From IMG/VR virus record IMGVR_UViG_3300010206_000041, positions 1-33,559 of that record: DNA of 33,559 nucleotides; one strand, written 5' to 3'. The translations under genes were made by a program, and so were the position numbers. Under the pieces are notes generated by a model. That model saw nothing but the letters and a program-made list of their open reading frames with translations, was not told the origin of the DNA and ran no database searches. The DNA is from a virus. Its lineage: Duplodnaviria > Caudoviricetes. Positions 1 through 33,559 of the stretch are shown piece after piece. How positions within the stretch are numbered: position 1 is the stretch's first letter; each line of letters begins with the position of its first letter.

Positions 1-402
1 TTGAAGAAACACCTGCTCCTGATCTCGTGGCTCATGCTCCTGACGCTGACCAGCTTCGCCGAGACACCGACGACCTCAAAGACGCAACAAAAGTCAGAAT
101 CCGAGACCGTCTTGCCAAACTTCAAAAAAATCGACTGGGCGGAAGCCCTTCCGATGTTGGCCCCGGAGGAGGCAATAGCCTTAGGGGAGATCGTTGACCA
201 GTCGATCGACCAATCCTTTGCCCTGGGGTACAAGCAGGCCAGCCTGAGGTACGCTCCCGAGCTTGAATACTGGAAAACCGAGGCCCAATCGGGAAAGGAC
301 CGATTCTGGGATGGCTTCCAGTGGGGTTTCGGAAGTGGAGCCATCGTGACCATCGGATTGACCGCCGTGGGAATTACCCTCATTGAGGCGGTCTTCCGAT
401 GA
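1..402 (+). CDS. Exported/membrane protein (N-terminal signal peptide, C-terminal TM helix); possibly lysis accessory
   Basis: MKKHLLLISWLMLLTLTSFA signal-like; hydrophobic C-terminus; lies just upstream of gp25-like gene; ATGA-coupled to next ORF. Confidence 0.6.
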   Translation: MKKHLLLISWLMLLTLTSFAETPTTSKTQQKSESETVLPNFKKIDWAEALPMLAPEEAIALGEIVDQSIDQSFALGYKQASLRYAPELEYWKTEAQSGKDRFWDGFQWGFGSGAIVTIGLTAVGITLIEAVFR

Positions 403-797
403 CCTCAGAAGCGATCCTTGGCCTGGTGATACAGACGGCCGCCCTCTTGGTGACCATTCTCGGGATACTGATTCCCTACCTCAGTGACCAGCGCCGAAAG
501 CAAGCAGAGGCTTTGGCCAACGCCCTCGATGCAATTCGCGATGAACTCGAAGAAGATCGCCGCCGGCACGAGAAGGAAATGGGGGAACTGAAAGCTTCGT
601 TGCTCTGTGAGAGGCAAGATCGAGTGGACAAGACGGCAAGGCTCCACGAACGGATTGATGACATGCAACAGAAGATGATCAGCGAGTTGCAGGATCGAAT
701 CGCCGGTATGGAAGGCGAGTTCAAAGGCATGTCGAACATCCTCAACAAGATTCATGAATGGTTTATTCGGCAGGCAGGAAAGGACGGTGGTAGCTGA
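399..797 (+). CDS. Mu gp25-like membrane-anchored coiled-coil protein
   Basis: N-terminal TM then charged coiled coil; synteny before gp26/gp27-like genes. Confidence 0.6.
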   Translation: MTSEAILGLVIQTAALLVTILGILIPYLSDQRRKQAEALANALDAIRDELEEDRRRHEKEMGELKASLLCERQDRVDKTARLHERIDDMQQKMISELQDRIAGMEGEFKGMSNILNKIHEWFIRQAGKDGGS

Positions 798-1092
798 AAT
801 GATCGAAGACATTTTCAAACCAAACCAGCGGATGCTCATCATCCAGGGGCTCTACCGAGACCCTGACTACCGGGTTTCGTCCGACATGCTTCAACGCTTG
901 CTCCGGCAATTCGGCCACAGTTGTGGCATCGCCGAAGTCAACGATCTGGTTGCAGAACTTGAGTGTGCCGGGTACCTCACGACCGAGCGGCTCGCCGGAA
1001 TGGTCATCGCAAAGCTCACCCGAAGCGGTCTCGATGTTGCCGAGGGCTCTGTCATCGCCCCGGGGATCGATCGACCTCCGTTGGAGCCCTGA
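787..1092 (+). CDS. Mu gp26-like winged-helix protein (start uncertain: 787/799)
   Basis: RMLIIQGL...LTRSGLDVAEG...PGIDRP pattern typical of Mu gp26 family; synteny. Confidence 0.75.
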   Translation: MVAEMIEDIFKPNQRMLIIQGLYRDPDYRVSSDMLQRLLRQFGHSCGIAEVNDLVAELECAGYLTTERLAGMVIAKLTRSGLDVAEGSVIAPGIDRPPLEP

Positions 1093-1093
1093 A

Positions 1094-1651
1094 GTGGGTC
1101 AGCGAAGCAACATAGAGAAGTTGCCCGAGGAACTGCGTCTTCGTCTCATCGGGTTGCTCCAGGACCCAACCTGCACCCAGCAAGCCGTTGTCGACATCAT
1201 CAACGAGGAAGCTGGTAAGCCGGTTGTAAGCCTCAGTTCGGTGAACAGGTATTCTCAGAAAATGGCCCGATGGGCGGAGAAGAACCGCCAGGCGCGCGAG
1301 GTCGCTGAGGCCTACTCGGCAGCAGGTGACACCCGCAATACGATGGGCAAGGTTCTCAACGAGCAGATCCGTATGCTGGCCTTCGACCTAATGACCGACA
1401 TCGAGGATCTGAAGAACAGCCCCGACCCAGACAAGGCTATCAGTTCGGGAGCCATGTCGGCATTGATCCTCAACCTCAGTAAGTCGGTGAAGGAGTTGGA
1501 ACAGGCCGAGAAGCTCAATGCCGAGCGGGCCGCCTCGATCCGACAAGAGGCTCTGGCCGAGGCCGCCAAAGCTATGGAGCAGACCGCCAAGGAGAAAGGC
1601 CTCTCTGCTGACACCATCGACCTGTTTAAGCGCAAGATTCTGGGGCTCTGA
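1094..1651 (+). CDS. Terminase small subunit, Mu gp27/DUF3486-like
   Basis: GTG start MGQRSNIEKLPEE; SLSSVNRY motif; C-terminal GLSADTIDLFKRKILG typical of DUF3486. Confidence 0.85.
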   Translation: MGQRSNIEKLPEELRLRLIGLLQDPTCTQQAVVDIINEEAGKPVVSLSSVNRYSQKMARWAEKNRQAREVAEAYSAAGDTRNTMGKVLNEQIRMLAFDLMTDIEDLKNSPDPDKAISSGAMSALILNLSKSVKELEQAEKLNAERAASIRQEALAEAAKAMEQTAKEKGLSADTIDLFKRKILGL

Positions 1652-1652
1652 A

Positions 1653-1964
1653 GTGGATAGGCACGTCAAGATAATCGCCGACTTCAGGAACCTCAAGTCT
1701 AGGGTCCAGGACAGCCGCAATATCGTCGGTTTTGACACGAAGAATGGGAAACGACTGATCCTTCGGTTCCCCGATGAGGGGAGATGCCTGCCAGTCGATA
1801 GGCACCTTCGGCTAGTGAAGCTCGAGGGTGAGCCCTTCGAGAAGACGCCATTTGATCTTCTCTTGGGGTACTTCATCGGAGGAGATGTTGCGATCGATCG
1901 TATCGTCATCTTTCCGGACAAGACCAAGGCCCTAAGATGGCTGTTTTCGGAGAAGTCCGAATGA
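1653..1964 (+). CDS. Hypothetical protein (103 aa) between terminase subunits
   Basis: GTG 1 nt after upstream stop; its stop overlaps terL ATG (ATGA). Confidence 0.65.
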   Translation: MDRHVKIIADFRNLKSRVQDSRNIVGFDTKNGKRLILRFPDEGRCLPVDRHLRLVKLEGEPFEKTPFDLLLGYFIGGDVAIDRIVIFPDKTKALRWLFSEKSE

Positions 1965-3433
1965 TCGCCGAAGATGTTCTCCTCCCCTACCAAAAGAGCT
2001 GGATGGCCGACCTGGCCGAAGTCAAGGTCTGGTCCAAGAGCCGACGTATCGGTGCCAGCTACGTCGAGGCTTGCGACTCGGCCATTTGGGCTTCGTTGAG
2101 TAAGGAAGACGTGGGTCAGGACACCTACTACCTCTCTTACTCAAAGGAGATGACCCAGCAGTTCGCCAAGGACGTGGCTTTCTGGGCCAAGCAGCTGAAT
2201 GCTGTGGCCAGCGAGGTGGAAGAGGTAGCCATCCAGGACGAGGACAAGGACATCACGGTATATCGAGTCAGATTTGCCTCGGGCAACCAGGTCTGGTGTC
2301 TTCCTTCGGTGGCCCGGTCTCTTCGGTCGAAGCAGGGCCGGGTCGTCATAGACGAGGCCGCATTCGTCGAGGACCTTGCCGAGCTCCTCAAAGCCGCGAT
2401 GGCCCTTTTGATGTGGGGAGGTTGCGTTCGAATCCTATCCACCCACAACGGAGACGACAATCCATTCAACGAGCTGATCAAGGAGATTCGGGAAGGGAAG
2501 AAATCCTACTCGCTTCACGAGACCACCATTGACGACGCCTTGGCGGACGGGTTGTACAAGAGAATCCGCCTTGTCAGCGGAAAGCCCTGGGACCAGTTGT
2601 CCGAGGACCAATGGAGGGACAAGCTGTTCGCCGATTACGGTGACGCCGCCGACGAAGAGCTGCTGTGCATCCCGGTGCGGGCTGGTACGAGGTATTTCCC
2701 CCGGGTGTTGCTCGACGCCTGCGCGGATCCCAACGTTGCGGTGGTCCGTAAGGCCTGCGACGACGCCTTCACGTTTGCAAAGAAGGACCGCCGGGAGGAA
2801 GAGTTTGCTCGGTGGTTCAGGGATGAGCTGAAGGAAATCCTCCGAGGCCTGATCCATCCGGCCTACCTCGGCGAGGACTTTGCTCGCTCAGGGGACCTCA
2901 CCTGCATCGAGATTGACGAACAGATGCCGGATGGTTTGCTGGCCGCCCGGGTCGTAGTCGAACTACGAAATGTGCCGTTTGACCAGCAGTGGCAGACCAT
3001 CGAGTTGATCATGGAGACCCTGCCAAACTTCAGTGGTGGGGCCTTTGATGCTCGGGGCAATGGACAGATGATCGCCGAGAAGGCCGCTCAGGAGTGGCCA
3101 GGGTTTGTTCACCAAGTCATGCTGAGCACCCGATGGTACGCCGAGAACTGGCCTCGGTTGAAGGGCCGGATGGAGGATGGAAAGACCACCATCGCCGCAG
3201 ACCCATTTGTGGTCGACGACTTCCGGGTCATCGGCTTGAAGGCTGGTGTCCCAGTTGTATTGGAACGCTCGGGAGGACCCCGAGAACGCCGGCACGGCGA
3301 TGGCGCCATCGCCAAGCTGATGACCGTATTTGCGGCCCTTGAGGACCAAGACGGCGGCTACCAACCCTACAAGTATGAACCGGTGGAGGCGCTCAACGCC
3401 TACCGGGCACAGGAGGACGACCCATGGGATTGA
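1961..3433 (+). CDS. terL: Terminase large subunit (Mu gp28-like)
   Basis: LLPYQ, KSRRIG Walker A, VVIDEAAF Walker B, STHNG, GEDFARSGDLT nuclease, HGDGAIA. Confidence 0.93.
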   Translation: MIAEDVLLPYQKSWMADLAEVKVWSKSRRIGASYVEACDSAIWASLSKEDVGQDTYYLSYSKEMTQQFAKDVAFWAKQLNAVASEVEEVAIQDEDKDITVYRVRFASGNQVWCLPSVARSLRSKQGRVVIDEAAFVEDLAELLKAAMALLMWGGCVRILSTHNGDDNPFNELIKEIREGKKSYSLHETTIDDALADGLYKRIRLVSGKPWDQLSEDQWRDKLFADYGDAADEELLCIPVRAGTRYFPRVLLDACADPNVAVVRKACDDAFTFAKKDRREEEFARWFRDELKEILRGLIHPAYLGEDFARSGDLTCIEIDEQMPDGLLAARVVVELRNVPFDQQWQTIELIMETLPNFSGGAFDARGNGQMIAEKAAQEWPGFVHQVMLSTRWYAENWPRLKGRMEDGKTTIAADPFVVDDFRVIGLKAGVPVVLERSGGPRERRHGDGAIAKLMTVFAALEDQDGGYQPYKYEPVEALNAYRAQEDDPWD

Positions 3434-4977
3434 TCGAAAACATGAAGGCCTATTTCAAGGGGTTGTCTCAGAAAGACCTGGAAGAGAACAACCAGGCCTC
3501 CCCCGTTCCCAACTCGAATCGAGGCCCCTGGTCCGACCACAATGTCATTGCGGGAATGACTCCGGCCAGGCTCGGTTCGATCATGGCCGAGGTTCGTCAG
3601 GGGCAGATCCCCGCCGAGTACCTGGAGTTGTGCCAAGAAATCGAGCGACGGGACGCCCACTACCGGTCGGTTCTTTCTACACGCAAGCACTCGGTGGAAG
3701 GTCTTCCGATCCAGGTCGAAGCGGCCGGTGACGATGAAACGTCGTTGCAGATTGCCGAGGCAGTTCGACTAGATATTGCCAAGCACGACGGAATACGGAA
3801 TCTGATGAAGGATTGCCTCGATGCGCTCGGGAAGGGTTTCTCTGTGACGGCCGTGCATTGGGATACGACCGACCCGAAGCGCCACCGGTTCGGGGAATTC
3901 GTACACAAGGACCCCCGTTGGTTCGCCTACTCCAAAGAAGATGCCCGGACTCTATGTCTACTCGAAGAGCACGGGATCGGGATGGCACCGATCGACCGGC
4001 GGCTCTACGTGATCCACGAACCCCGGTTGCTGTCTGGGCCTCAGATTCTCGCGGGCTTGAGCTACACTGCCCTTTACCTTTGGCTGGTCAAACACTTCGA
4101 CGTGTCGTCGTGGGCCGCCTTTGTTGATCGGTTTGGCTACCCCGTCCGCTTAGGGAAATACGGGAAAAAGGCAACGAAGGAAGACATCGCCACGTTGAAG
4201 CGGGCTGTGGCCGCCATCGGTAGCGACGTGGGGGCCGTCATCCCCGACAGCATGATCCTTGAGATCATCGAGTCCAAGACCACCGGAACCAATGCTGATG
4301 TGTACGAGAAACTGGCCGTTTGGGCCGACAAGCAGCTGTCGAAGTTGGTGCTTGGCCAGACGGCAAGCTCTGAAGGCACGGCTGGCAAGTTGGGGAACGA
4401 CCAGACCCAAGAAGCGGTTCGGCAGGACATCATTGACGCCGATGCGGCCCAGCTGGAGGAGACCCTCAACCGGGATCTGGTAAGGCCTTATGTAGCCTGG
4501 AACTTCGGCCCCGATGTGGTTCCGCCCCGGTTGGTTCTTCGGCGAGTCGAAAGCCAGGACGTGACCATGGTCACCGATGCGCTGGCAAAGTTGATACCCG
4601 TGGGGCTGAAGGTGAAGGCCGAGGAGGTTCGAAATCTTCTTGGTTTGACCGCTCCCGAAGACAATGACGAGGTACTGACTCCACCGAACTTGATGCCGGC
4701 CGCGGCCCCTCCTGCCGCCAATGCTGAACGAACCAAGGTCGCCCTGAATTCCCAGCAGGACCTACCTGATGGTGAGGGTGACTTTGTCCCTGTCAGCGAT
4801 GAAATCGCTCAGGTGCTTGAGGAGGCGGCCTCTGCAAGTTCCGGCTACGAGGAGTTCAGGACAAAACTCGAAACGCTGGTGGTTGATTGGCCCGCTGACA
4901 AAATCGCAGAACTGGTGGCCGTGGCAACCTTCGGCGCACGAGCCCAAGGCGCTACCGACTTTGATACCGAGGACTGA
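3424..4977 (+). CDS. Portal protein (Mu gp29/DUF935)
   Basis: RDAHYRSVLSTRK, DALGKGFSV, FGYPVRLGKY, SKLVLGQT motifs. Confidence 0.93.
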   Translation: MGLIENMKAYFKGLSQKDLEENNQASPVPNSNRGPWSDHNVIAGMTPARLGSIMAEVRQGQIPAEYLELCQEIERRDAHYRSVLSTRKHSVEGLPIQVEAAGDDETSLQIAEAVRLDIAKHDGIRNLMKDCLDALGKGFSVTAVHWDTTDPKRHRFGEFVHKDPRWFAYSKEDARTLCLLEEHGIGMAPIDRRLYVIHEPRLLSGPQILAGLSYTALYLWLVKHFDVSSWAAFVDRFGYPVRLGKYGKKATKEDIATLKRAVAAIGSDVGAVIPDSMILEIIESKTTGTNADVYEKLAVWADKQLSKLVLGQTASSEGTAGKLGNDQTQEAVRQDIIDADAAQLEETLNRDLVRPYVAWNFGPDVVPPRLVLRRVESQDVTMVTDALAKLIPVGLKVKAEEVRNLLGLTAPEDNDEVLTPPNLMPAAAPPAANAERTKVALNSQQDLPDGEGDFVPVSDEIAQVLEEAASASSGYEEFRTKLETLVVDWPADKIAELVAVATFGARAQGATDFDTED

Positions 4978-4980
4978 GTC

Positions 4981-6279
4981 ATGGCCAAGATGATCCCCGA
5001 TGCGGCCCTCAAATACCTCAAAGACAAGAACCTCAAACCGGCCTTCAGCTATTTGGACGTTTGGAACGAAGAGCACGCCACAGGGTTCACGGTTGCCAAG
5101 GCCATGCAGGTCGATGTGCTGACCGACATCAAGGCCGCAGTGGAACAGGCAGTCGAAAAAGGCCAGAGCTGGGAGAGCTTCAGGAAGAATCTGAGGCCAA
5201 CGCTTCAATCCAAGGGTTGGTGGGGACGAAAAGACATGGTCGACCCGGTCACCGGTGAAACCGTCTCAGCTCAGCTGGGGAGTGATCGGCGACTGAAGAC
5301 GATCTATGACGTGAACACCGGCCAGGCCTATCGGAAAGGAACCTGGGACCGGGGTCAGGCCAGCACGGCCCACCCCTACATTCTCTACTCCCTGGGGCCA
5401 TCGGCCCACCATCGGGAGGCCCATCAGGCTTGGGCCGGGCTGGTTCTACCGAAAGAGGATCCTTTTTGGAACACCCACGCTCCCATGAACGGATGGGGCT
5501 GTAAGTGCTATTTGAGGTTCCTCAGCAAGGCGACCTTTGAGAGGTACCAAGCCGAAGGTTACCCGATCCCCAAGAACCTTGATGGAAGTGGAGGCGGTGC
5601 CGCCCCGATCAAGACTGAACGGCCCCCCATGCGGTACCAAACCGTGGTCGATAAGCGGACAGGGCGGGTCGAACGGCTCCCCGAAGGGATCTCGCCCGGG
5701 TTTGGTTGGAACCCCGGTCAGGTTGGTCGGGATGTTCCTACGTTTTCGGAGTTCCTCAAGAAAACCCGGGCGAACTACCCTCAACAGTTCCAGGCCGTTG
5801 CCGAAACGGTGCTGAAGAACACCATCAAGCGAGATCAGTTCAGGGGGTTCATCGACGGAGCCCTTGCTGGAAAACTCACAGGAGACAACCTCACGGCCGC
5901 CGGATTCCTTGACGACCAGGTTGTCGGGTGGCTCATGAAGAACAGGGCCAAGGACGTGGGCGCGGGAACCGTGATCACGCTGGAGAGCCGCCTGGTGAAG
6001 GGGCCCAAGGCCGACAGACACACCCAGGCCGGCGATGCGCTGAGCGTCGAAGAATGGAAGGGGCTGATCGAAGTGCTTCTGGGGGCTCAGGTGTTTTTCG
6101 AAGAGGCCACCGGGAACCTGATCTACCTTGGGTTGAACGGGGAGAAGGTAGTCGTGAAGCTGGAAGGCGAAGCGATATCCCGACGGGGAGCGACTCTCAA
6201 TCAGCCGCTCATTGTGTCGGTCTACAAGGCGACGCCTGAAGAGGTCGAGCGGATTCTCAAGCTACTGAAAGTAAAATAG
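4981..6279 (+). CDS. MuF (gp30) head morphogenesis protein with C-terminal extension, probable nuclease-like domain
   Basis: FTVAK, LQSKGWWG, RRLKTIYDVN, FWNTHAPMNGWGCKC, PGFGWNPG; ~170 extra C-terminal residues. Confidence 0.88.
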   Translation: MAKMIPDAALKYLKDKNLKPAFSYLDVWNEEHATGFTVAKAMQVDVLTDIKAAVEQAVEKGQSWESFRKNLRPTLQSKGWWGRKDMVDPVTGETVSAQLGSDRRLKTIYDVNTGQAYRKGTWDRGQASTAHPYILYSLGPSAHHREAHQAWAGLVLPKEDPFWNTHAPMNGWGCKCYLRFLSKATFERYQAEGYPIPKNLDGSGGGAAPIKTERPPMRYQTVVDKRTGRVERLPEGISPGFGWNPGQVGRDVPTFSEFLKKTRANYPQQFQAVAETVLKNTIKRDQFRGFIDGALAGKLTGDNLTAAGFLDDQVVGWLMKNRAKDVGAGTVITLESRLVKGPKADRHTQAGDALSVEEWKGLIEVLLGAQVFFEEATGNLIYLGLNGEKVVVKLEGEAISRRGATLNQPLIVSVYKATPEEVERILKLLKVK

Positions 6280-6352
6280 CTTGGCCCTCCGGCGGCCAGA
6301 CACGCATCCCTTACGGGATGCGCCGTCAATCTCTCAAGCCGGTGACCAAGCT
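6278..6352 (-). ncRNA. Putative ~75-nt structured small RNA convergent on MuF gene
   Basis: Nested stems AGCUUGGUC/GGCCAAGCU, CCGGC/GCCGG, CGCAUCCC-GUAA-GGGAUGCG; GNRA loop and G-U pair only on minus strand; promoter directly upstream; U-rich tail. Confidence 0.6.
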
Positions 6353-6358
6353 TCTTTC

Positions 6359-6387
6359 AATCTATGCCCGCATCAGAGAAAGATCAA
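6359..6387 (-). promoter_or_regulatory. sigma70-type promoter for the small RNA
   Basis: TTGATC (6387-6382), 17-bp spacer, TAGATT (6364-6359); predicted TSS ~6352 coincides with the stem base. Confidence 0.6.
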
Positions 6388-6392
6388 GGGAA

Positions 6393-6441
6393 TAACAGCC
6401 CTTGGGCATTCTGGCATTTCTACTGCTGGTAACGTCAGTGC
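6393..6441 (+). promoter_or_regulatory. Activator-dependent leaderless promoter 1
   Basis: TAACAGCCCTT 49 nt before ATG 6442; TGgTAACGT extended -10 ending 6 nt before ATG; no SD. Confidence 0.7.
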
Positions 6442-6768
6442 ATGACCATCTATATCAGCGGCCCGATCACTGGCTTGCCCCACGGCAACCGGGAGGCCTT
6501 CGCCATGGCCGAATTGCGCCTCATCGAGGCCGGCCATGATCCCATCAACCCGCACCATCTCGTCAGCGACGCCTACCCTGTTGCACGGGAGTGGATTGAC
6601 TACATGCGTCTCGACATTTCGGCCATGATGGACGCCGATGCCCTGCTGATGTTGCCCGGGTTCGCCGGTTCCCGAGGGGCCTCGATTGAGTTTCAGCTGG
6701 CTGTAGACCTGGGGATTCCCGTATACCACGAACTGAGTGCTATCCCGGCCGCCATAGGGCCTCGCTGA
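6442..6768 (+). CDS. DUF4406-like (nucleoside deoxyribosyltransferase-fold) protein
   Basis: IYISGPITG...NREAF...INP...W.DYMR.D...DALLMLPG...SRGASIE. Confidence 0.85.
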   Translation: MTIYISGPITGLPHGNREAFAMAELRLIEAGHDPINPHHLVSDAYPVAREWIDYMRLDISAMMDADALLMLPGFAGSRGASIEFQLAVDLGIPVYHELSAIPAAIGPR

Positions 6769-7157
6769 TGCATCAGGAGGCAACGCTCAAGCTGACGACG
6801 GGAAGCTTTGGCCATGCCATCAAGCCCCGCTTCCTCGAGATCCTTGAAAGAGAAATGAAGCTGATCGGAGCAGAGGAACTGACGCTGACCCTTGAGTTCT
6901 TTGAGACCGGTATGGAGTTCAAGGCCGGTGAGGTCGTGCCGGAGATTCTGGTGCGACTCAAGACCCTTGGATTTCCGCGATGTTCCTCGGACGTGGACCT
7001 TTCAAAGGTCGCAACCGACAAGCTGGTGATGGAACTCGTCCAACGTCATGGAGTTGAGGAACACTGGGTCAAATCCTCCGAGCCCTATGCCGTGGTCGTC
7101 GGAGGAGGCCGGGAGCAGAATCTGGGCCCCGCCCGAATCTTGGTTCTGGCTGAGTAG
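6768..7157 (+). CDS. Hypothetical phage protein; C-terminus resembles BC1881-like small phage proteins
   Basis: TGATG coupling; LSKVATDKLVMELVQRHGVE...GPARILV. Confidence 0.6.
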   Translation: MHQEATLKLTTGSFGHAIKPRFLEILEREMKLIGAEELTLTLEFFETGMEFKAGEVVPEILVRLKTLGFPRCSSDVDLSKVATDKLVMELVQRHGVEEHWVKSSEPYAVVVGGGREQNLGPARILVLAE

Positions 7158-7161
7158 CTCT

Positions 7162-7314
7162 ATGAAAGCTTCGATCATCGTTCCACTGGTTTTGGCGTTG
7201 GCCTCAATGGTCTGGGGTTACTTCGACGAGCGGGCTGGCTACGGAGCCGGGGACCAGGTAATCATGGCGATCCTCTTCGGCATCGTAGCCATTGTCCAGT
7301 CATCGGCGACTTGA
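7162..7314 (+). CDS. Small 2-TM membrane protein (50 aa)
   Basis: MKASIIVPLVLALASMVWG...QVIMAILFGIVAIVQ; ATG 4 nt after upstream stop. Confidence 0.55.
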   Translation: MKASIIVPLVLALASMVWGYFDERAGYGAGDQVIMAILFGIVAIVQSSAT

Positions 7315-7333
7315 GCGTTATGAACCCAGTAGT

Positions 7334-8671
7334 TCACTTCCACGCCACCAAGTGCCATGATCGACTAACTTTCTTTCTTTCCACCTTGACGGTTTGCCGT
7401 AGCTTGGATTGAACCTCAGCCTCCCTGGAAGGGTCATAGGTGATAGTCAGTTTGCGTCTGTCAGCGGTACGGATCTGAAATCTTGGAGGTTCTCCAGGCC
7501 ACACTGCCAGTTGCCCAAGAATGCCCTCGACAACGAGATCGTCAGTCTCTCTTAGCGAATCCTTCAGGGCCTTGTGAGCCCTATCAAAGTTCTTGCTGGC
7601 ATCCGCCTCAAAGGTTGTAATCGGTTTGGGTTGAGTTGGAATATAGACTTCAAACGTCGGCTCCCCAAAGGAAGGAAACATCTTCCCGATCGACGTCATT
7701 AGCTCCCGAGCAGCTTCTGGGGCGAGCTTTGCTTTTTCACAAAATTCGTCGACTCTTTGGTCTGGATCGCCCATCGTCTGGAGGATAGGGGTAGCTTCCA
7801 CGACCGCGCGGAGGTGGGCTTTCGTGTCGTTCACAATCTTGATGACTGCTTCATCATCGCGTCTAGACACAATATCGAGAAGCAAGACGGCGCTGGTGGG
7901 TGCCGTTCCTGCAACCCTTACGTCAAAGTCAATGAGGGAGGCAGGATGAACCTTCTCGAGGAACTTCTGAACAAAGCTGTAGAACCTCTCAATCCAGGCA
8001 GCCGAGAACAAACCATCGCTTGCGTCGGGTAACCTCAGGGCGTAATCATGGGCGCCTCGCCGGAGATCGGAAAACCCGGACTCCCGATCAAACTCGTTCT
8101 GCATATTCTCGATGACTTGGATAGATCGGCTGTAGGCCTTGGCGAAGTCGAAATCAGGGTGGCGACGCTTGAAGGAGTCCTGCAATCGCTTCATTTTCTC
8201 ACGAGCGTGTTGGATGTGCCGGAACTCGACCTTGCCCATATCAGCCCAGGTTTCTGTGGTCATCTTTTTTGCCCCCGTGTCGACGACAAGGTAAGAACGG
8301 TGTCTGTCCCAGTAGGCCCAATCCGCAGCTTGTTTTTGGAACCATTCTTGGTCTCCTTGTGAAGGCGGGTCGTCGGCCGGACTTGGCGAAAGTCCGATAA
8401 CCTTCTTCTCGGAATTTGGCCAAGGGAAGTCTAGCACCGATTGCTCAAAAATCGGAATAGAGTCGTCCTCCTTGAAGAATGCAACATAGGCAACGACGGC
8501 TAATCGATTAAGACGGTTAAAAAACACGAGCACTGAGGACGCTTTCTGCTGATTCAACCATTCGGAAACGATGCGCTCGACCATTTTCAGATCGTCGGAT
8601 GTCCATTGGTCCGTCGTGGCTATTGTTCGTAGTTCCTTGCGGTCGATTCTCTGAACTTGCATCCTTGTCAA
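7334..8671 (-). CDS. Hypothetical 445-aa protein (moron) with possible C-terminal OB-like beta domain
   Basis: Long ORF with AAGGAG upstream; last gene of repressor-linked minus-strand cassette. Confidence 0.75.
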   Translation of the reverse strand: MTRMQVQRIDRKELRTIATTDQWTSDDLKMVERIVSEWLNQQKASSVLVFFNRLNRLAVVAYVAFFKEDDSIPIFEQSVLDFPWPNSEKKVIGLSPSPADDPPSQGDQEWFQKQAADWAYWDRHRSYLVVDTGAKKMTTETWADMGKVEFRHIQHAREKMKRLQDSFKRRHPDFDFAKAYSRSIQVIENMQNEFDRESGFSDLRRGAHDYALRLPDASDGLFSAAWIERFYSFVQKFLEKVHPASLIDFDVRVAGTAPTSAVLLLDIVSRRDDEAVIKIVNDTKAHLRAVVEATPILQTMGDPDQRVDEFCEKAKLAPEAARELMTSIGKMFPSFGEPTFEVYIPTQPKPITTFEADASKNFDRAHKALKDSLRETDDLVVEGILGQLAVWPGEPPRFQIRTADRRKLTITYDPSREAEVQSKLRQTVKVERKKVSRSWHLVAWK

Positions 8672-8720
8672 ATCTCCTTGGCCAACTAGGTCCTAATTCC
8701 GGCCGTCTTTCTTCATCGTG

Positions 8721-8945
8721 TCATTTCCCTGGATGGCAGACATTGCACGCCTCCAGGCCCATTTTCTTTGCACTCTCAATCGTTGTTTCGAGGACTTGCT
8801 TCGACTTCTTGATGGTCCGACAAGTCTGGACGTGGTACTTCCCCCCTTTTGGGGTGTAGTAGACCGAAGTGGTCGAAGCCTGGGCCACGATGGTGACCAA
8901 GAAGAGGAGTAGGAGGAAGACGGTTACCCTTCGGTACACACTCAT
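8721..8945 (-). CDS. Small secreted/membrane protein with Ada-like metal-binding domain
   Basis: Hydrophobic N-terminus, then VYYTPKGGKYH..TC...AKKMGLEACNVCHP; ATGA overlap with ankyrin gene stop. Confidence 0.8.
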   Translation of the reverse strand: MSVYRRVTVFLLLLFLVTIVAQASTTSVYYTPKGGKYHVQTCRTIKKSKQVLETTIESAKKMGLEACNVCHPGK

Positions 8946-9910
8946 TTCTTCATCGCGTCCTTCAGCGTTTTTCGTACCGTACTTGTCTTTAGGTACCTGT
9001 TCTGGTCCAAGTAATCGAGGGCGGTACGACCGGTATCGTCTTCCAGGTTCGGGTTGGCTCCGGCCTTCAAGAGCGCAGGGATCGCCCAAGCAGTAGAAGC
9101 GTCGTGCTGAGCCAGAGTCATCAGCGGGGTCGTTTTCATGTATGTGCCGGGGATATTTGGATCCAAACCTTTTGCTAACAGGTAGTCAATGACTTCTTTC
9201 TCCGCATCTGGCCACACTGCCGTGTTGATGACCGGGACTCTAGCCCTGTTTAGAACCTTCGCACTGAGACCGCCATCAAAGAACATCTTGAGAATCTCAA
9301 GTGTCTGGCGGTTCTCCATGCCGGCCCTATGAAAGACTGCCAACACAGAAACCGTGCCTGGAATGTCTTTTTTATCGAGGCACTTTGTGAAAAGGAGCTT
9401 CACGACCCTGAGATCCTCATTAAACTCCAGGGCTGAATCTAGGGCTGTAGCACCTACATCGTTTTTTGCCGTAGGATTTACACCCAACGCCAAAACGCTC
9501 TTGACCTTATCGAGCGACCCCTTTTCCGCAACAGAGGATAAAAGGGTCTTATTCTGGAAAGTTGCATTTAGGTCCACCCCGTGTTCGGCCAGGAAGACAA
9601 GGACTTGCGGGTTTTCGGATTTTGCAGCTGAAAAAGCTAAAGGCTCACCATAGGGCCCCAGGCTGGAAACCTTGGCACCGGCTTCAACGAGTGCCTGAAG
9701 GATTTCCATATTCCCCTTTGCCGCTGCAAAGTGGATCAAAGGGCCATTTTCATAATCAAAGAATTCATAGTCTGCACCTGATGCGAGAGCTAGTTTTACT
9801 TTTTCTGGTGAGTCGTAGGTGATCGCCCTGATCAAATCGTTCGTGGCGTCATTTTGACCAAAAACAGCTGTGGCACAGAGCAGAAACAAGACTCCGACTA
9901 GGTATTTCAT
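8942..9910 (-). CDS. Secreted ankyrin-repeat protein
   Basis: Signal peptide MKYLVGVLFLLCATAVFG; repeats LIHFAAAKGNMEILQALVEAGAKV, GATALDSA, TTPLMTLA, LLKAGANPNLEDDTGRTALDY. Confidence 0.9.
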   Translation of the reverse strand: MKYLVGVLFLLCATAVFGQNDATNDLIRAITYDSPEKVKLALASGADYEFFDYENGPLIHFAAAKGNMEILQALVEAGAKVSSLGPYGEPLAFSAAKSENPQVLVFLAEHGVDLNATFQNKTLLSSVAEKGSLDKVKSVLALGVNPTAKNDVGATALDSALEFNEDLRVVKLLFTKCLDKKDIPGTVSVLAVFHRAGMENRQTLEILKMFFDGGLSAKVLNRARVPVINTAVWPDAEKEVIDYLLAKGLDPNIPGTYMKTTPLMTLAQHDASTAWAIPALLKAGANPNLEDDTGRTALDYLDQNRYLKTSTVRKTLKDAMKK

Positions 9911-9911
9911 T

Positions 9912-10712
9912 TCACATTTTCCTCATGCCGTAGCGAGCCCGGCCGACGACCTCAATCTCTTCGGGCCTCGCCTCAAAGGGGCTGTACTTGGGGTTGTCGC
10001 TGATGACAAGGACCGCGCCTGGGCGTTTTGATAGACGCTTCACCAGGCCGTGTCCGTCGAGACGAACGGCATAGACCCCGTCCCCGTCCCAGCCCTGCTT
10101 GTCGCAAAGCACCATGTCGCCGTCGTACAGGGTTGGTTCCATTGAATCGCCCGATACGCTCAGGGCTGCAATGTTGTTGCCAAAACGGCGGAGGGCACGG
10201 GGCACTTCAATGTAACCAACTACAGTGTCGGCTTCCTGAAGGTCAGCTCCTGGGCCTGCGGAGAGTGCCTGATCGAGAAGAGGAACTACGAAAGCCCCCT
10301 CGCCCGGCACGCTATCCTTAATGGCCAGAAGGCGCTCTCGGTCGGCAACCTGCCGTTCGAGCCTGACGATTCGGCCCACCACATCGGCAGGCGTCTCAGG
10401 GTCTAGGGTTCTTGCCACCGACATGACCTGCTCATGGGCTTCTTTACTAACCCCAAGACCGACACTGGGCCCCTTCAGGAAGGGGCTGGGACGGAACATT
10501 TCACCTTCGCCGGAAAGATAGGCTGGGTTGAGGCCTATCCGATCTATCAGCTTCAGAAGGAAGTCGGAACCAGGGTTCTTGGATCGCCCCGTTTCGATCT
10601 CGCTGATCAACTGAGGTCGAACATCTAGTTTTCGGGCAAGCTCAGCACCGGATAAACCAGATTTTCTTTTCACTTCGCTGATAAAAACAGGCCAGTCAAT
10701 CATTTTTCTCAC
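9912..10712 (-). CDS. Prophage repressor, XRE HTH plus S24 autopeptidase (CI/LexA-like)
   Basis: LSGAELARKLDV...ISEIETG HTH; SAGPG cleavage site, VSGDSMEP Ser, LVKRL Lys. Confidence 0.92.
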   Translation of the reverse strand: MRKMIDWPVFISEVKRKSGLSGAELARKLDVRPQLISEIETGRSKNPGSDFLLKLIDRIGLNPAYLSGEGEMFRPSPFLKGPSVGLGVSKEAHEQVMSVARTLDPETPADVVGRIVRLERQVADRERLLAIKDSVPGEGAFVVPLLDQALSAGPGADLQEADTVVGYIEVPRALRRFGNNIAALSVSGDSMEPTLYDGDMVLCDKQGWDGDGVYAVRLDGHGLVKRLSKRPGAVLVISDNPKYSPFEARPEEIEVVGRARYGMRKM

Positions 10713-10718
10713 GTAATC

Positions 10719-10787
10719 CTATAAATCAGTTGACATGACTGATATATCAGCCGATAATCAGAACATCGGAGGGCGAGTATTCGCCCT
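10719..10787 (+). promoter_or_regulatory. Early promoter with overlapping operator and 5' hairpin
   Basis: TTGACA 10730-10735, 17 bp, GATAAT 10753-10758; perfect palindrome CTGATATATCAG 10739-10750 with related ATCAG half-sites; stem AGGGCGA/TCGCCCT 10770-10787. Confidence 0.8.
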
Positions 10788-10790
10788 TGA

Positions 10791-11132
10791 ATGAAAAGAG
10801 AAAGGCGACCCGACGGCGACAACCTTGTGGTCACCCTCTCTCAAAGGACGGTTTCAATTATGGTTCAAACGGGAAAACCCGTCAAACCCTTTCCGTATGC
10901 TCCCGCCGAGGTCAGAAAGGCCAAGATCCGGTATCTACTGGCTCTCCGGGGGACCAACTTAAAGGGGCTCCACAAGCTCCTCGCTTGTAATCCTTCCTAT
11001 CAGTTCATGGCTCGAGTGGCCGAGGGGGAACGGAAGTCTGCCACCCTCGAAACCAGGATCGCGGGTGCCCTGGGAGTTACCCGTGACCAATTGTTTGGTG
11101 GCGAGAGCCTTGAGATCTGGAGGGTGGCATGA
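10791..11132 (+). CDS. Ner/Cro-like HTH regulator (start may be 10860)
   Basis: KIRYLLALRGTNLKGL...RIAGALGVTRDQLF; divergent from repressor. Confidence 0.75.
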   Translation: MKRERRPDGDNLVVTLSQRTVSIMVQTGKPVKPFPYAPAEVRKAKIRYLLALRGTNLKGLHKLLACNPSYQFMARVAEGERKSATLETRIAGALGVTRDQLFGGESLEIWRVA

Positions 11133-11335
11133 CCATCAAGGTTACCCATCGCGGCCCTAGCGTGGGCCTTTACAAGCCGCTTCCTGAGATTGCCAACCGT
11201 AGCGACGGGACAATCATCGTGCAGTATGAGCGGAACGACCGGCCCCACCGGGTTCTGATCCCAGCCACCCAGCGTCGGGGGCTGTACTTCGTCACCGCCA
11301 TGGACATCGTCCGATGGGTGGAGGGGGCATCATGA
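11129..11335 (+). CDS. Hypothetical protein
   Basis: ATGA-coupled on both sides within early operon. Confidence 0.65.
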   Translation: MTIKVTHRGPSVGLYKPLPEIANRSDGTIIVQYERNDRPHRVLIPATQRRGLYFVTAMDIVRWVEGAS

Positions 11336-11559
11336 CCGCCCCTGTGCTCGACAAGGTCGAAGAGACCCTCAAGCCCTGCCCCTTCTGCGGCTCAGTCCCC
11401 ATGCTGGATCGGCCGCTCGATGATGACGACAAGCCCCTATCGACGGGCTACTGGATCTTCTGCACCGGGTGTGACGCCTTCCTGGGTGGGGTGGCCGATG
11501 AATCGACCATCGAAGACGTGGTGGGTCAATGGAACCGCCGGACTAGGGGTGCCGAATGA
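11332..11559 (+). CDS. Lar-family restriction alleviation Zn-ribbon protein
   Basis: LKPCPFCGS...IFCTGC...QWNRR. Confidence 0.8.
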   Translation: MTAPVLDKVEETLKPCPFCGSVPMLDRPLDDDDKPLSTGYWIFCTGCDAFLGGVADESTIEDVVGQWNRRTRGAE

Positions 11560-11789
11560 AAGACCCCAAAGAGCTAGATGTCCGCAGAGAAGTGGGCTGG
11601 GTCGATGACAACTTTGTCGAGCTGGTCGTCAGCCATGTCAAAGGCAAGTACCAAGTCTCTGTCTTATTAAATGGTGACGTGCGAGAGATCAAAGCTGTGG
11701 ACCACGCGATCGACGCGGCGATGATCCTCGATGCCATCGAGTTCGACGTCTTGAAACCCTATCAACGTAAACAAGGAGTTGCCGTATGA
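11556..11789 (+). CDS. Hypothetical protein
   Basis: ATGA-coupled in early operon. Confidence 0.65.
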   Translation: MKDPKELDVRREVGWVDDNFVELVVSHVKGKYQVSVLLNGDVREIKAVDHAIDAAMILDAIEFDVLKPYQRKQGVAV

Positions 11790-12391
11790 CTGACGTTCCT
11801 CAAACAATGACCGACAGCCAGGGGAGGCTTGTCCCCATCGACTTGGTGAAGCCGATCGACAAATTGCGAGATCAGACCGTCCGCCTGATTGTCGGAAGGG
11901 CCCATATGCTCCGCCAGGCGGTGGTCACGTTCAAGGCTGACACCATGGCCGACCTGACGGAGTTTCTTGCCACCAGCGCCCAGGAGTACGGCAAGGTCTA
12001 CGGTGGTGAAAAGGGCAACGTCACACTGATGAGCTACGACGGCCAGTACAAGATCCTGATCGCCATCGATGAAAGCATTGTCTTTGACGAGCGTCTGCAG
12101 GTCGCCAAGACGATCATCGACGAGTGCATCGTGCGCTGGTCCCTGGGGGCTCGGGACGAGATTCGGGCCTTGATCAACGATGCCTTCTACGTCGACAAGG
12201 CCGGGCGGCTGAACACCAACCGTATCCTCGGGCTCCGCCGGCTGGACATCGTCGACCTTGATTGGAAGAGGGCGATGCAAGCCATCACCGACAGCGTGCA
12301 GGTGTCCTCCACCAAGCAGTACGTCCGAATCTACGAGCGCAACGACAAGGGCGAGTACCAGCAGATCGCCCTCGACCCGGCGAAGGTGTGA
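11786..12391 (+). CDS. DUF3164 family Mu-like phage protein
   Basis: DSQGRLVP..LVKPIDKLRD, GGEKGNVTL.SYDG, FDERLQ.AK..IDEC, SSTKQYVRIYER. Confidence 0.88.
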   Translation: MTDVPQTMTDSQGRLVPIDLVKPIDKLRDQTVRLIVGRAHMLRQAVVTFKADTMADLTEFLATSAQEYGKVYGGEKGNVTLMSYDGQYKILIAIDESIVFDERLQVAKTIIDECIVRWSLGARDEIRALINDAFYVDKAGRLNTNRILGLRRLDIVDLDWKRAMQAITDSVQVSSTKQYVRIYERNDKGEYQQIALDPAKV

Positions 12392-12393
12392 CG

Positions 12394-12681
12394 ATGAGCG
12401 CCCAACATCGAATCATCGACCTGGTCGAGGTGCTGGCCAAATCGGGCCGCGACGGGATGGCGAACAAGGACCTTTGCGCCGCCCTGAAGCTGTCGGCGAC
12501 CACGGTCTGCCGCGACCTCGACGTGCTCAAGGACGGGGGGTGGATGGAGCGGACCTTTGACGGCAACGCCCGCCTGACCCCCCAGTTTGCCAATTGCGCG
12601 AACCTGATGGCCCGGAGTTTCCAAGAGGCCAAACTGCGGCTGAGTGCCGACGAAGAACGCTACCGGAGTGCCATGCAATGA
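12394..12681 (+). CDS. Small IclR/DeoR-like HTH protein
   Basis: GMANKDLCAALKLSATTVCRDLDVLKDGGW; typical upstream of B3-type transposases. Confidence 0.8.
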   Translation: MSAQHRIIDLVEVLAKSGRDGMANKDLCAALKLSATTVCRDLDVLKDGGWMERTFDGNARLTPQFANCANLMARSFQEAKLRLSADEERYRSAMQ

Positions 12682-13613
12682 GTGATGAATCAACCCCTGT
12701 TTCAGAAGTTCAGGACGTTCCCAAAGCCGCCCGCCGGGGTCGCCCGACCCTGGCCCAGATGACCGCCGGCCAAGACCCCGTCGCCCTCGAAAGGGAGATG
12801 GAAGAAGACCGCCGGCTGGCCCTGGTCGAGAAGCAGTACGGCGACGACCTGCCCTTTGATCAACACCGGCTAGAGAATGAAATCGTCTTTTACTTCAAGC
12901 AATCGGCCAACGCCTACTTCGAAGCCGGAAGGCGCTTGGTCCGCCTCAAGGAGCACGTCGGACACGGGGCATTCATGACGTCCCTTGAGCGGATTGGTCT
13001 CGAGTATGAAGTAGCCAAGAAGACCATGTTCACGGTGAGGAAGTTCATCGAGGCGAACGCTGCAAAAGAGGAAGCGTTTACCACTTTGAGTCCTTCCAAG
13101 CTCTACGAGGTTGCCCTCTTGGATTCCTCTGATATCGAGGAACTTGCGGCTGGTGGAACAGTGGCGGGAAAGACCGTTGACGACCTCGAGAAGATGACTG
13201 TCCGCGAAATCAAAGAAACCTTCCGTAGGGAACGCGAAGACCGCAAGGCAAAAGACGCTGCCAGGGAAGATGCGATCGCCAAGAAAGAAGAGATGATCAA
13301 CAAGCTCGAACGAGAACTTCGGGGGACTCCTGATCGAAGCCTTCGGGAAAAAGCTGGCATTGAGCTCTGGGATTGGAAGGCCAGGTTCACGGTTCGGTGT
13401 CAAGAGCTGATCGCGACCATGGATCTGATGGAGGAGATCTTGAATGCCACGACGCTGATTCCCGATGTGAGTCTGGAGCAGATCAGGGCCTTTGCTGATG
13501 AGCTGGTCGATGGGGGGACCGCAGGGGTTTTCACCCGCTGGGAGGCTCTGACCGAACTGATCAACGGCCTCCGGCCAGCCGGGGAGGAAGAGAGTGTTCG
13601 CCGCCTGGGCTGA
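12678..13613 (+). CDS. DUF3102-like protein
   Basis: FEAGRRLVRLKEHVGHGAFM..LERIGL; GKTVDDLEKMTVREIK. Confidence 0.75.
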   Translation: MSDESTPVSEVQDVPKAARRGRPTLAQMTAGQDPVALEREMEEDRRLALVEKQYGDDLPFDQHRLENEIVFYFKQSANAYFEAGRRLVRLKEHVGHGAFMTSLERIGLEYEVAKKTMFTVRKFIEANAAKEEAFTTLSPSKLYEVALLDSSDIEELAAGGTVAGKTVDDLEKMTVREIKETFRREREDRKAKDAAREDAIAKKEEMINKLERELRGTPDRSLREKAGIELWDWKARFTVRCQELIATMDLMEEILNATTLIPDVSLEQIRAFADELVDGGTAGVFTRWEALTELINGLRPAGEEESVRRLG

Positions 13614-15357
13614 GAGGATGGCCGAGGCCAAAACAGCGAAAGAGCGGACCGCAGTGGTGACCGAGGTGTCCCGTCTGGCCGGAGTGTCCATGGACAAGGC
13701 CTACAGGATTCTCCATGAGCATGGCTGGTCGAGCGGGCGCAAGCGTCGCCAAGATGCCGGTACCACAGGTCAGGACGAGCTGGCTTTGAAGTTTCTGGCT
13801 GCCATTGTGGTCGAGGGGGTTCGCAAGAACGGAAAGGCCACCATGACCGTTCCCCAGGCCCGCTCCATCCTCGAGCAGAATGGATTCCAATTCGCGGTCG
13901 GGGACTCCCGGATCAGAGAACTATTACGGAGGACGAAGATGGATTTGAAAAGCCTGGCCAAGCCGGCCCCGGCCCAGTACATGCGAAGTCTGCATCCCAA
14001 CCATGTTCACATGGTCGACCCCAGCCTGGCCCTGATCTACTACGCCCCCGATGGGAGCCAGTATGTCATTCATGATGACGAGGCATACAAGAACAAGCCC
14101 GCCTTCATGAAGGGCAAGGAACATCTGCGGTGCTGGCGCTACGTGTTGACCGACCACTACTCCGGGACGATCTGCACCCGCTACTACCAGGCCGACGGCG
14201 AGAACATGGTGAACCTGTTTGACTTCCTGCTGTTCGCTTGGGGAAAGAAGGCCGATCCCATGTACCACTTTCATGGTCTTCCGGAACTCCTAATCCTTGA
14301 CCCGGGGTCGGCCAACGTGTCCAAGCCCATGGTGCGGGCACTGTCCAGCCTGAGGGTCAACGCCAACCCGCACCTGCCGGGCAACCCCCGGGCCAAAGGG
14401 TCGGTGGAGGGGGCAAACAACCTGGTGGAACTGGGACTGGAGAGCCGACTTCGGTTGGAGCCTGTCAACTCTGTAGCCGAGCTGAACGTTCTGGCCGACA
14501 ACTGGTGCGCCGCCTTCAATGCCAACCAGATCAAGGGAAAGGACTGTCAGCTCACCAGAAACGGCATGCGGCTCGGAAGTCGCCTTGGCCTTTGGGACCG
14601 CATCACCGTCGACCAGCTGAAGGAACTGCCCGATCCCGAGATCTGCCGACTTCTCCTCAGCTACGAACCAGTGACCAGAATCCTCGACGGCCACCTGAGC
14701 TTCAGCTACGACTACCCCAAGGTTGGCAGGCAACTCTACTCGATGTACGGCCAGCCGGGCTTGATCGTCGGGAGTGAGGTGTTGGTCCAGCCCCTGTTGG
14801 TTGAGTCCGAGGCCATGATGTTGGTCAGCTGGAAGAATGGCCTGGAGGATATCGTCACCGAGGTGAGGCCGATGGAAAAGGATACCGCAGGATTTGCCAT
14901 GCTCGGGGCTGTCTACGGCGAAGAGTACAAGAGGCCCAAGGATACTGTCGCTGACACAAACCGGAAAGAACTTAAGAGGCTGGCGTACGGCACCACCGAG
15001 CCCAAGCGTGGAGCCAGGCCCTTCGCGGATCTCAACGACGGCCAAGGGCTCAAGGCCCACTCCTTCATCAAAACCGACGGGTGGGACGAGATGGACATCA
15101 AGCCTTCCCCGAAGACCGGCACCCCCATCGAAGTCACCGCCGCCGATGTAGTCAAACCCGAAGAGGTTGTCTGCACCGCGACCGAGGCCGTGAAGAGAAT
15201 CAAGCCCAAGCTCTTCCCCTCTGACCTGCCCGCCGGCTACCTGACCGAGCTGAAAAACCGCTACCCCAACGGTGTGCCCACCAGCCACCTCGACGACCTG
15301 GCCCACGAGATCCTGGCCGGAAATACCAAACTCACCACACTCTTCAAGGAGGCCTGA
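13594..15357 (+). CDS. DDE transposase (MuA-equivalent, B3-type)
   Basis: HPNHVHMVDPS, YVLTDHYSG, LILDPGSAN, GNPRAKGSVE catalytic-type motifs. Confidence 0.9.
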   Translation: MFAAWAERMAEAKTAKERTAVVTEVSRLAGVSMDKAYRILHEHGWSSGRKRRQDAGTTGQDELALKFLAAIVVEGVRKNGKATMTVPQARSILEQNGFQFAVGDSRIRELLRRTKMDLKSLAKPAPAQYMRSLHPNHVHMVDPSLALIYYAPDGSQYVIHDDEAYKNKPAFMKGKEHLRCWRYVLTDHYSGTICTRYYQADGENMVNLFDFLLFAWGKKADPMYHFHGLPELLILDPGSANVSKPMVRALSSLRVNANPHLPGNPRAKGSVEGANNLVELGLESRLRLEPVNSVAELNVLADNWCAAFNANQIKGKDCQLTRNGMRLGSRLGLWDRITVDQLKELPDPEICRLLLSYEPVTRILDGHLSFSYDYPKVGRQLYSMYGQPGLIVGSEVLVQPLLVESEAMMLVSWKNGLEDIVTEVRPMEKDTAGFAMLGAVYGEEYKRPKDTVADTNRKELKRLAYGTTEPKRGARPFADLNDGQGLKAHSFIKTDGWDEMDIKPSPKTGTPIEVTAADVVKPEEVVCTATEAVKRIKPKLFPSDLPAGYLTELKNRYPNGVPTSHLDDLAHEILAGNTKLTTLFKEA

Positions 15358-15358
15358 C

Positions 15359-16216
15359 ATGCTCAGCCTGCAAGCCCGCAAACAATTCGCCATCACCAAG
15401 GACCCCTTCACCGACGACATCGCCAGCGCGGCCGATGTCTACCTCAACGACCGGATCAGCTTCGGGGTGGAGTACCTCTACCAGACAGCCAAGGCCGGAG
15501 GGATGATGGCCCTCCTTGGCGAGTCCGGATCTGGCAAGACCACCGTCAGGCGACTGGCCACCGACCGGTGGCAGAGCGAAGGCCAGAAGGTTCGGGTCAT
15601 CAGTCCCCGGTGCATCGACAAGACCCGGTTGACCGCCAGCCTGATCTGCGATGCCATCATTCAAGATTGCTCCACGGAACCACCCAAACGGACCCTTGAG
15701 GGCAAAGCCCGCCAAATCGAACGGATTCTGACCAATTCCAGCCGGGCCGGCTGGAACCACGTGCTGATGATCGAAGAGGCTCACGACCTGACGATCAACA
15801 CCCTCAAGTACCTGAAACGGTTCTGGGAGCTTGAAGACGGTTTCAAGAAGCTCCTCGCCATCGTCCTGGTCGGCCAGGTCGAAATGAAGTCCAAGCTTGA
15901 TGAGAGCCGCAACTGGGAAGCCCGGGAGGTGATCCGCCGGATCGAGGTGGTAGAACTGGACCCTCTGGCCAATGGCAAAGAAATCGGTGATTACCTCACC
16001 CTCAAATTCCGCCGGCTGAACCTCGACCGCAACCAGGTCATCAGCGACGAGGGGTGTGAGGCCTTGGCCGCTCGGCTAAGGCGCAAGACCCGAGAAGACG
16101 TGGTCTACTCGGTGGCCTTCCCGCTCTTGATCAACAACTGGACCCGGCGTGCCTTGAACATGGCTGCTGACCTGGGCGCCGAACTGGTCGATGCCGAAGT
16201 CATCGGTAGCCTCTGA
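15359..16216 (+). CDS. Transposition AAA ATPase (MuB-equivalent, ExeA-like)
   Basis: GESGSGKT Walker A, LMIEEAH Walker B, IVLVGQ; AAGGAGG SD. Confidence 0.9.
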   Translation: MLSLQARKQFAITKDPFTDDIASAADVYLNDRISFGVEYLYQTAKAGGMMALLGESGSGKTTVRRLATDRWQSEGQKVRVISPRCIDKTRLTASLICDAIIQDCSTEPPKRTLEGKARQIERILTNSSRAGWNHVLMIEEAHDLTINTLKYLKRFWELEDGFKKLLAIVLVGQVEMKSKLDESRNWEAREVIRRIEVVELDPLANGKEIGDYLTLKFRRLNLDRNQVISDEGCEALAARLRRKTREDVVYSVAFPLLINNWTRRALNMAADLGAELVDAEVIGSL

Positions 16217-16226
16217 GGTGCCGGCA

Positions 16227-16316
16227 ATGAATCAGACACAACTGGGGACTGTGCTGATGGTAGCGATGATGGTCGTGTTCGTTGTCCTGCCATTCATCTG
16301 CATCTGTATCCAATAA
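16227..16316 (+). CDS. 29-aa single-TM peptide (below ORF-track cutoff)
   Basis: GAGGTG SD; MNQTQLGTVLMVAMMVVFVVLPFICICIQ fills intergenic gap. Confidence 0.5.
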   Translation: MNQTQLGTVLMVAMMVVFVVLPFICICIQ

Positions 16317-16336
16317 AAACCTGGGAGGGGAACGAC

Positions 16337-16531
16337 ATGAAAAAGGTGGTCAGCGTGACCTTCGAGGACTATGAAGATGTCGAGGAGTTCGCCAAGAGGA
16401 TGGGACTTGGAAACGTGCCTAATTTGGTTCGTTATGCCGTCAAACAGTACCAGAGCTGTTCTTGGAAGAAAGAGCCACGGAAACTAGTTTCCGGCGCGGA
16501 TGGTGGCAAGCCTGAGACCAAGGCGGGATGA
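16337..16531 (+). CDS. Small ribbon-helix-helix-like protein
   Basis: KKVVSVTF strand then two helices; GGGAGGGG SD. Confidence 0.6.
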   Translation: MKKVVSVTFEDYEDVEEFAKRMGLGNVPNLVRYAVKQYQSCSWKKEPRKLVSGADGGKPETKAG

Positions 16532-16532
16532 C

Positions 16533-16991
16533 ATGGACCGTAAAAAGCTCATCCAGCTGATTCATGTCGCCAAAACCAAGCTTGGCCTGTCGGAGGACCG
16601 TTACCAAGCGGTCCTCGATGGGGCCACAGGTAAAGGCTCGTGTGCCGACATGAGCGTCCTTGAACTGAGCAAGGTTCTGGACGCCATGAAAGCGCTGGGG
16701 TTCAACCTCAAGGCTGGAAAACGCAACCCGGTCAGGGATGGCGAGGTGACTGGATCGCCGGATCGGCTGACCGGTCGGCAGATTTACTATATCAAAGGCC
16801 TCTTCGACCTGGCCTGCCGGTCCACCAGTGAGAAAGCGCTGAGGGCCCTGATCAAGCGCCAGACAGGAGTTGAGGACATCTCCTTTGTTCCAAGGGCCAA
16901 GGCTTCAGCATTGATCATGATGTTGCGAGACATCACGACGAAAGCCGGGTTCGACCCCAACGGGCCGAGGGGGTCGAATGACCCAGCTTAG
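16533..16991 (+). CDS. gemA: GemA/Mu gp16 (DUF1018) protein
   Basis: RKKLIQLIHVAKTKLGL...TGKGSCADMS..EL.KVLDAMKALGF. Confidence 0.88.
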   Translation: MDRKKLIQLIHVAKTKLGLSEDRYQAVLDGATGKGSCADMSVLELSKVLDAMKALGFNLKAGKRNPVRDGEVTGSPDRLTGRQIYYIKGLFDLACRSTSEKALRALIKRQTGVEDISFVPRAKASALIMMLRDITTKAGFDPNGPRGSNDPA

Positions 16992-17415
16992 CAGCGAAAT
17001 GGTCACCGTGGTCACCTTGGCCGGGGCCGACCGTTCAGTGGCCATCCGAGCCGTGCGTGCTCTACTGCGGGAATTCGGCGGTCAACTGATCTACTTCCCT
17101 GCGGCCCGGGAAACCTCAAAGCAGGTGGAAAGGTTGCGGGGTGTGTTGGAGGAGGAGATTGGCGGTGGTGCCGAGAAGGTAATCGAGGCGTGGTCTCGGG
17201 TCTATGGAGGGGCCCAGCTGTACCTTCCCTTGGAGCACCGAGCCTTTCGCGATGAGATTGCCGATGAGATCTACCGTCGCTACGACGGTAAGGCCGACAC
17301 GATGAATGAACTCTGCAAGGAATACCGGACCAGCTACGTCCAGATCTACCGGCTGTTCCATCTGGGGCAGGAGAGGAAGACCCAGCCAGACATGTTTGCC
17401 TCTGACCGGGATTAA
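16978..17415 (+). CDS. Mor/C-family transcription activator
   Basis: FGGQLIYFP and YGGAQLYLP motifs; RDEI...ELCKEYRTSYVQIYR HTH; follows gemA. Confidence 0.85.
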   Translation: MTQLSSEMVTVVTLAGADRSVAIRAVRALLREFGGQLIYFPAARETSKQVERLRGVLEEEIGGGAEKVIEAWSRVYGGAQLYLPLEHRAFRDEIADEIYRRYDGKADTMNELCKEYRTSYVQIYRLFHLGQERKTQPDMFASDRD

Positions 17416-17461
17416 CAGCCCTTAGCTCAGCCAATTCTTTCACCTTTGAGATACTGCCTGC
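17413..17461 (+). promoter_or_regulatory. Activator-dependent leaderless promoter 2 (PI-equivalent)
   Basis: TAACAGCCCTT 49 nt before ATG 17462; TGaGATACT ending 6 nt before ATG. Confidence 0.75.
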
Positions 17462-18418
17462 ATGAAGCACGGCAGTATTTTTTTTGCCCTGAACGCCGAA
17501 GCCGGGAAAGCCCCTTCCCGAGTGCAGCTCCTCCCCGCTGGGACCCAAGTCATGGGTCGAGATGGGCGGTGGTGGAACAACTCAAACCCACAGGCAGTCA
17601 TCGAGCGGACCGTGGCGAGAAATGTCGATCTAGCCATCGACGAGAACCACGTCACCGACAAGGAATACAACGGAGTCCCCACCCGGGCCATGGCCTGGCT
17701 GTCGAACCTCACTGTTGAAACCAATGGCGAAGTCTGGGCGGATGCCGCCTGGACCCCAGAGGGACAGTCCTTGGTCGAATCCAAGGCATACCGGTATTTG
17801 TCACCGGTGTTCAGCTTCGACTCCAACACAAAAGAAATCGGGGCCATCATCGGGGCCGGGCTGGTCAACCGGCCCAATCTCGACCTGGCCGCCCTGAACA
17901 GTGAATCCCAATCCCCTGAGGAGGAATCCATGAAGAAAATTGCGGCGGCCCTGGGCTTGCCCGAGACCGCGACGGAGGACCAGGTCCTTGTGGCCCTGAA
18001 CGCCCTCCAAACCAAGGCCACGAACAGCCAGCAAGTGGACCTGTCTGTGTACGCCCCCAGGGCAGACGTGGCGGCGATGGAACAGCGGGCCATCAACGCC
18101 GAGACCAAGTTGGCTGAGCAGTCGAAGGCTGACCTGCAGAAACGGGCCGAAGTCACCGTCAACTCGGCGGTCACCGGTCGCAAGATCGCACCGGCCAGCA
18201 GGGACCAGTACTTGGCCCTCTGCGCCACCGAGGAAGGTCTGGCCAGCTTCGAGAAGATCATGGCCACGACCCCGGCCGTGTTGCCCGAACTCCCGAAGGA
18301 CCCCGTGACGACCCCCGGTGGAAGCACCGCGCTGAATGCCAGCGAAGAGGCTGTGGCCCGGGCCGCCGGCTACTCCAATGACGAATGGAAAAAGCTCCAG
18401 GAGGGCTCGAAGAAATGA
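17462..18418 (+). CDS. Mu-like prohead protease (gpI) with nested scaffold
   Basis: LLPAG...GRDGR, IDENH, AMAW, WT.EG, YRYLSPVF, GLVNRPNL. Confidence 0.92.
   Translation: MKHGSIFFALNAEAGKAPSRVQLLPAGTQVMGRDGRWWNNSNPQAVIERTVARNVDLAIDENHVTDKEYNGVPTRAMAWLSNLTVETNGEVWADAAWTPEGQSLVESKAYRYLSPVFSFDSNTKEIGAIIGAGLVNRPNLDLAALNSESQSPEEESMKKIAAALGLPETATEDQVLVALNALQTKATNSQQVDLSVYAPRADVAAMEQRAINAETKLAEQSKADLQKRAEVTVNSAVTGRKIAPASRDQYLALCATEEGLASFEKIMATTPAVLPELPKDPVTTPGGSTALNASEEAVARAAGYSNDEWKKLQEGSKK
17930..18418 (+). CDS. Nested in-frame scaffold protein (gpZ-like)
   Basis: GAGGAGG SD before in-frame ATG, MKKIAAALGL. Confidence 0.7.
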   Translation: MKKIAAALGLPETATEDQVLVALNALQTKATNSQQVDLSVYAPRADVAAMEQRAINAETKLAEQSKADLQKRAEVTVNSAVTGRKIAPASRDQYLALCATEEGLASFEKIMATTPAVLPELPKDPVTTPGGSTALNASEEAVARAAGYSNDEWKKLQEGSKK

Positions 18419-19323
18419 TCATCAAAGCTGACACCCTACAAGCCCTGCGGACCATGGTCCGGGGCGAGTTTCAGGCTCGAATGGCCCAGCTTGGTCCCAA
18501 GGAGGACTACAAGAAGCTGGTCACCATCGTGCCGTCGACCACGGCCCAGAATACCTACGCCTGGATGGGCAAGTTCCCCAAACTGCGCAAATGGATCGGG
18601 GCCCGGGTAGTAAAGTCGATGTCCGAGCATGGCTACGCCATCACCAACGAGAAGTTCGAATCCACCCTTGGCATTGATCGGACCGACATCGAGGACGATA
18701 ACCTCGGGGTCTACCGACCTCTGGCTCAGGCTGAGGCTGACGCGGTGGTAGATTTCTTCAACTTGGAAGTCTTCAATCTGCTGAAGAACGGATTCGCCGC
18801 TCTCTGCTACGACGGCCAGAACTTCTTTGACACCGACCATCCCATCTACCCCAACGAGGACGGTACCGGTGTTGCCGTGGCCACCTCGAACATCATCACT
18901 CCTGCCGCCGCCGGCACGCCTTGGTACCTGGTCAACCTTGAGGGAGTCCTCAGGCCGTTCATCCTTCAGCAACGTTCTGCGCCGGAGTTCGACGAGCTGA
19001 CCGATCCCAAGAGCGACAGCGTGTTCACCAACGACCAGTTTCAGTTCGGCATCCGTTACCGGGGAAGCTTCGGTTATGGGTTCTGGCAGCAGGCGGTGGC
19101 CAGTAAGGACACTCTCAACGCCGCCAATTTCGTATCGGCCAAGAACCGTATGGCGGGCTTCACTGCCGACGGAGGCGCTCCCCTGGGTATCCGGCCCACG
19201 CACCTGGTCGTGCCCCAGTCTCTGGAAGCGACCGCCAAGGAGTTGCTCAAACAGAACCTGGCCGGTGGCGAAAGCAATATCCACTACAACGCGGTCGAGC
19301 TGATCGTGTCGCCGTGGCTGTGA
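18415..19323 (+). CDS. Major capsid protein (Mu gpT-like)
   Basis: VPSTT..NTYAWMGKFP.LRKWIG, DIEDDNLG, CYDGQNFFDTDHP, GYGFWQ, LGIRPTHLVVP. Confidence 0.95.
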   Translation: MIIKADTLQALRTMVRGEFQARMAQLGPKEDYKKLVTIVPSTTAQNTYAWMGKFPKLRKWIGARVVKSMSEHGYAITNEKFESTLGIDRTDIEDDNLGVYRPLAQAEADAVVDFFNLEVFNLLKNGFAALCYDGQNFFDTDHPIYPNEDGTGVAVATSNIITPAAAGTPWYLVNLEGVLRPFILQQRSAPEFDELTDPKSDSVFTNDQFQFGIRYRGSFGYGFWQQAVASKDTLNAANFVSAKNRMAGFTADGGAPLGIRPTHLVVPQSLEATAKELLKQNLAGGESNIHYNAVELIVSPWL

Positions 19324-19331
19324 GGTGAAGC

Positions 19332-19667
19332 ATGAGTAAAGGTAAGAACCCTATGCCTCCGACACCTCCAACACCCCCAGTGACGAAACCTCCTGTGACC
19401 ACTCCGTCGTCGGAAGGAGGCGTTACCACGGTGCCACCCGGGTCACTGCAAGCAGCGGGAGCCAACCTGAACCAACAGGGAGCTATCGAGACACTGACGG
19501 TGACCCTGCGCCACAAGACTCCCAACGCGGTGTACCGCCGGGCCTGGGTGGTGCTGACCAAGGTAGCCAAGCAGTACGAAGTCACTGCCGAACAGTTCGA
19601 GATTCTGATTGACGACACCTGGATTGAAGTGGTCGAGAACGATGCGGTGGAGGACGCAGAGAAATGA
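19332..19667 (+). CDS. HI1506-like head-associated protein with Pro/Thr-rich N-terminus
   Basis: YRRA...EVTAEQFEILIDD.WIEV; position after capsid. Confidence 0.65.
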   Translation: MSKGKNPMPPTPPTPPVTKPPVTTPSSEGGVTTVPPGSLQAAGANLNQQGAIETLTVTLRHKTPNAVYRRAWVVLTKVAKQYEVTAEQFEILIDDTWIEVVENDAVEDAEK

Positions 19668-20113
19668 TTCCGCTACTGAGCGTGGCCGAGCTGGCTGGGA
19701 TGCTTTCCCGCCAGGCGGTTCTCCCTGTTGACCAAAACTCTGAGACCGGTGCCCTCGATGAGGCACGGATCACCGAAGCCCTCAAGGTGGCTACCGGTGT
19801 GATCGTGACCCATCTTCCCTGGCTCTTGGATTCCGTCACGGGAGAAATCGCCCTGCCTCTGCCCGCTCAGTTTGCCGACACCCTCCGGGGTGTTTGTGCC
19901 GACATCGCCATGCTTAGGCTGACCGATGCCGTGACCAGCAAGGAGGACGACCTCAAGCGCCAGGCGCAGTCAATCGACCTACTCAAGACCATCGCGAAGG
20001 AACGGCAAGGCGGACTGCTTGGCCCGGAGTACCAAGCCGCCGAACTGGTCGAAGAAGACCTCGCTGCGGGGATCTCTGACAGACGGTTCTGGAAGAAGGG
20101 AGAGATGCTTTGA
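19664..20113 (+). CDS. Head-tail adaptor (Mu gp36/DUF1320-like)
   Basis: ITEAL..ATG.I, LRGVCADIA..RL, IDLLKTIAK. Confidence 0.8.
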   Translation: MIPLLSVAELAGMLSRQAVLPVDQNSETGALDEARITEALKVATGVIVTHLPWLLDSVTGEIALPLPAQFADTLRGVCADIAMLRLTDAVTSKEDDLKRQAQSIDLLKTIAKERQGGLLGPEYQAAELVEEDLAAGISDRRFWKKGEML

Positions 20114-20580
20114 GCGCGGCCATGATCAAATTCGACACCAGGGAGATCGAGCTTCTGGCCCGCCGGCTCAACAACGGTGCGGCGCTAAGACCCTCCGACC
20201 GAGTACAGCTACTGAAGAACTTGGGAGCGGAGATCGAGGACCAGACTCGGGAAAGATTCGCCACCAAGGAAAGTCCTGATAGTGAACCCTGGGCGGACCT
20301 CAAGCCGAGTACCATTGAGAACTACACCAAGAGAAAGTTCTCGGGGAACACCCTGCTTTTTCTCAGCGGCCAACTCCACAACACTATCGAGTCTCAGGTT
20401 CAGAACCAATGGTCTGTGCTTGCTGGAGCGACTGAAGAATATGCGGCCGTTCACCAGTGGGGCTGGGAGGCTCGGGGTATCGACGCCCGGCCCTACCTCG
20501 GTGTCGGTCCTAACGATGAGCAGGCCCTGGCGGGCATCGTGACCACCTTCATCCAAGGCCTTATGGCGAGGCCGGCATGA
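20110..20580 (+). CDS. Virion morphogenesis protein (Mu gpG-like)
   Basis: ERF..KESPD..PWADL, L..SGQL, YAAVHQWG, IDARPYLG. Confidence 0.88.
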   Translation: MSAAMIKFDTREIELLARRLNNGAALRPSDRVQLLKNLGAEIEDQTRERFATKESPDSEPWADLKPSTIENYTKRKFSGNTLLFLSGQLHNTIESQVQNQWSVLAGATEEYAAVHQWGWEARGIDARPYLGVGPNDEQALAGIVTTFIQGLMARPA

Positions 20581-21095
20581 GCGTGGTTAGCTACAAGGAC
20601 ATCCGTAACGCCGCCGTCCAGGCCCTTGCTACCGCCTTCGCACCGATTCGCGGCCTAAAAGTTGAGGCCCATCCGGGTCGCTTCGACGAGGCAGAGATCA
20701 AGAGGCTGGCGGTCTTGGCCCCAGCCCTGCTGACCAGTCTGATGCGGATTTCTCCAGCTGAAGGCGAGGACCTTCAGACCATGGAGTTCGTCACTTGGGT
20801 GATAGTTCGAGCAGACAACCAGGACACCCTTTTCGATAGGGCGTTGGCTCTGATTTCCCTCCTGACCCCAACCCTGAGGAACCTCGACACCGAGTGGTCG
20901 ATCGGCGGTGGGCAGGGCATCGAAGCAACGAATCTTTATACCAGCTCGCAGGGGGCCATCAACGTGTCCCTGTGGGCCGTCAATTGGACTTGGAAGGTAC
21001 GTGCCAACCAGGTCGGAATCTCCGAGGGAGGAATCCTCCTCCCCGGGGCGTTGGAACTCTTCGAGGGTGCCACCGCCGAAACCCTACTTTCGTAA
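20577..21095 (+). CDS. Mu gp37-like tail completion protein
   Basis: VEAHPGRFD..EIKR..APA; position before sheath. Confidence 0.65.
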   Translation: MSVVSYKDIRNAAVQALATAFAPIRGLKVEAHPGRFDEAEIKRLAVLAPALLTSLMRISPAEGEDLQTMEFVTWVIVRADNQDTLFDRALALISLLTPTLRNLDTEWSIGGGQGIEATNLYTSSQGAINVSLWAVNWTWKVRANQVGISEGGILLPGALELFEGATAETLLS

Positions 21096-21103
21096 GGAGG
21101 CCC

Positions 21104-22585
21104 ATGATGGGAGCCATTCCGTTTACCCAGATTCCCGAAAGCCTACTGGTCCCCGGACAGTATCAAGAAATCGACAACTCGTTGGCTGGAGGAGTCGAAG
21201 ACGTCAAGCGCGTTCTGATTGTGGACGTGAAGGGTGCCACCGGTGAAGCCGTTGCTGGACAGGTTGTCGGGGTCACCAGTGAGGCCAGGGCCAGAACTCT
21301 CCTCGTTGCTGGTTCCCCTGCGGCCCGACTCGCCCAGGCCTACTTGAAGGTCAACAAGGTCGATCAGCTGTTCGTGCTCCCGGTCGCTGAGAACGCCGCC
21401 GGGGTAAAGGCGGTCAAGAAGATCACCTTCACCAATGTCGCCACAAAGGCGGGGGTGCTAACCAGGTACATCGGCGGCCAGAAGGTTCAAGTGGCTGTGG
21501 GAGCCAATGAACCCTCTGCCACCTCGGCGGCCGCCTTCATCGCGGCGGTCAACGGGCTGGTCGATATGCCGGTCGAAGCCTCGGCCGGGGGCGCTGGCAA
21601 CGAGGTGTTGCTGACCGCTGGAACCAAGGGCACCGACGGCAACTTCATCGACATCGCCGCCGGGCTTGCCGGTGAAACCGATCCTGCCGGCGTAAGCCTG
21701 GTGGTGACCACCGTCACCGCCGGTGCCGGGAACCCCGACGCCGCCGCCGCCCTCGCGGCCCTGGGGGATGTTCGCTACCACTATATTCTCACCACCCTCG
21801 ATGACCTGGCCAACATGACCGGATACCAAGCAGAACTCACCGATCGATACTCGGCCACCCGGCAGATTGGTGCCCGGCTGTTCGTCGCCATTTCGGGTGA
21901 GGTGGGCGACGAGACCGCCGCTGGAACCATGATTCACCAGGCAGAGACCATCAACAACCCGCACCTGGTGCTGATCCCCCGGGGTAAGAATCCCCACGAT
22001 CCCGCTTCTTGGGTCGGGCGTCTGGCCGGCAAGGCCATCCGCCGCCTGGCCGATGATCCGGCGGCGAATACCTACGGCCTTGAAGTGGATGGCCTGGTCG
22101 TGACCCATTCGTACACGGCCGCCGAGCGTCAGGCCCTGCTCATGGCGGGCATCGCGACTTGGAAAGAGTCTGCGGCCGGAGGCGTGGTCATTGAACGGCT
22201 GGTGACCTCATACACTGAGAACGCCGATGGAGACCGGGATACCAGTTACCTCGACGTTCAGGTCACCGAGACGGTCGATGCCATTCGAACCTACAACAAC
22301 TCCCTGATCGCCAAGCGGTACAAGGGGTGGAAGTTGGCGGCCACCAATGAGAACTTCGGGCCGGGGGCCAAGGTCATGACTTCCGTGATCCTCAAGTCCT
22401 TCCTAATTGAAACCTATGCCGAGACCTTCATCAAGGAACGGCAGTGGTGCCAGGACCTGGACAGCTACAAGTCCAGTGTGATCGTCATTCCCCAGCCTGG
22501 AAGCAAGACACGGCTCAACTATCAACACCGTCCCACTCTGATCGGCCAATTCTACCAGGCAGCCGGTCTGACCCAGTTCGAATAA
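21104..22585 (+). CDS. Tail sheath protein (Mu gpL-like)
   Basis: IPFTQIP..LLVPGQY.EIDNS.A, GAGNPD, ERQALL..GIAT, IERLVTSY...D.SYLD; AAGGAGG SD. Confidence 0.92.
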   Translation: MMGAIPFTQIPESLLVPGQYQEIDNSLAGGVEDVKRVLIVDVKGATGEAVAGQVVGVTSEARARTLLVAGSPAARLAQAYLKVNKVDQLFVLPVAENAAGVKAVKKITFTNVATKAGVLTRYIGGQKVQVAVGANEPSATSAAAFIAAVNGLVDMPVEASAGGAGNEVLLTAGTKGTDGNFIDIAAGLAGETDPAGVSLVVTTVTAGAGNPDAAAALAALGDVRYHYILTTLDDLANMTGYQAELTDRYSATRQIGARLFVAISGEVGDETAAGTMIHQAETINNPHLVLIPRGKNPHDPASWVGRLAGKAIRRLADDPAANTYGLEVDGLVVTHSYTAAERQALLMAGIATWKESAAGGVVIERLVTSYTENADGDRDTSYLDVQVTETVDAIRTYNNSLIAKRYKGWKLAATNENFGPGAKVMTSVILKSFLIETYAETFIKERQWCQDLDSYKSSVIVIPQPGSKTRLNYQHRPTLIGQFYQAAGLTQFE

Positions 22586-22594
22586 GGAGATGTC

Positions 22595-22948
22595 ATGAAG
22601 CTTAATAAAGTAATTCGCGTCACCAGCGCTGCTCTGGGAGAGTTTCCCCTCAAGGAAGATGGGGCCACGTTCAAGCCCTCGGGCATGAAGCGCGACACCC
22701 ATGTTGCCGAAGTTGCTGAAAATATCGGCTACACCGAGACCCCCCAGGCGGCCACCTTGGACATGACCATTCAGGCCACTCTGGACGCCAGCGACATCAA
22801 TGCCCTGCAGACCGACTCACTGACGATTTACTTGGCCGGGGGCGGCGTGCATACCATGCCCAACGGCTGGTACGACGAGCCTGCTGAACTCGGCAAGGGC
22901 GAGATCAAGGTGAAGTTCACCTGCGGCAAAAGCCAGAAGATCCAATGA
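22595..22948 (+). CDS. Tail tube protein (Mu gpM-like)
   Basis: Size and position after sheath; SGMKRDT..GYTETP; AAGGAG SD. Confidence 0.8.
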   Translation: MKLNKVIRVTSAALGEFPLKEDGATFKPSGMKRDTHVAEVAENIGYTETPQAATLDMTIQATLDASDINALQTDSLTIYLAGGGVHTMPNGWYDEPAELGKGEIKVKFTCGKSQKIQ

Positions 22949-23343
22949 CCACCATCCATCTTCAAAGTCCCCTCAAGAAGGGAGAGGTCACCATTGAGGA
23001 GCTGACCTTCAAAGAGATGAATGTCGGCCACCTCCTGGCTGTGGATGGGCTGGATATGAACACGGCCGCCGCCACGATCGCCTTGGCTTCGGCCCTTACC
23101 GGGGCCCCTGCTTTGATGTTCCGCGGGATGGGGCCCGACGATTGGGTTCAGGTGAGGACTGAGGTGCGCATGGCCTTCAATCGGTTCGCGGGAGTATCGA
23201 AGCAGGGGATTGTGGCGTCCTTGGCCGTGGAGCTTTCACCGGAGGACTTCGCGGAATTGATCAAGGCCTATGCCGCCGACCGTGGATTGGATTTGGCCGT
23301 CTGGATGGATGCCCAGGGCGAGGCCCCGGGCGAAACCCCTTGA
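22945..23343 (+). CDS. Tail assembly chaperone (gp41-like)
   Basis: IHLQSPLKKGEVTIEELTFKE..VGHL; between tube and tape measure. Confidence 0.8.
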   Translation: MTTIHLQSPLKKGEVTIEELTFKEMNVGHLLAVDGLDMNTAAATIALASALTGAPALMFRGMGPDDWVQVRTEVRMAFNRFAGVSKQGIVASLAVELSPEDFAELIKAYAADRGLDLAVWMDAQGEAPGETP

Positions 23344-23543
23344 CGGGAGACGGCGGCGAGGACGACTCGCTGACCGTCTCCCAATTGATCGAAGAACTCC
23401 GAGCGGCCTGTGCAGACATTCTGCACGTGCTTCCCGGCATGACCTTGGCCGAGCTGAAAAAACTTGACTGGGCAGGCCTATGCCGCTGGAGAACCACGGC
23501 GATCGCTGTCTACAAAAACACCCGAGGGGTTCAACATGGCTGA
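23340..23543 (+). CDS. Chaperone extension (GpE'-like), likely expressed by -1 frameshift
   Basis: ADI...ELKKLDW..L.RW motif; -1 frame relative to upstream ORF; no clear SD. Confidence 0.6.
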   Translation: MTGDGGEDDSLTVSQLIEELRAACADILHVLPGMTLAELKKLDWAGLCRWRTTAIAVYKNTRGVQHG

Positions 23544-25779
23544 TCAAATTCGGGCCGGGGTTCTCCTGTCCCTCAAAGACACCTACTCTCCAGGGATCAA
23601 GAAAGCTGGGGCTGAAACCAAGGGCTTCGAGTCTGGAATTCTTTCCAGCATGGAGAAGATCAATCGAGCCACCAGCGGCGTATCGGCAAAAATGGCCGGG
23701 GTGGGTCTGACCATTGGCACAGGCGTGGCGGTCAACGACCTGATAAACACGCAGGCTCGGATGGAGCGGTTGGCCACCAGCTTCGACATTTCTACCCAGG
23801 CTGCTGATCAGCTCAAAGCCAAGATTTATCAGGTTTCCCAGTCTCCCGAGATCAAGGTGGATAAAGGAGAAATTCTGGGGGCGATGGAACAGATCGCCGA
23901 GCGCACGGGTGACCTGAAGTTTGCCGAGGAAAACGTCAGAGCGATCGGCCTGGCGATCCAAGCTACAGGTGCAACCGGCGATGACATCGGTGGGATGTTT
24001 GCCGAGTTCCAGAAGATGGGCTTGGGGGCCAAGGATTCGATGGCCGCCCTCGAGGCCCTAACCGTTCAGGGCAAGAAAGGAGCCTTCACCCTACAGAACT
24101 TGGCCGGCCTTGGTCCACGGACCATAGCGGCCTACTCGGCGACGGGCCGGACCGGAACGACAGCCCTTCGAGAGATGGGAGCCGCTCTACAGGTAATTCG
24201 GCAAAGCACCGGAAGCTCTGAACAAGCGGCCACCAGCTTCGAAGCTGTCATGCGTAACCTGACCGACCCGGTGAAGCAGAAAGAACTCAAGAAGATGGGA
24301 GTGGCTGTTCGCGATCAGGCGGGTGAGTTCAGACCGATCACCACCCTGTTGGCCGAGATCGTCACCAAGGCCAAGGGCTCCCCTGAGGCTCTCGGTTCGA
24401 TCTTTGATGCCGAGGCGATGCGGGCCTTCAATGCCTCGATCGCCGAGTATCAGAAGTCGGGGGCGGTCACCAGTCTAGAGGAGTTCTTGGCCCTCCAAGG
24501 TGATGGCAATACCATCCTGAGGGACTCGGCCCGCAACGCCCAAACGCTCAAGGCAAACATTACGAACCTTCAGGGAGCCTTCACCAAGTTCGCCGACAAG
24601 AACCTCACCGCCCCGTTGGGGGTGATCGCCGACACGTTGAACCGGCTGGCCGAAAAGCCCCGGGAATTGCAACGGGTTTTCACAACGATTGCCGTTGGCC
24701 TGGCCGCCGTTGCCGCCGTCAAAGGTCTGACAACCGCTACCACCCTGGTGAAGAACTTGAAGGACCTGAAGGCTCCTAAAGGGTTTGGAGGGGCTGGAGG
24801 TGCCACAGTAGGGGGTACTGGGGGAGCACGGCCGGTGGCGGTCATGGTGACCAACTGGCCGGCGGGAGGGATTGGAACGGGAACAGGCTCTGGCGTTGGC
24901 CTGACCCCTGAGGTGGGGGCGGATGGCAAAGGCAAACCAGAATCGGCCATGAAATCAAAGGCCGACAAGTTGAGGGCACAGAAAGCCAGCCAGACGGCAG
25001 CCTTGAAGGGTGGGCTCATCGCCGGGGGTATCCAGCTGGCCCTCAACGCCGCAGGATCTGTCCCAGACATGTTGGCCGTGGCTGGAGACTCAACACTGAC
25101 TGATCGTGAAAAGAGCAAGGAGATCGGTGGTGACGTTGGAGGCCTTGTCGGCGGACTGGGCGGTACCGTCGGGGGGGCCCTGGCTGGGGCCGCTCTAGGG
25201 TCCGTTGTCCCAGTCTTCGGAACCGCAGTCGGAGCGCTTGTCGGGGCAGGGATTGGAATGCTCGGTGGCTGGTTAGGGACCGAAGCGGGAAAGATGGTTG
25301 GAGAGAGCTTGGTCCCCGCTTCCAAAGAAGCCTCAGTGACTCATCTGGCCGGGTATTCCATGGGGCCGTCGGGCCCAGTTGCAACACCATCGGTGGGGGA
25401 ACGGCAATCGGACCGAGTTGCAGCGCCATCGGTGGGGGAGTTGCCGGCTTTCAAAGACGCCTCAGCGACCCAGTTGGCCAGGCATTCCCTGGGGCCGGCG
25501 GACCGAGACGCAATACCATCGATGGGGGCGCTGCCTGACAACAAGGTTGCGTTCCGTCGAGACCTTGCCGGTGCTTCAATTCCGGCCCAACCCTCTGAAA
25601 CCTCAGGCTCTCAACTGGGGAAAAGCCAACTCCCCCAGAGCGCCCAAAGCAGTGAACTGGTCCAGAAGCTCCAACTCGAAATCAACGACAAGACGACCAA
25701 AGCCAGATTGGAGACGATCTCGGCTCCTGACTACATGAAAACCAATACGGGATCATCCCGCGTGGCCAGGGGGGCTTGA
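23536..25779 (+). CDS. Tape measure protein
   Basis: Long Ala/Gly-rich helical protein; GAALGSVVPVFGTAVGALVG; synteny. Confidence 0.9.
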   Translation: MADQIRAGVLLSLKDTYSPGIKKAGAETKGFESGILSSMEKINRATSGVSAKMAGVGLTIGTGVAVNDLINTQARMERLATSFDISTQAADQLKAKIYQVSQSPEIKVDKGEILGAMEQIAERTGDLKFAEENVRAIGLAIQATGATGDDIGGMFAEFQKMGLGAKDSMAALEALTVQGKKGAFTLQNLAGLGPRTIAAYSATGRTGTTALREMGAALQVIRQSTGSSEQAATSFEAVMRNLTDPVKQKELKKMGVAVRDQAGEFRPITTLLAEIVTKAKGSPEALGSIFDAEAMRAFNASIAEYQKSGAVTSLEEFLALQGDGNTILRDSARNAQTLKANITNLQGAFTKFADKNLTAPLGVIADTLNRLAEKPRELQRVFTTIAVGLAAVAAVKGLTTATTLVKNLKDLKAPKGFGGAGGATVGGTGGARPVAVMVTNWPAGGIGTGTGSGVGLTPEVGADGKGKPESAMKSKADKLRAQKASQTAALKGGLIAGGIQLALNAAGSVPDMLAVAGDSTLTDREKSKEIGGDVGGLVGGLGGTVGGALAGAALGSVVPVFGTAVGALVGAGIGMLGGWLGTEAGKMVGESLVPASKEASVTHLAGYSMGPSGPVATPSVGERQSDRVAAPSVGELPAFKDASATQLARHSLGPADRDAIPSMGALPDNKVAFRRDLAGASIPAQPSETSGSQLGKSQLPQSAQSSELVQKLQLEINDKTTKARLETISAPDYMKTNTGSSRVARGA

Positions 25780-27110
25780 TGGCTTTCAAAGTAGACCTGC
25801 CCAACCTGATTGCGACTGACCTTACCAGTGCCTTCGAAAAGACCGGCCGAAAAGGTCTTGGCACCGGGAGCTACGAAGCGCCTGGTCAGACGGCCTGTTT
25901 CTTCATCGTCGAGAAGACAAAGCTTGGAGGCGGGCAGTCGATCGAGACCTCCGAGTTCCCGTTCCAAGGGGGATGGGGAACCAGGTCACTGAATAGAAAG
26001 GTGCAAACCTTCACGGCCACCGTATCGATCTGTGGCCGCGACTACATGGGGCGCCGCAATGCCTTGGTAGAGGCTCTCGACCAGAGCACCGACGACGATT
26101 CGCCCGGCACCATAGAACTGCCTTCCTGGGGCCGACTTCCTGTTGTCGTCCAAGATTGGGAAATCGAAGAGGAAAACCAGAAGCAAGGCCTAGCGACCTT
26201 CAGCCTCACGTTTGTTCGTGCTGGGCTCTCGGTAATCAAGCGGACTCTTGAGGCATCGGTGCGCAAGAGTCTGGCCGCGCCACAAGTCCAGGGGGCAGCA
26301 GAGCAGCTGAAAACACGATCTTGCATCATTCTTGAGAAGAAACTCCCGGCCTCGGCGCTATCACCCAACATGCTTCGCCAGGCGTTCTCGACCATTTCGG
26401 GAAAGCTGCAGGAGTTGGTCGGGAGGGTTCAGGCCGCTAAAATGGTCATCGAACAGGCGGCGGCCAGCGTGCAGTCTCTGATCAGTCTGATTGCCCAAGG
26501 TGTATCGTCCCCGAAGGTTTTAGCCTTGGCGATGTTTGGAGCCTATCAGACCATCGCCTCTGCCGTTCTTGACCTGCTCGATTCCGAGGATCTCTCCAGC
26601 CAAGTGGAGCCAGTCAAACAGATTTTGAATGGACACCTGAATGGCCGGAATGTGCTTTTGCAGTTGATGGCCGAGGACATGCGCCTGGATCTTCCCGTCG
26701 GGTCTAGCCGTGATGCGATCACGTTGGCCGCAGTGACGGCCGTACACCAGGCGGGGATTTTCTATGCTTGCGGGCTCATCCTGCCGACGGCCGCCAACAT
26801 CAGCCAGAGCCAGGCGCGTGACCTTATCAGCCAGAGCCAGGCGCGTGACCTTTTCGCCTTGTTCGTCGAGATTGAGAACAGGATTGATCGCTCTGACCCC
26901 GACATGTATTGGTTGTGCAGTGAGCTTCGGTCATCGGTCAACGACGCCCTATCGTCGCTGGGGCTGGAGTCTGAAAAAACCAGGGAGTTGTACGCCAAGA
27001 TGCCGGTTCTACCTCTCTCGAGCGATCTTGGGGTTTCAGCCGATAGCCTGGAAAACCTCAACCAAATCGAAGACCAGCATGCGGTGATTGGTAAGGTGCT
27101 CTATGTCTGA
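25776..27110 (+). CDS. DNA circularisation protein (Mu gpN-like)
   Basis: GG..IETSEFPF, DYMGRRNALVEALD...PGTIELPSWG, ATFSLTFVRAG. Confidence 0.82.
   Translation: MMAFKVDLPNLIATDLTSAFEKTGRKGLGTGSYEAPGQTACFFIVEKTKLGGGQSIETSEFPFQGGWGTRSLNRKVQTFTATVSICGRDYMGRRNALVEALDQSTDDDSPGTIELPSWGRLPVVVQDWEIEEENQKQGLATFSLTFVRAGLSVIKRTLEASVRKSLAAPQVQGAAEQLKTRSCIILEKKLPASALSPNMLRQAFSTISGKLQELVGRVQAAKMVIEQAAASVQSLISLIAQGVSSPKVLALAMFGAYQTIASAVLDLLDSEDLSSQVEPVKQILNGHLNGRNVLLQLMAEDMRLDLPVGSSRDAITLAAVTAVHQAGIFYACGLILPTAANISQSQARDLISQSQARDLFALFVEIENRIDRSDPDMYWLCSELRSSVNDALSSLGLESEKTRELYAKMPVLPLSSDLGVSADSLENLNQIEDQHAVIGKVLYV
26799..26852 (+). repeat. Perfect 27-bp tandem duplication (ISQSQARDL x2)
   Basis: ATCAGCCAGAGCCAGGCGCGTGACCTT twice in succession. 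Confidence 0.95.
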
Positions 27111-28143
27111 CGAGAAAGTCGAAGTCATCTTCGGCAAGGGAACCGCCAAGGAATTCATTCCCAACTGGACCTCGTTGGTCGGACGAAAGAGCCTCGATGA
27201 GCTGTGCCACTACATCGAAATCGAGACCGACGTGGCCGATCGTAAGCGGATCGCCAAGCACATGAAATTTGGCATCTACTACTCCAGAACTGTCAACAAA
27301 GGATTGTCCATTGTTCGAAAGCCCGTCCTCACTGGCCTAGTCGACAACGTGGACCTCGAATCCTCCTCAAAGCGGTCTAGCTTCAAGTTCAATGGTCGGT
27401 CGGCCGCCCGCAACATCGTCGATTCAAAGTGGTCTGACACGATCAAAGGAAAGACGCTTTTCGGAGTCGTCAAGGCCATTGGAAGCAAGTTCGGAATCGA
27501 ATGTGCAATGCTCGGAACCGGACGTACTGATACTACGGCCGTCATTGAGGAGTTCGCCTTCGAGAACGAGTCGCCCTGGGAGCTTGTCCAGCAAGAAGCC
27601 GCCAACCAAGGGTTCTTGGTGACCTCGAATCAGATTGGGGGATTGTACGTTTGGAAGCTTGCCTCGGGACAGAATGAATGGGGTTTTACCGTCAAGGAGG
27701 GGGAGAACATTACTTCGTTCAAAGATTCCGAATCGGGATCCAACCAATTCTATAAGTACATCCTTAAGGCTGATGGCATCCAAGAAGAAGGAAAAGACGA
27801 CACCTGTTTGGATACCACTCGGGTGCTGACTCTGAACCTGCCAGATCGAGATATGAAGAAGGAGAAGTTAAAAAGACGAGTCGAGACAGAAATTCGACGC
27901 CGGAGAGAGCGTCGTATCAGCGTTGGCTTGGCATCTTGGGCATTGCCCTCCGAGCTTATCGAAGCGAACAGCAAACGCCCCGGGGGCAACGAGATCTTTT
28001 GGGAGCTCAATTTCCTAACACCGGTACAGATCCCCACTTTGGGAATCAAGGATAACCTCATCACATCCCAAGTCGAATATCGGGCGGACAAGGCCTCCAT
28101 GTCTTGTGATGTGCAACTATCCAACCCCAAGGAGTATTCGTGA
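27103..28143 (+). CDS. Baseplate hub protein (Mu gpP/gp44-like)
   Basis: VLTGLVD, GRSAARNIVDS, ES.WE, EGENI; synteny. Confidence 0.8.
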   Translation: MSDEKVEVIFGKGTAKEFIPNWTSLVGRKSLDELCHYIEIETDVADRKRIAKHMKFGIYYSRTVNKGLSIVRKPVLTGLVDNVDLESSSKRSSFKFNGRSAARNIVDSKWSDTIKGKTLFGVVKAIGSKFGIECAMLGTGRTDTTAVIEEFAFENESPWELVQQEAANQGFLVTSNQIGGLYVWKLASGQNEWGFTVKEGENITSFKDSESGSNQFYKYILKADGIQEEGKDDTCLDTTRVLTLNLPDRDMKKEKLKRRVETEIRRRRERRISVGLASWALPSELIEANSKRPGGNEIFWELNFLTPVQIPTLGIKDNLITSQVEYRADKASMSCDVQLSNPKEYS

Positions 28144-28784
28144 CCGATCCTGCCTTGCGTAACATCGCGGTTCTCGGTACCCAGACCAAGCGGGACAAAG
28201 AAGACATCGAGGTCACCACGCGATTCGGTCGAACGATCCCGAAAGGCAAGGTCCGAGAGCTGTTTCCCTACGGGTTCGCGGCCCGTGCAAAGTCTGGCAC
28301 CGTGTTGGTCTTGTTCGAGGGAGGTGATGTTCGGTCACCAGTCATCCTGCCGGTCTCCGACCAGGAAGGCGTCCCCGAACTTGAAGAAGGCGATTCGGCT
28401 ATCTGGACCGCCACTGGCGGTCGGGTCATTGCTCGCAATGATGGGTCGGTAGAGATCCTGGCCACTGACGGGTCGGAGGATGTGAAGCCGATGGGATCGG
28501 TCACCCTGACTCCGGAGGGCAAGGCGATTGTCCATGGCAAGGACGGGAAGGCCAGTGTTGAACTCGATGCGGACGGGGGCGTCACTGTGATCGCCGACGG
28601 TTCCACTGTCGCCCTGGCCCCAGGGGGAAAAGCAACAATCACGGCCAAGGAGATCACTCTGACTGGCGGGGATCTGGTAGTGGCCGGAGCCGCATCCCCT
28701 TCGGGATCCGGACCTTTCTGCGCAATCCCTAACTGCCTTTTTTCCGGTGCCCCCCATGTCGGTAACAAGGTCTCGGGGACCTAG
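28140..28784 (+). CDS. Baseplate spike (Mu gp45-like)
   Basis: PYGFAA....VLVLFEGGD, LEEGDSAIW; beta-helix-like repeats. Confidence 0.82.
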   Translation: MTDPALRNIAVLGTQTKRDKEDIEVTTRFGRTIPKGKVRELFPYGFAARAKSGTVLVLFEGGDVRSPVILPVSDQEGVPELEEGDSAIWTATGGRVIARNDGSVEILATDGSEDVKPMGSVTLTPEGKAIVHGKDGKASVELDADGGVTVIADGSTVALAPGGKATITAKEITLTGGDLVVAGAASPSGSGPFCAIPNCLFSGAPHVGNKVSGT

Positions 28785-28792
28785 GAGGGACT

Positions 28793-29026
28793 ATGGCGCT
28801 ATCAGGAGATGAGCTTGGATCGGCCATCAGCTCGGCCATCTCAGGACTTGGGGATTCCGCAAAGAGCGACCCGGCCGCAATCTGGAAGGCCGTTGGCGGG
28901 GCGATTGTGGACCACATCAAGAAGGCTACAATTACTGTTTCTGCCGGGATTCCTGTAACTACAACTGGGACTGCGGTGGCACAGTCTGGAGTTACGTCAG
29001 GCCCCGGATCGGCGACGATTTCATGA
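28793..29026 (+). CDS. Small hypothetical baseplate-associated protein
   Basis: AGGAGGG SD; ATGA-coupled to gp46-like gene. Confidence 0.7.
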   Translation: MALSGDELGSAISSAISGLGDSAKSDPAAIWKAVGGAIVDHIKKATITVSAGIPVTTTGTAVAQSGVTSGPGSATIS

Positions 29027-29361
29027 CTCCTGCAACGGTAGCACTTGAGCAATGGCGCTCAATCACACTCCTTGCTGCAATGACCTTGGGCACCGACCAA
29101 GGCACCTGGTGGGGCGATCCAGAGTTCGGGAGCCGACTTTGGGTCTTGAGGCAAAGCGGAAAGGTTGATGAGGCCATGGTTCAAGCCGTGAAAGCAGAGG
29201 TTGTCCGGGCTCTTGGCTGGATGAAGGATGGTGGATTGATTAGCGTCGATCCTGCCGTTGAAGCCTGGCAGAACGGTCGAAACCGCATCGACTATCGGGT
29301 GCGGATGACCCGTCCGACCGGGGTCGTGGATGTCATGGAAGGGGTCTGGTATGGACTTTGA
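29023..29361 (+). CDS. Mu gp46-like baseplate protein
   Basis: GTWWGD..FGSRLWVL, ALGWM.DG. Confidence 0.88.
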   Translation: MTPATVALEQWRSITLLAAMTLGTDQGTWWGDPEFGSRLWVLRQSGKVDEAMVQAVKAEVVRALGWMKDGGLISVDPAVEAWQNGRNRIDYRVRMTRPTGVVDVMEGVWYGL

Positions 29362-30415
29362 ACGCCCCAGTCTGGCGGCTCTAGAAAGCAGGGTTAAAAA
29401 CGATCTGATGTCGAAGCTGGCCCCTGTCGCCAACACCCCTAAATACAATCTCCTCCAAATGATCGGACAAGTCGATGCGGGGAACTATCACCTGCTTCAT
29501 GGTGATCTTCAGTTTCTGGGGAGGCAGATCTTTCCAGACACGGCGGAACGCCGATTCTTGCGCGCCCACTGGTCCGATCGAGTGAAACCCAAAAACGCCT
29601 CCCCTTCGGTTGGCTTTGCCGTCTTTACAGGCGCCATAGGTCTGTCGGTACCATCAGGGCTGATCATGGCCGCCGACTCTGGCCAGACGTACTTCACCAC
29701 TCAGCAGATAGTGATAGGAGGGGCAGGCACCATATCGGCACAGGTGCAGTCTGTAGAGGCTGGTTTCGCGACATGTTTGGCAGCGGGTGCCACACTGAAG
29801 ATCACCTCCGATAAGCCCATCGGTCTGGATACGGAGGTGATCGTTGGTCCAGAGGGTCTGGCTGGTGGCGTTGACGAGGAAACTGATGCCGCCTATTTGA
29901 GCCGGGTCATCGCTTACCAGAAAACAGGTGCTCGGTACGGCAAGAGAGGGGACTTCGCGGCCTGGGCCGTGGACTCTTCTGCTGAGGTTTCGAAGGCGTT
30001 TGAGATCAAAAACTATGGTCCTTTCGGTGTGCTTCTGATTCAGGTGATAGGGGGCGACCAAACTGCTGGAGTCGTCCCAGTTGCGAATCTTGCCGTGGTT
30101 CGCGACTACATCACTGAGGTCGCACCACCTGTTGCCTTCGAAGTTCGAACACCAACGCTGATTCCAGTCAATCCGACGGTAGTCTTGCTACCCACTGAGG
30201 ACACTGCCGCCAATCGTTTGATTGTTACCCAGTGCCTTAAAGCTTGGCTTCAGACCTATGGAAAGCCCGTTGGTAGCATTACCCCCGACCAACTACGGGC
30301 ATCCTTTGTGGATGGGGCACTGATAACGGGCGGGGCGGTCATCCTTCCGGCAAACCCCTTTGTTACGACAGCATTTCAATACCCGGTCTTGGGGGTCATC
30401 ACATGGGGCAACTGA
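29351..30415 (+). CDS. Baseplate J-like wedge protein (Mu gp47)
   Basis: FERPSL, QIFPDTA, GGVDEETD..YLSR, G...DF..WA. Confidence 0.9.
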   Translation: MDFERPSLAALESRVKNDLMSKLAPVANTPKYNLLQMIGQVDAGNYHLLHGDLQFLGRQIFPDTAERRFLRAHWSDRVKPKNASPSVGFAVFTGAIGLSVPSGLIMAADSGQTYFTTQQIVIGGAGTISAQVQSVEAGFATCLAAGATLKITSDKPIGLDTEVIVGPEGLAGGVDEETDAAYLSRVIAYQKTGARYGKRGDFAAWAVDSSAEVSKAFEIKNYGPFGVLLIQVIGGDQTAGVVPVANLAVVRDYITEVAPPVAFEVRTPTLIPVNPTVVLLPTEDTAANRLIVTQCLKAWLQTYGKPVGSITPDQLRASFVDGALITGGAVILPANPFVTTAFQYPVLGVITWGN

Positions 30416-31107
30416 CCGTTCTGAGCGTCTCCGATTACCGAGAGGCCCTTCGAAAACTCTACCCCAGGGGTGCCTTTTGGGATCAACAGTTTAGTGACCC
30501 CACCAGCGATCTTTCACTCCTTGTGGACGCCAAGGCCGAGGAGCTTCATCGGTTCAAAACTAGGCGGGCAGCTCTCTTGGAGGAAGGCTTTCTGGACAGT
30601 GCCTCCGAGCTTCTTGGTGAGTGGGAAAGGAGCGTTGGCATTGACGGATCTGGAAAGTCAATCGATCGACGTCGGGTGGACCTGTTGGCGGCTCGTCGAG
30701 GGTTTATCACGAAGGATCTACTGAAGATTGTCGCGCCAGAATTCTCAGTGTCAGTGGTTTCTGTTAACTCCGGTCTGAAGCCGGCAGTGTTTGGTTTCAG
30801 CAAATTCGGCCAACGCCTACACACTCCCGCTGTTTTGGCTGTGGTGTCTTTTAAGGTTCAAACGTCAGAACCAGCTCTGCTCAACTACCTAGCATCGCTT
30901 GAGAGGTCTCTAGGTGAGCCAAGACATCCGGCCCGGTTCGGCTTGGTGAAGTTCAATGCCCGTATGCATAGGCCGTGGGCTTGGCAACTTGCTGAGCAGT
31001 GGGCCATTCGCACCAACCCCCAGATTCACGCGGCCTTTGAGGCCTCCATCGTAGAGCGGATCCTGGCCAACCAGGTTCCGGTATTTCATTATAAGGCGGC
31101 ATCGTAA
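30403..31107 (+). CDS. Mu gp48/DUF2313-like baseplate protein
   Basis: YREALRKLYPRGAFW, ELLGEWERSVGI. Confidence 0.82.
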   Translation: MGQLTVLSVSDYREALRKLYPRGAFWDQQFSDPTSDLSLLVDAKAEELHRFKTRRAALLEEGFLDSASELLGEWERSVGIDGSGKSIDRRRVDLLAARRGFITKDLLKIVAPEFSVSVVSVNSGLKPAVFGFSKFGQRLHTPAVLAVVSFKVQTSEPALLNYLASLERSLGEPRHPARFGLVKFNARMHRPWAWQLAEQWAIRTNPQIHAAFEASIVERILANQVPVFHYKAAS

Positions 31108-32291
31108 TGGATATGTACCCTGACGAGCAGGTCGTCGTCGTTGACGGAACTCCAGTTTCTTACCCGGGATTGATCGACGGCAAATTCGCCTCTGGAAACA
31201 TAGCTGATCCCTCGCAACCAGCCAGCTACATCCCGGCAGAGACGGTGAACCTTCTCCTTGATAACACGGCGGCTCTCTTAAAAAGAGTGGGCTTGGAACC
31301 CAACAACCATGACCCCGACCAGCTTGGCAAATTCGCCGACCAGACTGTTTTGAAGTCCGCTATGTTCCGGAACAAACTTATCAACGGGGATTTTCGATTC
31401 TGGCAACGGGGGGTCACTCGAGCCTCTATCGGTTATATGGCAGACCGTTGGATATTCATTGCTACTGGTGGGGCTCCTGCTTTTACTTATAACCAACAGC
31501 CATTCACTCCCGGTCAAATAGAGGTGCCTGGGGAGCCGAAAAACTTCGCTAGGATCGTTTTAACAGCCGCCCCTGACGCCATTACGGGCCTGGCTCGTTT
31601 TGTTCAGTACATTGAAAGCGTCCGAAGCTTGGCGGGACGCAAAGCTACGCTATCTTTCTATGCTAAGGCTGATTCAGCCAAATCGATTTCCGTGGAACTT
31701 GCCCAGAACTTTGGGAGCGGGGGTTTTCCGTCATCGGACGTTTATGTCAATGGGGGGAAGATTAATCTCTCGACATCGTGGCAAAGGTTCAGAATCCCTA
31801 TCACTGTACCGTCGATTTATGGGAAGACCATAGGATCAAGCGGCGACCAATACAGTTCTCTTGGCCTTTTTCTGTGGGTTGCGGCTGGTTCCGCCTATGC
31901 CGATCGAACCGGGGCCCTCGGAGTCCAGACTGGCACCTTCGATTTCGCAAACGTTCAGCTTGAAGAAGGTGACATCGCGACCGCTTTTGAACAGCGGCCA
32001 GATGGGATCGAGTGGATGCTCTGCCAGCGTTTTTATGAAACCGGCTATTCGCAGATGCTCGCTGTTCGAATTAATACTGGGGGGGGATACTATCACAATT
32101 ATTGGACAACTCTATACAAGTCAACCAAGAGGATCATTCCGACAATCACGCAAGAGATGATATCTGGTGCCACCTTCGGTGGTTGGACCTCAAGTAGAGA
32201 TGAACTTCGAATTGCGGCATACACAATAGGAGACTCCGGGGTTGGGATCAACACTCTGGCATGTAATTGGGCCGCCGACGCTGAGTATTGA
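31107..32291 (+). CDS. Tail fibre / receptor-binding protein
   Basis: RNKLINGDFRFWQRG, TLSFYAKA, VQLEEG.IAT.FEQRP...E..LCQRFYE, WAADAE. Confidence 0.85.
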   Translation: MDMYPDEQVVVVDGTPVSYPGLIDGKFASGNIADPSQPASYIPAETVNLLLDNTAALLKRVGLEPNNHDPDQLGKFADQTVLKSAMFRNKLINGDFRFWQRGVTRASIGYMADRWIFIATGGAPAFTYNQQPFTPGQIEVPGEPKNFARIVLTAAPDAITGLARFVQYIESVRSLAGRKATLSFYAKADSAKSISVELAQNFGSGGFPSSDVYVNGGKINLSTSWQRFRIPITVPSIYGKTIGSSGDQYSSLGLFLWVAAGSAYADRTGALGVQTGTFDFANVQLEEGDIATAFEQRPDGIEWMLCQRFYETGYSQMLAVRINTGGGYYHNYWTTLYKSTKRIIPTITQEMISGATFGGWTSSRDELRIAAYTIGDSGVGINTLACNWAADAEY

Positions 32292-32301
32292 GGAGATAAA
32301 A

Positions 32302-32697
32302 GTGTACAAGCATTACATTAGGACCAACAAAGACGGTGAGGTAGTTCTCGCATACTCCAGCGCGTTCAAAGAACAAGAGCAGGGTGACATCTGCGTCACC
32401 CCGGACGGAACCGACGATCGCCATTATAACCTCGACTTGTTCTGCGACGGGGTGGCCCGGCATGTCTACAAGAGTGGCAGGCTGATCACCAGGACCGACG
32501 CCGAAATCGATACCCTGGCGGCTCCTGCAAAGGAACGAGCCACGACGCTGGCCCGATTGGAGGAGTTGGACAGGACAGTCTCCAGGTCGGTGGAAGACCT
32601 GTATGAGGCCACTAAGACGACGCCCCACAAGGCAGTGGCCGCAGTCATTAACGAGAAAAAGGGCCTTCGAGAGCGTTTAGCACAATTGGTGAAATAA
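32302..32697 (+). CDS. Putative tail fibre assembly protein
   Basis: GAGGAG SD before GTG; follows fibre gene; C-terminal helical segment. Confidence 0.6.
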   Translation: MYKHYIRTNKDGEVVLAYSSAFKEQEQGDICVTPDGTDDRHYNLDLFCDGVARHVYKSGRLITRTDAEIDTLAAPAKERATTLARLEELDRTVSRSVEDLYEATKTTPHKAVAAVINEKKGLRERLAQLVK

Positions 32698-32743
32698 CGG
32701 CTCTGAGGTAAAAAATTGTTTAGGTGGGCTGTAGGCTCACGTT
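32695..32743 (+). promoter_or_regulatory. Activator-dependent leaderless promoter 3 (Pmom-equivalent)
   Basis: TAACGGCTCTG 49 nt before ATG 32744; TAGGCT ending 6 nt before ATG. Confidence 0.65.
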
Positions 32744-33559
32744 ATGAAAACACCGCTGACCTACTACGGAGGAAAGCAACAGCTTTCTCCAACTATCGTT
32801 TCAATTATCCCGGCACATCGGATCTATGTTGAGCCCTTTGTCGGGGGAGGGGCGGTTTTCTTCGCAAAACCGGCCTCTCCAGTCGAAGTGATCAATGACA
32901 TTAATAGCGAGTTGGTCAACTTCTACCAGCAAGCGAAAATCAACTTCCCCCTTCTCGAACAGGAGATCCGAATAAGTCTTCACAGCCGTGATCTGCACAG
33001 GCGGGCCAGGGTTGTGTACGAGAATCCTGATATGTTTGATGCATTGAAGAGAGCCTGGGCCGTGTGGGTCCTGGCCATACAGTCCTACGGGGCCAAGCTT
33101 GACGGAAGCTTCGGTTACGACCGCTCAGGACAAACCTCGAAGAAGATCGCGGCTAGACGGGAATCTTTTACAGAGGACTTGGCATTACGCCTTCAGCAAG
33201 TGCAAATCGAGTGCGCCGATGCTCTGCGAATAATTCGAAGTCGCGATACGCCAGAGACCTTCTTTTACCTTGACCCACCGTACTTCAATTCTGATATGGG
33301 CCATTACGACGGATACACCGTAGAAGATTTTGAGATGCTACTGAAATCGGTGGCACAGGCCGAAGGAAGGTTCCTGCTGAGTTCGTATCCGTCAGAACTT
33401 CTCAAGGATTACGGCCGCAAACACGGTTGGAGGTCCTACGAAAAACGGATGGCACTAGCTATGTCGGCGGCTTCATCCCTAAGGACAAAGGTTGAAGTTT
33501 TCACGATGAATTTTGAGGTCTCTGACACGGCACTAGAGGGATGGAAACGAGTGCTCTGA
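32744..33559 (+). CDS. DNA adenine methyltransferase (D12/Dam-like class)
   Basis: YYGGK, YVEPFVGGGAV, EVIND, FYLDPPY. Confidence 0.92.
   Translation: MKTPLTYYGGKQQLSPTIVSIIPAHRIYVEPFVGGGAVFFAKPASPVEVINDINSELVNFYQQAKINFPLLEQEIRISLHSRDLHRRARVVYENPDMFDALKRAWAVWVLAIQSYGAKLDGSFGYDRSGQTSKKIAARRESFTEDLALRLQQVQIECADALRIIRSRDTPETFFYLDPPYFNSDMGHYDGYTVEDFEMLLKSVAQAEGRFLLSSYPSELLKDYGRKHGWRSYEKRMALAMSAASSLRTKVEVFTMNFEVSDTALEGWKRVL

Follow-up and report, generated by a model that had tools for sequence, protein, structure and literature searches.

A conserved convergent RNA gene behind the MuF-BECR tails of Mu-like phages and its proposed role in immunity

PBECR/MuF-C domains are common in the head proteins of phages. 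Type I antitoxins of the txpA/RatA type converge on the 3′ end of the toxin. According to the accessible text of Jamet 2017 (PMC5576092), a small ORF follows 89.4% of 191 MuF toxin genes. The accessible portion of Iyer 2017 (PMC5512222) proposes mRNA or crRNA as targets of the PBECR/MuF-C domains and makes no mention of a partner RNA. In toxin-antitoxin (TA) systems of type III, as set out in the available sections of PMC5086642, a tandem-repeat antitoxin processed by the toxin lies upstream of the toxin gene, with one promoter for both and a terminator between them. No description of an RNA paired with a MuF-BECR protein was found in the searched literature, which was mostly non-subscription and partly accessible as excerpts, and which included a 2026 BECR preprint and the Minerva preprint.

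The window analysed here, i.e. the whole stretch of 33,559 nucleotides of the IMG/VR record IMGVR_UViG_3300010206_000041, has a Mu-like phage gene content comprising a Mu-type gp27, terminase, portal, MuF, repressor, GemA, Mor, protease, capsid, and tail genes. That Mor precedes the protease and capsid genes is an unusual gene order for a Mu-like phage. A leftward block on the minus strand (7334-10712), containing the repressor, an ankyrin-repeat gene, and a 445-aa ORF (phrog_28569), separates the head genes from the early operon. Based on MuF, the nearest named relatives were mostly prophages of Treponema and other spirochaetes. The muF gene (4981..6279, plus strand) lies 3′ of the terminase and portal genes and encodes a protein of 432 aa with a Phage_Mu_F domain at aa 49-178 and a C-terminal extension at aa ~250-432 (5728..6276). 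This is the layout of the MuF polymorphic toxins, which are encoded in the packaging module and join a MuF domain to a C-terminal toxin domain that varies.

The C-terminal extension was predicted to be a PBECR/MuF-C-like RNase with a BECR-fold core at about aa 329-430. An AlphaFold2 model built on 14 sequences reached a pLDDT of 92, and the model and the structure comparisons agreed on a helix followed by a sheet of four to five strands, which is the BECR fold, fused to MuF. The structure neighbours in the ESM Atlas were clusters of MuF_C, PBECR2, and PBECR3 (TM 0.83-0.85), and the feature search in the same resource, used as a lead only, returned clusters of the same three families with a best value of 0.87. 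When the tail model was compared with 48,161 chains using VIA-align, the top rows had low but mutually consistent Z values, with BrnT in first place (Z 4.4, rmsd 3.4, 72 aligned), a Salmonella TA toxin (Z 4.3), the colicin D tRNase (Z 4.2, rmsd 3.2, 83 aligned), and CdiA toxins. The BFVD search returned MuF-C- and nuclease-annotated proteins, 17 of them at E ≤0.001 and the MuF-C matches at E 2e-4. These three comparisons support the toxin-like BECR domain that had been proposed in the preliminary description. The clade is divergent, with residues 250-432 giving no Pfam match at E values up to 10, no PHROG match, and nothing at E ≤0.001 with Foldseek against the PDB. Profile comparison tied the tail of the window clade to the Mu and Sakai tails. 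The PBECR active-site pattern in the accessible part of Iyer 2017 (PMC5512222), a His within the N-terminal helix plus a C-terminal Ser/Thr, is matched by His347 (6019..6021) and Ser413 (6217..6219), both placed by alignment and model rather than by superposition on a catalytic complex; a His lies in the same range of residues in 40/40 clade loci. We infer the catalytic roles of the two candidate residues from that published pattern, and the tail is predicted to be a PBECR/MuF-C-type BECR domain that has kept them.

On the opposite strand, a small RNA of about 75-80 nt was predicted at 6278..6352 (minus), with its 3′ end overlapping the muF stop codon. It comprises an outer stem (6278-6286/6344-6352), a short second helix (6289-6293/6338-6342), a conserved internal loop, and an 8-bp hairpin capped by a GUAA tetraloop (6303..6322). 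The nested stem had been described at the right coordinates, since the minus strand of 6270-6360 folded at -46.3 kcal/mol (z -5.84; equalled by 0/200 shuffles) versus -36.7 kcal/mol (z -4.41) for the plus strand, and the G-U pair and the GNRA loop are indeed formed on the minus strand only. Past the outer stem, a U-rich tail (6267..6277, minus), which is likely the 3′ end of the RNA, is encoded by the last muF codons. The MuF proteins of the clade end in a Lys/Ile-rich stretch (K-K-I-R or K-V-K), and it is the codons of this stretch that provide the convergent RNA with its U-tract. The sigma-70-like promoter TTGATC-17-TAGATT (6359..6387, minus) was located with its -35 element at 6387-6382, its -10 element at 6364-6359, and a 17-nt spacer, placing the start at about 6352 as previously suggested. 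Its score of 8/12 was under the threshold of the scanner, which found no promoter, but the site is credible because its position is conserved across relatives. A separate promoter had also been claimed for the DUF4406 ORF (6442..6768, plus strand), for which no site passed the scan and at most an extended -10 element was visible by eye. This ORF is a neighbour rather than a part of the conserved module, being found downstream in 1/39 clade loci. The next ATG ORF past muF begins 163 nt downstream and is not conserved, and a 54-codon TTG frame that spans the hairpin is without a conserved counterpart among the ATG-started ORFs.

No Rfam family matched the window RNA, and nothing relevant was found in 16 loci. 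A cloverleaf was considered and rejected, with the nested fold at -44.8 kcal/mol versus -36.1 kcal/mol for the cloverleaf in the window RNA and lower in 4/4 RNAs of the window type. Therefore, the structure given in the preliminary description stands, and the window RNA is without a tRNA shape; relaxed ARAGORN called no tRNA for it, and it has no T-arm. A change from CCG/CGG to CUG/CAG in relatives fits the nested helix, and a nested fold accounts for the observed covariation. The RNA is present as a single copy without repeats. At 31200-31280 (minus), inside a tail gene, the window-type RNA model gave a weak match (18 bits, E 0.1), which is probably due to chance.

The regions behind muF genes were compared using 272 sequences, i.e. 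the window and 271 loci from four scans, of which 221 contained the stop codon and 150 nt beyond it and 110 were non-redundant. Four loci with broken or truncated frames (L032, L110, L124, L246) were left out, and the others were sorted, on profile score and visual inspection, into the window-tail clade (40), degenerate clade members (2), other BECR-like tails (34, of which 20 have PBECR2, PBECR3, or MuF_C matches), non-BECR tails (26), and short MuF proteins (4). The promoter was sought as a minus-strand TTG-16..18-TAnnnT pattern at 60-175 nt past the stop, with the expectation taken from shuffles. It was present in 38/40 loci of the window-tail clade (4.2 expected), 14/34 of the other BECR-like tails (2.5 expected), 1/26 non-BECR tails (2.6 expected), one of the two degenerate members, and 0/4 short MuF genes. 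When the loci were limited to those sharing 50% or more N-terminal identity with the window, the pattern occurred in 37/39 clade loci versus 1/16 non-BECR loci. Since the loci share ancestry, these counts are not independent and any p-value drawn from them would be inflated. A coupled downstream ORF of at least 50 codons had the opposite distribution, being found in 9/40 clade loci (two with ATG) versus 25/26 non-BECR loci, and the RNA thus stands where an immunity ORF would be expected, as had been proposed. Across MuF tails, RNA and immunity-like ORF are close to mutually exclusive. These gene-order comparisons support the interpretation that an RNA stands in for the immunity ORF behind the MuF tails of this clade.

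The geometry of the element was similarly constant. In 34/38 loci the longest-range helix, the outer stem, begins at most 14 nt from the -10 element and ends at most 6 nt from the stop. The two degenerate clade members, which carry a deletion at the Arg-His motif, had no stable structure (-15 and -6 kcal/mol). Fold z-scores over a fixed 100 nt separated the groups modestly (median -1.7 versus -0.06), and a score of 5′-3′ closure maximised over lengths was dropped, as it did not separate them (36/40 versus 15/26). The His was scored in a widened residue range, since a narrow one mis-scored divergent tails; L008 was counted as His, though a deletion has shifted the residue there and the sister locus L219 carries Lys. 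Two loci do not fit the association, namely L255 with a promoter and no His, and L058 with a His and no clear RNA.

A long closing stem followed by U's could also be read as a terminator or insulator of the muF end with an incidental promoter, the more so as MuF closes a gene block in these spirochaete-like phages. The distribution and orientation of the element make this highly improbable. At least seven U's in 12 nt were found on the minus strand in 30/38 loci versus 4/38 on the plus strand, the promoter is positioned at the stem base, and five loci (L213, L079, L094, L076, L260) have a separate terminator hairpin or U-run past the RNA body. Furthermore, the element is absent behind short MuF genes, non-BECR tails, and their immunity-like ORFs, and it is also found inside F-G operons. 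Since the promoter is rare behind the immunity-like ORFs of non-BECR loci (3/23), it is no general end-of-operon feature. The hairpin acting only as a terminator, which the preliminary description had named as a refuting case, fits these loci poorly.

The site behind muF, hereafter the slot, is filled by at least five dissimilar RNA types. The window type is common to L001, L192, and L011, whose tails are about 32-33% identical to that of the window where measured, and a model of this type recovered its own four members and, weakly, L080. Covariation downstream of homologous MuF ends, named earlier as a check of the structure, was found in eight GUAA-type RNAs with an invariant tetraloop, in which all eight hairpin pairs have compensatory changes, 92% of the cells pair, and 0/500 shuffles reach the covariation score; their G-U pairs recur on the minus strand. 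The long and short GUAA types gave no end-to-end alignment in MAFFT, and homology between them is thus based on the hairpin and its flanks only. The T-arm type has an 11-bp covarying outer stem, with 11/20 pairs compensatory. Other slot types carry a T-arm and a D-loop-like GG, and loop motifs are conserved across proteins that are 32-33% identical. According to the available tables of Fremin and Bhatt 2021, candidate RNAs lie within 5 kb of MuF genes, among 14 of 16 rows, with HMP2_3504 also near PBECR2/3, and some slot RNAs may already be catalogued there without the MuF-BECR link.

The RNA type follows the protein tree loosely, with 15 changes compared with 27.7 after shuffling and a minimum of 9. 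The tails of L033 and L228 are 98% identical and their RNAs are unrelated, and the window RNA type appears on three separate branches. Consequently, a tight cognate pair of protein and RNA does not fit, and a His-bearing exception likewise speaks against a lock-and-key antitoxin. Two orphan cassettes (L087:2799-3300, L090:1307-1484), each consisting of a relic of an older muF end with its own T-arm RNA and promoter, lie behind the current gene end and RNA and resemble orphan toxin-immunity cassettes. About 40-60 nt beyond the RNA promoter, a palindrome is conserved in L087 (2920-2950, where it is duplicated), L033 (3920-3950), and relatives; it is possibly an activator site of a late promoter and is not evident in the window. 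Within the clade of the T-arm type, L032 has a frameshifted muF tail. Two tiny hypothetical ORFs, phage B3 ORF34 (L413:1199-1297) and Riverbug_28 (L419:1180-1275), coincide with predicted slot RNAs and are probably mis-annotations.

Several slot types being tRNA-like, the RNA might have a job unrelated to MuF, e.g. as a decoy for host tRNA nucleases, with immunity provided by the DUF4406 protein or by nothing. In accordance with this, the weak matches of the T-arm-type model in 151 spirochaete genomes were real tRNAs in 7/8 cases, and RefSeq labels the E. coli version tRNA-OTHER. Relaxed ARAGORN called a tRNA in 20/76 slot sequences, a count of little weight as it has no control set. Such a role is nevertheless very unlikely, because no copy of a slot RNA was found away from a MuF-BECR gene end in the viral pattern scans or the 151 spirochaete genomes, the RNA is lost together with the His segment, and the DUF4406 ORF is rarely its neighbour. 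In the scans themselves, the T-arm-type viral pattern (120 loci) gave 3/3 true matches at MuF ends, the window-type pattern returned three already known contigs and one chance match with no new members, and no strong match to either model was present in the 151 genomes.

The loss of the RNA with the His was seen in phages in which muF is followed by gene G. The gap between the two genes was about 46-139 nt behind eight His-bearing BECR tails, 237 and 298 nt behind two non-BECR tails, and -4 to -1 behind six His-less tails (Mu, PhiR68_1, D3112, JBD67, L065, L118), which overlap gene G and thus leave no room for the RNA. Eight further phage records were examined for the His, the gap, and the promoter. 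The His was accompanied by a 120-nt gap and a 9/12 promoter in B3, by a 124-nt gap and a promoter in an E. coli Mu-like insert, by a 141-nt gap in Lsp-JY19, and by a strict promoter site with no gene G nearby in Riverbug and MMP7, while PM105 is without the His and has a gap of -4, overlapping gene G. The exceptions were YO088, which overlaps gene G although its His is kept, with Ala in place of the Ser/Thr, and RS138 (L415), which has a frameshifted tail, a gap of about 12 nt, and no RNA gap. Most of the His-less tails have no RNA slot behind them.

A transcription start for a slot RNA is on record in E. coli. The E. coli version of the slot matched 176/5,426 genomes, and in 22 of the 25 matches listed RefSeq annotates a tRNA-OTHER at the slot, with the minus strand given in the single record inspected. 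In the Sakai prophage Sp18, the 118-nt gap between ECs_4971 and ECs_4972 holds a tRNA-like fold. The Sakai tail scored 30 bits against the window-clade profile, compared with -0.9 or less for three non-BECR controls, and its His aligns with His347, while Mu is without that segment. The accessible dRNA-seq start-site table (Sy 2020, PMC7547250) lists a minus-strand start at 5058595 with an enrichment of 14.58, classed as antisense, and the upstream sequence given there for this start ends exactly at the predicted first base of the RNA. This table entry documents, for the Sakai lysogen, the start site of a slot RNA of a different type from that of the window. The convergent, self-promoted RNA of the preliminary description is conserved in the clade and has a counterpart in the homologous slot whose start is mapped. 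Relaxed ARAGORN typed the Sakai slot copy as tRNA-SeC, and the tRNA-OTHER features of E. coli Mu-like prophages (L421:761-840; L422:8641-8723) correspond to the slot RNA between muF and gene G.

The antisense label of the Sakai start in that table agrees with a cis-acting, type I-like role, in which the RNA would pair with the 3′ end of the muF mRNA and cause its decay in the lysogen, the fold serving stability only. The complementarity of the RNA to the muF 3′ region is complete and reaches across the stop, and this role predicts the free exchange of RNA types at the stop that was seen. We regard it as unlikely, since loop and tertiary-type motifs (GUAA; T-arm with D-loop-like GG) are conserved across such divergent proteins and the long closing stem hides most of the RNA. 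Antisense pairing would presumably also give no protection from injected protein or during lytic synthesis, and it leaves unexplained why other toxin tails never use it. Alternatively, the RNA could be a positive partner in a packaged and injected MuF ribonucleoprotein, serving as cofactor, as cargo, or as a module for specificity or guidance. The same co-occurrence with His-bearing tails is in its favor, as are the variable arms built on a conserved frame and the exchange of RNAs between near-identical proteins. This is distinctly improbable, as an apparently active nuclease would then have no immunity gene at all, the promoter, which is of the host type, fires in the Sakai lysogen rather than being late-specific, and the guide role raised in the preliminary description found no support in the window, where the RNA has no match >11 nt to the remaining sequence.

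Fold, strand, promoter, and geometry of the module are conserved, and the genomic case for a real RNA module tied to MuF-BECR tails with an immunity role is strong. Because the RNA sits where other toxin tails have the gene of a protective protein, protection of the host cell through binding of the nuclease is its likely function. It tracks the apparently intact nuclease, occupies the site of the immunity ORF, and moves with the toxin gene end, which argues for inhibition by binding. The best reading, to which we assign roughly an even chance, is that the RNA is an inhibitor or decoy that binds the MuF nuclease and acts as its immunity. The host-type promoter would make the RNA in the lysogen and during virion building, and the RNA would bind and block the BECR domain, in the role that immunity proteins fill for other MuF toxins. 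It would probably be a decoy with the shape of the substrate, resembling tRNA in several lineages and forming a GUAA-capped rod in the window phage, and a naive cell would receive the virion-borne MuF without it. Recognition by shape, as we propose, would make RNA cassettes exchangeable at the stop codon.

A broader proposal, which we advance tentatively at slightly less than even chances, is that phage virion toxins with RNA immunity form a widespread class, in which independently transcribed, exchangeable decoy RNAs plug BECR ribonucleases by mimicking their substrate. Several of these decoys would apparently have been recruited from tRNA, in a polymorphic toxin system with RNA immunity and orphan cassettes. 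If true, an RNA in the immunity slot would answer how phages survive their own PBECR/MuF-C domains, bring the BECR fold and polymorphic toxins into the range of RNA antitoxins, and account for unexplained tRNA-OTHER annotations in E. coli Mu-like prophages. The tRNA-like slot versions hint at the substrate of the nuclease. B3 and D3112 provide a cultured pair for the rule of His with RNA versus no His with no RNA.

Compared with the described systems, the locus resembles type III TA (ToxIN, CptIN, TenpIN), as covered by the accessible sections of PMC5086642, in the mode of action that is proposed for it, an endoribonuclease held inactive by a small structured RNA. This part of the earlier type III analogy is retained. 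Unlike in those sections, the window RNA is single and non-repeated, lies downstream on the opposite strand under its own promoter, and has no predicted pseudoknot (the folding covered nested structures), while the protein is a BECR-fold virion protein with weak co-evolution. The likeness therefore fails for the repeats, for co-transcription, and for the swapping of RNA types between near-identical proteins, and membership in type III was rejected on the repeat array and on the upstream position with a shared promoter. As in the txpA/RatA type, a convergent small RNA overlaps and complements the 3′ end of the toxin mRNA, but here a structural protein of 432 aa carries the nuclease-like domain as the toxin, and the RNA is closed, with conserved loop motifs. 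The T-arm and D-loop-like motifs of slot relatives and the tRNA-OTHER label in E. coli recall tRNA mimics such as the Y RNA YrlA and pseudo-tRNAs; unlike these, the window RNA has neither T-arm nor cloverleaf, and the proposed partner is a BECR domain versus Ro60 for YrlA. The window clade also differs from the described PBECR/MuF-C families in having no Pfam match. The MuF polymorphic toxins, as far as the accessible text of PMC5576092 describes them, share with the locus the MuF domain with a variable C-terminal toxin, the place in the head module, and orphan-like cassettes. Our non-BECR controls follow their small-ORF rule (25/26), whereas the window has no small immunity ORF and carries a convergent RNA gene with its own promoter instead.
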